Assembly (NCBI GenBank): GCA_964423285.1
Contig: CAYREI010000005.1
Span: 1-39,979 of the forward strand
Direction: 5' to 3'
Length of the DNA stretch: 39,979 nucleotides
From: an uncultured Pseudomonadales bacterium
GTDB taxonomy: Bacteria > Patescibacteriota > Microgenomatia > UBA1400 > PJMF01
Below, piece by piece: positions 1 through 39,979 of the stretch. Under the pieces are notes generated by a model. The model worked only from the letters and a program-made list of their open reading frames with translations. It was not told where the DNA came from and did no database searches. Position numbers and translations under genes: made by a program. Positions within the stretch are counted from its first letter, which is position 1. The number at the start of each line of letters is the position of its first letter.

Positions 1-2
1 TT

Positions 3-275
3 CTTAAAGCTATTGGAGCTAAAGATAAAGATATTTTAAGTCAATTTCTTATAGAATCACTTGTTCTCACTATTTTAGGGGGGGTAATTGGAATATTGCT
101 TGGCATGGGAGCAGCATTCATAGCATCTTCATTTATGAGTATTCCATTTATTATTAAGCTGTCTTCAATCTTAATATCCTTTATAGTTTCAGCTAGTATA
201 GGTATACTTTTTGGCTATTATCCAGCTAAAAAGGCTGCTAAGTTAAATCCCATTGATGCGTTAAGGTACGAGTAA
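3..275 (+). CDS. ABC transporter permease, FtsX/MacB family, C-terminal fragment (5' end outside window)
   Basis: Frame 3 is open from the window edge to TAA 273-275. My translation, ...LKAIGAKDKDILSQFLIESLVLTILGGVIGILLGMGAAF...GILFGYYPAKKAAKLNPIDALRYE, gives the typical last TM helices and YPAxKAAxLxPIxALRYE tail of FtsX-domain permeases. It is absent from the ORF track because there is no in-window start. Confidence 0.8.
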   Translation, partial: LKAIGAKDKDILSQFLIESLVLTILGGVIGILLGMGAAFIASSFMSIPFIIKLSSILISFIVSASIGILFGYYPAKKAAKLNPIDALRYE

Positions 276-314
276 ATTTAAATATTTATTTAGAAAACCT
301 CTTTACTAAAAAAG

Positions 315-415
315 AAATAGGTTCCAACACCGTCCACTAGTCCCTGCAAATAGATCAAAATATATCTTTTATTATCAAATAATATTTTTTAGATTGGGTA
401 TAATATCTTTTATAT
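315..415 (+). repeat. Cassette repeat copy R1 (core 315-348, then a divergent AT-rich module with TATAAT 399-404)
   Basis: AAATAGGTTCCAACACCGTCCACTAGTCCCTGCA matches copy R3 at 33 of 34 positions. Homology is lost after CTGCA. TATAAT lies 11 nt before ATG 416. Confidence 0.85.
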
Positions 416-943
416 ATGGGAAAAATATATTTTGTTCGTCATGGAGAGAGCGAGGCAAATGTAAGGCGTACATTTGCAGGTCAGAGAAATAATTCACCAT
501 TAACTGAATTAGGTCGGCAACAAGCTGAACAAGCTGCGTTAGACTTGTTGAATCATAATTTTGAAATTGATCGAATCATTACCTCGCCACTAGCAAGATC
601 CCGCGAAACTGCCGAGATAATTGCTAAACAAGCAAAATTGAGCGTTAGGGTAGAAATCGACGAGAGAATAGCAGAGTACGACATGGGAGAGCTAACGGGA
701 ACTGCTTATCACAAGATCACTTCTGAGGAGTTAGCTGCTTCTGTGGGAGCAGAGAATCCGCATGTATTTCAAGATCGCGTGCATAATTTGCTAAATGAAC
801 TAGCGCAAAAAGAAGATAATGTATTGATAGTCAGTCATGCTGGCGTGGGTAGAATAATTGAAGTAACAAAGAAAAACCTAGACCCCAACAGTTTTTATGA
901 TCTCGCTCCATTACCAAATGCAAAAATTATTGTGATTAAGTGA
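416..943 (+). CDS. Histidine phosphatase family protein (phosphoglycerate-mutase-like)
   Basis: N-terminal YFVRHGESEAN (RHG catalytic motif), a later SHAGVGR second-His motif, and 175 aa typical of the family. It sits inside the first repeat-bounded cassette. Confidence 0.85.
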   Translation: MGKIYFVRHGESEANVRRTFAGQRNNSPLTELGRQQAEQAALDLLNHNFEIDRIITSPLARSRETAEIIAKQAKLSVRVEIDERIAEYDMGELTGTAYHKITSEELAASVGAENPHVFQDRVHNLLNELAQKEDNVLIVSHAGVGRIIEVTKKNLDPNSFYDLAPLPNAKIIVIK

Positions 944-957
944 GTTAAACTTTGAGC

Positions 958-1016
958 AATAGGTTTCAACATCGTCTACGCACCTCTGCAGCGATATATT
1001 TTGATATAATGAAATT
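958..1016 (+). repeat. Cassette repeat copy R2 (short form)
   Basis: AATAGGTTTCAACATCGTCTACGCACCTCTGCAGCGATATATTTTGATATAAT. The core is recognisable with ACTAGT replaced by ACGCAC. It ends in an extended -10, TGATATAAT (1002-1010), 6 nt before GTG 1017. Confidence 0.8.
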
Positions 1017-1382
1017 GTGTTTAGACTTAATTCTGAATGGTATTTACCCAAACTAGCCCCTGACATTGCCGTTGATAAAAATGGTGAGATATTTGAGTTA
1101 TTGCGCAATCTCCAAATCTTCGCTTATTTTATGGTTAGGTATGCATCCAGTCATATTCCTAAAGATCATAAATCACACGACTCATATACGGGTAAAGACC
1201 TAATTAATCCAAAGACTAATAAACATTTTACAATTGATTACTTAGTTAATAATAAAACTTTAGTGTTAAGTCCTGAGAATTTAGATAAATTAAAAAATGG
1301 GTCTACAGCTGGAATAGAAGGCAGAGAATACATTGTTGCTTTAGTTACAATTGCTTTATATAAAGAATTGTATTTAAACTGA
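1017..1382 (+). CDS. Hypothetical protein (121 aa), cassette 2
   Basis: ORF with a GTG start 6 nt after an extended -10, which looks leaderless. No domain recognised. The stop TGA abuts the next repeat copy. Confidence 0.5.
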   Translation: MFRLNSEWYLPKLAPDIAVDKNGEIFELLRNLQIFAYFMVRYASSHIPKDHKSHDSYTGKDLINPKTNKHFTIDYLVNNKTLVLSPENLDKLKNGSTAGIEGREYIVALVTIALYKELYLN

Positions 1383-1466
1383 AATAGGTTCCAACATCGT
1401 CCACTAGTCCCTGCAGCGATATAGTTTGATATATATTGATAAAACTCAATTAAATTTGTAGAATGT
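1382..1466 (+). repeat. Cassette repeat copy R3 (full core plus promoter)
   Basis: AAATAGGTTCCAACATCGTCCACTAGTCCCTGCAGCGATATAGTTTGATATATATTGATA, followed by TTGATA (1436-1441), a 17-nt spacer and TAGAAT (1459-1464). Confidence 0.9.
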
Positions 1467-2066
1467 ATGAGTTATAAATTTTCTAAAGTTAGAAATGAAT
1501 TTATGTCAGGTATAAAAGTTGGACATGAGGCAGGTCAAATTCCTCCAGAAGATGCCTGGACCTTACGGAAACTAGGTGTTGTTCCTGACAGCAATGGAGA
1601 TTATAAAGAATTTTTGTTACGAATTTATTTTTGGAAACAACAATATTTACATGACTTAGCACAGAATGATAGTGATATTAGTCAGTCAGAAATTGATAAT
1701 TTGCTGCTAACGCTATATAGATTGCCAGAATTAGCTTCAGTATTCATTCAATCAATGAATAATCAAGAAAAAATTCCATTTTATAGAAATGGACAAGATC
1801 CTAGAATTTTCAATGGAATATATTTCGGAAGAGGGGATGGGGATCATGAACTAACTTTGTCTACTCGTGCCTTTAATGCACTTTTGAGAGGCAAGCTCGT
1901 GGTAGAAGTGAATGGTTTTATGCATGCCGAAGATTTAGCAAAACTATCTCTAATAGAATTAGAGTCTGCTAGAACTATCGGTCCAAAAACAATTGAAGTG
2001 TTAGAGTCTTTTTTATCAGACTTACAGAATAAACTTGGATTAGATGTAAATGAGTTAGATAAATAG
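1467..2066 (+). CDS. RNA polymerase alpha-subunit C-terminal-domain-like (helix-hairpin-helix) protein, cassette 3
   Basis: The C-terminal LTLSTRAFNALLRGKL...AEDLAKLSLIELESARTIGPKTIEVLESFLSDLQNKLGL follows the RpoA alpha-CTD pattern (LSxRxxNxL...DL...EL...GxKxxxEi...L..GL). The start is uncertain: ATG 1467 lies only 2 nt after the predicted -10, and the next in-frame ATG is 1503. The stop TAG (2064-2066) is part of repeat R4. Confidence 0.6.
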   Translation: MSYKFSKVRNEFMSGIKVGHEAGQIPPEDAWTLRKLGVVPDSNGDYKEFLLRIYFWKQQYLHDLAQNDSDISQSEIDNLLLTLYRLPELASVFIQSMNNQEKIPFYRNGQDPRIFNGIYFGRGDGDHELTLSTRAFNALLRGKLVVEVNGFMHAEDLAKLSLIELESARTIGPKTIEVLESFLSDLQNKLGLDVNELDK

Positions 2067-2184
2067 GTTCGAACATCGTCCACTAGTCCCTGCAGTGATA
2101 TAGTTTGATATATATTGATACTTTTTCAACTAAGTTTGGTATAATATTTAATTATTAACTCTATCTGAAGTTGGAGAAAGTTGT
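2061..2184 (+). repeat. Cassette repeat copy R4 (core plus promoter plus 5'UTR)
   Basis: 58 of 60 positions identical to R3 over the core, by hand count. Homology with R7 continues through the promoter, 5'UTR and SD. Confidence 0.9.
2115..2145 (+). promoter_or_regulatory. Sigma70-like promoter inside R4
   Basis: TTGATA (2115-2120), a 19-nt spacer ending in TGG, then TATAAT (2140-2145), forming an extended -10 TGgTATAAT. SD GGAG (2173-2176) lies 8 nt before ATG 2185. Confidence 0.55.
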
Positions 2185-2475
2185 ATGAGTAAAAAAGAGA
2201 CACTTAAATTAAATCCAAATCCAAATCAATACACTCCTGAAGAAGAAGCTTATTTGAGAAGAATGGCAAAAATACTTCCGCCACGCTATGGAATAGGTAA
2301 AGATAAGAGTAATAATAACATCGTGCTTTTTTATTTGAGTGAGATTGTAAAAACATATCCCGAGAATGTTACCGAAGAAGAGATTCTTGAATACATACAG
2401 GAACATCAAGCAAAACTGATAGAATCAGGTGATGACTTCATGTATGGTGAGAGTACTCCACCCCCAGGCTATTAA
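2185..2475 (+). CDS. Hypothetical protein (96 aa), cassette 4
   Basis: ORF preceded by the repeat-borne promoter and a GGAG SD. No domain recognised. Confidence 0.6.
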   Translation: MSKKETLKLNPNPNQYTPEEEAYLRRMAKILPPRYGIGKDKSNNNIVLFYLSEIVKTYPENVTEEEILEYIQEHQAKLIESGDDFMYGESTPPPGY

Positions 2476-2518
2476 CGCCTTTAAACAGTATTTGTCAGGT
2501 TATCGCATCCCACAATCC

Positions 2519-2544
2519 AGGTTCCAACACCGTCCACTAGTCCA
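2519..2544 (+). repeat. Cassette repeat copy R5 (truncated: left core only)
   Basis: AGGTTCCAACACCGTCCACTAGTCC is identical to the R1 core variant (ACACCG). Homology stops after ACTAGTCC, and there is no GATATA or promoter module. Confidence 0.8.
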
Positions 2545-2648
2545 CTCGTGCCATATTTCAAATAAATAAAAAAGTTTCAAATCAGTCACTATTTTAAAAT
2601 GATCCTTACTCATCATTTAAATTTAAGTCTAGAAGATTGGTCAAACTA

Positions 2649-2819
2649 TTATTTTAGCTTATCTTTTTTCCTGATTTTTTGAATTATTTTTCTATTTTTT
2701 GGTAAAATCAACATCTTTTCTAGTTTTCCCAGTAATATTATGCAGATAGTCTTATTATCATAGACCCCATCATCTCCTTCATCTTCTGGCGGTTTTGAAT
2801 GTTTAATTTCATTGTTCAT
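2649..2819 (-). CDS. Hypothetical small protein (56 aa), the only reverse-oriented ORF in the array
   Basis: Own translation: MNNEIKHSKPPEDEGDDGVYDNKTICIILLGKLEKMLILPKNRKIIQKIRKKDKLK, then TAA. It falls below the 60-aa cutoff of the ORF track. The minus strand has TGTATAAT about 10 nt upstream of the ATG. No SD was seen. Confidence 0.35.
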   Translation of the reverse strand: MNNEIKHSKPPEDEGDDGVYDNKTICIILLGKLEKMLILPKNRKIIQKIRKKDKLK

Positions 2820-2847
2820 TTAATTGTATTATACAAAATAAGTGGAG

Positions 2848-2957
2848 TAGGTTCTAACTACCACCCATTAATCCTTGTAATGATATAGTTTGATATATAT
2901 TGATAGAATTCTGTTATAATATAATACATCTTTTACAAATTAAAAAATTGGAGATTT
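2848..2957 (+). repeat. Cassette repeat copy R6 (decayed core, intact GATATA/promoter module)
   Basis: TAGGTTCTAAC, then a diverged middle, then GATATAGTTTGATATATATTGATA identical to R3, R4 and R7. TATAAT motifs lie at about 2915-2925, and SD GGAG precedes ATG 2958. Confidence 0.85.
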
Positions 2958-3200
2958 ATGACAAATAAAGAAGTATATAAATTAGCAGAGGACCCAAATT
3001 ATCAAGCTTTTGAAAAGATGGAAAAAAGTGGTAAATTTGATGGTTACAAACCAGGTACTTGGATTGCAATTTTAAATGGGCTTGTATTTGCCTCAAATAT
3101 TGATAAAAATAAGTTGTCCAAAATAATATCTAGAGAGACAGATGAGACAGATGAGTCTTGTTTTATTGAACAAGTTAACATTGAGAAAAAAGATATATAA
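2958..3200 (+). CDS. Hypothetical protein (80 aa), cassette 6 first ORF
   Basis: ORF with SD (TTGGAGATTT ATG) behind the repeat promoter. No confident domain call. Confidence 0.55.
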   Translation: MTNKEVYKLAEDPNYQAFEKMEKSGKFDGYKPGTWIAILNGLVFASNIDKNKLSKIISRETDETDESCFIEQVNIEKKDI

Positions 3201-3249
3201 ATGGACTGAGCTTATTTGGGAATGGATAGCGTGAGCTAAATAAATTAAT

Positions 3250-3537
3250 TTGAAAGAACCTATGTTTGAAGAAAACGAATACCCTGTTAAAAAAGAAAGA
3301 GTAGTGAGGAGACCTCTCAATGAAGGGGAAATAGAAGCAGAGATTGAGCGTCTTTCTAATGGGGTATTTAAGTCTATATCAGATGGTCCATGGGTTGAGT
3401 CTGTAGATGAGGACAGAGAAGTAACTACCTTTTCTTACCGAGGAATTAATTTGCCTGGATATACTTTTGAACTTTCATGGAAAGAAGTCCAAGGTTCTTC
3501 TTTAGAAAAGAATGAGGAAATGTCTCCATTACCATAA
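3250..3537 (+). CDS. Hypothetical protein (95 aa), cassette 6 second ORF
   Basis: ORF with a TTG start at 3250 and an alternative ATG at 3262. It has no repeat copy upstream. The last codons (SPLP, stop) lie in sequence shared with the end of ORF 3670-3864. Confidence 0.5.
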   Translation: MKEPMFEENEYPVKKERVVRRPLNEGEIEAEIERLSNGVFKSISDGPWVESVDEDREVTTFSYRGINLPGYTFELSWKEVQGSSLEKNEEMSPLP

Positions 3538-3547
3538 TAAAAAACGA

Positions 3548-3669
3548 AAATAGGTTCTAACATCGTCCACTAGTCCCTGTAGCGATATAGTTTGATATAT
3601 ATTGACACTTTTATTGTCTAGTTTGGTAGAATATATTAATTACTAATTCTATTTAGAATTGGAGGAAGA
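3548..3669 (+). repeat. Cassette repeat copy R7 (core plus promoter plus 5'UTR)
   Basis: 57 of 60 positions identical to R3 over the core, by hand count. Upstream homology with R8 extends back to 3524 (CTCCATTACCATAATAA). Confidence 0.9.
3602..3632 (+). promoter_or_regulatory. Sigma70-like promoter inside R7
   Basis: TTGACA (3602-3607), a 19-nt spacer ending in TGG, then TAGAAT (3627-3632). SD GGAGG lies just before ATG 3670. Confidence 0.55.
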
Positions 3670-3864
3670 ATGAGTTTTAAATCCCCAGAGGGTTATAAAA
3701 GCGATAAAAGTATTGAAGAGACGGGAGGTCCTTTCTTTTGGAAAGGAAAAATTATTAAGTTTTTAAAAAATTGTGGTGTTGATGAAAAAGTTATTGTAGC
3801 TATTTTATGCCCAAAAGAAGATTCAAAAGAGAAAAAAGATGGACCTTGTCCACCATTACCATAA
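3670..3864 (+). CDS. Hypothetical protein (64 aa), cassette 7
   Basis: ORF with a strong SD behind the R7 promoter. It ends PPLP, stop, within sequence shared with ORF 3250-3537. Confidence 0.55.
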   Translation: MSFKSPEGYKSDKSIEETGGPFFWKGKIIKFLKNCGVDEKVIVAILCPKEDSKEKKDGPCPPLP

Positions 3865-3873
3865 TAAGAAGCG

Positions 3874-3989
3874 AAAATAGGTTTCAACACCATTCGCTTA
3901 TTTTATTTGATATAAGTTTTAAATTTTCTGGTATACTTCTTTTTTCGTTTATTTATTAAATTTAAACATTTTTTATTAAAGGAGTTGAT
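3874..3989 (+). repeat. Cassette repeat copy R8 (degenerate)
   Basis: AAAATAGGTTTCAACACC, then a shortened middle, then TTTGATATAAG and TGGTATACT (extended -10-like). SD AGGAG precedes GTG 3990. Confidence 0.65.
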
Positions 3990-4229
3990 GTGTCAGGAAA
4001 AGAATCTGAAGCTAATCCATTTCAAGTCAACAATGTAGAGATAGCTGAGGGTAGGGAAGCTAATTGTGCGATATTGAGTTTTTTTCAACTTTTATTAAAA
4101 TCGGAGAATGAAAGCAACTTAATGAAAATTGTTTGGAATAATCATTTTGTTTTAAAAGAAAATGGCACTAAAGACAAAACTGTGCTCGATTTCCAAGGTA
4201 ATACTGTCGCAACCATTCACATTCTGTAG
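3990..4229 (+). CDS. Hypothetical protein (79 aa), cassette 8
   Basis: ORF with a GTG start and AAGGAG SD 6 nt upstream. No domain recognised. Confidence 0.5.
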   Translation: MSGKESEANPFQVNNVEIAEGREANCAILSFFQLLLKSENESNLMKIVWNNHFVLKENGTKDKTVLDFQGNTVATIHIL

Positions 4230-4301
4230 TTTTCAATTTCCAATGATTGGTTAAATTTAACGATGATAAATAGGAAGAAGAATAGATTTAGACCCTCTTC
4301 A

Positions 4302-4799
4302 CTATTGAATTTGTTTTAAACCCTCTTTTATACCAAGCTGTAGCAACTCTTTAAAAATCATGGGGTCTAGGGTGTAAACAATCACAAACGAGGTGACAAA
4401 AATGATGATCGCTAGCCATTTCGTATAGCGCCCACGAGTATTAGTAAAAAGAATTAAACTTAGAGCTGCCATAACGGCGGGGCCAACCACTTTAATATCT
4501 CCCAAAGGTATTGCGTAACCACCGATTGTTTCTTTAGATGTGTCTAAAAATTTTGCTAGGTCAAAACTTATGTTAGCAACAATTAAAAAAATCTCAGCGA
4601 TTAAAACAGCTAGTAGCCCCCAAGATGCCCACTTAGTTGATCTTCCTTCGGTTCGATATACTTCATAGATAACAGTTGGAAATAAGAAAATGATAGTGAT
4701 TAAAGGATTTGATTGAAGAATGCCAAAGACAATTCCTAAAAAAGCGACAATGGTTAAAACTGTACAGATTGCGGTAGCGTTTTGGTAAGGTTTAGCCAT
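4302..4799 (-). CDS. Integral membrane protein (165 aa, about 5 TM helices)
   Basis: Hydrophobic segments run throughout. The minus strand has an extended -10, TGCTACAAT (4818-4810), 10 nt upstream of the ATG. It lies downstream of the HK/RR pair on the same strand. Confidence 0.7.
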   Translation of the reverse strand: MAKPYQNATAICTVLTIVAFLGIVFGILQSNPLITIIFLFPTVIYEVYRTEGRSTKWASWGLLAVLIAEIFLIVANISFDLAKFLDTSKETIGGYAIPLGDIKVVGPAVMAALSLILFTNTRGRYTKWLAIIIFVTSFVIVYTLDPMIFKELLQLGIKEGLKQIQ

Positions 4800-4893
4800 T
4801 TATTTTTTCATTGTAGCATTAATAATGGTGATATGAGACGAAATAATAAGTAGAATGCTTGGTTGAAGGGCGCGCAGGGGCGAACTAATTTAG

Positions 4894-6000
4894 CTAAATA
4901 GGAATAGCAACAGTGAATGTTGTTCCTTTTTTAATTGCGCTATTACAACTAATAGTTCCTTTAAAAATATTTTCAATAGTATTTTTAGTTATTGTTAATC
5001 CTAACCCAATGCCCATATTCGGATTTTTAGTTGTGTACATTGGTTCAAAGATTTTTTGTTTATTTTTAGTAGAAATTCCTGCTCCAAAATCTTGTATTTT
5101 TAATACTAATTTTTTTTGATTTTTACTAAAATTAATAATAATTTGTCGATTCTGTTTTCTCTCAATCTGATAGTAAGAATCTATGGAATTTGATATTAAA
5201 TTTATTATAACTTGAGCAAATTTATTAGCTGGTCCTAATATTAGACTAGAATCAAGCTCTCGGATTATTATGTCAACATGATTTATATCTGCTTTTGGAG
5301 ACATAATTCGGATCGCTTGTTTAATATATTTAGCTGGAGAAAATTTTATTATTTGATTTTGATTGCTTAATTGTAGCTGGGTAGAATTGATGAATTTTCC
5401 AATGAATTGGATATTTTCAAAAGCAAGCTTAATTTTTTTTAATTTTGATTTCGACAAATCCCTATTATTGTAAAGCTGCTCTAGGTTTAAAGAGGCACTA
5501 GTTAATGGATTTTTAATATCGTGAAAGATTTCAATCGCAGATCGACCAACTTCAACAAATTGCTGCCACTGCATCATTTTTTCTATTTGAGCTAATCGAA
5601 TTTGCCTAGTTTGTTTTTTAACTCTTTTTTTAAGTAGTCTTTTTTCTTTTTCTAATAATTTTTCTGATAGTATTACTTTTTCTAATACTTTATGAAGTTT
5701 GCGGTTATATAGCCAGCTAACTAGAAAAATAACAAATATAGATATGGAGACTGTGATTGCATTAAATATATCTTCATTTTCAACCCTCCAACTATTGTCT
5801 ACAGGTAGCAAGGCTTGATGTTGAAGATGAGTCAAACTAATTAAAAATAAGCTGGTAAATAAAGTAATAATTAAAGCTGTTCCAACTAAATATAAGCCTC
5901 CTGTTAATAAGACATGGAAAATTTGTCTTTTTTTATAATCTACAACTTTTTTAACTATCGAGGAACCTGATTCGCTAAAAAAATTATTTATTTTATTCAT
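4894..6000 (-). CDS. Sensor histidine kinase
   Basis: Two N-terminal TM segments, an H-box (EIFHDIKNPLTSA), an N-box (INLISNSIDS), G-boxes (QDFGAGI, GIGLGL). The stop lies 4 nt from the response-regulator gene. Confidence 0.9.
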   Translation of the reverse strand: MNKINNFFSESGSSIVKKVVDYKKRQIFHVLLTGGLYLVGTALIITLFTSLFLISLTHLQHQALLPVDNSWRVENEDIFNAITVSISIFVIFLVSWLYNRKLHKVLEKVILSEKLLEKEKRLLKKRVKKQTRQIRLAQIEKMMQWQQFVEVGRSAIEIFHDIKNPLTSASLNLEQLYNNRDLSKSKLKKIKLAFENIQFIGKFINSTQLQLSNQNQIIKFSPAKYIKQAIRIMSPKADINHVDIIIRELDSSLILGPANKFAQVIINLISNSIDSYYQIERKQNRQIIINFSKNQKKLVLKIQDFGAGISTKNKQKIFEPMYTTKNPNMGIGLGLTITKNTIENIFKGTISCNSAIKKGTTFTVAIPI

Positions 6001-6003
6001 TTT

Positions 6004-6690
6004 TTAACTAGCTTTATCAGATTTGTCGTCGCAAAGTTTATATCCTATCCCATGAACTGTTTTGATAATATTATTATCAGAGATATTTTTAATTTTTTTT
6101 CTGATGTTAAAAATATGAACATCGATTGCATTACTATTAAAATTTTTTTCACCTTCCCACACATGTTCTAATAGTCTTAATCTAGAGATAGGAGTATTTT
6201 TATAATGCGCTAAATATTGAAGTATTAGATATTCTTTTTTGGAAAATTTAAGAATTTTACCTTCATAAAATATATTTTTAGTATTCAAATTTATTGATAA
6301 TTTTCCGATAGTTATAATATTATTTTTAATATTTAGGCTCCTTCTTAACAACGATCTAATCCTTGCTTTAAGTTCAATTAGATTAAAAGGTTTAATAACA
6401 TAATCATCGGCGCCTGTATTCAAAAGACTAACTTTACTATTAATCGAATCTTCCCCAGTGAGAATTAATATTGGCGTTGTTAAACCTTCTCTTCTTAATT
6501 CTTCACAGACTTCTGCTCCATTTATATCGGGCAATTTAAGATCTAGTAATATTAGGTCGTATTCATTAGTTATTGCTTCGTAAATACCTTTTTTTCCAGT
6601 TAAGGCTATATCTGTAACGTAGCCTTGAGATAAGCAGTTTTGCAAAGATTTAGCTAGAGATTTATTATCTTCAATTACTAAAATTTTCAT
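6004..6690 (-). CDS. OmpR/PhoB-family response regulator
   Basis: Receiver domain (MKILVIEDN..., DLILLDLKLPD, KPF) plus a C-terminal winged-helix Trans_reg_C region (LSKKEYLILQYL..., VHGIGYKL). Confidence 0.95.
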   Translation of the reverse strand: MKILVIEDNKSLAKSLQNCLSQGYVTDIALTGKKGIYEAITNEYDLILLDLKLPDINGAEVCEELRREGLTTPILILTGEDSINSKVSLLNTGADDYVIKPFNLIELKARIRSLLRRSLNIKNNIITIGKLSINLNTKNIFYEGKILKFSKKEYLILQYLAHYKNTPISRLRLLEHVWEGEKNFNSNAIDVHIFNIRKKIKNISDNNIIKTVHGIGYKLCDDKSDKAS

Positions 6691-6784
6691 AAAAAACTCA
6701 AATCAGTATATCAGTATTTTATTAAAAAAATATTAATTTTCTATCTTCATCATCCTCTCCTAGTTTTCCGCTATACTATTTTCA

Positions 6785-7383
6785 ATGCCCGCAAGGTTTT
6801 CCTCCCGTCAGAATCTTCCCACTTCGCCTGGTATGTTTAGTACTCTTGGTCCATCATTTATCCTTTTAGGTCTAGCTCTTGGCTAAATTCTTAGTTTTTT
6901 GGCCAGGGTGTAAATTCTGGCTTGAGTTTTCTTCATATTGAGTCTGCAGCTATTGCTAGTCACACCACACCTCTAATTGGCACCTTTTTCTTACTAGTAG
7001 CTGCATTAATGCTGTTTTCTACCCAAATGGGGATTCTGGAGTCATCATCACGGATTATCTCGGAAAATGTGGTTCTTTTATTCTATAAAAATGGCAGGAA
7101 GTTTAACTTGAGCCTAGGGTTCTATCTTGCTCTCTGGGCACAAATTTTACTCGGCATCTTCATCTATTTTTCGGGTTTTCGTGAGCCGCGCTTCTTGTTA
7201 ACTTTGGGTGCGGTTTTAAACGCCGCGGCCATGATGGTTTCCTTGCCATTACTATTTTTATTAAACAGAAAGAAACTCCCCAAGGTTTATCAGCCAAATT
7301 TGATTCGCAAATTCATTATGTTAATTGTGTTTTTATTTTTTGTGGGGTTTGCGGTGATAATATTACGAGACTTTAAGATTTAG
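6785..7383 (+). pseudogene. Nramp-like divalent-metal transporter remnant (frameshifted, internally deleted)
   Basis: ATG 6785 opens MPARFSSRQNLPTSPGMFSTLGPSFILLGLALG, then a stop at 6884-6886. This resembles the Nramp N-terminal TM1 region. Another frame then reads AKFLVFWPG. ORF 6922-7383 (TTG start) looks like the last 4-5 TM helices only. The total is about 200 aa, versus more than 400 aa for intact family members. Confidence 0.5.
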
Positions 7384-7430
7384 CACGTTTTTTACACCTC
7401 CAGTAATCATTGGAGTAGTAATGTGGGTAA

Positions 7431-7664
7431 ATGAGAAGAACCACAATCATTGTTCATCCCGATGTTGAAAAATTTATTAACTCTTTAGACAAACCTACTT
7501 TTTCTAAAGTTTTACGCTCTTTAGATTTGCTTGAAAACTTTGGTTACAGATTAGAGATGCCTCACAGTAAAAAGATTATTCTTTTGCACGGTTTTATTAA
7601 AAAAAAGCAGAAAATTCCTGCTAAGGAAATTAAAAAAGCTCAAATTAAACTTGAATTAATATAA
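7431..7664 (+). CDS. RelE/HigB (Gp49-like) toxin homolog with an apparent internal in-frame deletion
   Basis: The N-terminal part (VEKFINSLDKPTFSKVLRSLDLLENFGYRLEMPHSKKI) joins directly to the family C-terminal motif (ILLHGFIKKKQKIPAKEIKKA). The usual intervening core of about 30 aa (LxELRI...RIFY) is absent. The protein is 77 aa versus about 105-115 typical. Confidence 0.6.
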   Translation: MRRTTIIVHPDVEKFINSLDKPTFSKVLRSLDLLENFGYRLEMPHSKKIILLHGFIKKKQKIPAKEIKKAQIKLELI

Positions 7665-7686
7665 CGTATATGTTATATTTCGTTTT

Positions 7687-7959
7687 ATGAAAGATTACCA
7701 ACAATTTAAAAAAGAGGCTCTAAAAGATAAGGAAATTAAGTTAGCTTATGAAGATTTGGCTTCAGAATATAAATTAATTGAGTCTTTGATTGAAAAACGT
7801 TTAAAACAAGGCATGACTCAGCGTGAGTTAGCATTAAAAATTGGTACCAAACAATCTGCGATTTCACGCCTAGAATCAGGAAATTATAATCCCTCTTTAG
7901 TTTTTTTACATAAGGTAGCCAGCGGTCTTGGTGCTAAGTTAAAATTTCATTTTGATTAA
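7687..7959 (+). CDS. XRE-family HTH antitoxin (HigA-like)
   Basis: MTQRELALKIGTKQSAISRLESGNYNPSLVFLHKVASGLGAKL is a canonical Cro/C1 HTH. It lies directly downstream of the toxin homolog. Confidence 0.85.
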   Translation: MKDYQQFKKEALKDKEIKLAYEDLASEYKLIESLIEKRLKQGMTQRELALKIGTKQSAISRLESGNYNPSLVFLHKVASGLGAKLKFHFD

Positions 7960-7961
7960 AT

Positions 7962-9482
7962 ATGACGATAGATAAAAAATTTCTACTTAAACTTAGTTTA
8001 CTCGGATTTTTTGGTGTTATTGTTTTTCTTTTTGGCCTTAATAAGATTAATCTCATTACAGCCGATATTGGTCGCCATTTAATTAACGGCAAACTTCTAG
8101 AAGAACAAAGTATTTTAGTTTCCACCAATCACTATTCTTACACTATGCAGGATCAACTAGTGACCAATCATCACTGGTTATCTGGAGTTATCTTTTATTT
8201 TATTTTTCAACTAGCTGGTTTTAATGGCCTATCAATATTTTATGCTGCATTATTAACTATTGCTTTTATTTTCTTTTTTTTGATCGGCAAAAGCCATTCT
8301 GGCTGGTGGCCACTAATTTTAACCACCGTTTTATCTTTACCACTCATTGGCTTACGCTCTGAAGTCAGACCAGAGGTGTTTAGCTTAATTTTTCTAGGTC
8401 TAGAGATTTGGTTACTCCTGCCCATTTTAGAAAAAAAGCAGCTTAAGTGGTGGGTGTGGTTGACCTTTGGTTTCATTCAAATTTTGTGGGTTAATCTTCA
8501 TCTCTTCTTTTTTTTAAGTTGGGGAGTAGTAGGGGCGATGTTGATTCAGCAGTTATTACAAAAAAATAAAGTTGCAACAAAGTTTTTAGTTATCTTATTG
8601 GGGATAGTGGTGAGTGCGAGTTTTATTAACCCCTTTGGTTATAAAGGTGTGATTGAGCCCTTTTTTATCTTTCAAAATTTTGGTTACCAACTAGCTGAAA
8701 ATCAAACTCTATCTTTTATGATTGAGCGTTTTGGTACTTTAAGATATTGGCATGGATTAGGTGCAGTTATTTTGGGTCTAGGAACTAGTAGTTATTTGAT
8801 TTGGCGCCACCGTTTTCAATATTTATTTGCAGCTTTATTGTTAATCTCTTTCTCAGTTTTTGCTTTCAGTATGAATCGGTTTGTCCCTATGCTGGGATTA
8901 ATGTTAGTTGGTTTTGGTTCATGGGCAGTGGGGGAATGGTTGAGTAAAAACGAGATTTTAGAAAAGAGTCTCGCTCCATTTTTTTCAGTTTTTTTATTAT
9001 TAGTTTTTATTAGCACTAAAAGTTATTTATCACCTCTTAACCATGGTCTTGGAGTTGGATTACTACCCACAGTAGAAGATTCAGCTCGGTTTTTTAAACA
9101 GTACAATCTATCAGGGCCAATCTTTAATAATTATGATCTAGGCGGTTATTTAATTTATCAGTTTTTTCCCAACCAAAGAGTTTATGTCGATAATCGACCA
9201 GAGGCTTACTCCACAGAGTTTTTTTCTAAATACATTGCCGCTCAGGAAGATGAGGTAGTCTGGCAACAGTTAGACCAAGAGCACAGCTTTGAAACTATTT
9301 TCTTTTATCGCCATGACTTTACTCCTTGGGCACAACCATTTTTAATAAAAAGAATTCAAGATGAAATTTGGATCCCAGTGTATGTGGATGATTTTGTGTT
9401 AATTTTAGTCAAAGATGATGAACAAAACCAACCAATTATTGAAGAATTTCAGCTTCCTCCAGAAGTTTTTATGATTAATTAA
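7962..9482 (+). CDS. Large polytopic membrane protein, possibly a GT-C-type glycosyltransferase
   Basis: 506 aa with about 11-13 hydrophobic helices followed by a soluble C-terminal domain of about 130 aa. The functional assignment rests on architecture only. Confidence 0.6.
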   Translation: MTIDKKFLLKLSLLGFFGVIVFLFGLNKINLITADIGRHLINGKLLEEQSILVSTNHYSYTMQDQLVTNHHWLSGVIFYFIFQLAGFNGLSIFYAALLTIAFIFFFLIGKSHSGWWPLILTTVLSLPLIGLRSEVRPEVFSLIFLGLEIWLLLPILEKKQLKWWVWLTFGFIQILWVNLHLFFFLSWGVVGAMLIQQLLQKNKVATKFLVILLGIVVSASFINPFGYKGVIEPFFIFQNFGYQLAENQTLSFMIERFGTLRYWHGLGAVILGLGTSSYLIWRHRFQYLFAALLLISFSVFAFSMNRFVPMLGLMLVGFGSWAVGEWLSKNEILEKSLAPFFSVFLLLVFISTKSYLSPLNHGLGVGLLPTVEDSARFFKQYNLSGPIFNNYDLGGYLIYQFFPNQRVYVDNRPEAYSTEFFSKYIAAQEDEVVWQQLDQEHSFETIFFYRHDFTPWAQPFLIKRIQDEIWIPVYVDDFVLILVKDDEQNQPIIEEFQLPPEVFMIN

Positions 9483-10066
9483 AAACTAGCTCCATGTCCG
9501 GCGTACATTTGCCTTGAGCCAGGCAGTTCTTTAATTCTCATTAGAGATCGCTGCATTTTTTTAGGACTAGAGTAACTTAAGTCTGTTCTGCCAATGGCAC
9601 CATCGGCAAACAGCGTATCGCCAGTGAACATGACTTGATTATTATATAGACAGACACTCCCCAGAGTGTGCCCAGGAGTATGAAGGACAGTCAAAGTTTC
9701 CTGCCCAAATTTAATTTTCTCGCCATCTTTAAGAAATTTGTCTGGCTTGGGAGCTGGATCTACCTTCATCTTTAACCAGTGTTGGGCTCGTTTTTGAACA
9801 CTTTCAACCAGGAATAGATCTGCTTTGTGGATCATGATTGGTGTTTGGGCAAAGTTAAGCTTCAGCTCCAGTAATCCCAGAATGTGATCAAAGTGACCGT
9901 GAGTGAGAATAATTGCTGTAGGTTTTAAATCAAGTTCTAAGATTTTTTCACTAATAAACCCACCCTCATCGGCTGGGTCAATCACAATTGCTGACTGAGT
10001 TTTTTCACACCAAACTAAATAGCAATTAGTATCAAGCTGTCCTAGTTTAAAAGTTTCAATCTGCAT
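9479..10066 (-). CDS. MBL-fold metallo-hydrolase (glyoxalase II-like)
   Basis: THGHFDH zinc motif, a later HTPGHT, and DTLF. 195 aa. Confidence 0.9.
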   Translation of the reverse strand: MQIETFKLGQLDTNCYLVWCEKTQSAIVIDPADEGGFISEKILELDLKPTAIILTHGHFDHILGLLELKLNFAQTPIMIHKADLFLVESVQKRAQHWLKMKVDPAPKPDKFLKDGEKIKFGQETLTVLHTPGHTLGSVCLYNNQVMFTGDTLFADGAIGRTDLSYSSPKKMQRSLMRIKELPGSRQMYAGHGASF

Positions 10067-10072
10067 GGGTAA

Positions 10073-10690
10073 TTAAATTAGCATTCGCACTATTATATCT
10101 ATCATTGGAGAGATGAGCTGTGAGGCCGGAGAAATTCCTCCCCAAGGCATAATTAGAAAAATCAGAATTAAAGTGCCGTAGCGCTCCATCGCCATTTCAT
10201 AATTATAGGCAACTTCTTGAGGTAGAAGAGCAGTTATAATTTTACTTCCATCTAAAGGATGGACTGGAATGAGATTAAAGATAGCCAACATGACATTAAT
10301 AATCAGGAGTTGAATGAGTGAAAACTGTACTAATTCCCAAGGGAAAATATTGAAATTAATTACTAAAGAAAGAATAACTGCCAGGATTAAATTAGCTAGT
10401 GGGCCAGCTAGGGCAATTAAAGCGCTGTCTCGGACTGGATCTTGGAGATTGTAGGGGTCAAACTGGACTGGTTTACCCCAACCAAACCTAGTGAGCAAAA
10501 TGGCAATAGTCCCCATGGGATCAAGATGGGCTCGGGGATCAAGGGTGAGTCGATTTTGAGCTCGAGGCGTGGGATCTCCAAGATGATCTGCTGCCCATGC
10601 ATGAGCAAATTCGTGAAATGTAATGGCTAGTAGTAAGCCAGGAAAAAGGATTAGAAAAATAATGGGGTTGGAGAATAGAATACTAAGCAT
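10073..10690 (-). CDS. Site-2 protease family (peptidase M50) membrane metalloprotease
   Basis: HEFAHAW (HExxH) in TM1, a NLIPVHPLDGSK motif, and multiple TM helices. Confidence 0.85.
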   Translation of the reverse strand: MLSILFSNPIIFLILFPGLLLAITFHEFAHAWAADHLGDPTPRAQNRLTLDPRAHLDPMGTIAILLTRFGWGKPVQFDPYNLQDPVRDSALIALAGPLANLILAVILSLVINFNIFPWELVQFSLIQLLIINVMLAIFNLIPVHPLDGSKIITALLPQEVAYNYEMAMERYGTLILIFLIMPWGGISPASQLISPMIDIIVRMLI

Positions 10691-10724
10691 GAATGTATAT
10701 TATATGATAAAATACTAAATCTAT

Positions 10725-10946
10725 ATGGCAAGCTTTGATTTTAAATATCCATCTAAGGCCCACGTGGGCAATAAAGTTTCTCACGCCAAGAATCGTACCT
10801 CTCGTATTTTCAGACGCAATCTTCATACTGTGACCGTGATAGTTGATGGCAAAAAAAAGAGAATGCGTGTTCCGACTAAAGTTTTGCGAATGATGAAGAA
10901 ATCTGGAGTAACCACTCATTGGAAAAAACCAGAAGTCAAAGATTAA
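10725..10946 (+). CDS. rpmB: 50S ribosomal protein L28
   Basis: GNKVSHAKNRTSRIFRRNLH is the L28 signature. It is small and basic. Confidence 0.85.
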   Translation: MASFDFKYPSKAHVGNKVSHAKNRTSRIFRRNLHTVTVIVDGKKKRMRVPTKVLRMMKKSGVTTHWKKPEVKD

Positions 10947-11839
10947 TTTTTAACGACGTTTTTAACTTCCTGCCAGGGCTTAACTGGCATTCCTTCAATT
11001 TTAACCTTTTCTAAATTTAACAATCCTGTTTGATTTAGCTTGGTGCTGATGATCTGCATGCGACGTTGACCCTTGTTGGTTTGTATTTTAGTCCAGAGTA
11101 AAGGCCAAGGAGAGTAGGCGCGACTGGCTCGCTCCAGTTGGGTGGCAATTTTTTGATCAGTGGTCATGGCTTGGGTGAGTTTAACCCAAGTTATAAAAGC
11201 ATCTTGTTTAGTTAGTCTGTGAGCCAACGGTGTCGGCGAGGCAGTTGTTTGCGGAGTAGGAGAGATACTTTTCTCAGTTAATTGGAGCATCACTGTGGCT
11301 AAGTTTTGGGTGGCTAGCTGAAAGCTATGTTGATAATATTCGGTTTGCGTCCAGTCTTGATCAACCTCAAATTGCTGTTGCCAAATAATTGGACCTTGAT
11401 CAAATTGGGAAGTCATTTGAATAATGCTGATAGCTGAAGTTTTTTCTCCAGTTAATAATACAAATTGAGCTGGAGAACTACCGCGCCATTTTGGTAAAGC
11501 AGAGGGATGAATATTAATGGGCATGATTTTAGGTAAATCTAAGAGCCATTTAGGCACCAAATAGCCAAAATCTACCACTAGTAAAAAATCAGGTTTTCTA
11601 TGGGCTAAAATTTTATTTTTAACTGACTCATCAACTCTATTTTTTATTAGCACTATTGGAATTTGATTGCTATCAGCAAATTTTTGGATAGGATTTGGGG
11701 TTAGCAATTGTTTTCTGCCAATTGGTTTAGCTTCCGGTGTAATAATAAGTGAAATTTCAAATTTAGCATGCTCTAAAAGTGCCTGAGCATACAGCAAGGT
11801 GTGGTTGGTGGTGCCAGCAACGGCAACAGAATATGACAT
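10943..11839 (-). CDS. fmt: Methionyl-tRNA formyltransferase
   Basis: NIHPSALPKWRGSSPAQ motif, a formyltransferase N-domain plus C-domain, and position directly downstream of def. Confidence 0.9.
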   Translation of the reverse strand: MSYSVAVAGTTNHTLLYAQALLEHAKFEISLIITPEAKPIGRKQLLTPNPIQKFADSNQIPIVLIKNRVDESVKNKILAHRKPDFLLVVDFGYLVPKWLLDLPKIMPINIHPSALPKWRGSSPAQFVLLTGEKTSAISIIQMTSQFDQGPIIWQQQFEVDQDWTQTEYYQHSFQLATQNLATVMLQLTEKSISPTPQTTASPTPLAHRLTKQDAFITWVKLTQAMTTDQKIATQLERASRAYSPWPLLWTKIQTNKGQRRMQIISTKLNQTGLLNLEKVKIEGMPVKPWQEVKNVVKN

Positions 11840-12432
11840 TAAATAACTTTAATTAATTCTTTATCTATCTCCATCATTCTTTTACCATCATCACTATAAC
11901 GATAGACTGGTAATTTTTTTTCTAAAGAATAGTCAGTAAAAAGAATTCCGTCCAGATGATCCAGTTCATGTTGCATGATTCGAGCATTAAAACCATCAAA
12001 TCTTTTTTTATGATCATGAAGATTACCATTTTCTAAAGTTTGAAACTCAAGCTCTACCCAGCGATGTCTGGGTATAGGGCCATAGAGTCCAGGTATGGAT
12101 AAACAACCCTCGAGATCTGGATCAGTGGGGTTAACGCCTAAAACCTTTTTTCTTTTACAAGCTTTCACAATCATAGGGTTAATAAAATGATGTATTTTTC
12201 CTTCAGGACGGTCTCCGGGTTGGCCAAGATCTTCATTGAAAGAGAGGCTGGCGGTAAATATGCGCCATAGTTTATCTACTTGAGGTGCAGCTAAACCCAC
12301 CCCGCGTGGATTTCTAGATTTATCGAGGGTTTTTTCTAATTCAGTAATAAATTTAATTAATTGTTCATCTACTTTAGTGATAGCTTGGGCAGTTTTTCTT
12401 AGTGTGGGATGAGGGATGGTAATAATTTTCAT
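11839..12432 (-). CDS. def: Peptide deformylase
   Basis: All three PDF motifs are present: GLAAPQV, EGCLSIPG and QHELDHLDG. Confidence 0.95.
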   Translation of the reverse strand: MKIITIPHPTLRKTAQAITKVDEQLIKFITELEKTLDKSRNPRGVGLAAPQVDKLWRIFTASLSFNEDLGQPGDRPEGKIHHFINPMIVKACKRKKVLGVNPTDPDLEGCLSIPGLYGPIPRHRWVELEFQTLENGNLHDHKKRFDGFNARIMQHELDHLDGILFTDYSLEKKLPVYRYSDDGKRMMEIDKELIKVI

Positions 12433-14531
12433 TTGAGTTCAATTAATTTTTGATTTATTTTTTGATTATTTTGAGTAATATGATCATAAATGTATTGATA
12501 TTGCTCTTTAGCTAGTTGGTTTTGTTGTTGTGCTTCATACTGTTTGCCCAAAACCATCCGGGCGGTTTCATAGTTTGGTCTCATTTCAACTGTTTTTTCT
12601 AATGTTTTAATTCCAGTCTTTGTTTGATTAAGACCAATTTCAATCAGGCCTAGATTATACATCAATTTGGCGTCTGTAGGGGCTAATTTTATGGCTATGA
12701 GCAATGCTTCTTTGGCTGAAGTTACTAGGGTTGAGTCAATGGCTGAGAGAGTAATTAAAATTCGAGTTCTAGATTTATGAAAATTGAGGTGACGAGGATT
12801 AAGTTTTAAAGCTAAAGATGACTCGTTTAAAGCTGCTTGTTTGAACTGCGCTGAGGCAGTACTTTGACTTTGTTGATCAAGCGCGACAGTTACTTTACTA
12901 TAAGCATCGGCTAATTGATTGTGATAAAGAGCCTCTTTTGGTCTGAGCTCAACGGCAGTCTGAAGTTGTTCTAATCCTTGAGCAGCATAGTTAGCCTCAA
13001 TATATGATTTGCCAGTTGCATAGATTTTATCGGCTCGCCAAATTTTGACAATTTTACTTATCAAGACGATGGTCACAATACTTAAAACAACTAGCTGGAT
13101 GAGTTGGATGATTGATAAAACTGCTTGTTTAGTGGTCGCTGGCTCAATTTTTTTAGGAGAAACAATGATGGCGGTTGATCCTAAACTAGTAAAAAGCAAG
13201 ATGCTCACTACTACAGTTGAGAAGCCAAAGAAATTAGAAATACTCAAAGCTATTACGCCTGATAAAAGTGCGAGTAACATTGTTTGATCATCTAAATCCA
13301 TTTTTTTCTGAGGATGGAAAATAGCTTGCAGTGAAATGATCCCGAAACAGGCTAATAATAATAAATAACTCAATAAACCCACAATGCCGGTAGTAGCTAA
13401 GAAGTTTAAGAGTTCGTTGTGAGCTTTATTATAAAGAAAATCCCATTCTGAAACTAAATTATGAGCCATGGGTCGATCTTGGTAATAGCTATAGGCAAAA
13501 GTTTCCACTCCAGAGCCAAGTAGAGGATAACGCTTCCAAACATTGATGGCTCCCTGCCAAACAATTTTTCTGATTTCTCCAGAGTCAGTCCCACCAATTT
13601 CTAGTCGGTTTACTGGTTGAGTAGTTGTTGGGGTAGGAATAGCTGAAGATTTATTAGGATGAAATATTTTTAAGATCGAAGGAGTGAAACTGCTCCCAAT
13701 TAGAGCTAGAGTTACTGCTAGGGCGCTGATTAAACCCAGACTTTTAATAAGTAGGGTTTTGTTTTTCTTATTTTTATATTTAAGCCAGATCAAACCTAAT
13801 CCCAACACAATCATGCTGGCGCCAAAACCCATGAGTCCAGAGCGGGACTGGGTAAAAAGTAGGGTCAAAAATAGAGTTAGAGTGGTCAAGCCAAATAAGA
13901 TTTGTTGCCATTTTTTTTGATTTTGAGCAAAGAATGATATTCCTAAAGGAATAAGAGTAATCGCATAAGCTGCTAGCCAATTGGGCTGACCAAAAGTAGC
14001 AAAAACTCTGGTTTTAACATCTTGAACCCAACAAGCTACATCAAAATTTTTAGTTATTAATAAACAACTTGGAGAGTGTCCAAAATGTTCGGGAATAGCA
14101 TAGAGAGTTACACCTAAGGCAGCTATAAAAATAGTTAGCCACAGCTTTTGAAGTTCTTTTTTAGAAAAATTACTTACCAAAGCATAAAAAAGTAGCACAT
14201 AAGTCAAAGTAGAAAGTAGGCCGCCGTGAAATCTGGTGTAGTAACCCATGATTGAAGTAGGGGGGTGAATGGAGAAAATGGTGGAAAGAGTTTGTGAAAC
14301 TACAAAAAATAAAATTGGCCAATCAAAGACAGTTTGGTGAATGATAATTTTCTTTTCTAAGACCATTCTGCTAGCCCAAAGTCCTACGATGAGGGTGGTA
14401 AAACCATAAGTCAGCAGCATTTTGGGAAATTCAAATAATTCTTCATTAACCCAAGTGAAAAAGAACGGCACCGTCATAAAGAGGAGATGAAAGAGGACAA
14501 TAATGAATTTTTGCAAGCGCTTGCTATTCAT
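12429..14531 (-). CDS. O-antigen ligase (Wzy_C)-like membrane protein with a C-terminal TPR domain
   Basis: More than 10 TM helices, the motif NKAHNELLNFLATTGIVGL typical of the O-antigen ligase family, and a C-terminal region of about 200 aa with TPR-like repeats (ALYHNQLADAY..., AKLMYNLGLIE...). Confidence 0.75.
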   Translation of the reverse strand: MNSKRLQKFIIVLFHLLFMTVPFFFTWVNEELFEFPKMLLTYGFTTLIVGLWASRMVLEKKIIIHQTVFDWPILFFVVSQTLSTIFSIHPPTSIMGYYTRFHGGLLSTLTYVLLFYALVSNFSKKELQKLWLTIFIAALGVTLYAIPEHFGHSPSCLLITKNFDVACWVQDVKTRVFATFGQPNWLAAYAITLIPLGISFFAQNQKKWQQILFGLTTLTLFLTLLFTQSRSGLMGFGASMIVLGLGLIWLKYKNKKNKTLLIKSLGLISALAVTLALIGSSFTPSILKIFHPNKSSAIPTPTTTQPVNRLEIGGTDSGEIRKIVWQGAINVWKRYPLLGSGVETFAYSYYQDRPMAHNLVSEWDFLYNKAHNELLNFLATTGIVGLLSYLLLLACFGIISLQAIFHPQKKMDLDDQTMLLALLSGVIALSISNFFGFSTVVVSILLFTSLGSTAIIVSPKKIEPATTKQAVLSIIQLIQLVVLSIVTIVLISKIVKIWRADKIYATGKSYIEANYAAQGLEQLQTAVELRPKEALYHNQLADAYSKVTVALDQQSQSTASAQFKQAALNESSLALKLNPRHLNFHKSRTRILITLSAIDSTLVTSAKEALLIAIKLAPTDAKLMYNLGLIEIGLNQTKTGIKTLEKTVEMRPNYETARMVLGKQYEAQQQNQLAKEQYQYIYDHITQNNQKINQKLIELK

Positions 14532-14681
14532 AATAGATAGTATACATAGCTCAAGTGGTTTAATCCTTAGAAAAAAGGTGGTGAAAGCCTGTTAGATCAG
14601 CTGCAATTTGATTCAGTTGCGATAAGGCTGGTCTTTTATCAAGTTTTTTTTAACAATTTAATTTATAATGTAATAGAAATT

Positions 14682-15182
14682 ATGAAGAAAAAAATAAGCC
14701 CATCACAAGCTCAAAAATATTTTAACCAAGCTATCGGTTTACCAATTTGGGAAATCGCTTATGTAGCTGATAGTATTTTCTTTTTTAAAATTGGGAAAAA
14801 GATAAAGACCACTATTCTCTCGGAAGATATGAAGTCTAAAGAACCATATAAAGATGGTGAATATGTGCTATATCTTGACGGTGATTGGCAATTTTTTGAA
14901 AAAAATAAAAATATTGTTTCTAGCAATCAATTAAAGATTGAAACAAACAAAAAATACTATGACAAAATGTATGCTTTAGAAAATTTATTAAAAAAAAATG
15001 TACTTAAAATTGTTTCAATCAAAATCTCGCAATTGAAAGCTAAGGTTGAATTTAACAATGAGTTACATTTTTTATTTCAAACTAATGAATTTGGAATGTT
15101 ATCAATTACATCATTTAATGACACGCTAATCTATTATGATGATACATCGCAAAGTTTCATAAAAGAAAAATGTAGGGGTTGA
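14682..15182 (+). CDS. Hypothetical protein (166 aa)
   Basis: ORF with TATAAT about 10 nt upstream. No domain recognised. The stop codon lies inside the bidirectional terminator stem. Confidence 0.55.
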   Translation: MKKKISPSQAQKYFNQAIGLPIWEIAYVADSIFFFKIGKKIKTTILSEDMKSKEPYKDGEYVLYLDGDWQFFEKNKNIVSSNQLKIETNKKYYDKMYALENLLKKNVLKIVSIKISQLKAKVEFNNELHFLFQTNEFGMLSITSFNDTLIYYDDTSQSFIKEKCRG

Positions 15183-15195
15183 GAGTACCCCTACA
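15171..15195. terminator. Bidirectional hairpin between convergent genes
   Basis: TGTAGGGGT (15171-15179), loop TGAGAGT, ACCCCTACA (15187-15195): a 9-bp perfect stem. On the minus strand it is followed by TTTTTCTTTT. Confidence 0.6.
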
Positions 15196-15216
15196 TTATG
15201 TTGATGAAGCTAAACT

Positions 15217-15441
15217 TTATTTGTAAGGATTTTGAGCGCTACGTGCCCATTCAGATGCGAGACGCTTTATCTCGCCGTAGGACATGTATTCCCTTTTATA
15301 CTTATCCATTTTGTGGAAGTATTTAGAGAACGCTTGTTTCTCACTAGCTGTAAGTCTTGCTCCTGCGCAGGCATTATTAAATTTTTTCTGCGCACTCTCA
15401 CGGTTTTCCCGACGATCACTTGAATGTTGTTTATTAGACAA
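15217..15441 (-). CDS. Hypothetical basic protein (74 aa)
   Basis: TTG start with a strong SD (AAAGGAGGTG) 5 nt upstream, an extended -10 further upstream and a terminator downstream. No domain recognised. Confidence 0.65.
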   Translation of the reverse strand: MSNKQHSSDRRENRESAQKKFNNACAGARLTASEKQAFSKYFHKMDKYKREYMSYGEIKRLASEWARSAQNPYK

Positions 15442-15486
15442 CTTTACACCTCCTTTTGGTGGGTAGTGAAACTGCTCGGTATTAAT

Positions 15487-15495
15487 ATTATATCA
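15487..15495 (-). promoter_or_regulatory. Extended -10 promoter element (TGATATAAT) for 15217-15441
   Basis: The reverse complement of 15487-15495 reads TGATATAAT, preceded by a second GATATC box 10 bp upstream. Confidence 0.5.
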
Positions 15496-15637
15496 AAAGA
15501 TATCAAATAATTAATCATTACCTGATTACTAAATTTTTTATTTTTAATAAAAAAATTAGTAATCACTAACTTTAATTGAACTTGGTATACTAAAATCAAC
15601 TCTGACAATAGAGTAATATATATTTTTAAAGGAATCT

Positions 15638-16285
15638 ATGACTGCCCCAGACCCCATTTCTAAACCAACCCCACAGGACGATAATTCTTATGTAGATAGT
15701 TATCGACCTCCAGCTAAAGATACTACTCCGATCACTCCAGTTGCGCCAGTAATTCCAACTCCTCCAGTTACTCCAGCTGCACCAGTAACTCCAACTCCTC
15801 CGGTTGTACCAATCACATCAGCTCCTCCAGTGGCTCCAGCCTCAACTAAAGAGTCTGGGTCGTTGCAAGATCAAAATATTTTTTATCTTTTAGGTGTAGA
15901 TGATGGCACTGATGAGGAAAAAGAGTCATTTTTAGATGAGCTTCAACAAGTAATCTGGGAAGATTTTATTGAAAGTGATGTTAAAGCATTAATTTCAGAG
16001 GAAGAGATGACCCAATTGCGTCAAATAATGGCTAAAGGTGATGGTCAGGATGTTCAAGAAGAGATGGTGGTCTATTTAGAAAAATTAATTCCTGATTTAG
16101 AAGATATCATGATGGAAAAAGCTTTAGAGCTTAAAGAAGAGATGATGTGGGAGCGTATTAATGGCATGCGTGAATACTATTCGGGTAAGCCAGAATTCTT
16201 AGCCAAATTAGATGAAGCTGAACAATTAGTTAAAAAAGACCATTGGCATCAAGCCATCGAGATATTAAACGCCATCGGTCAATAA
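15638..16285 (+). CDS. Hypothetical protein with a Pro/Thr/Val-rich N-terminal region and an acidic helical C-terminal domain
   Basis: 215-aa ORF containing a PVTP-type repeat. It lies upstream of the mreB-like gene. Confidence 0.65.
   Translation: MTAPDPISKPTPQDDNSYVDSYRPPAKDTTPITPVAPVIPTPPVTPAAPVTPTPPVVPITSAPPVAPASTKESGSLQDQNIFYLLGVDDGTDEEKESFLDELQQVIWEDFIESDVKALISEEEMTQLRQIMAKGDGQDVQEEMVVYLEKLIPDLEDIMMEKALELKEEMMWERINGMREYYSGKPEFLAKLDEAEQLVKKDHWHQAIEILNAIGQ
15734..15805 (+). repeat. 2 x 36-bp in-frame tandem duplication
   Basis: ACTCCAGTTGCGCCAGTAATTCCAACTCCTCCAGTT followed by ACTCCAGCTGCACCAGTAACTCCAACTCCTCCGGTT, encoding TPVAPVIPTPPV / TPAAPVTPTPPV. Confidence 0.85.
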
Positions 16286-16319
16286 TATTTTTTATTTCCT
16301 TTATGTTAAACTGACTACC

Positions 16320-17342
16320 ATGAGTCGGTTTAATAGATTAATAGCTAATACCAATTTGTTAATTCGTCAGTTTAAGACTAATTTAAGTTTAGATTTTGGT
16401 TCAAGTATGACGCGAATAATGGTTGATCATAAGTTAGTTTGGAATCAACCTACTTTATTGGCTTGGCACGATCGTTTGCAGGCGGTGGTAGCAATCGGTG
16501 AGCAGGCAGCGGCATTGCGCGGAAAGACACCGGTTTATATTGAGTTAATTGCTCCTATTCAAAAAGGAGTAGTCGCTGAATTAGATTACGCTGAGTATTA
16601 TTTAAAGACAGTTTTAACTCAACTTCGTGAGCAGAAAAAAATTTCTACTTGGATGATGGGCAATTGTAGAGTGGCTTTACCCACCGATGCTTCACCACTA
16701 GAAAAAGATCAATTACGTCAAGTTTTAGATCGAGTTGGATTAAAAGTCAAAAAAGCAGTGAGCAAAGCTGAAGCAGTAGTGTCTTTGACTCCTTTTAAAA
16801 AAATTACTCAAAGTCACGGCATAATTAATTTTGGAGCTGAGACCGTAGATATGGGTATATTTATTGGCTCACAGTTATTTAAAGGAGTTACTTTAAATAG
16901 TACTGCTGGAAATAATTTTACTCAAGCTATTATTAATCAAGTTTTAATTAAATATCAACTTCAAATTGGTTGGAGAGCAGCGCAGCAGATTAAATATCAA
17001 TTAGCTGGAAAACTAAATTTTAGCACTGAAAATTCTTCAGTGATGACTGTTAGGGGGAAAGATGCTCAAACTCAGTTGGTAAAAGTAGCTAGGGTCGAGG
17101 TTAAAAGTTTTCAGACTCAGTTTTATAGTTTAGCCAAAACTCTTTTATCAGAGTTAAAAGCCATAATTAATGAATTGCCACCAGAAATAGTTACTCAATT
17201 AGAAGAACAAGGATTTTATTTGACTGGGGGTGAAAGCCAGCTGTTAGATTGGCAAATATTGATTAAAGAATTTTGGCAAATGCCAGCAATTATTTCTTCC
17301 ACCCCTCAATTAGACGTAGTAAAGGGATTAACTGATGTTTAA
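16320..17342 (+). CDS. mreB: MreB-like actin-fold protein (divergent)
   Basis: Its length and its position ahead of mreC, mreD and PBP2 fit MreB. Overall MreB-like landmarks are present (LSLDFGSSMTRI, IAPIQKGVVAE, LTGGESQLL), but the nucleotide-binding motifs are degenerate. Confidence 0.7.
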   Translation: MSRFNRLIANTNLLIRQFKTNLSLDFGSSMTRIMVDHKLVWNQPTLLAWHDRLQAVVAIGEQAAALRGKTPVYIELIAPIQKGVVAELDYAEYYLKTVLTQLREQKKISTWMMGNCRVALPTDASPLEKDQLRQVLDRVGLKVKKAVSKAEAVVSLTPFKKITQSHGIINFGAETVDMGIFIGSQLFKGVTLNSTAGNNFTQAIINQVLIKYQLQIGWRAAQQIKYQLAGKLNFSTENSSVMTVRGKDAQTQLVKVARVEVKSFQTQFYSLAKTLLSELKAIINELPPEIVTQLEEQGFYLTGGESQLLDWQILIKEFWQMPAIISSTPQLDVVKGLTDV

Positions 17343-18108
17343 TAATTATCAAAAGCTGTGGTTTGAGTTAGGGATAATCACAATTATTTTTATGGTGGCT
17401 GTTTTAGGTGAATGGTTGAGATTAGTACAGCCAGCGACATCATTTTTTGAACACATGCTCCAACCAGCAATAGTTAAAACTAGTGGACTGATGATCAATA
17501 GTAATCAGCCTTTTATTTTATTTAAAAAAAGTTTTAATTCAGCTCGACGAGTGCAGGAATTGGAGCAAGAATACAGTCAATCTTTAGCTAAAATTTCAGA
17601 AGTAGAATATTTAGAACAGGAGAATCAAGAACTACGACGACTTCTTCATGCTCAGGAGAAAACGACTTTGCCGGTGATTGTTGCGCCGGTGATTTCGTAT
17701 GGTCAGCCCAGCATTAGTGCTGGACAAACTGATGGAGTGAAGATTGGTCAGCCGGTATTGGTCGCTGAGATGTTGGTGGGATTAATTAAATCTACTAGTA
17801 CTCATCAATCAACGGTTGATTTATTGTTTCAAAACACCACTTCACCTATCTTGGTTAAAACAGAGAGCGGGGTGGAAGGATTAGTAATGGGAAATGGTAG
17901 AGATATTTTATTAACGGAAATACCTAAGGAGGCCGAGATTTCAATTGATGAATTAATTGTTACGGTTGGTCAAAAACAGATTCGACCTCAGCTGGTTATT
18001 GGCAGAATCCAACAATTAATTGATCAACCATCTTCTCCAATCAGACAGGCTATTATTCATCAAGAAATATCTTTTTATGAGGCTTTAATTGTGGAGGTGT
18101 TGCCATGA
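17335..18108 (+). CDS. mreC: Rod shape-determining protein MreC
   Basis: N-terminal TM helix, a coiled-coil (ELEQEYSQSLAKISEVEYLEQENQELRRLL), then a beta-rich domain. It overlaps mreB by 8 nt and mreD by 4 nt. Confidence 0.75.
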   Translation: MFNNYQKLWFELGIITIIFMVAVLGEWLRLVQPATSFFEHMLQPAIVKTSGLMINSNQPFILFKKSFNSARRVQELEQEYSQSLAKISEVEYLEQENQELRRLLHAQEKTTLPVIVAPVISYGQPSISAGQTDGVKIGQPVLVAEMLVGLIKSTSTHQSTVDLLFQNTTSPILVKTESGVEGLVMGNGRDILLTEIPKEAEISIDELIVTVGQKQIRPQLVIGRIQQLIDQPSSPIRQAIIHQEISFYEALIVEVLP

Positions 18109-18524
18109 TTAATTTAGGTAGATGGTTAATTAAATTGGCGTTAATTGTATTAGTGAGTTTGTTTGAAAGAGTCATGGGTTTTCCGGTAGTAGTAATGATG
18201 CTAACTAGTTTATATGCGGCACGTTTAGATCAAGGATGGCGTTGGGGCTTACTTTTAGCAGTTGGAGTATTGACCTCAACTCTATTTATGACGCCACTTT
18301 CTATAACTTGGCTAGTGATAGGTTTAAATTATATTTGGGCTAAACACGCTCAACAGTTATTGCCCAGTAGAGTTATGAGATTAATTATAGGAAGTTTAGT
18401 TGGTTCAGTGGTGTTAGTTATTTTTAGCTATGGTCAAATTTATTTAAGACAATTGGTTTATGGATTAATCGCGATTTTCATCTGTATAATTTGGTTCAAA
18501 CGATATCGATTTCATTTAAAATGA
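18105..18524 (+). CDS. mreD: Probable MreD (small polytopic membrane protein)
   Basis: 139 aa with 4-5 TM helices, located between mreC and the PBP2 gene. The call rests on position and topology. Confidence 0.55.
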   Translation: MINLGRWLIKLALIVLVSLFERVMGFPVVVMMLTSLYAARLDQGWRWGLLLAVGVLTSTLFMTPLSITWLVIGLNYIWAKHAQQLLPSRVMRLIIGSLVGSVVLVIFSYGQIYLRQLVYGLIAIFICIIWFKRYRFHLK

Positions 18525-20317
18525 GACACATAAATTATTATCATCATTTTTTTTCGGCTAGGGCTGGATGTTTAATTTTGGGAATAGCGCTCTTTTTTTT
18601 TATAATTATTGTTCGATTAGTGGATATTCAATTATTTAACGGCCAATACTTTTCAGATTTAGCCAATGATAATCGTTATTTTACAATTCAACTCCCCGCT
18701 GAAAGAGGAGTTTTTTTTGATCGCTATCAACAGCCATTAGTATTGAATAAGCGTATTTATTTAAAAACTGATGATGTAGCTGCATTGCATCCACCAACCA
18801 CTTCTGTGTCTAGAGAAGAGGCCTTACAATTATTAGCGACCAACAGTGCTCAAATTAGATATGGTTTAGAGAGATATTATCGTTTTCCTCAATCAACAGC
18901 TCATGTATTAGGCTATATAGGTCCAGTAAGCAAAGAGGATTTAATAGGAGATGGATCTTTAAAAGTTAGTGATATTATTGGCAAAATTGGGCTAGAAAAA
19001 ACTTTTGATCAGCAATTGAGAGGACAAGCCGGATCAGAGGTTTATGAAATTGATGCTTTAGGTAGGCGCCAGCGATTGATTTCTAAAAAGGCTGGCCAAT
19101 CTGGACAAAATATTTTTACTTCTCTTGATCCTTATTTATCTGAAGTAGCACTTAAATCTTTAGCAAAACAGGTTGGGGCAGTGGTGATAATGGATGCAGG
19201 CAACGGCGAAATTTTGTCTTTAGTAAGTAGCCCAAGTTTTGATGCTAATATTCTTAGTACTCGATTGGCTGATGTGATTTTAGAAAAACAACGCCAACAA
19301 CAACTTCAAATTTTACTAAATGATCCTTTAAAGATATTCTTTAATCGTAGCTTAAGCGGGACTTATCCTCCCGGATCAGTTTTTAAATTAGTTACTGCTC
19401 TGGGTGGGTTAGAAGAAGCAGCAATTGATGCCCAAACTACAGTTTTAGACGAGGGTATTCTTAAGGTAGGCGAATATGAATATACCAACTGGTATTACAC
19501 TCAATTTGGTAGAACAGAAGGTGAAATTAGCTTGCGAAGAGCTCTAGCAAGAAGCAATGATATCTTTTTTTACAAAGTTGCAGAGTGGTTAGGCCCAAAT
19601 AAGTTAGCTGAATTCGCTCGATTGTTAGGATTTGGTCAAGTTACCGGGGTTGAGTTGTCCAATGAAGCGACTGGAATAGTTCCTGATCCAGCTTGGAAAG
19701 AGAGAGTAATTGGTGAGCCTTGGTATTTAGGTAATACTTATCATATGGGGATTGGTCAAGGAGATATCACGGTTACCCCACTTCAAATTGCTCAAATGAC
19801 TCAGACAATTGTTAATCATGGTACTCTTTGTCAGCCCACCCTACTTAAAAGCGATCATGGCGATTGTAGTGAGTTGGGGATAGCTGATGATGATTTGGAG
19901 TTGGTTCTTTTAGGCATGCTAGATGTTTGTTCTACTGGTGGCACAGCTTATCCATTTTTTTCTCATAACGAATCTTATCGAGCAGAGAACATGAGTTCAC
20001 AGCAACAGATCAAAAATGGTGCTATAGCGTGTAAAACCGGCACATCTGAGTTTGGTGGAATAGATGAGAAAGGATATAGAAAAACTCATGGCTGGTTGAC
20101 AACTATCATGGGTACTGCTGATATCAAAAAATTAGTAAATGAGGGCGGAGAATCTAATCATGAAATTTGGTTAGAGCAGATAAATAAAGCTGGTTTTCCT
20201 GAGAAAATAGTTATTACAGCATTGATTGAAAGCGATGAGAACAATCCTTATAAAGAGGGATCTGATGACGCTGGTCCAGCGGTGAAGGAAATAGTGGACT
20301 GGATGTACGGGAAGTAG
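18521..20317 (+). CDS. mrdA: Penicillin-binding protein 2 (class B transpeptidase)
   Basis: SxxK (PGSVFK), SxN (SRSND) and KTGT motifs, with an N-terminal TM anchor. I prefer ATG 18521, which forms an ATGA overlap with the mreD stop, over the TTG at 18491 in the ORF track. Confidence 0.9.
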   Translation: MRHINYYHHFFSARAGCLILGIALFFFIIIVRLVDIQLFNGQYFSDLANDNRYFTIQLPAERGVFFDRYQQPLVLNKRIYLKTDDVAALHPPTTSVSREEALQLLATNSAQIRYGLERYYRFPQSTAHVLGYIGPVSKEDLIGDGSLKVSDIIGKIGLEKTFDQQLRGQAGSEVYEIDALGRRQRLISKKAGQSGQNIFTSLDPYLSEVALKSLAKQVGAVVIMDAGNGEILSLVSSPSFDANILSTRLADVILEKQRQQQLQILLNDPLKIFFNRSLSGTYPPGSVFKLVTALGGLEEAAIDAQTTVLDEGILKVGEYEYTNWYYTQFGRTEGEISLRRALARSNDIFFYKVAEWLGPNKLAEFARLLGFGQVTGVELSNEATGIVPDPAWKERVIGEPWYLGNTYHMGIGQGDITVTPLQIAQMTQTIVNHGTLCQPTLLKSDHGDCSELGIADDDLELVLLGMLDVCSTGGTAYPFFSHNESYRAENMSSQQQIKNGAIACKTGTSEFGGIDEKGYRKTHGWLTTIMGTADIKKLVNEGGESNHEIWLEQINKAGFPEKIVITALIESDENNPYKEGSDDAGPAVKEIVDWMYGK

Positions 20318-20358
20318 TTATTACACCTGGTGAAATCTAAGTTTATTAAACTCATTTT

Positions 20359-21504
20359 ATGAGTATTTCTCTTAATGAAAGACAGTTGCTTTTGGTAGCA
20401 ATTTTAGCTGTGGAGGGGATCGGGCGGAAGAGTCTAAGAAGAGTTTTGCAACAACTTAAAGAGTTAAATGTTTCACTAGAAGAGTTTTGGCAACAAAAAC
20501 CTGCTCAAATTTGGGAACTATGTGGTTTAAATGGTAAACAACAGCAAGGTTTGAGAAATTTTAAAAAGCGTTTTACACCCAAAAACTATTTCGGGTGGTT
20601 GAATAAACAGAATATCACTGTCATTACTAACGAAGATAAAAGGTACCCTAAATTATTAAAAAGAATTGATGATAAGCCATTAGTATTATATATAAAAGGG
20701 AGTATTTCGGGTGTTAATCAACGACCGATTGCAGTAGTAGGCACTAGAAAAATTTCGGGTTATGGTCGGACAGTTTGCGAGCAATTAGTGTCAGAGCTAG
20801 TGAGTTCTCAGGCTACTATTGTGTCCGGATTTATGCACGGAGTTGATACTTGGGCACACCGGCAAGCGATAAATCAAGGTGGCTATACAGTTGGGGTATT
20901 AGGTTATGGTTTTGATCATCTTTACCCAGTTAGTAATAGAAAATTTTTTGATGAAATGCTAGCCCAAGGTAATGGTTTTATTACCGAGTATCCACCTTGG
21001 GTTGGAGCTCATCGAGGAAATTTTCCAGAGAGAAACAGAATTGTGGCTGGAATGTCATTGGCTACTCTAGTAATTGAAGCTGGCAAAAAAAGTGGGAGCC
21101 ATATTACCGCAACCTTTGCTGGAGAGTATGGTCGAGGAATATGTGCAGTCCCTGGTCCGATTACCAATCCATACAGCGAAGGAACTAAATGGTTAATAAA
21201 TCAAGGAGCAAGATTAGTGACTTCAGCCAGGGAAGTGCTAGAAGAAGCCGGGGTCTATGGGGCTGATTGGAGTAAATTGATTCCAGATAAAACTAATATT
21301 AGTCAACCAAGTTTTAGCGACGAACTTCAACAGAAGGTTTATCAACAACTCTTAAATCAACCACTCCCGACCGATGAACTAGCCAAACAACTTGAGCTAT
21401 CAATTCCAAATTTGAATACAGCTTTATCATTATTAGAATTAGAGGGGTATTTACACAAACAAAATAACACTTGGTTTGTTAAAAATGCTGATAGTGTACA
21501 ATAA
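20359..21504 (+). CDS. dprA: DNA-processing protein DprA
   Basis: N-terminal SAM-like region, a Rossmann core (VVGTRKISGYG..., SGFMHGVDTWAH, RNRIVAG) and a C-terminal winged-helix. Confidence 0.9.
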   Translation: MSISLNERQLLLVAILAVEGIGRKSLRRVLQQLKELNVSLEEFWQQKPAQIWELCGLNGKQQQGLRNFKKRFTPKNYFGWLNKQNITVITNEDKRYPKLLKRIDDKPLVLYIKGSISGVNQRPIAVVGTRKISGYGRTVCEQLVSELVSSQATIVSGFMHGVDTWAHRQAINQGGYTVGVLGYGFDHLYPVSNRKFFDEMLAQGNGFITEYPPWVGAHRGNFPERNRIVAGMSLATLVIEAGKKSGSHITATFAGEYGRGICAVPGPITNPYSEGTKWLINQGARLVTSAREVLEEAGVYGADWSKLIPDKTNISQPSFSDELQQKVYQQLLNQPLPTDELAKQLELSIPNLNTALSLLELEGYLHKQNNTWFVKNADSVQ

Positions 21505-21510
21505 ACGATT

Positions 21511-23646
21511 ATGAACCTAGTCGTTGTAGAATCTCCTGCAAAAGCCAGAAAGCTATCAGGTTTCCTGGGTAAAGATTTTCAAGTTGAAGCTTCAGTTGGT
21601 CATATCCGTGATTTACCTAAGAAACTAGGCGTGGATGTAGAAAATAATTTTGAACCTACTTATGAAATAGTAGCAGGTAAGAAAAAAATTGTTTCTACTC
21701 TCAAAAAAGCTGCCAAATCAGCCAGTAAAATTTACTTAGCCATGGACCCTGATCGTGAAGGAGAGGCTATTGCTTGGCATGTTAAGTACTTAATTGAAAA
21801 TGGTAAACCCAATAAGAAACAGCAATTTTTACGTGCTACTTTTCATGAGATTACTAAAACTGCGGTTTTGAAAGCCATAGAAAATCCGGGTGAAATTGCC
21901 CTAGACTTAGTTGACGCACAACAAGCGAGGCGAATTTTAGATCGACTAGTAGGTTATAAAATATCTCCAGTTCTATGGCGTAAAATCAGACGAGGATTAT
22001 CAGCGGGTAGAGTTCAATCTCCAGCACTGCGTTTAATTGTAGAGCGTGAAAAAGAGATCGAGGCTTTTAAACCAAAAGAGTACTGGGAAGTTGATGTAGC
22101 TTTAAGTGTTGAGGATAAAAAAGCAGCTTCGTTGTTTGAAGAAGGTAAATTACCTGTGGATTTACCCGTCGATTTGTTAATAGGTCGAGTGGTGGAGCTA
22201 GATGGTGGTAAATATGAACCAACTAGTGAAAAAGATGTCGCTGGTGTAGTGTCTACTTTGAAGATTTCTAAATATCAAATTAAAGAAGTAGAAAAAAAAG
22301 AGCGTCGTCGTTCGAGTCTGCCACCTTTTACTACTTCTACTCTGCAGCAGCAAGCAGCCCATCGCTTGGGTTTTACCAGTAAGCAAACCATGCGTTTGGC
22401 TCAACATCTCTATGAAGAAGGTTTAATTACTTATCACCGCACAGATTCAAACAATTTATCTCAAGCAGCTATTACCATGGCTAGGGATTATATTGGCGAT
22501 GAATATGGGGCTAAATACGTGCCTGAAAAACCAAGAGTATTTGTTAATAAATCAAAGAATGCTCAAGAAGCTCATGAAGCGATTCGAGTGACTAAAATTA
22601 AAATTACAGCTGATCAAGTTCAAGCCAAAAGCACCAAGTTTACTGCTCGTCATCAAAGACTTTATGATTTGATCTGGCGTCGATTTGTAGCCAGTCAAAT
22701 GACTAAGGCCATTTATGACCAAACTAAAATTATGATTGAGGCCACGGTTAAAGAGAAGAAAGGTTATAAAAAAGCCATACTGAAATCTAATGGATCAATA
22801 CTAAGATTTGATGGTTGGATGAAGCTATTTCCCAGTGGTAATGATGCTATTTTGCCAGATGTAAAAGAAAAACAAGATTTATACTATCAAGATTTGTTTG
22901 CTGCACAGAAATTTACTCAACCTCCAGCACGTTACAACGATGCTTCATTAGTTAAAGAATTAGAAAAATTGGGCATAGGCAGACCGAGTACTTACGCCAG
23001 TATTATTTCGGTTTTGGAAGACCGAAGCTACGTGGATCGTGAAGATAAAAAGTTTAAGCCAACTGCTATTGGAATTACAGTTAGTGATTTCTTGGTGAAA
23101 AATTTTGCCAATGTTGTAGATTATGATTTCACCGCTGAGCTAGAAGAAGATTTAGATCGGATTGCACGGGGAGAAAAAGAGTGGCGTAAGGTATTGGGAG
23201 TATTTTATAAACCTTTTGAAAAAAATATTGCAGACGTTTTAGAAAATGCCAAGCGTACCCAGATTCCAGTAGAAAAATTAAATAAACCATGTCCTGAGTG
23301 TGGTAAAAAAGAGGGGGGCGAGTTGGTAATTAGAACTGGACGTTTTGGTAAATTTATTAGTTGTAGTCGATTTCCAGATTGTAAATACACAGATAATTTT
23401 GAGGTAAAAGTTGACGGAGTCAGTTGCCCATTATGTCAAAAAGGTGAGGTAGTAGTTAAACGTAGTCGTCGTGGAGCTACTTTTTATGGTTGTTCTAATT
23501 ATCCAAACTGCGATTGGGCTAGCTGGAAGCAGCCTAAAAAAGGTGACACCCTAACCAAGGAAGAGTGGGCGGAGATGCAAGCGGCTCGTAAAGCTAGAAT
23601 GGATAAACGTAAGAAAAGCAAAGACAAGTCTAAAAAAAACAAATGA
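21511..23646 (+). CDS. topA: DNA topoisomerase I
   Basis: TOPRIM start (LVVVESPAKA), active-site region (ITYHRTDS), C-terminal CxxC zinc ribbons (CPECG, CPLCQ) and a Lys-rich tail. Confidence 0.97.
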   Translation: MNLVVVESPAKARKLSGFLGKDFQVEASVGHIRDLPKKLGVDVENNFEPTYEIVAGKKKIVSTLKKAAKSASKIYLAMDPDREGEAIAWHVKYLIENGKPNKKQQFLRATFHEITKTAVLKAIENPGEIALDLVDAQQARRILDRLVGYKISPVLWRKIRRGLSAGRVQSPALRLIVEREKEIEAFKPKEYWEVDVALSVEDKKAASLFEEGKLPVDLPVDLLIGRVVELDGGKYEPTSEKDVAGVVSTLKISKYQIKEVEKKERRRSSLPPFTTSTLQQQAAHRLGFTSKQTMRLAQHLYEEGLITYHRTDSNNLSQAAITMARDYIGDEYGAKYVPEKPRVFVNKSKNAQEAHEAIRVTKIKITADQVQAKSTKFTARHQRLYDLIWRRFVASQMTKAIYDQTKIMIEATVKEKKGYKKAILKSNGSILRFDGWMKLFPSGNDAILPDVKEKQDLYYQDLFAAQKFTQPPARYNDASLVKELEKLGIGRPSTYASIISVLEDRSYVDREDKKFKPTAIGITVSDFLVKNFANVVDYDFTAELEEDLDRIARGEKEWRKVLGVFYKPFEKNIADVLENAKRTQIPVEKLNKPCPECGKKEGGELVIRTGRFGKFISCSRFPDCKYTDNFEVKVDGVSCPLCQKGEVVVKRSRRGATFYGCSNYPNCDWASWKQPKKGDTLTKEEWAEMQAARKARMDKRKKSKDKSKKNK

Positions 23647-24203
23647 AAGTTGCACTTTTTGGCGGGGCTTTTGATCCACCACACTTAGGTCACCAACGCA
23701 TTGTTGAGGAGATGATTACTCATTCTATTGTTGATGAGGTTTGGTATGTGCCAGTTTATAAACATCCTTGGGAGGATCGATTGGAAAAGTGGCAGATGGC
23801 TACCTATGAGCATCGTAAGAAAATGGTGGAATTGATTTTGTCACCTAAAACTCATCTTTATGAATATCAAGATGTGAGCTTTACTTATCCCACCTTATTA
23901 CAGTTTGCTCATAATTATCCAGAACATGATTTTTCTTGGATTATTGGTGCTGATAATTTGTCTACATTTGCTGATTGGGGTCATTATCAAAAAATTATTG
24001 ATGAGTTTGGAGTTCATGTCTATCCTAGAGAGGGATTTGAGTTAAAAACTGATCTACAAGGGATGAATTTATTAACCGATTTTCCCAAAGTAGTAGCTTC
24101 ATCAATCATGGTTAAGAAAAAAATAAAAGCTGGTGAATCAATTTCGCAGCTTGTTGATTCGAAAGTAGAGCGATATATTTCTGATAATAAACTTTATCAA
24201 TAG
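23643..24203 (+). CDS. nadD: Nicotinate-nucleotide adenylyltransferase
   Basis: GGAFDPPHLGH (HxGH motif), 186 aa, and an ATGA overlap with the topA stop. Confidence 0.9.
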   Translation: MKVALFGGAFDPPHLGHQRIVEEMITHSIVDEVWYVPVYKHPWEDRLEKWQMATYEHRKKMVELILSPKTHLYEYQDVSFTYPTLLQFAHNYPEHDFSWIIGADNLSTFADWGHYQKIIDEFGVHVYPREGFELKTDLQGMNLLTDFPKVVASSIMVKKKIKAGESISQLVDSKVERYISDNKLYQ

Positions 24204-24209
24204 CAAAAA

Positions 24210-24974
24210 ATGAATTTACAAATCCAAGACCTCCAACAAACTATTAAACAGATTATAGATTTTATTCAACAGACTTATATTGCTCAAAAAAAAGATATTG
24301 CGATTATTGCAGTTTCTGGCGGGATTGATTCAGCTCTATCATTAACATTACTTGCTAAAGCGCTAGGTGCACAAAATATTAATCCAGTGATGTTGCCATA
24401 CGGCGATCGGGATTTAAGCGATAGTGAAACAATATTAAGATTTAATCAAATTCCTCAAGAAAATTGGCAGGTGATAGATATTAAATCTATAGTAGATATT
24501 GCAGCAAAGACTATTGGAGTGAAGGCAGATGATAAAATCAGATTTGGCAATTTAATGGCCCGAATTAGGATGATGACGATCTATGATTTAGCAAAAAAAT
24601 ATAATGCGTTGGTATGTGGGGCGGAGAATAAATCAGAAAAATATTTAGGTTATTTCACCCGCTTTGGGGATGAAGCTAGTGATTTGGAGCCAATCATTGG
24701 ATTATATAAAACTCAAGTGAGACAGTTGAGTAAATTTTTAAATTTACCAGATCAAATAAGAGTTAAACCACCCACTGCAGATTTATGGGAAGGCCAAACC
24801 GATGAGCAAGAATTAGGCTTTTCTTATGAGGTAGCAGATCAAGTTTTAGTACAGTTAATAGATGAGAGAAAAACAGCTGCTGAGATTGAGGGAAAAGATT
24901 TAGAATTAGTCAAAAAAGTAATTCAAAGGGTAAAACAAATGGAGTTTAAACGCCACGTGCCGTATAAGATTTAA
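24210..24974 (+). CDS. nadE: NH3-dependent NAD+ synthetase
   Basis: PP-loop motif VSGGIDSA, 254 aa, adjacent to nadD. Confidence 0.9.
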   Translation: MNLQIQDLQQTIKQIIDFIQQTYIAQKKDIAIIAVSGGIDSALSLTLLAKALGAQNINPVMLPYGDRDLSDSETILRFNQIPQENWQVIDIKSIVDIAAKTIGVKADDKIRFGNLMARIRMMTIYDLAKKYNALVCGAENKSEKYLGYFTRFGDEASDLEPIIGLYKTQVRQLSKFLNLPDQIRVKPPTADLWEGQTDEQELGFSYEVADQVLVQLIDERKTAAEIEGKDLELVKKVIQRVKQMEFKRHVPYKI

Positions 24975-24992
24975 TTCTGTACAATAAAATCT

Positions 24993-25559
24993 GTGATTAA
25001 ATCAAACAAGATCATTTTTCAAGCAAAAAAAATCATTCCTATTGTTAAGAAATTACGTAAACAAGGCAAGAAAATTGTCTTAACTCAAGGTAGTTTTGAT
25101 ATGGTTCACATTGGCCATGGGCGTTATTGTGAAGAAGCAAAAAAACACGGTGATGTTTTAATCGTGGGGGTGGATGGTGATAAAAAAGTCAGAAAACGTA
25201 AAGGACCCAATCGGCCGGTAGTGCCAGAAAAAGAACGTTTAGAAATGATGACTTATTTATCAGCAGTTGATTATGTAGTTTTAAAGAAATTGAAAGTTCC
25301 TAAATATAATTTAATTAGTTTAATTAAGCCCGATGTGTTAGTAGCAACTAAGAAAACATACAATCAAGAACAAATTAAGCATTTAGAGACTATTTGTGGG
25401 CGAGTGGTGGTGTTAGAACCGATGGCCACCACCACTACTAGTGCAAAGTTGCGTCGTTTACAAATTGGTGCAGCCAAAGAGATCACTAAAACTTTAAGCA
25501 AAAAATTTATTAGAGTTATGGAAGAAATGATTGAGGAACTTAAAAATGGCGATGAATAA
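24993..25559 (+). CDS. Cytidylyl/adenylyltransferase family protein (RfaE domain II / TagD-like)
   Basis: TQGSFDMVHIGHGRY (HxGH nucleotidyltransferase motif), DVLIVGVDGD, about 188 aa. GTG start. Confidence 0.8.
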   Translation: MIKSNKIIFQAKKIIPIVKKLRKQGKKIVLTQGSFDMVHIGHGRYCEEAKKHGDVLIVGVDGDKKVRKRKGPNRPVVPEKERLEMMTYLSAVDYVVLKKLKVPKYNLISLIKPDVLVATKKTYNQEQIKHLETICGRVVVLEPMATTTTSAKLRRLQIGAAKEITKTLSKKFIRVMEEMIEELKNGDE

Positions 25560-26382
25560 AATTGCAATCGTAACTTATATGCCAGTGATTCATGCTGGTT
25601 ATTTAGAATTATTTAATAAATATCCTACTGCAGATTTAGTGATTATAGATAAAAAATTATTGAATAAAAAATTCCGTTCAATTCAGAAAGACATTAGGGC
25701 TTTAACGACAAAACAAATAATTAAATCTTTGCAGACTCTTTTGCCAGATAGAAAAATAATTTATTTTAAAAGTGAAACTGATATTGGCGACTATAAACAA
25801 ATTGTTATGCCTGAAGATGAAATCAGCGATTGGTTTAAGGAAAAATTTTTTGCAGACAAGAAAATTAAGATTGACTCAATTTTTCTCAGGTGGAGTGAGG
25901 CTAAAACAAAGCAGAAAAAAGATGTAATTCCAGATGATGAAGTGACAACAGCAGAACTTCACCGTCAGTTTATAGATAAGATTACTAAAGAAGCTAAAAA
26001 AAGCTCTGATTGGTGGCGTCAAACTGCTGCCGCTGTAGCTAAAGACGGTAAATTAATCTCAATTGCTCATAATAAACATGTTCCCTCTGACCAAAATCAA
26101 TATATCTTAGGTGATCCACGAGCTAATTTTAGTCGAGGGGAGGAGATTGAAGTCTCAACATCACTTCATGCAGAAGAGGTGGTTATTGCTCAAGCAGCCG
26201 CGCAAGGCATCTCTCTTCAAGGAGCAGATCTATATGTGACTACTTTCCCTTGTCCATTTTGTGCAAGGTTGATAGCTTATTCAGGAGTGAAAAGACTGTT
26301 TTATAAAGATGGCTATTCTGTTTTGGATGGGGCAGAGCTAATGAGAAGCCATGGTATAAAATTGATCAGAGTTCAGGTTTAA
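25546..26382 (+). CDS. dCMP (deoxycytidylate) deaminase with an N-terminal extension of about 150 aa
   Basis: The C-terminal HAEEVVI ... PCPFCARLI is the CMP/dCMP deaminase zinc motif (HAE...PCxxC). ATG 25546 follows GAGGAA by 7 nt, so I prefer it over the TTG at 25531 in the ORF track. Confidence 0.85.
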   Translation: MAMNKIAIVTYMPVIHAGYLELFNKYPTADLVIIDKKLLNKKFRSIQKDIRALTTKQIIKSLQTLLPDRKIIYFKSETDIGDYKQIVMPEDEISDWFKEKFFADKKIKIDSIFLRWSEAKTKQKKDVIPDDEVTTAELHRQFIDKITKEAKKSSDWWRQTAAAVAKDGKLISIAHNKHVPSDQNQYILGDPRANFSRGEEIEVSTSLHAEEVVIAQAAAQGISLQGADLYVTTFPCPFCARLIAYSGVKRLFYKDGYSVLDGAELMRSHGIKLIRVQV

Positions 26383-26890
26383 TTTGTTTTTGCCTTTTTT
26401 CTTTATTATGCCCTAGGGCATTTTCTCTTGCTTCGCGTTTTACCTTGTCTTTTCCAATTTTGAATCTAGTGGGCTTGAAGTCAGGATCATTGATTTCTGG
26501 CACGATAAATTGAGCATGCAAGTGAGCTATGGTGCCGGCAGAGTAATCAGTGTCTCCAAACCGCATGGCGAAAGCTCCTCCGGGGGCATTGGTGTATTTT
26601 TGAGCAAAAGCTAATATTTCTATTAATTCAGCCCCTTCTTCTGAAGTTAGTTCACTCAACATTTCTTTATGAGTTTTTAAAATAATTAACAAGTGATGTC
26701 TGACGTTTTTATAAGGCCAGCGATTGGTGGTTAGAAGCCAGTGTTTGTTTTCTTTAATAAAGGGTTGATGCTGATATTTTTTAAAATTTTCTAAACAAAA
26801 TGGGCAATGGCCAGCTTCGATTATTTTTTTCATGACGGCGCGTTGCTCATCGTTTCTGGCATTGTCTAAATCAACAAGTATTTTTTTCAT
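26366..26890 (-). CDS. HIT-superfamily protein, HxHxQ (GalT / Ap4A-phosphorylase-like) branch
   Basis: IAHLHAQFIV, where the third triad His is replaced by Gln. N-terminal HCPFC. A 4-nt ATGA overlap with the end of thyA implies co-translation. Confidence 0.75.
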   Translation of the reverse strand: MKKILVDLDNARNDEQRAVMKKIIEAGHCPFCLENFKKYQHQPFIKENKHWLLTTNRWPYKNVRHHLLIILKTHKEMLSELTSEEGAELIEILAFAQKYTNAPGGAFAMRFGDTDYSAGTIAHLHAQFIVPEINDPDFKPTRFKIGKDKVKREARENALGHNKEKRQKQIKPEL

Positions 26891-27807
26891 ATTGCGACGG
26901 GAATATTTTTTATACCTGGATGCGGATTGTAATCACTGAGCTCAAAATCGTCCACTCTAAATTTAAAGATGTCTTTACTGTTATTTTTTAGAGTCATGGT
27001 AGGGAAAGGTCGTGATTTACGTTTAATTATTTTTTTTACTGCTTCTATTTGATTGACATAAATATGAGCGTCAGAAATAGTATGAACAAAAATACCTGGT
27101 TGATAGCCAGTAGCTTGGGCTAGCATCATAGTCAGGGCTGCATATTGGATCATGTTAGATGGTACTCCGATTGGGACATCTCCAGAGCGTTGGAACATAT
27201 GGAGGTTGAGTTTATTGTCATGGATCATGATGTGCATCCAGCCATGACATGGACAAACTACTACTTTTTGTTTTTTATTTTTACCACGAGCAATGTATTG
27301 AGGAATCCAGGGCGAAATAAAGTGAGTTTTTAAGTGTGGCAATTCAATAATTTGTTCAACAATATTTTTAATTTGGTTGTAGTTAGCGCCTTCAGCAGTA
27401 GGAAAGTCATGAAAAGCAGCTCCATAAGAGCCAGGTCCAAGATCACCAGTTTCTAGATCTCGTTTGTGGCATTTTTTTTCAGTCACCCAAGATCGCCACC
27501 AATAGCAACCATAAGATTCGAGTTCTTTTTGGGTGCGAGCACCATTAATAAAACCAATTATCTCTCCCAGAGCTTGTTTCCAGACCGTGGGGACTTTTTT
27601 AAAGTCGGGCGCCATATTACGTTCAGTGATCATGGGAAAACCGTTGCTAAGATCAAAGCGCATGGATGGGGGAGCAATATAAGTAATGGTGTCAGTTCCA
27701 GTTTGAGATTTAATGCGCGTGCCGTGTTCTAAAATGAGTTTAAGTGTTTCTCGATATTGAGCGTCAGGTGTTTTTTTAGTGTCAGAATTTACAGGAACGG
27801 ACAACAT
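26887..27807 (-). CDS. thyA: Thymidylate synthase (ThyA family)
   Basis: MRFDLSNGFPMITER, a catalytic Cys in VCPCHG, FQRSGDVPIGVPSNMIQYA (Asn retained) and SDAHIYVNQ. Confidence 0.9.
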   Translation of the reverse strand: MLSVPVNSDTKKTPDAQYRETLKLILEHGTRIKSQTGTDTITYIAPPSMRFDLSNGFPMITERNMAPDFKKVPTVWKQALGEIIGFINGARTQKELESYGCYWWRSWVTEKKCHKRDLETGDLGPGSYGAAFHDFPTAEGANYNQIKNIVEQIIELPHLKTHFISPWIPQYIARGKNKKQKVVVCPCHGWMHIMIHDNKLNLHMFQRSGDVPIGVPSNMIQYAALTMMLAQATGYQPGIFVHTISDAHIYVNQIEAVKKIIKRKSRPFPTMTLKNNSKDIFKFRVDDFELSDYNPHPGIKNIPVAI

Positions 27808-27855
27808 AGAGTTGTTGTACCATATAGTCAGTTAAAAGTTGAGCTGAAGAACACT

Positions 27856-28284
27856 ATGAAACTTAAAGTAAAACGTTTTGATAAAAATTTACCTTTACCA
27901 GAATATAAAACTGATAAAGCTGCAGCGTTGGATCTTTATGCGCGCGTAGATACGACTATTTTTCCACATAAAGTGGGTTACGTACCATTAAACATTGCTT
28001 TAGAATTACCTCAAAATCATTGGGCTTTATTGGCTGCTAGAAGTTCTTTGCATAAAAAAGGTTTAATGATGGCTAATGGGATTGGAGTTGGAGACGAGGA
28101 TTTTTGCGGTGACAATGATGAATATCAATCTGTGTTGTTTAATTTTACCGATCAAGAAGTTATGGTTAAAAAAGGTGAACGTATTGTGCAGTTGATTATT
28201 CTTTCGCGGGAAAGAGTAGAGATTGAAGAAATGGTAGAGCTAGGAAATAAAGATCGAGGGGGGATAGGATCAACTGGCTCATAA
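27856..28284 (+). CDS. dut: dUTP diphosphatase
   Basis: KAAALDLYA, GERIVQLI and a C-terminal RGGIGSTG motif. ATG 27856 (MKLKVKRF) is preferred, because the ORF-track start at 27757 overlaps the thyA 5' end. Confidence 0.9.
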   Translation: MKLKVKRFDKNLPLPEYKTDKAAALDLYARVDTTIFPHKVGYVPLNIALELPQNHWALLAARSSLHKKGLMMANGIGVGDEDFCGDNDEYQSVLFNFTDQEVMVKKGERIVQLIILSRERVEIEEMVELGNKDRGGIGSTGS

Positions 28285-28306
28285 TTTTAAATAAAAGGAA
28301 TAGTTT

Positions 28307-28834
28307 ATGAATTGTTTTATTATTGCTGCCCTCACAACTGACGGTTTTATTGGTCGGGATGTAGCGCATAACTCAACTCGTTGGACGAGTAAAGAAGATG
28401 CTGATTGGTTTTCTCAAAAAAGCAAAGAAGCTGGAATAGTGGTGATGGGTCGAGCTACTTATGATACCGTCGGCAGACCTCTACCAGATAGAGTGACGAT
28501 AGTTTATTCTCGCAACGCCGATGTAAATCAACTGGTTAAAAATCAAACCAAGTTAGAGAAAAATCAAGTTTACTACACCCAAGCCAAACCCGAAGATTTA
28601 TTAAAGCAACTCAAAGAGTTTAATTTTGATGAAGTGGCAATCAGCGGAGGATCAAGTATTTACACCATGTTTATGGAAGCTGGGGTGGTTAATAAATTAT
28701 ATCTGACAGTAGAGCCAGTGTTGTTCGGAGAAGGGGTGAGGCTTTTTAATCAAAAGTTAGATCAAAAGTTAGAATTAATAAAAACTGAAAATTTATCTCC
28801 ACAAACTTTGTTGCTTGAGTATGGTGTGAATTAG
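28307..28834 (+). CDS. folA: Dihydrofolate reductase-like protein (DHFR / RibD_C fold)
   Basis: N-terminal IIAALTTDGFIGR, then VVMGRATYDT and ISGGSSIY. 175 aa, adjacent to dut and thyA. Confidence 0.75.
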   Translation: MNCFIIAALTTDGFIGRDVAHNSTRWTSKEDADWFSQKSKEAGIVVMGRATYDTVGRPLPDRVTIVYSRNADVNQLVKNQTKLEKNQVYYTQAKPEDLLKQLKEFNFDEVAISGGSSIYTMFMEAGVVNKLYLTVEPVLFGEGVRLFNQKLDQKLELIKTENLSPQTLLLEYGVN

Positions 28835-28874
28835 TAGTTGCACATTAGATATAGTCTGCATTAGTCTCATTGAA

Positions 28875-29648
28875 GTGCTTAAAGAAAATTCTATTCAATT
28901 ATCCAATGGGGTTTATGTAGTTTGTGGACATATGGCTTCAGGAAAATCTACCCTGTTAGAATTATTTAAAGAATTAATTCCCGGATCAGTTGTTATAGAT
29001 GAGACTCCGCCCACTGAAAATCCTTATTTTGTTGAGTATTGTCAGGCTATTGGGAGGGAGGGTCCCAATCCTTTTGCATTTGCAGTTCAAAAATATTTTT
29101 TTGAAGATGCTATAGGACAAGGTAAAAAAATTAGTGAACAAGCAGAAGACAAAGTTATTTTTTGGGGAGGTTCTCCCTGGCATCATTTTATGTATGTTTG
29201 GTTACTTTATAAAGATGGTAGTTTGTCTAAAGAATACTATGATGAGTATTGTCGTCTTTTTGTTAAATGTATTCCCGATCTTCCCATGCCCAAAGCAGGG
29301 ATTGTTACTTTGCATGAGACAGGAGAATCAACTCATTTATCAATAGAAGAACGAGCTAATAATTCAAAGGGAGAGAAGGAAAAAATTGCAAGGTTAGCTG
29401 AGGTTGGTATTCCCATTCCTTACTTAGATTCACAAGGAGATTACTGGAAGGCAAGAATAGAAGAAGGAAAATTACTTCCTGAAAAAGATGAGCCCAGATT
29501 AAAAGGGCTCTCTCCTCAAATTAAAATATTAAAGCTTAATACTACTAAGACCGATTGGAGAACTTATGACAAAGATGGGAATTTAATTAATGATAACGAT
29601 GGAATTGGAAGAATAATTTTAAGCAAATTAGCTACGCTAGCTCAATAA
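28875..29648 (+). CDS. Deoxynucleoside-kinase-like P-loop protein (divergent)
   Basis: P-loop CGHMASGKST. ENPYFVEYCQ...FAFAVQKYFF resembles the dNK ENPYL..FY...F.Q motif. The usual DRS motif is not evident. GTG start. Confidence 0.55.
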   Translation: MLKENSIQLSNGVYVVCGHMASGKSTLLELFKELIPGSVVIDETPPTENPYFVEYCQAIGREGPNPFAFAVQKYFFEDAIGQGKKISEQAEDKVIFWGGSPWHHFMYVWLLYKDGSLSKEYYDEYCRLFVKCIPDLPMPKAGIVTLHETGESTHLSIEERANNSKGEKEKIARLAEVGIPIPYLDSQGDYWKARIEEGKLLPEKDEPRLKGLSPQIKILKLNTTKTDWRTYDKDGNLINDNDGIGRIILSKLATLAQ

Positions 29649-29736
29649 AAGTTTTTTTAACTTAAATTAATTATTGTATTAGTTTGAAATGATTTGTATA
29701 AGTATGTCTAGCATAAATTTTAAGTTGAAAGGTTGA

Positions 29737-30147
29737 ATGGCAGAACAACTTACTCCCACGGGATCAATAGTTAATAGAATTGTAAGAGAAAAAGGAGATA
29801 GAAAAAAAACACTAGCTAGTTTGAAAAAAAAATTTGCTGCTGGGGAGAATGTTTTAAATGGAACAGGAAATTCTCCCTACGTTGAGTATTTACTTAAAAT
29901 AATTTTTCCACAGCTAATTGAAGGTAAGTCTGAAAAATCTATAACTAATGGTCTAGAACATTCATTGGGTCTCTTTTTAATTAACCACGAAGGTTTGGCT
30001 TTAGCTTTGGCGTTACAGAAATTTAGAACTGATACATTTAATTTAGAAAGCGATAATAAAGCAAACATATTACTAGAGATCGACAAAATTCTATCAGAAT
30101 TAGGAGTAAAACATTTAGTTTTGGGGTTACTTGTAAAGAAGAAATAA
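29737..30147 (+). CDS. Hypothetical protein (136 aa)
   Basis: ORF in the deoxynucleotide cluster. No domain recognised. Confidence 0.5.
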   Translation: MAEQLTPTGSIVNRIVREKGDRKKTLASLKKKFAAGENVLNGTGNSPYVEYLLKIIFPQLIEGKSEKSITNGLEHSLGLFLINHEGLALALALQKFRTDTFNLESDNKANILLEIDKILSELGVKHLVLGLLVKKK

Positions 30148-30245
30148 ATCCTAGCGAATAATCTAGACTCGTAATTGGCAGAGATTATAGACTACGCTAT
30201 CATCAATGAATGAACTCTCTTGTTCATATTTAGTTCGATAACATT

Positions 30246-31349
30246 ATGAAAATATATTTTGGAGCAGCTGTTACCATGGGGAGAGATAGCTATTTACCGC
30301 TATATAAAAAAATTGTTAAAGAGATTGAAAAATTAGGTCATGAAGTTTTATCCAAACACGTAGCTGATCCATCTATAGATCCCACTGGTGGACTCAAGCC
30401 CAATCAATTATTTGCTCGTGAAGTAGAGAGCGTTGAACAAGCAGACGTGATGGTGGCAGAAGTGACTGCTCCTTCTTGGGGTACAGCTTTATTAATGGAA
30501 AAAGCTTTAGACAAAAATATTCCAGTTTTGGCTCTTTTTTATCAAGGCAATAGCCATGATTTGCCTCCCATGATAGCTGGCCACGATGAGCTCTATGTGA
30601 CTCATTACACCAAAAACAATATTAAGTCAGTTCTAAAAAAGAACTTGATTCATTTTGAACAACAGAAACAAAATCCAGGCAAGCTGATTGTAATTGATGG
30701 AGCTGATGGGGCTGGCAAAGCTACACAGACAGAGATGTTGCGTCAATATTTTAAAAAACACAAAATCAAAAATAAATATATTTCTTTTCCTCGTTACAAA
30801 ACCTCCTTTCACGGTGATTTAATCGCTAGGTTTTTGAAAGGCGAGTTTGGAGGCAATAGAGATGTCAGTCCATATCTAGCGTCATTAGCTTTTGCTTTGG
30901 ATCGTTTAACTGCTCGCGACGATATTATTGAATGGTTAGAAGAGGGGAATGTGGTTGTTTGTGATCGTTATACTTCTGCCAATGTTCATCAGGCAGCTAA
31001 GATGCCTAAGAAGGAGCAAGCGACTTTTATTAAGTGGCTTTATGACATGGAGTATAAAGAGCATAAGTTGCCCAAGGAAGATATTGTGTTATTCCTTCAT
31101 GTCCCAGCAGAAATTTCTCAGAAATTATTAGATCATAAATCCAAGAAAAAAAATAATAATGGTGAGAAAGATGAGGCAGAAAAAGATTTAGGACATCAAA
31201 AAGAATCAATCGCCATGTATCATCGTTTTGCTAAAAAATACAAACATTGGAGAGTTATTGAATGCGTGGAAAAAGGCAAGCTTTTAAATAAGAGCAAAAT
31301 TCATCAAAAAATAATTGAAACTTTAAAAAACAGAAAAATAATAGAATAA
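30246..31349 (+). CDS. tmk: Fusion protein: N-terminal DNPH1/Rcl-like (nucleoside 2-deoxyribosyltransferase fold) domain plus C-terminal thymidylate kinase
   Basis: Residues 1-140 (IYFGAAVTMGRDSYLPLYKKIV...VLSKHVAD...EQADVMVAEVTAPSWGT...IPVLALF) parallel DNPH1 (YFCGSIRGGRED..LY..IV...VLTEHVA...ADVVVAEVTQPSLGVG...ILCLF). Residues about 155-367 carry the Tmk P-loop (VIDGADGAGKATQ), the DRY motif (VCDRYTSAN) and the lid. Confidence 0.8.
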   Translation: MKIYFGAAVTMGRDSYLPLYKKIVKEIEKLGHEVLSKHVADPSIDPTGGLKPNQLFAREVESVEQADVMVAEVTAPSWGTALLMEKALDKNIPVLALFYQGNSHDLPPMIAGHDELYVTHYTKNNIKSVLKKNLIHFEQQKQNPGKLIVIDGADGAGKATQTEMLRQYFKKHKIKNKYISFPRYKTSFHGDLIARFLKGEFGGNRDVSPYLASLAFALDRLTARDDIIEWLEEGNVVVCDRYTSANVHQAAKMPKKEQATFIKWLYDMEYKEHKLPKEDIVLFLHVPAEISQKLLDHKSKKKNNNGEKDEAEKDLGHQKESIAMYHRFAKKYKHWRVIECVEKGKLLNKSKIHQKIIETLKNRKIIE

Positions 31350-31365
31350 TTTATTTTTAATCCTT

Positions 31366-31965
31366 ATGGCTAAGCTCCCACGTCCAGTTGTCCGTTTAAT
31401 TGAGAAATTTGAAAGATTGCCTGGGATTGGACCTAAGTCAGCCCAGCGTTTAGCCTTTTATTTATTACATCATCCCAAAGAAGAGCTAGAGGATTTTGCT
31501 GAAAAGTTAGTAGCTTTAAAAACCGACACGGTATTATGTAAACAATGTCATAACGTCAGTGAAACTGATCCCTGCGAAGTCTGTGATGATCCAAATCGTG
31601 ATAGAACAATTTTAATGGTAGTGGAATCTCCTTTAGACCAATTGGCGATTGAAAATTCAGATAAATACCAGGGTTTCTATCACATTCTTCATGGAGCTAT
31701 TGATCCACTTAATAATATTGGTCCAGATCAACTTTATTTAAAAGATATTTTAGATCGATTGGATGGAGTAGAAGAACTAATTTTAGCTACTAATCCTACT
31801 ATGGAAGGTGAAGCCACAGCTTTATATATTCGTGAGTTGGTAGAAAATAAAGGATTAGAAATTAAAATTACTCGTATTGGTCATGGGTTACCCATTGGCG
31901 CTGACATCGAATATGCTGATAGGGTGACAATTGCTAGAGCACTCGAGGGTAGACGCTCCTTGTAA
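31366..31965 (+). CDS. recR: Recombination protein RecR
   Basis: HhH N-terminus (LPGIGPKSAQRLAF), a C4 zinc finger (CKQCHN...CEVC), and Toprim and Walker-B-like regions. 199 aa. Confidence 0.95.
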   Translation: MAKLPRPVVRLIEKFERLPGIGPKSAQRLAFYLLHHPKEELEDFAEKLVALKTDTVLCKQCHNVSETDPCEVCDDPNRDRTILMVVESPLDQLAIENSDKYQGFYHILHGAIDPLNNIGPDQLYLKDILDRLDGVEELILATNPTMEGEATALYIRELVENKGLEIKITRIGHGLPIGADIEYADRVTIARALEGRRSL

Positions 31966-32056
31966 AGATTTTTGTTCTCCATTAAACTATTTTTAATGAT
32001 CTCTTTGATCAATCCAAAATGGCAATTGCTATTAAGTAAAATTAAAGGAGATCGTT

Positions 32057-32368
32057 ATGCGCATTTTAGTCGCGTCTAAAACTTTAGAGATTACTCAGCC
32101 CTTGCGAAATTTTACTAAACAACAAGCTTCCAAGTTGAATAAGCTGGGTCAACGAATTTCTAAAGTTCAAGTGTCTTTAGAACAGCGAGTGGCTAAATCA
32201 AAACGCGATCAAAATGCTTTAGTTAAGTACGTGGTCGATTTACCTGGAAAAACTTTAGTGATCAAATCTAAGGCAGCCGATATGTATGAGGCAATTGTTG
32301 ACGCCACCAATAAAGTGATTCGTCAAACACGTAAGTTCAAAGAAAAACGTTTAACTAAACAGCGATAG
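32057..32368 (+). CDS. hpf: Ribosome hibernation promoting factor / RaiA family (short form)
   Basis: 103 aa with the S30AE pattern (ITQPLRNFTKQQASKLNKL..., VSLEQ..., ADMYEAIVDATNKVIRQ). Confidence 0.8.
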   Translation: MRILVASKTLEITQPLRNFTKQQASKLNKLGQRISKVQVSLEQRVAKSKRDQNALVKYVVDLPGKTLVIKSKAADMYEAIVDATNKVIRQTRKFKEKRLTKQR

Positions 32369-32428
32369 TTATAATTTCATCTCTGGTTGTGAGTTGAGAA
32401 GCGATCTGTTTTCTAGTATCGTAGATTT

Positions 32429-32767
32429 ATGATTGATTCCACAGCTCAGCAGGTTGGTAAAAAAAGCCCCTTAGATATCTTAGGGGATGTTTTAGAGGAT
32501 GCTAAGGATGCTTCTAAGGCTAAAAAGTCTGTAGAAGCTGATAAAGAAAAAAAACAGCGAGCAGAACTAGACTTAACTAGAAAGCAAAAAATAGTTGAAG
32601 AGAAACAGTTGATTCAAGAACAGTTAGTTAAGATGCGAGAAGTGAGTCAGATGCCGGCTGAAAAAACTCGCAAAGCTCAGAGTAAAACTGAAAAGGCTGA
32701 GATTGAGAAACAAAAATCATCTCGAGAAGGATGCGAAATTCAACAACTCAAGCGTACAAAGGCTTAA
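32429..32767 (+). CDS. Hypothetical Lys/Glu-rich protein (112 aa)
   Basis: ORF with low-complexity charged composition, probably coiled-coil. Confidence 0.45.
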   Translation: MIDSTAQQVGKKSPLDILGDVLEDAKDASKAKKSVEADKEKKQRAELDLTRKQKIVEEKQLIQEQLVKMREVSQMPAEKTRKAQSKTEKAEIEKQKSSREGCEIQQLKRTKA

Positions 32768-32770
32768 TTT

Positions 32771-33400
32771 ATGTCAGGACCAAAACCAGGAGTGAGACCA
32801 AGACCAATGGGTGGGTTTAATCAGGGGATGGGAAACTCAAGCGAACATTTGGATGAGGCAGCTGTGAAGGCTGCTAGCAAACAAAAACAACTCAATCAAA
32901 AGCAAAGCAGTACTGATCCAGCCTCAGGCAAGAGTGGTACTAATCCTTTATTACCTCAGACAGATGCTAAATCAGAAAAACCTAGAGAAGTTGGATCTAT
33001 TAAAGATGAATTAGTCAAAAGACCACTGAAGGATATTGAAAAAGGCCTGAGTAGTTTTTTTGATCTTAATGCTTTGTTTAACATTGATGTAAAAGATACT
33101 CCTGAGGAACAAGCTAAAAAGAAAAGCTTACACCAACGCTTTCAAAAATTAACTGAGGAGCAAAAAACTGTAGCTCAAAAAAAATATCAGGAAGAGATGC
33201 AAAAGAAAAAAACAGAACAAGAAGAAGAGCAACAGAAAAAAGAGGAAGAAGAAGCTAGAGAAAAAGCAACCATAGCACCTCCTTCAAGTCCTAAAAAAGG
33301 ACCGGTGGGTCCATTTTGGGGACAGTCTAAAAAACAAAAAACTCAAACCATGCTTCAACAATCTCGACAAGGATTAGGTCAGGTAGGAAAGAAATATTAG
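32771..33400 (+). CDS. Hypothetical Lys/Glu/Gln-rich protein (209 aa)
   Basis: ORF starting 3 nt after the previous stop. Low-complexity charged composition. Confidence 0.45.
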   Translation: MSGPKPGVRPRPMGGFNQGMGNSSEHLDEAAVKAASKQKQLNQKQSSTDPASGKSGTNPLLPQTDAKSEKPREVGSIKDELVKRPLKDIEKGLSSFFDLNALFNIDVKDTPEEQAKKKSLHQRFQKLTEEQKTVAQKKYQEEMQKKKTEQEEEQQKKEEEEAREKATIAPPSSPKKGPVGPFWGQSKKQKTQTMLQQSRQGLGQVGKKY

Positions 33401-33421
33401 AGATATAATCTTTTTTAAATT

Positions 33422-34843
33422 ATGAAACTTTTTAATTCTTTAACCAGAAAAATAGAAAAAATCATTCCATTGAGAGCGCCTCACTTAGGTTTTTATGCCT
33501 GTGGATTTACTGTTTATGACTATGCTCATATTGGCCACCTGCGACGCTATACCATGGATGATGTTTTGCTTAGAACTCTTAAACAAGCTGGGTTTGAAGT
33601 TAATTTTGTTCAGAACATAACTGATGTTGGTCAGTTAGTTTCTGATGCCGATGAGGGTGAGGATAAAATGGAAAAAGGGGCCAAGAAATACCAAACCACA
33701 GTCTGGGAATTAGCTAAAAAGTTTGAAAACTACTTTTTTTATTCTATGGATAAGATGGGCAATCTGAGGCCAGATGTGAGTTGTAGAGCAACTGAGCATA
33801 TTCCAGAGCAAATAGAGCTAGTTAAAAAATTAGAAAAAAATGGTTACACCTATGTGATTGATGGAGATGGAGTGTATTTTGACACCAGTAAATTAGATGA
33901 TTATGGCGAAATAGCTCAATTAGATATCAAAAATCTTAAAGAAGGGGCTCGAGTTGATAAAGTCGTTGGTAAGCGTAATCTAACAGATTTTGTGTTATGG
34001 AAGTTTGAGCGTAAAGGTGAAAATAGAGCCATGGTATGGCCGAGTCCTTGGGCGGAGCGTGGTTTTCCTGGTTGGCATATTGAATGTAGTGCCATGAGCA
34101 TGAAGTATCTTGGTGATCAATTTGACATTCATACTGGAGGCAAAGATCATCTTACTATTCATCATCCAAATGAGATTGCCCAAAGTGAAGCAGCTACAGG
34201 TAAAAAATCATTTGTTAAGTATTGGGTGCATCACAACTTCGTTCAAGTTGAGGGTGAAAAGATGAGTAAATCTTTAGAAAATTTCTTTACTATCGATGAT
34301 GTTGAGCAGCGCGGATATCATCCATTGGCTTTGCGACTGTTATTCTTAACCGCTCATTATCGTAGTGAAATTAATTTTACTTGGGATAATTTGGCTGGAG
34401 CACAAAAAAGTTATCAGAAATTGATTGATTTGGTGTTAAAACTTAAAGGCGATAAGGGAGAGGCTGAAGGCGGCGATGATTATCGACAACGATTTTTTGA
34501 TTTCATGGAGAATGATCTTAGAACCCCAGAGGCATTAGCAGTAATGTGGGAGGTGACTAAATCTGACTTATCAAAGGCTACTAAGCTAAAATTATTATTA
34601 GAATTTGATCAAGTATTGGGGTTGGGATTAAATAAGGCTGAGGAGATTAACAAAGAGCTGGGGGTTGGGGAAGTAGATCTAAATAGTTTATCAACTGAGA
34701 TTAAAGACCTATTGGATCAGCGTCAACAGGCTCGAGATAATCAAGATTTTGAAAAAGCCGATCAACTCCGTCAGCAGCTTCAATCGCTAGGTTATTTGGT
34801 TAAAGACACCCCTCAAGGTCAAAAAATTAGTAAATTAAAGTAA
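33422..34843 (+). CDS. cysS: Cysteine--tRNA ligase
   Basis: HIGH motif (YAHIGHLR), KMSKS, and WPSPWAERGFPGWHIEC, the characteristic CysRS zinc-site region. Confidence 0.95.
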   Translation: MKLFNSLTRKIEKIIPLRAPHLGFYACGFTVYDYAHIGHLRRYTMDDVLLRTLKQAGFEVNFVQNITDVGQLVSDADEGEDKMEKGAKKYQTTVWELAKKFENYFFYSMDKMGNLRPDVSCRATEHIPEQIELVKKLEKNGYTYVIDGDGVYFDTSKLDDYGEIAQLDIKNLKEGARVDKVVGKRNLTDFVLWKFERKGENRAMVWPSPWAERGFPGWHIECSAMSMKYLGDQFDIHTGGKDHLTIHHPNEIAQSEAATGKKSFVKYWVHHNFVQVEGEKMSKSLENFFTIDDVEQRGYHPLALRLLFLTAHYRSEINFTWDNLAGAQKSYQKLIDLVLKLKGDKGEAEGGDDYRQRFFDFMENDLRTPEALAVMWEVTKSDLSKATKLKLLLEFDQVLGLGLNKAEEINKELGVGEVDLNSLSTEIKDLLDQRQQARDNQDFEKADQLRQQLQSLGYLVKDTPQGQKISKLK

Positions 34844-35500
34844 TTTTTGTTGTTGAAAAGATAAATAACTATCTTTGGTTACGATTAGGTGGTCTAACAA
34901 GCTTATCCCTAGTAATTCACCTGCTTTTTTTAATTTTGTGGTAGTTATGATGTCATCTTGGCTTGGATGTGGATCACCAGAAGGATGGTTGTGAGCCAGG
35001 ATTATACTTCGACAAGGAAGCTTGATTGCTGGAGCGAAAACGTCTCGTGGCTCAACACTTTGAGTGTTAACATTTCCAACAGCTAAAATTTCTTTAGCCA
35101 TGAGTTCATAGCGGGCATTTAAATATAATCCGATGAGTTGTTCGCGATGACTAGTGCGGATTTCATTAATTTCACGCAATACATCTTCTGGTTTAAGTAA
35201 TCTAGGCTTAAGTTTGAGGCTGTGGAAACGCTTTCCTAGCTCAAGTGTAGCCATAATTTTTGCTGCTTGAATTTGGCCAATACCATGAATAGTGGCTAAT
35301 TGTTTGAGGGTAGCAGTAGAAAGATTAGGACCGAATTTAGTTAAGATTTGTTTGGCTAAAGAAAGCACGTTTTTTTTAGTGGTTCCAGAACCTAAGATCA
35401 CTGCTAAAAGTTCGGCCTGAGTAAGATTGTGAGGACCAGTAGAGAGTAAACGTTCTCGAGGACGTTTAGTTTTAGAGATCAGTAAAATAGATTTAGCCAT
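34835..35500 (-). CDS. radC: RadC-family (JAMM) protein
   Basis: HhH region (IHGIGQIQAAKI) and the JAMM motif HNHPSGDPHPSQDD. ATG 35500 (MAKSILL) is preferred over the GTG at 35518 in the ORF track. Confidence 0.85.
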   Translation of the reverse strand: MAKSILLISKTKRPRERLLSTGPHNLTQAELLAVILGSGTTKKNVLSLAKQILTKFGPNLSTATLKQLATIHGIGQIQAAKIMATLELGKRFHSLKLKPRLLKPEDVLREINEIRTSHREQLIGLYLNARYELMAKEILAVGNVNTQSVEPRDVFAPAIKLPCRSIILAHNHPSGDPHPSQDDIITTTKLKKAGELLGISLLDHLIVTKDSYLSFQQQKLL

Positions 35501-35555
35501 GAAAGAAGTAAAACACACTAAGATTACAGGAAGTGTAGTGATAAAAAATTAAAAT

Positions 35556-35960
35556 TTAGTTATACCCGAAATTTTTTTGTTCTCGGCAAATTCTTGTTAA
35601 AATCAACTCAATCTCTTTTTTAGAGCTCAAGCTATTGATTATTCCTAACTTTTTACCCCAATAAGTACCAGGGATGAAATTAGTTTTATGATCTAGATCA
35701 ATAGCAAAAATAAGAGGAATTAGGTATGTGCTAGAATTAGATCGCTCTTTAAGTGTTTCTAATAGGTGAAAAATTTGTGGTGGAGAATAGCTACTACTAA
35801 TAATAACTAAATCTGGTGTTTTATCATGCAGATATTGAGTCGCTTTTTGAGCTGACTTAATATGAAGAGTATGGTTATCTTGAGGTAAAAAATTATAAGG
35901 TTTAGCTAGGTCTGGCTTTGGTTCTACAATCAAGATACTATTAAGTTTTAGAATGGACAT
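35556..35960 (-). CDS. Receiver-like (pseudo-receiver) domain protein
   Basis: REC-like layout (ILIVEPKPD..., DLVIISSSY..., IPLIFAI). The acidic pocket (DD) and the phospho-acceptor Asp position appear to be replaced by EP and S. Confidence 0.5.
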   Translation of the reverse strand: MSILKLNSILIVEPKPDLAKPYNFLPQDNHTLHIKSAQKATQYLHDKTPDLVIISSSYSPPQIFHLLETLKERSNSSTYLIPLIFAIDLDHKTNFIPGTYWGKKLGIINSLSSKKEIELILTRICREQKNFGYN

Positions 35961-36029
35961 GTATTTATTAGAGTTAATTCTACTCTAATTAGAATACGAT
36001 TAGGCATAAGGGGAGTCAAGGACCCAAGT

Positions 36030-36335
36030 ATGAAAAAAAAATTAAATATTGGCCAAAAAATTCGTTACGCCAGGACAGAAGCAGGCTTAAGCCAGAAAGA
36101 GTTGGCCAATCAACTTCAACTATCTGATAAAGCAATTAGTACTTACGAAGTAGGGCGAGCTCAACCCGGCATAGAAGTGTTAAGGGATATAGGTCAAGCT
36201 ACTGGGAGGCCAGTAACTTATTTTATTGATGAAGAAGGAGTAGAGGAGATTGATTTTGCTGTTAAAATTAAGAAGATTGAGAAAGAGTTAGCTGGTATTA
36301 AAAAAGCTTTACAAGAGAAAGGATATCAAGTATGA
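36030..36335 (+). CDS. XRE-family HTH transcriptional regulator
   Basis: IGQKIRYARTEAGLSQKELANQLQLSDKAISTYEVGRAQP is a canonical Cro/C1 HTH. Confidence 0.8.
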   Translation: MKKKLNIGQKIRYARTEAGLSQKELANQLQLSDKAISTYEVGRAQPGIEVLRDIGQATGRPVTYFIDEEGVEEIDFAVKIKKIEKELAGIKKALQEKGYQV

Positions 36336-36529
36336 GTAAAAAAATTAAAAAATTACGCCGTTCTATAAAAGACAGAAAAATAGCAGGTGTGTGCGCTGGT
36401 ATTGCTGATTATTTTGGAGTAGATGTAGTAGTGACCAGAGCAATTTTTATTTTATTGTTAATTCCAGGTGGTTTTCCAGGACTATTTCCCTACCTTTTAC
36501 TCTGGATCGTGATTCCAGAAAAAGAATAG
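36332..36529 (+). CDS. PspC-domain membrane protein
   Basis: RSIKDRKIAGVCAGIADYFGVDVVVTRAIFILL matches the PspC domain signature. ATGA overlap with the HTH gene. Confidence 0.8.
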   Translation: MSKKIKKLRRSIKDRKIAGVCAGIADYFGVDVVVTRAIFILLLIPGGFPGLFPYLLLWIVIPEKE

Positions 36530-36644
36530 TATTATCTTAACTGTGGTTTTAGTTGCTGTTTTTCTGAAAAAAACTGATAATTTATGGCGTAAGATTGTGG
36601 TTGTTTTATTGTGTATGACGGGGTTGATGTTGGTGGTGTAATTT

Positions 36645-37601
36645 TTATTGTTTTTCCATTACTACGTAACCAGTTAAGAGTGGAGGACAAGGATTTTGAT
36701 CTATACCATTTGGATAAAAATTCAATCTCCCATTAATATGCTCGGCATAACCATTTTGAGAAATGGTTTTTTTATCAATCAGTTTCATTTTAATTTTATG
36801 CTTAATTAGCAATTTCTTAATATGTTCTGCGTATTGATCTACAGAGAAGTACGCGTAGCGTTCCTTGATTTCATCTGTATATCGATGTGACCAGCTAAAA
36901 TGTCCAGCAATCTCTAAAGCGTCTTTCATAGTTACTTTTAACTGAGTGCCTTTAGTGATATTTTTTGGTAGTTGTTGTTTTAGATATAACAAATTAGCAC
37001 CTTTGAAATCATTAACAAATCGTTTCAAAAAATCAGCTGGATCGCATGGATCATTAGGATGTTTTTCTCCAACTATTAGTTTTATCACTTGATCTGTTTG
37101 TGGATATTGCATGAAATCACGAACAACTAGTCTGCCACCAGGAACTAGAACTCTCTGAGCTTCAAGAAAAAAACGATTGACATTCTTACCAAAGGTAAAC
37201 TGGTCACCAAAAGTAGCTATCTCATGTATAACTGATGAGGCAACGATAGCAGAAACACAATTATTTTTTAAAGGCATGGAATTTGCTGTGGCGGCGATAC
37301 ACTCGATAGTTGGAGTTTCAACCTCAACTTTGCGCTGATTGTGTTGCAGGTTTTCGATCATGGGTAGAGAATAATCAATAGCTAGTATTTTTTGATCATA
37401 AAAATTTTTTAACATCTCTCGTTCTAAGGCGCCACCACCAGGACCAATGCTCAGTATTTTTTTAGTTGAAGTCTTAATATCTTGTATATATGGAAAAATA
37501 TTTTGAGCTTTTTCACTTAAGCTACTATTCATCCTTTCACGATAGATTTGCAATGTCTCGGATTCTAATTGGGGAGCTGAACAGTTTGTTTTTGATTCCA
37601 C
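36645..37601 (-). CDS. Class I SAM-dependent methyltransferase
   Basis: Motif I (ILSIGPGGGALE), motif II (ILAIDYS), AIVASSVIHE and LVPGGRLVVRD. The substrate is unknown. Confidence 0.8.
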   Translation of the reverse strand: MESKTNCSAPQLESETLQIYRERMNSSLSEKAQNIFPYIQDIKTSTKKILSIGPGGGALEREMLKNFYDQKILAIDYSLPMIENLQHNQRKVEVETPTIECIAATANSMPLKNNCVSAIVASSVIHEIATFGDQFTFGKNVNRFFLEAQRVLVPGGRLVVRDFMQYPQTDQVIKLIVGEKHPNDPCDPADFLKRFVNDFKGANLLYLKQQLPKNITKGTQLKVTMKDALEIAGHFSWSHRYTDEIKERYAYFSVDQYAEHIKKLLIKHKIKMKLIDKKTISQNGYAEHINGRLNFYPNGIDQNPCPPLLTGYVVMEKQ

Positions 37602-37664
37602 GAGTCTGATTGTATCATGGAGCCAGGTAGTAATTTTTTACTTTCTCGATATATAATAGCTCTC

Positions 37665-38747
37665 ATGTCACTTAATATCGGAATCGTTGGTTTGCCTAAT
37701 GTGGGCAAATCAACCCTATTTAACGCTCTGCTCAAACAGCAATTAGCCCTGGCTGCTAACTATCCCTTTGCTACCATTGAGCCCAATGTAGGCGTAGTAC
37801 CTGTACCAGATGAGAGATTGGCTAAATTAGCAAAAATTGTGAATACAGAGGTGATTAAACCAGCCACAGTTGAGTTTGTGGATATTGCTGGCTTGGTCAA
37901 AGGCGCACATGAGGGGGAAGGATTAGGCAATCAATTTTTAGCTCGGATCCGTGAAGTAGATTTAATTTGTCATGTCTTGAGGGATTTTAGTGATGAAAAC
38001 GTATTGCGAGAGGGGAGTGTGGATGCTAAGACTGATCGGGAAACGATTGAGATGGAGTTACTATTAGCAGATTTAGATACGCTAGAAAAGCAAAGAGAAC
38101 CCAAAGCTAGCAAAGATAAATTGGAACTAAGAAAGTGGGAAATTATTACTCAATTTACAGAAAAAGCTCGTATTGGTCAATTAATTATGGAAGTGATAAA
38201 AAGCGAAGATGAAAGACAGTTAGCGCAGGAACTAAACCTACTAACAGCTAAAAAGATTATCTATGTAGTGAATGTAGATGAGGATAAAGTTAGAGATTCT
38301 AAGGGTTTGATGGTGAGTTGGGCAGAGAAACTAGGGGTAGAAGTAGGGGAGGTGGTGATTATTAGTGCCCAAATTGAGAGTGAATTGGCAAGTTTAAGTG
38401 ATGAAGATCAAGTATTGTACTTGAGGGATTTGGGAGTTAATGAGAGTGGGTTGGAAAGATTGATTAAAAAAGCCTATCAACAATTAAGTTTACAGAGTTT
38501 TTTAACTGCTGGAGAGCTGGAGGTTAGAGCTTGGACAGTTAAATCTGGATCTACCGCGCCTGAGGCTGCAGGGGTGATTCATAGTGATTTTGAAAAGAAT
38601 TTCATCAAGGCTAGGGTGGTAGACTATGCAGATTTTGTGAAATATTCGGGTTGGAAGGGTGTGAAAGAGGTAGGAAAAATGAGATTAGAAGGACGAGACT
38701 ACCAGATGAAAGAGGGTGATGTAGTTGAGTTTATGATAGGGAAGTAG
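37665..38747 (+). CDS. ychF: Redox-regulated ATPase YchF
   Basis: MSLNIGIVGLPNVGKSTLFNAL, the YchF/OLA1 coiled-coil insert and a C-terminal TGS domain. ATG 37665 is preferred, because the ORF-track start at 37617 adds 16 non-conserved residues. Confidence 0.95.
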   Translation: MSLNIGIVGLPNVGKSTLFNALLKQQLALAANYPFATIEPNVGVVPVPDERLAKLAKIVNTEVIKPATVEFVDIAGLVKGAHEGEGLGNQFLARIREVDLICHVLRDFSDENVLREGSVDAKTDRETIEMELLLADLDTLEKQREPKASKDKLELRKWEIITQFTEKARIGQLIMEVIKSEDERQLAQELNLLTAKKIIYVVNVDEDKVRDSKGLMVSWAEKLGVEVGEVVIISAQIESELASLSDEDQVLYLRDLGVNESGLERLIKKAYQQLSLQSFLTAGELEVRAWTVKSGSTAPEAAGVIHSDFEKNFIKARVVDYADFVKYSGWKGVKEVGKMRLEGRDYQMKEGDVVEFMIGK

Positions 38748-38759
38748 TGAATCTTGAGT

Positions 38760-39008
38760 TTACTGCTTCGGACTATTAATTACTTTTTCTATATATGGGA
38801 GTGCTTCTTTTAATGTAATTTTATCAATCGGTTTACCGAGTAAAGTACTGAGTTGCTCTGCAACTAGACTATTTGTTTGCATTAATTGAGGGATATTTTC
38901 AATTCCCCACACAGCTTCTGCTCTAAGTTTAGTGTTAGCGTCAACCTTTTTACCTTTTCTATCCCCTTCAGGCAAACCATCTTTCTCCTTTTGTGGTTTT
39001 TCTGTCAT
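38760..39008 (-). CDS. Hypothetical protein (82 aa)
   Basis: ORF only. No domain recognised. Confidence 0.45.
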   Translation of the reverse strand: MTEKPQKEKDGLPEGDRKGKKVDANTKLRAEAVWGIENIPQLMQTNSLVAEQLSTLLGKPIDKITLKEALPYIEKVINSPKQ

Positions 39009-39070
39009 GTTTGCAGTTTATCATTATTGATAAGTTTTTGCATTTATTTTAAGAAAATAGTCCTATAATA

Positions 39071-39099
39071 TTGACATTTTGGATATATTTTGATATATT
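39071..39099 (+). promoter_or_regulatory. Candidate sigma70 promoter for 39184-39444
   Basis: TTGACA (39071-39076), a 17-nt spacer, then TATATT (39094-39099). It overlaps three 10-bp-phased GATATA-like boxes (39083-39108). Confidence 0.4.
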
Positions 39100-39108
39100 T
39101 TGAATATT

Positions 39109-39171
39109 GTCTCTCTGGAAGGGGGATCGTTACGACCACTGCGGTTGTAACTGATCCAAATTTAAAGAGAC
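39109..39171 (+). promoter_or_regulatory. Structured 5' leader (nested hairpin)
   Basis: Outer stem: GTCTCT (39109-39114) pairs with AGAGAC (39166-39171). Inner stem: GGATCGTTAC (39124-39133) pairs with GTAAC-T-GATCC (39147-39157), extended by ACC/GGT. SD AAGGAGGAG follows at 39172-39180. Confidence 0.4.
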
Positions 39172-39183
39172 AAGGAGGAGACG

Positions 39184-39444
39184 ATGGGGAAAAATTTTTT
39201 CTCTGCAGTGTGGGTGGTAATAGCAATTGCTGTGATAATCCTTATAGGAATAGGAGTCGCGGCAGATAGTGACCCCAAGCAGGGGTTGGCAAATGAATGC
39301 CTACAAGGGCTTCAAGAAGCTTGCGTTTATTGGCAAGCTCTTGAAGAATTAAAAATGGTCGAGGCAGTGGTTGCTGATGCAAAAAGCAGCTACGAAGCTG
39401 CCATTGCACCAACACCGCCAACCCAATCAATCCTGGATTCATGA
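39184..39444 (+). CDS. Small membrane-anchored protein (86 aa)
   Basis: Strong SD, an N-terminal TM helix (FFSAVWVVIAIAVIILIGIGVAA) and a terminator immediately downstream. Confidence 0.6.
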   Translation: MGKNFFSAVWVVIAIAVIILIGIGVAADSDPKQGLANECLQGLQEACVYWQALEELKMVEAVVADAKSSYEAAIAPTPPTQSILDS

Positions 39445-39490
39445 AAACTGAATCCATGATCCCCGCCTCATTTTATATGAGGTGGGGATC
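39435..39490 (+). terminator. Tandem hairpins / Rho-independent terminator
   Basis: GGATTCA-TGAAAAC-TGAATCC (39435-39455, spanning the stop codon), then GATCCCCGCCTCA-TTTTATA-TGAGGTGGGGATC (39458-39490, 13 bp with one G-T pair), followed by a T-rich tract. Confidence 0.7.
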
Positions 39491-39527
39491 TAAACTTTAT
39501 TTATTTCTCCCCAGGCTATCTTTCATA

Positions 39528-39536
39528 TGTTACAAT
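39528..39536 (+). promoter_or_regulatory. Extended -10 promoter element upstream of rpsF
   Basis: TGTTACAAT (TGnTAnAAT) about 95 nt upstream of the rpsF ATG. Confidence 0.45.
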
Positions 39537-39552
39537 ACCTCTAGTTAAAAAA

Positions 39553-39615
39553 CTTGATATGCTTTCCTACCAGAGGTAGGATCCAAGATAATAATATCCT
39601 TTCCAGGCATACAAG
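39553..39615 (+). promoter_or_regulatory. Structured rpsF 5' leader
   Basis: CTTGATATGC (39553-39562) pairs with GCATACAAG (39607-39615), one bulged A. This encloses the hairpin CCTACC-AGA-GGTAGG (39566-39580). Confidence 0.35.
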
Positions 39616-39630
39616 ATCAGAAAGGTCAAA

Positions 39631-39979
39631 ATGATCAAAATTATTGCTGACAAGCAGTCTAAGCTCTACGAGCTGACATATTTACTTCCTGTAGATTTCA
39701 CAGATGCAAAGCGAGCTACGGTTAGTGAGTCTATCCTCAAGTTAATTACCAAACACAAGGGTAAAGTTTTGCAAACCCAAGATTGGGGCAAGAAAGAACT
39801 GGCTTATAAAATCAAGCATCAGGGAAAATTTTGCTTTGAAGCAGTCTACACCCATCAAATAATTAAGTTTTCACCAGCTAAAGTTCAAGCTTTCGAAAAG
39901 GAATTATTACTAGAAGAACAGCTTATGCGTCATCTAGTAGTAGTTAGTGAAAATCAATCAGAGAAGTCAATAGAAGAAG
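39631..39979 (+). CDS. rpsF: 30S ribosomal protein S6 (3' end outside window)
   Basis: My translation, MIKIIADKQSKLYELTYLLPVDFTDAKRATVSESILKLITKHKGKVLQTQDWGKKELAYKIKHQGKF..., shows the S6 pattern (YE..yl......, WG.r.LAY.I). The frame is open to the window edge. Confidence 0.9.
   Translation, partial: MIKIIADKQSKLYELTYLLPVDFTDAKRATVSESILKLITKHKGKVLQTQDWGKKELAYKIKHQGKFCFEAVYTHQIIKFSPAKVQAFEKELLLEEQLMRHLVVVSENQSEKSIEE

Follow-up and report, generated by a model that had tools for sequence, protein, structure and literature searches.

In the sedentary chromosomal integrons of Vibrio, the VCR arrays, the attC sites are folded palindromes, an intI gene lies adjacent, entry is at attI, and one promoter, Pc, is common to the cassettes. 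Xer-exploiting elements include the IMEX arrays at dif and the pdif modules of Acinetobacter plasmids; in Streptococcus, att-flanked elements without an integrase accrete beside ICEs. T4-type phages reportedly carry mobile regulatory cassettes named PeSL (promoter-early stem-loop), the subject of work by Arbiol et al. 2010. The tycheposon islands of Prochlorococcus are anchored at tRNA genes, contain scattered partial tRNAs and show serial site-specific integration (bioRxiv 10.1101/2020.12.28.424599).

The window, the whole 39,979-nt stretch of DNA analysed here, holds an array of small genes that is best explained, at a probability of roughly 0.55, as a tRNA-anchored accretion array of promoter-carrying cassettes that have no integrase and join at att-like sites; the window would contain its distal part. 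Such arrays, variable and built mostly of one-gene cassettes, occur in the tiny genomes of Patescibacteria (CPR). A repeat finder and our own alignment, applied to the whole window, recovered all eight same-strand repeats claimed in the preliminary description, at 315-3903 (Table 1), and no copy of the core in the remaining 35.7 kb (4.3-40 kb). The starts given there (315, 958, 1382, 2061, 2519, 2848, 3548 and 3874) agree with the AGG at which the core begins in R1 to R8 (319, 961, 1386, 2065, 2519, 2849, 3552 and 3879), and the hand-counted identities of R3 to R4 (58/60) and to R7 (57/60) were correct. Chance is excluded as the origin of the copies, because the 25-nt core has five matches with at most 3 mismatches and the 22-nt second half has four in the array, each against 0.00 expected.

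The repeat, previously put at 60-125 nt, is real but composite. Three parts make it up: arm A, a short CTGCAGY segment, and an optional promoter-carrying head B; the conserved unit is the ~35-nt arm A (AAAAT-AGGTTCNAACAYCGTCYACTAGTCC-CTGCA), CTGCAGY and a head of ~16-25 nt. Both halves are intact in R3, R4 and R7 only; in R6 the second is intact and the first degraded, R1 and R5 have the first half only, R2 combines a degraded first half with a shortened second, and R8 shows degradation along its whole length. The order of the left part of the array is reproduced in independent assemblies L006-L009, that of the right part in L067-L069.

Table 1. Coordinates of the array and its flanks in the window
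Feature	Position	Strand	Basis and remarks
ABC (FtsX-type) permease gene, 3' end; last of a 4-gene ABC cassette	1..275	+	ORF 96-275
R1: arm A + CTGCA	315..348	+	Repeat search and alignment; unique promoter region next, not head B; homology to L030 and L018 ends immediately past R1
Cassette gene 1: histidine phosphatase	416..943	+	Pfam His_Phos_1 E=5e-35; exact protein on 4 independent contigs
R2: arm A degraded (6 mismatches), CTGCAG, shortened head with TGATATAAT	957..1010	+	
Cassette gene 2: orphan, 121 aa	1017..1382	+	ORF; gene call in L006-L009
R3: full junction	1382..1441	+	Arm A incl. CTGCA 1382-1415; head B 1416-1441 (GCGATATAGTTTGATATATATTGATA); promoter TTGATA-17-TAGAAT at 1436-1464
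Cassette gene 3: 199 aa, weak RpoA C-terminal-domain-like (helix-hairpin-helix) match	1467..2066	+	Pfam RNA_pol_A_CTD E=0.011, NCBIfam E=0.0034, both below family cut-offs; stop codon is TAG within R4
R4: full junction, arm A + CTGCAG + head B	2061..2120	+	Extended -10 TGGTATAAT at 2137
Cassette gene 4: orphan, 96 aa, C-terminal ...PPPGY	2185..2475	+	ORF; homologous 3' end in L021
R5: gene-4-family 3'-end remnant (…GGTTATCGCATCCCACAATCC) fused to intact 25-nt core	2495..2543	+	No CTGCA, no head B; left extension accompanies arm A also in L014, L016, L018/L038, L021
Cassette segment 5	2643..2858	.	Possible 56-aa ORF 2649-2819, minus strand; 78% shared with L025 and L041, there between other cassettes upstream of ABC operon
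R6: arm A degraded (1-nt insertion, several substitutions), head B intact	2845..2905	+	TGTTATAAT at 2912
Cassette 6: two orphan genes, 80 aa (2958-3200) and 95 aa (3250-3537)	2958..3537	+	Both also called in L068
R7: full junction, arm A + CTGTAG + head B	3548..3607	+	TGGTAGAAT at 3624
Cassette gene 8: orphan, 64 aa	3670..3864	+	GGAGG ribosome-binding site
R8: decayed arm A (AGGTTTCAACACCATTCGCTTATTT)	3875..3903	+	TGGTATACT at 3929
Cassette gene 9: orphan, 79 aa, last cassette before conserved flank	3990..4229	+	
Conserved right flank	4302..6690	-	165-aa membrane protein; histidine kinase 4894-6000; OmpR-type response regulator 6004-6690; kinase/regulator pair also flanks island in L002/L046, L029/L044, L042

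The cargo is as the preliminary description had it: apart from the phosphatase and the weak RpoA-like match, Pfam gives nothing significant for the remaining seven array ORFs (one sub-threshold match, E=0.024). Its view that cassettes bring their own promoters is supported by the number of extended -10 matches in 1-4300, which is 10 where shuffles give 2.5 +/- 1.5. Across arrays the cargo includes NUDIX, GNAT and toxin-antitoxin-like pairs, and the cassettes are small throughout, have their own promoters and are packed closely onto arm A. Of 53 type-A cases, 27 have the stop codon no more than 4 nt from the core, and in 13 the motif's own TAG serves as the stop. In a toxin-antitoxin-like two-gene cassette common to L020 and L002, homology continues through arm A; arm A travels with the gene upstream of it.

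Outside the window, 59 fetched loci carry arm A nearly unchanged, among them MAGs labelled Woesebacteria, Paceibacterota and other Patescibacteria; copies from different arrays agree at 22-25 of 25 core positions, and the conserved span, as defined by 79 distinct instances, extends from -4 to +30 and is sharply bounded. Copies are co-oriented in all 41 loci that have at least two, at a median spacing of 775 nt. The exact core occurs in 32 metagenome contigs and five reference genomes (labelled Woesebacteria, Paceibacterota and Patescibacteria, one each, and Gammaproteobacteria, two); it was not found in viral contigs, phage records or plasmid records. Each of the five genomes carries it at a single locus. 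Dispersal through the genome, which would have refuted the cassette interpretation, is thus not what is seen.

Identical cassettes in relatives would have refuted it equally, and content is observed to differ exactly at repeat boundaries. The window, L030 and L018 share the permease gene at 91-93% (as does L038) and diverge immediately past the ...AGTCCCTRCA of arm A; in L018 and L038 arm A stands on both sides of the 4-gene ABC operon. In 23% of cases the end of homology between loci falls within 10 nt of a motif, where random placement gives 3%. Several arrays have cassettes in common, in changed order: the strings are mosaic (C1, C5, C6, C8, C11, C13 and onward in the window, C30, C13, C31, C1 in L041), the order in L014 is reversed in L023, and strains at 91-95% identity differ in both content and order. 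On the left side the boundaries of cassettes are fuzzy in two of the three examined, which show 17-49 nt without homology, and metagenome assemblies can mis-join at repeats. With both refutations failing, the earlier argument gains support: boundaries are conserved around unrelated, self-promoted cassettes, which tandem duplication does not explain.

In relatives the arrays are observed to begin at a tRNA gene. A co-oriented tRNA-Trp lies directly upstream in L029, L044 and L020, a tRNA-Ser in L013 and a tRNA-Ala in L038; no tRNA was found in the window itself, and the anchor of its array is inferred from synteny. Arm A plus head B2 is colinear with the 3' end of tRNA-Trp together with the terminator and promoter of that gene. 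On the right of CTGCA, 43-46 of 55 nt (78-84%) match the region downstream of tRNA-Trp in three of four arrays compared, and 36 of 55 do so in L016, the fourth; on the left, the tRNA 3' end is matched at 12-13 of 20 positions, with a 5-nt insertion. On this alignment arm A is a diverged copy of the tRNA-Trp 3' end. In L029 the tRNA reads ...GGGC-CTGCAGC and the junction ...GTCC-CTGCAGC; partial tRNA-Trp 3' ends recur within arrays, directly before CTGCAG and head B. In L013 a single 0.7-kb cassette separates tRNA-Ser (...CTCCGCCA) from arm A, and the next letters are not CTGCA but CCGCCA, the end of tRNA-Ser itself; no empty site was recovered for this insertion. The conservation of arm A across distant Patescibacteria, its derivation from tRNA-Trp, and the start of relatives' arrays at a tRNA gene all lay beyond the view of the preliminary description.

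Each unit runs, 5' to 3', from a head through one or a few genes to arm A, a conserved ~35-nt pseudo-copy of the tRNA-Trp 3' end that abuts or overlaps the stop codon of the gene before it; heads are of two kinds, B1 with a promoter only and B2 with terminator and promoter. Neighbouring units meet at CTGCAGY, the segment with which the tRNA-Trp gene itself ends. In the mechanism we propose, site-specific recombination would bring cassettes in, take them out and reshuffle them: a recombinase, so far unidentified, would recognise and bind arm A, with strand exchange in or beside CTGCAGY, and its partner site could be the tRNA 3' end (compare attI of an integron or attB of a chromosome) or else any junction already present. 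Site-specific exchange, its position and the present activity of the system are all inferred. The recombinase would have to come in trans, because neither the arrays nor the DNA next to them encodes one. Recombinases of the tyrosine or serine type were not found among the 10 window ORFs, as had been noted, nor in the Pfam-annotated complete islands of relatives, L044/L053 (tRNA-Trp to aminotransferase) and L046 (aminotransferase to BacA); screening ~560 kb in six frames by phmmer, with XerD and gamma-delta resolvase as queries, also gave no recombinase, but this search lacked a positive control and might overlook divergent integrases. This absence weighs against the proposal, as do the fuzzy left boundaries, the risk of mis-joined assemblies, the missing L013 empty site and the lack of a tRNA in the window. 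So does the right side of the presumed crossover, which is B1, B2 or unique sequence with no single conserved arm; such variety is unusual for a two-armed tyrosine-recombinase core.

Another way to understand the array, tenable although we think it unlikely, is homologous-recombination shuffling at portable regulatory junctions, as in the PeSL cassettes of phage T4. The shared 35-90 nt module of arm A plus head would let RecA exchange, delete or insert the intervening DNA, possibly after natural transformation, and would be kept since only cassettes retaining it stay exchangeable. At up to ~90 nt the module suffices for RecA-dependent exchange, a point against site-specific joining; junction modules are 60-90 nt long at 78-97% identity, their heads, with promoters and terminators, have a regulatory role of their own, DprA is encoded at window 20359-21504, and the blurred left boundaries and the failure to find a recombinase near any array also favour this account. 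It is hard pressed by L013, where the cassette shares merely 6 nt with tRNA-Ser at its flanks, too short for RecA, and where the letters past arm A switch with the local tRNA. Homologous recombination imposes no sequence, whereas the 25-nt core is nearly invariant over differently labelled, distant lineages and even in a 49%-GC genome; anchoring at a tRNA 3' end is, moreover, a hallmark of site-specific integration.

The copies might instead be fossil scars: inactive att remnants of serial integrations at tRNA-Trp by larger elements that bore integrases but later lost these and most of their other genes to deletion, with present variation due to ordinary deletion and recombination. Many copies are indeed decayed (R2, R6 and R8 here; many elsewhere with 3-7 mismatches), and partial tRNA-Trp ends are scattered as in Prochlorococcus. 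We consider this doubtful: small, self-promoted cassettes set tight against arm A do not look like such residue, close strains already differ in content and order, and arm A is closer to its counterparts in distant genomes than to the local tRNA, which argues that it spread with a mobile unit rather than by local scarring. Somewhat less credible again is an RNA or transcription element, arm A being a 3'-UTR signal (a Rho or RNA-binding-protein site, for example) or an operator 40-50 nt upstream of the next -10, repeated through co-regulation of island genes. Arm A is C-rich and unstructured, comes straight after a co-oriented gene's stop codon in most type-A copies, and has an extended -10 40-50 nt downstream in types A and B; but the type-B motif is inverted relative to the genes, there is one locus per genome and no spread over a regulon, no Rfam family matches the repeat, and tRNA homology and anchoring are left unexplained. 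A classical integron or other known repeat class has hardly any claim, despite co-oriented repeats between small unrelated genes and cargo like that of chromosomal integrons: DNA-fold z-scores of +0.2 to +1.1 leave no hairpin potential on either strand, and the cassettes themselves carry promoters. The integron proper was rejected for want of an attC hairpin and an adjacent integrase. A dif-type dyad is lacking and GC skew keeps its sign at the array; the repeat is neither dispersed nor palindromic, against REP/MITE; CRISPR is excluded by spacing and coding content.

The accretion array nevertheless looks like an integron-like gene-capture site without a visible integrase. With the Vibrio VCR integrons it shares one array per genome, co-oriented similar sites at the 3' ends of small cassettes, often overlapping the stop codon, orphan, toxin-antitoxin-like, GNAT and NUDIX cargo, and reordered cassettes common to arrays; it differs in lacking the folded palindrome and adjacent intI, in cassettes that do not rely on a common Pc, in a site conserved in sequence rather than structure, and in entry at a tRNA 3' end, not attI. 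IMEX and pdif modules likewise have no integrase, are bounded by short recombination sites and use a recombinase encoded elsewhere (an inference for the array here), but the site here has no dif-like dyad, all its copies are direct, and the array is anchored at a tRNA and not at a GC-skew switch. PeSL repeats, too, are short, conserved and promoter-bearing and flank small orphan genes in a hyperplastic region where modular shuffling is supposed; they belong to phage genomes, with a stem-loop, homologous recombination and no tRNA-derived arm, whereas this array is chromosomal and tRNA-anchored, with no stem-loop found. We place it among the tRNA-anchored integrative islands, and the repeat, which the preliminary description could not assign, is therefore not of a wholly unknown class. 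Like islands of the tycheposon type, it occupies a fixed chromosomal site beside, and co-oriented with, a tRNA gene, has repeated partial tRNA 3' ends inside, older insertions pushed inward by newer ones, and strain-specific cargo. Unlike them, its units are of 0.3-1.5 kb, mostly single self-promoted genes and none with an integrase, with up to 7-8 junctions inside 4-8 kb; and its repeat is no copy of the resident tRNA but a distinct pseudo-tRNA-Trp arm with a 5-nt insertion, near-identical across lineages labelled Woesebacteria, Paceibacterota and other Patescibacteria.

One way to account for the repeat array is to suppose that Patescibacteria may own a gene-cassette capture system, a functional integron analogue, in which a sequence-conserved arm derived from a tRNA 3' end tags promoter-bearing mini-cassettes, a tRNA 3' end is the entry site, the recombinase is encoded elsewhere, and the cassette pool is common to distant lineages (Woesebacteria, Paceibacteria and others). 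This reading is held tentatively, at a probability of roughly 0.4. The interpretation of the array in the preliminary description is supported and extended; the repeat family itself is real.

All eight same-strand sites claimed there (R1–R8) were recovered by repeat finder and alignment, and the core identities, counted by hand as 58/60 and 57/60, are correct. The repeat finder returned a 65-nt family (n=6) and a 25-nt core family (n=7). With at most three mismatches the 25-nt core, AGGTTCCAACATCGTCCACTAGTCC, occurs five times in the window, and the second half, GATATAGTTTGATATATATTGA, four times within the array; the chance expectation is 0.00 for each. The repeat unit is composite. Its G+C-richer first half, arm A, is conserved over AAAAT-AGGTTCNAACAYCGTCYACTAGTCC-CTGCA (positions -4 to +30; 79 distinct instances from all loci), leaving positions 7, 12 and 17 free; within the core, G3, C6, C10, G14, C24 and C25 are invariant. 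Three alternatives lie 3' of CTGCA(G): head B1 (YGATATAGTTTGATAT..., a -35 box and an extended -10 downstream), head B2 (an intrinsic terminator, then TGATAnAAT), or unique sequence. At the full A+B1 junctions, TAG stops all three forward frames (AA-TAG-G, CAC-TAG-T, ATA-TAG-T). Near the far end of the window an AT-rich promoter region bears partial similarity to head B1 (GATATATTTTGATATATTTTGA, two mismatches). Between it and a small ORF at 39185 are ~70 G+C-rich nt with inverted repeats; this region has neither arm A nor an Rfam match.

Repeat copies and other located features (coordinates in the window unless another locus, L0xx, is named)
Feature	Coordinates	Structure	Promoter after repeat
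R1–R8, whole array	315-3903	eight same-strand copies
R1		arm A only	-35/-10 pair
R2		arm A degraded, head shortened	extended -10
R3		full A+B1 junction	-35/-10 pair
R4		full A+B1 junction	extended -10
R5		arm A only
R6		arm A degraded, B1 intact	extended -10
R7		full A+B1 junction	extended -10
R8		decayed along whole length	extended -10
Triple-frame TAG stops	1382-1432	A+B1 junction
Gene-4 family end	2461-2518
Segment also found in L041	2643-2858
Similar ends of genes 7 and 8	3526-3571, 3853-3898
Membrane-protein and kinase region	4302-6000
B1-like promoter region	39060-39185
IS3-family insertion sequences	L029:2404-3487, L038:8758-9823, L044:17319-18402	HTH + rve ORFs
G+C-rich segments	L020:3890-4075, L020:7440-7640, L038:1790-1905
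IS200/IS605-type element	L046:18400-18990 (-)

The content proposed for the intervals was borne out for the histidine phosphatase (Pfam, E=5e-35) and the orphans; the product described as RpoA-CTD-like exists as a 199-aa protein, but its RpoA-CTD match is sub-threshold. Promoters belonging to the cassettes themselves, likewise proposed from the sequence, were found as extended -10 elements after most repeats, ten of them in positions 1-4300 against 2.5 +/- 1.5 in shuffles. PADLOC gave no matches that would indicate a defence function of the window cargo. Independent assemblies reproduce the left part of the array (L006-L009) and the right part (L067-L069). Cassette genes 7 and 8 are 83% identical over 46 nt including the last codons (...PLP*); the gene-4 family terminates ...PPGYYIP* in relatives, and its end fragment travels with arm A into other arrays (L014, L016, L018/L038, L021).

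Syntenic loci were found via homologues of the window's histidine kinase. They and the window have a core order in common (Wzy-like, def, fmt, L28, M50, metallo-beta-lactamase, response regulator, kinase), beyond which comes a variable island. The other end of the island, in L029/L044 and L020, is a tRNA-Trp immediately upstream of the first cassette and co-oriented with the array; a tRNA-Ala stands upstream of the first cassette in L038, and a tRNA-Ser upstream of the single motif in L013. The window starts inside the array, and neither a tRNA nor a known RNA family was found in it; from synteny with L029 it is inferred to hold the distal part of a tRNA-anchored island. The criterion for such islands, a co-oriented start at the tRNA 3' end, is met in the relatives and not visible in the window. 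A gene of 422-464 aa adjoins the tRNA-Trp, divergently, and marks the same site in a Woesebacteria MAG. Suspected of being an integrase analogue or intI-like recombinase, it was rejected: it is a highly conserved core protein of CPR, with identities of 55-73% to >900 homologues, and it also adjoins tRNA-Trp in a 48%-GC lineage without any motif. Between kinase and island, relatives (L029, L042, L044, L046) have a class I/II aminotransferase, in whose place the window has a 165-aa membrane protein; the window's kinase ORF measures 368 aa, against 437-473 aa in homologues.

Arm A is, as far as alignment can tell, a diverged tRNA-Trp 3' end. In four arrays (L002, L012, L014, L016) the A+B2 junctions are colinear with the end of this tRNA and the region downstream of it. 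To the right of CTGCA, through terminator and -10 box, 43-46/55 nt are identical in three arrays and 36/55 in L016; to the left the figure is 12-13/20, arm A having a 5-nt insertion and substitutions. Arm and tRNA agree in the T-loop-like AGGTTC.A and in the terminal CC(C)TGCA. The criterion that direct repeats be partial tRNA copies is approached by arm A only to this extent, with a junction match of 7-8 nt (...GTCC-CTGCAGC-GATATAG, against ...GGGC-CTGCAGC-AGAAAG at the L029 tRNA-Trp end); copies of arm A from different arrays are 22-25/25 identical to each other. True partial tRNA-Trp ends do occur inside the L020 and L038 arrays, directly before CTGCAG and B1. In L013, from a 49%-GC genome, a ~0.7-kb cassette (a 116-aa gene) lies between the tRNA-Ser (...CTCCGCCA) and an exact arm A. 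After this arm A comes CCGCCA in place of CTGCA, and for that reason the nucleotides after arm A are taken to track the identity of the local tRNA. An empty site for the L013 cassette was not recovered: all strains carry the cassette, and the nearest relatives are non-syntenic.

The AT-rich L020 and L038 arrays contain, besides, G+C-rich segments of ~100-150 nt, with a terminator hairpin before them and a partial tRNA-Trp 3' end (GAA(A/G)TCCTT...GCCTGCAG) at their end, directly before B1; the L020_b and L038 segments have TGCCGCCAAGTGC...GCACCTGGGTAATGCAT in common. Possible identities are a small structured RNA and a non-autonomous element; Rfam gave no match for them. There is also a second motif subfamily, type B (...GTCTACTAGTCC-ACCC; L004, L005/L034, L010, L011, L022, L024, L026, L027, L031, L032), with the exact geometry of a tRNA 3' half ending N73-CCA and a resemblance to the tRNA-Ala end GAGTCCACCA. 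Its left flank is conserved and pyrimidine-rich, and it is inverted relative to neighbouring genes; two of its host MAGs are labelled Gammaproteobacteria, a label that is unverified.

Dispersal of the repeat through the genome would have refuted the preliminary description; the repeat is instead confined to a single locus in each of five reference genomes, and the other 35.7 kb of the window hold no copy of the core. When one genome per species was scanned, five MAGs proved to contain the exact core (labelled Woesebacteria, Paceibacterota and Patescibacteria, one each, and Gammaproteobacteria, two, this last label being unverified); metagenomes (Antarctic lake, marine, sediment and groundwater data sets) contributed another 32 contigs. 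With mismatches allowed, arrays appear nearly everywhere, with seven copies in 8.5 kb (L014), seven in 5.8 kb (L039) and five in L030; copies are co-oriented in 41/41 loci having at least two, at a median spacing of 775 nt. Viral contigs (two patterns), phage records and plasmid records gave 0 matches to the repeat, and a phage or plasmid origin was rejected on that basis. Several metagenome contigs start or stop within arm A (L009, L012, L024, L039), so that repeats explain the assembly breaks at the locus; as short-read assemblies break there, arrays are probably under-represented in MAGs. The searchable literature yielded neither the core sequence nor a description of such arrays in CPR.

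Related genomes differ in cassette content at repeat boundaries, as had been anticipated. The ABC permease is common to the window, L030, L038 and L018 at 91-93% identity; permease-side homology stops right after arm A, directly after ...ACTAGTCCCT(G/A)CA, and three unrelated sequences lie beyond. A four-gene ABC operon is bracketed by arm A in L018 and L038, and an array lies upstream of the ABC operon in L039 and L041; one window segment, downstream of the operon in the window, lies upstream of it in L041, flanked there by other cassettes. The arrays prove to be mosaics when each is spelled out as a string of cassette clusters: L014 and L023 have common cassettes in different order, and different organisms have in their arrays the same two-gene, toxin-antitoxin-like cassette (86+86 aa), 244-aa gene and 103-aa gene. 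In 23% of cases the end of homology between loci is no more than 10 nt from a motif; the random figure is 3%. Arm A goes with the gene upstream of it. Of the 68 copies of the type-A subfamily, 53 directly follow the end of a co-oriented ORF, with a stop codon at most 4 nt away in 27 of these 53; the motif's own TAG is used in 13. The cargo of 87 neighbouring ORFs consists mainly of NUDIX, GNAT, methyltransferase, deaminase and HAD enzymes, with Fic, metallopeptidase and IS3 transposases in addition, and the wider cargo of the arrays includes peptidases, toxin-antitoxin-like pairs and many orphans. IS3-family insertion sequences lie inside the L029, L038 and L044 islands; strain variants of the L044 species (L045, L053, L054, L057) differ in every cassette distal to the IS3 copy.

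The arrays bear the signature of site-specific integration at the 3' end of a tRNA, then accretion, because of the tRNA anchoring, the co-orientation, the tRNA-derived arm and the short segment common with the tRNA end, and because the single-cassette insertion of L013 has only 6 nt of flanking identity. The junction would be an att-like site (arm A, CTGCAGY, head), and a cassette would consist of head, gene or genes, and arm A. Closure of a circle at CTGCAGY would restore the junction as it was; any two junctions could therefore excise or insert a cassette, an inferred exchange like that of attC with attC in integrons.

The chief weakness of the site-specific reading is the lack of a recombinase in or beside any array examined; hence the enzyme must act in trans. 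That no recombinase is visible, as noted at the outset, holds for the ten window ORFs, the array's upstream end lying outside the window. Phage_integrase is absent from these ORFs and from the Pfam-annotated complete islands (L044/L053, L046), and phmmer with XerD found nothing in ~560 kb of loci, without a positive control. Mobility-type genes seen in the islands are only IS3 (rve), IS200-type Y1 and GIY-YIG, with no integrase from integrated elements. The Y1 transposase of L046 was rejected as mobilising enzyme, as it occurs in one lineage only, inside an ordinary IS with hairpin ends (CCCCGGCCGTCAGGCCGTGGG, CCCCGACCGTAAGGTCGTGGG). This IS200/IS605-type element lies at the upstream island end and encodes a 126-aa transposase (Pfam E=3.5e-26); next to its left end is GGGACTAGT, which matches arm A in reverse complement over 9 nt, perhaps by chance. 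Further weaknesses lie on the right of the site, where no single arm is conserved, and on the left, where two of the three boundaries examined are fuzzy.

The length of the A-plus-head modules, up to 60-90 nt, makes RecA-dependent exchange at these junctions a serious rival. Such exchange is plausible where DprA is present, as it is in the window, and may proceed alongside site-specific exchange. A purely regulatory or RNA role of arm A fits poorly, given the inverted gene orientation in type-B arrays, the one locus per genome and the tRNA homology. Junctions fold, as RNA or DNA and on both strands, no better than shuffles (z -0.6 to +1.1); the repeat finder reported no inverted repeat inside the unit, and Rfam gave no match to the repeat at gathering thresholds and only chance-level matches in relaxed searches. 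An attC or single-strand hairpin was rejected for want of a fold signal, and a dif or terminus site for want of a dyad and of any GC-skew switch across the array (window and L046). The motif was also rejected as coding sequence. It would read (A/G)TG-TTN-GAA-CCT ('M(L/F)EP...') on the reverse strand, and its variable positions (7, 12 and 17) have a period of 5, not 3. The type-B reverse-strand continuation is weakly peptide-like, yet early stops are usual there; for the 390-aa L014 ORF extending into the motif, the most likely start is a later one, at MRFFNKK.

CPR/Patescibacteria have genomes of ~1 Mb with few recognised mobile elements, and to our knowledge their routes of gene flux are largely unknown. 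A fixed tRNA hot spot that stores and reshuffles self-expressed single-gene cassettes would be a main source of strain-level variation. The near-invariance of arm A makes it usable as a sequence tag, whether in silico or in PCR primers (a use to which attC has already been put), for harvesting accessory genes of uncultured bacteria from metagenomes; it could also be bait for the missing recombinase.

Among known systems, REP and MITE repeats occur as many dispersed copies, palindromic or with terminal inverted repeats, whereas the array repeats are at one locus per reference genome and all co-oriented. Xer/dif modules (IMEX, pdif) use a site of 28-31 nt with two inverted binding arms, at the replication terminus; the array site lacks a dyad and a GC-skew switch. 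The repeat of PeSL cassettes is a promoter plus stem-loop in a phage genome. Head B of the array does bear a promoter, but A plus B1 has no stem-loop, and the context is chromosomal (MreB, ThyA, YchF, DprA). In integrons, attC sites are imperfect inverted repeats that fold single-stranded (R''-L''/L'-R'), the intI tyrosine recombinase gene adjoins the array, and cassettes are mostly promoterless, with a common Pc promoter. The array works like a chromosomal integron and carries similar cargo, but fails three defining tests: it has no folded attC and no adjacent intI, and its cassettes have their own promoters. It belongs with the tRNA-anchored islands that grow by serial integration, as do the tycheposon islands of Prochlorococcus (bioRxiv 10.1101/2020.12.28.424599). 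It differs from them in units that are single-gene, self-promoted and integrase-less, in its high junction density, and in a repeat that, rather than copying the resident tRNA, is a pseudo-tRNA arm in its own right, with conservation that extends across distant lineages (labelled Woesebacteria, Paceibacterota and other Patescibacteria).

Follow-up and report, generated by a model that had tools for sequence, protein, structure and literature searches.

The 35-base block flagged by the first-pass annotation is a boundary repeat between small self-promoted genes in a strain-variable array of Patescibacteria (candidate phyla radiation, or CPR). The array occupies the first 4.3 kb of the window (the whole stretch of DNA that we analyzed, 39,979 nt), where eight co-oriented copies of the repeat divide nine small ORFs. 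Our tentative interpretation, which we hold at a little short of an even chance, is that the block is an integron-like but mechanistically distinct cassette-junction repeat, or "core," at a fixed chromosomal site in a Paceibacterota-like genome. Each cassette would comprise a promoter module, a small ORF, and a 34-nt core; the core would abut or supply the stop codon of the ORF and would travel with it. Recombination with the cores as common sequence would account for the gain, loss, and exchange of cassettes. The features of the array and its flanks are listed below; other loci are referred to by L numbers.

1..275, + strand: 3' end of a gene for an FtsX-like ABC permease; conserved head flank of the array (Pfam FtsX, E = 1.8e-16)
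293..314, + strand: leader-like flank of R1, GAAAACCTCTTTACTAAAAAAG, common to four strains
315..348, + strand: R1 core repeat (-4 to +30), the head copy (nhmmer, 47.4 bits); strain homology stops at its 3' edge
416..943, + strand: cassette gene 1, histidine phosphatase family (Pfam His_Phos_1, E = 5e-35)
957..990, + strand: R2 core repeat, with GCAC replacing TAGT (24.2 bits)
1017..1382, + strand: cassette gene 2, an orphan of 121 aa, whose stop codon is 3 nt 5' of the core
1382..1415, + strand: R3 core repeat, the copy of the original finding (nhmmer, 50.8 bits)
1416..1464, + strand: promoter module of the next cassette (GCGATATAGTTTGATATATATTGATA ... TAGAAT), read as TTGATA-17-TAGAAT (10/12 matches)
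1467..2066, + strand: cassette gene 3, an orphan of 199 aa, whose stop codon is the TAG of R4
2061..2094, + strand: R4 core repeat (48.7 bits)
2185..2475, + strand: cassette gene 4, an orphan of 96 aa, with a homologous cassette in L128
2494..2542, + strand: R5 core repeat, with a longer 5' flank (CAGGTTATCGCATCCCACAATCC) and a degenerate 3' part (31.7 bits)
2649..2819, - strand: possible reversed cassette gene, 56 aa, in a segment 78% identical to L130 and L144
2845..2878, + strand: R6 core repeat, the most diverged copy, after the reversed cassette (8.9 bits, 12 mismatches)
2958..3537, + strand: cassette genes 5 and 6, orphans of 80 and 95 aa
3548..3581, + strand: R7 core repeat (46.8 bits)
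3670..3864, + strand: cassette gene 7, an orphan of 64 aa
3875..3897, + strand: R8 core repeat, the last copy, truncated and degenerate (11.2 bits)
3990..4229, + strand: last small gene of the array, 79 aa, with no core after it
4894..6690, - strand: histidine kinase and OmpR-type response regulator, bordering the array at its far end (Pfam)

The eight copies, R1 to R8, are all on the + strand and are confined to 3.6 kb (positions 315 to 3897) of the 40-kb window, with AGGTT starting at 319, 961, 1386, 2065, 2519, 2849, 3552, and 3879. A profile search of the 40 kb recovered all eight and no further copy, while a pattern search matched seven of the eight and a repeat finder six. The pattern search gave 9 matches in the window, as compared to a chance expectation of 0.72; none of the shuffles gave as many. 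The dinucleotides that the first-pass annotation listed for GTT-NN-AAC (CC, TC, CC, CG, CC, CT, CT, and TC in R1 to R8) are correct. Its statement that the repeat forms no strong terminator hairpin also holds, as the repeat has no hairpin at all: for the 66-nt repeat, the folding z-score was +0.75 as RNA and +0.67 as bottom-strand DNA. ACTAGT and CTGCAG are both present in R3, R4, and R7.

Other than the histidine phosphatase, the cassette proteins have no match in Pfam, PHROGs, or PADLOC. The gene order of the window around cassette gene 1 recurs in four other assemblies. The rest of the window is an ordinary Patescibacteria chromosome, with genes for a formyltransferase, a deformylase, MreBC, PBP2, DprA, TopA, NadE, ThyA, Dut, DHFR, RecR, CysS, RadC, and YchF. 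Among the window's ORFs of at least 110 aa, we found no integrase, resolvase, or transposase domains, and specifically no match to Phage_integrase.

A core typically begins 0-4 nt past the upstream stop codon, or else provides the stop. Of 49 unique intervals, 41 have a longest ORF in the same orientation as the core (41:8). Ten of these 41 ORFs end at the core's own TAG, and another 11 end 0-4 nt before the core, for 21/41 in all. After +30, we found either the promoter module (GCGATATAGTTTGATATATATTGATA with a -10 element) or an intrinsic-terminator-like hairpin and then a promoter. The promoter module follows 24 of 66 copies and is absent after the other 42; where copies without it were read directly, the terminator-like hairpin follows the core. 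Cores that come after distant or reversed ORFs tend toward more degeneracy (p = 0.04, pooled). We found no terminators between cassettes on the + strand of the window's array, and its cores would therefore be transcribed.

These features are also what could be expected if the core acts in RNA, and this is the main rival to the cassette-junction reading. The core would be an element at the 3' ends of mRNAs or between cistrons, which serves as a sequence-specific binding or processing site, and which punctuates read-through transcripts, or stabilizes or terminates them, by way of a Patescibacteria-wide factor. The arrays would then be variable for other reasons, and the single-copy units that we discuss below would be a small RNA with the same site. 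The link of the core to stop codons and to gene orientation, as well as the frequent terminator after the core, are equally expected of such an element. Indeed, an RNA element explains the stop-codon coupling better, and it also better explains the orientation bias, which persists despite the cassettes' own promoters. The predicted transcription of the window's cores and the degeneracy of cores after distant or reversed ORFs point the same way. However, several cores behind reversed genes are perfectly conserved, and an RNA role does not account for the boundary behavior of the core: it leaves unexplained why strain homology breaks exactly there. We regard an RNA element as possible but doubtful. 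The two readings are not exclusive.

As judged from alignments of related strains, the block is where genome rearrangements start and stop. L125, L135, and L140 belong to a sample series in which other contigs have the gene order of the window. The window and these three loci have in common the FtsX gene, a leader of 26 nt, and R1, with 91-93% identity up to position 348 of the window; at +30/+31, L125, L135, and L140 split into three unrelated continuations. Cassettes also recur in other orders and with other neighbors in L040, L121, L127, L129, and L134. A precise gain or loss of a cassette between two cores is seen in L137, where a diverged core, repeated directly over 44 nt, lies on either side of a 688-nt cassette. 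L126 has flanks that are 95-99.7% identical to those of L137, but it lacks the 688-nt cassette and has a single copy of the core. Similarly, in the pair L121 and L129, a core marks the transition from unrelated sequence upstream to 99.8% identity downstream. The first-pass annotation had suggested a recombination site in this block, and the breaks in strain homology, the gain or loss of a cassette, and the shuffling of cassettes bear out this general idea; its more specific proposal, of a crossover in GTT-NN-AAC with a 2-bp overlap, is not supported, as discussed below.

The cassette that encodes the 199-aa protein illustrates how these units move. Database searches found only three relatives of this protein, and in two of them (from L152 and L153), the core again lies directly 3' of the gene. 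In L152, the promoter module (1416..1464 in the window) is conserved together with the cassette homolog: the homolog (76% identity) retains the module along with a P-type core of its own, which has the TAGTTCCTGC extension and whose TAG ends the ORF, as in the window. The resident cores of the L152 array have another extension, TACGGGGAGC. Since the homolog has kept its own module and core amid different resident cores, the ORF, the promoter, and the 3' core move together between arrays. We infer that the cores are the substrate for this recombination.

To describe the variation within the core, we compared 71 unique copies, taken from the window as well as from 28 related loci; the search pattern had not selected 38 of them, and the pattern for the metagenome scan left NN free. 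That one scan found 26 loci with the window's core subfamily, many of them in arrays (such as L141, with 8 copies in 5.8 kb, and L121, with 7 copies). The conserved unit is -4 to +30 relative to AGGTT, or AAAT-AGGTTCNAACAYCGTCCAC-TAGTCCCTGCA (60-71 unique copies), and conservation drops sharply outside it on both sides. The first-pass annotation had described NN as hypervariable, and this impression is lost over the roughly 70 copies. The first N is C in 87-93% of copies (87% among the 38 unselected ones). The second N, at position 7, has a major-allele frequency of 0.76 in the unselected copies; for comparison, the major-allele frequencies are 0.55 at position 12, 0.66 at position 13, 0.68 at position 17, 0.71 at positions 22/23, and 0.74 at position 16. 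Because positions 12, 13, 16, 17, and 22/23 vary as much or more, NN is essentially no more variable than its flanks in this larger alignment. Position 7 takes C, G, or T but never A, while most of the other sites vary mainly by transitions. Conservation around NN is asymmetric, extending about 10 nt to the left and about 23 nt to the right.

The two hexamers fare no better as maintained palindromes. One-sided changes outnumber compensated ones by 11:1 at positions 19/22, by 11:0 at positions 18/23, and by 34:5 at positions 26/31, and the last base of CTGCAG is A nearly as often as G. ACGCAC in R2 had been taken for a destroyed ACTAGT, but it is a recurrent block allele. The interrupted inverted repeat that was reported further downstream (CAACATCG...CGAT(ATA)GTT) does exist, but it is confined to the 24 of 66 copies that bear the promoter module. 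We conclude that GTT-NN-AAC, ACTAGT, and CTGCAG occur in the consensus incidentally, and that the second N is one tolerant position; the palindromes are not under selection.

Linkage within the core gives an indication of where exchange occurs. By mutual information across 66 unique copies, positions 0, 7, 12, 13, 16, 17, and 23 form one linkage block, and positions 27-29 form a second block together with the type of downstream module. This result is indicative rather than a formal test because unique copies are still related by descent; it suggests that exchange occurs at the 3' edge of the repeat and not at NN, as position 7 is linked with positions 12 and 23 and the linkage breaks at +24 to +27. 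The linkage break agrees with the divergence of strains at +30/+31 and with a junction in L125/L140, which falls just before CCTGCAG. On the other hand, the gain or loss in L126 and L137 involved an exchange to the left of position 21, within a range that includes NN. The core shared by L121 and L129 has a single difference, at position 13. Overall, the few mapped exchange points are scattered (left of position 21 versus +24 to +30), and none of them singles out positions 6-7. Since the exchange points do not coincide, homologous recombination fits better than site-specific recombination.

This brings us to the proposal of the first-pass annotation that strand exchange by a serine (or other) recombinase takes place at GTT-NN-AAC, the 2-bp overlap being NN. 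The repeat is indeed a rearrangement junction, and one mapped gain or loss is compatible with exchange at NN. Also, L111, alone among about 60 loci, has a large serine recombinase directly next to a single-copy unit, and L037 and L107 have related genes 2.7-5 kb away from such units. However, the crossover dinucleotide of a recombinase must be identical in partner sites, so the variation of NN, which differs even between neighboring copies, argues against this role; besides, only the second N varies, and not unusually so. The att site of a large serine recombinase is an imperfect dyad of 40-50 bp around the crossover dinucleotide, but the core has dyad arms of only 3 bp and no conserved left half-site. 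Serine integrases leave few shared base pairs (the attL/attR structure), in contrast to the 34-bp direct repeats here. The linkage of position 7 to positions 12 and 23, the linkage break at +24 to +27, and the lack of a recombinase in the window also count against this proposal, and we give it very little credence.

If the cores are cassette junctions, then the exchange points would be on the core and mostly at its 3' edge (between TAGTCC and CTGCA). We see two candidates for the agent: a putative sequence-specific recombinase that would be encoded elsewhere, or RecA, for which 35-65 bp of portable homology would be the substrate once DNA has been taken up. The fact that 19 nt of the core are invariant across the phylum (see below) and the strictly direct orientation of the copies favor a sequence-specific enzyme, while the non-coincident exchange points and the absence of a local recombinase favor RecA. 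(DprA and RecR are encoded in the window.) With no dyad symmetry and no fold, the core resembles no characterized recombinase site. A more ambitious possibility is that the arrays represent an undescribed CPR gene-cassette system, in which single self-promoted genes would be captured, stacked, and exchanged via a 19-34-nt unstructured element and a putative phylum-wide recombinase or nucleic-acid-guided enzyme; we consider this conceivable but on balance unlikely. Counting against the cassette-junction reading are the lack of a recombinase in the window, the lack of any enrichment of recombinases near the core in about 60 loci, and the flank of the array in L057, whose first core is behind an ORF for the C-terminal part of GMP synthase, which is apparently a housekeeping gene.

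The arrays have much in common with integron arrays such as the VCRs of Vibrio and the CALINs. Those are also fixed chromosomal arrays of small, co-oriented, mostly orphan single-gene cassettes, with a repeat after each ORF that touches the stop codon and travels with the ORF. Furthermore, in both cases the repeats within an array are highly similar, and the content varies downstream of a conserved head. It might seem that the window contains a classical integron, or a CALIN (a cluster of attC sites without an integrase), with the repeat as attC. But attC is a bottom-strand imperfect hairpin of 55-140 nt with R''-L''/L'-R' boxes, and its structure is conserved rather than its sequence. The conserved block is 34 nt, instead of at least 55 nt; neither strand folds into a hairpin; by inspection of the sequence it contains no RYYYAAC...GTTRRRY pair (R''/R'); and it is the sequence that is conserved, across the superphylum. 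Also, these cassettes have their own promoters, whereas those of integrons are mostly promoterless. We found no IntI or attI at the head of the array, where the window includes 275 nt upstream of the array, with the FtsX permease gene, and no IntI is encoded elsewhere in the window. The folding and length tests effectively refute the attC interpretation, which we consider scarcely credible.

Three other kinds of known elements resemble the arrays in part. Xer modules (IMEX at dif sites, or the pdif modules of Acinetobacter plasmids) are small gene modules bounded by a short conserved site. By analogy, as there is no dedicated recombinase nearby, a conserved host enzyme could explain the invariance of the sequence. 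But dif is a 28-bp site with partly palindromic 11-bp arms and a 6-bp center, and it lies at the GC-skew switch. The core's arms, as read from the sequence, are not palindromic and lack the 11-6-11 architecture; its copies are all direct instead of alternating; and there is no lasting GC-skew switch at the array (the skew is positive in every 2-kb bin of the window except 6001-8000). We therefore rejected a dif site. The Sma/Cla repeat of Neisseria pilin genes and the orphan toxin/immunity modules of CDI/Rhs systems are cases in which conserved 3' repeats promote recombination within variable gene families. They are similar in that a short conserved sequence on otherwise unrelated modules offers a portable homology, through which naturally competent bacteria can exchange the modules by means of RecA. 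Those systems involve one gene family or one expressed locus, whereas the genes here are unrelated and independently expressed. Finally, REP/BIME elements resemble the core in their length of about 35 nt, their position right behind stop codons, and their transcription as part of 3' UTRs, but they are palindromic, genome-wide, and species-specific. The core is non-palindromic and does not fold, is clustered within 3.6 kb of the 40-kb window, and is conserved across the phylum.

The core is also widespread. We scanned one genome per species with AGGTTNNAACAYCGTCCAC and found dozens of loci in Saccharibacteria, Paceibacterota, Woesebacteria, Nealsonbacteria, Colwellbacteria, and other CPR groups, along with a few in Margulisbacteria, SAR86, and DPANN bins. 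(The scan also gave chance coding matches in actinomycetes.) Across these loci, the 19-nt core is essentially invariant, while the extension 3' of CCAC is lineage-specific: it is either pyrimidine-rich (TAGTCCCTGCA or TACTCCCCGC) or purine-rich (TAGGGGGAGC). Some lineages have composite units with two cores. Arrays are frequent among them, and include L021 with at least 9 copies, L109 with 8, L036 with 6, and L057 with 5. The CPR arrays adjoin accessory-type genes, such as Ham1, hydrolases, methyltransferases, and DUF1189.

A single conserved unit of about 125 nt, whose 3' part is the core, is present in 16 Saccharibacteria-like loci. (The model of this unit was built from eight loci, and scores were 47-131 bits.) There is often a tRNA-Ser gene 0.4-3.4 kb upstream of the unit and a hairpin downstream; three loci have GIY-YIG genes next to it. 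Downstream of the 16 units, the genes are unrelated to each other and often convergent. The unit may be a small RNA gene or an "empty" site with a promoter, a core, and a terminator.

The ~125-nt units are relevant to whether the core acts in RNA. An upstream block of the unit, RYGATAAACTTGG, can pair with the core's CAGGTT and ATCGT. Across the 16 loci, 92% of cells support this pairing, versus 33-60% in slid controls; all of the changes are one-sided, as is bound to be the case given that the core is invariant. As a further caveat on this pairing, RYGATAAACTTGG resembles the extended -10 element (TGGTATAAT) that is used in arrays. In a minority of copies (L036, L031, L034, L035, L038, L039, and L111), there is a clear closing helix around the core. 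Against an RNA element, the copies in arrays have no fold, and over 168 copies the closing helix is barely enriched (12.5% versus 8.1% in the shuffled null). Also, RNAalifold found no consensus structure for the 16 units, and Rfam gave no match at the core in the window or 27 related loci, either at the gathering threshold or at E <= 10.

The ~125-nt units also invite comparison with attachment sites at the 3' ends of tRNA, tmRNA, or small-RNA genes, where elements without an integrase accrete in tandem, such as CIMEs beside ICEs or the SCC composite islands at rlmH. As in those systems, the array repeats are the 3' part of a longer unit with a sharp 5' boundary, with one copy that has a longer 5' flank and many copies with only the 3' part, and tRNA genes, a serine recombinase, or GIY-YIG genes are found near some of the single-copy units. 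In contrast to those systems, the cassettes are just 0.3-0.8 kb with one gene each, and there is no integrase in or near the arrays. The comparison is limited in that the ~125-nt unit is only a putative RNA gene whose structure is weakly supported.

Another possibility is that the core serves the promoter 3' of it, as a DNA operator or UP-like element. For instance, it could be the site of the neighboring OmpR-type regulator, which would co-regulate the cassettes. In the window, the core is about 15-20 bp upstream of the -35 hexamer, and by reading the sequence we noticed three GT(T)CC repeats within the core (at positions 3, 14, and 22), the first two of which are 11 bp apart. The histidine kinase and regulator pair is syntenic with the arrays in L040 and L134 as well as in the window, and L151 has an OmpR-type regulator gene at the corresponding place at the end of its array. 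But this synteny may simply be inherited, and the same core is found in many lineages and loci without this regulator. Furthermore, 42 of 66 cores have no promoter module after them, and in such copies that were read, a terminator separates the core from the next promoter. It is the upstream stop codon that sets the position of the core, which keeps no fixed distance from the downstream promoter. An operator thus seems very unlikely.

We considered and rejected several other explanations for the core. A fragment of a tRNA or tmRNA was rejected because ARAGORN and Rfam found nothing at the core and the T-loop-like GGTTCNAAC has no matching stem; a known ribozyme or other RNA family, because Rfam had no match even at E <= 10; and a riboswitch, because of the unrelated and often convergent genes after the 16 single-copy units. 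As to translated products, the micro-ORF of a potential coding sequence or leader peptide (MKNLSxVVIQ) is interrupted by in-frame stops in L042 and L050, and a tag that is added by read-through of the TAG would be in frame for only 10 of 41 ORFs. A phage or plasmid attP is not indicated by the two unrelated high-GC matches in IMG/VR, and INPHARED and PLSDB had none. All-versus-all clustering and Pfam analysis of flanking ORFs gave no shared family, so no recurrent neighboring protein was identified. A Rho-utilization site does not fit with the 3' extension, which is G-rich in many lineages, nor does an ECF-sigma promoter, given that no pair of hexamers has a consistent spacing. Motif searches for a trans-acting RNA from the window that would pair with the core were at chance level. 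Finally, a GC-rich element that occurs beside some cores of L140 and L127 shows no significant structure (z about -1), and the window lacks it.

CPR bacteria, whose genomes are tiny, live on other cells and are believed to rely on taking up DNA. To our knowledge, how they acquire and shuffle accessory genes is largely unexplained, and classical integrons have rarely been reported in them. A cassette-boundary element that is near-invariant from Saccharibacteria to Paceibacterota would give a direct handle on gene flux in the CPR. As a simple sequence probe, the core would pull arrays of accessory genes from metagenomes, and it could also be used as bait for the protein or RNA that recognizes it. 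If there is indeed an undescribed cassette system in the CPR, it would be a counterpart of the integron that works by sequence instead of by attC structure. If the element acts in RNA, it would be among the most conserved signals known at the 3' ends of bacterial mRNAs. Literature searches by sequence and by topic, within the searchable library, found no mention of the repeat or of such arrays in CPR bacteria, which is not proof of novelty.

As to the ~125-nt units, we found no full-length one in the window's lineage; R1 keeps only a 10-nt match to the leader: by eye, the R1 flank GAAAACCTCTTTACTAAAAAAG is similar to the leader GAAAAACCTCT of the single-copy units from Saccharibacteria.

In Saccharibacteria-like genomes, the 19-nt core forms the 3' part of a conserved single-copy unit of ~125 nt. 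This unit is present at 16 of the loci that carry the core: L035, shown below as the example, and L038, L082, L050, L042, L034, L072, L100, L120, L089, L110, L076, L105, L111, L086, and L102. The unit matched no family in Rfam. Candidate identities are a small RNA gene and a promoter-core-terminator site.

Single-copy unit and serine recombinase genes (coordinates within each locus)
L035:1042-1165, ~125-nt single-copy unit
L111:1935-3467, large serine recombinase, beside the unit
L107:7005-7997, serine-recombinase-related gene
L037:2883-3317, serine-recombinase-related gene

The related genes in L037 and L107 lie 2.7-5 kb from the single-copy unit. Small GIY-YIG nuclease-like genes, which we recognised by reading the sequence and not by domain search, adjoin the unit in three loci (L072, L086, and L105). 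tRNA-Ser genes are often found 0.4-3.4 kb upstream of it.

Other loci have composite units with two cores (L021, L026:400-630, L008, L109, and L152:734-800). In these, core A and a pyrimidine-rich flank are followed by a spacer of roughly 12-35 nt and then by core B, flanked by TAGGGGGAGC; there is partial complementarity between these flanks. A GC-rich element of ~120 nt (containing GCACCTGGGTAATGCATGCGA and ending in CCTGCAG) is placed after the core and terminator and before the next promoter. This element is absent from the window and folds with a z-score of only about -1.

GC-rich ~120-nt element
L140:1790-1912
L125
L127:7440-7600
L138

At 2464-2518 (+ strand) within the window's array, the terminal part of ORF 2185-2475 carries CCAGGCTATTAAC, and an imperfect repeat of it, CAGGTTATCGCATCCCACAATCC, stands immediately 5' of repeat copy R5. 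This layout is also seen in L128 and hints that the long 5' flank type has been partially duplicated. The 199-aa cassette protein (gene at 1467-2066, + strand) contains TRAFNALLRG and IGPKTIEVLESFL in its C-terminal part. This part looks like an RNA-polymerase alpha-CTD-type helix-hairpin-helix; it had no match in Pfam.

A histidine kinase / OmpR-type regulator pair is encoded where the array ends in the window, L040, and L134, and an OmpR-type regulator gene occupies this position in L151. This could reflect inherited synteny or a regulatory link.

Other features of the window
4894-6690 (-), histidine kinase / OmpR-type regulator pair
15722-15793 (+), 36-nt tandem duplicate, two copies 81% identical, within ORF 15638-16285 (no Pfam match)
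7431-7959 (+), small Gp49-like (HigB-type) ORF, then an HTH_3 protein

The last two genes look like a toxin-antitoxin pair.
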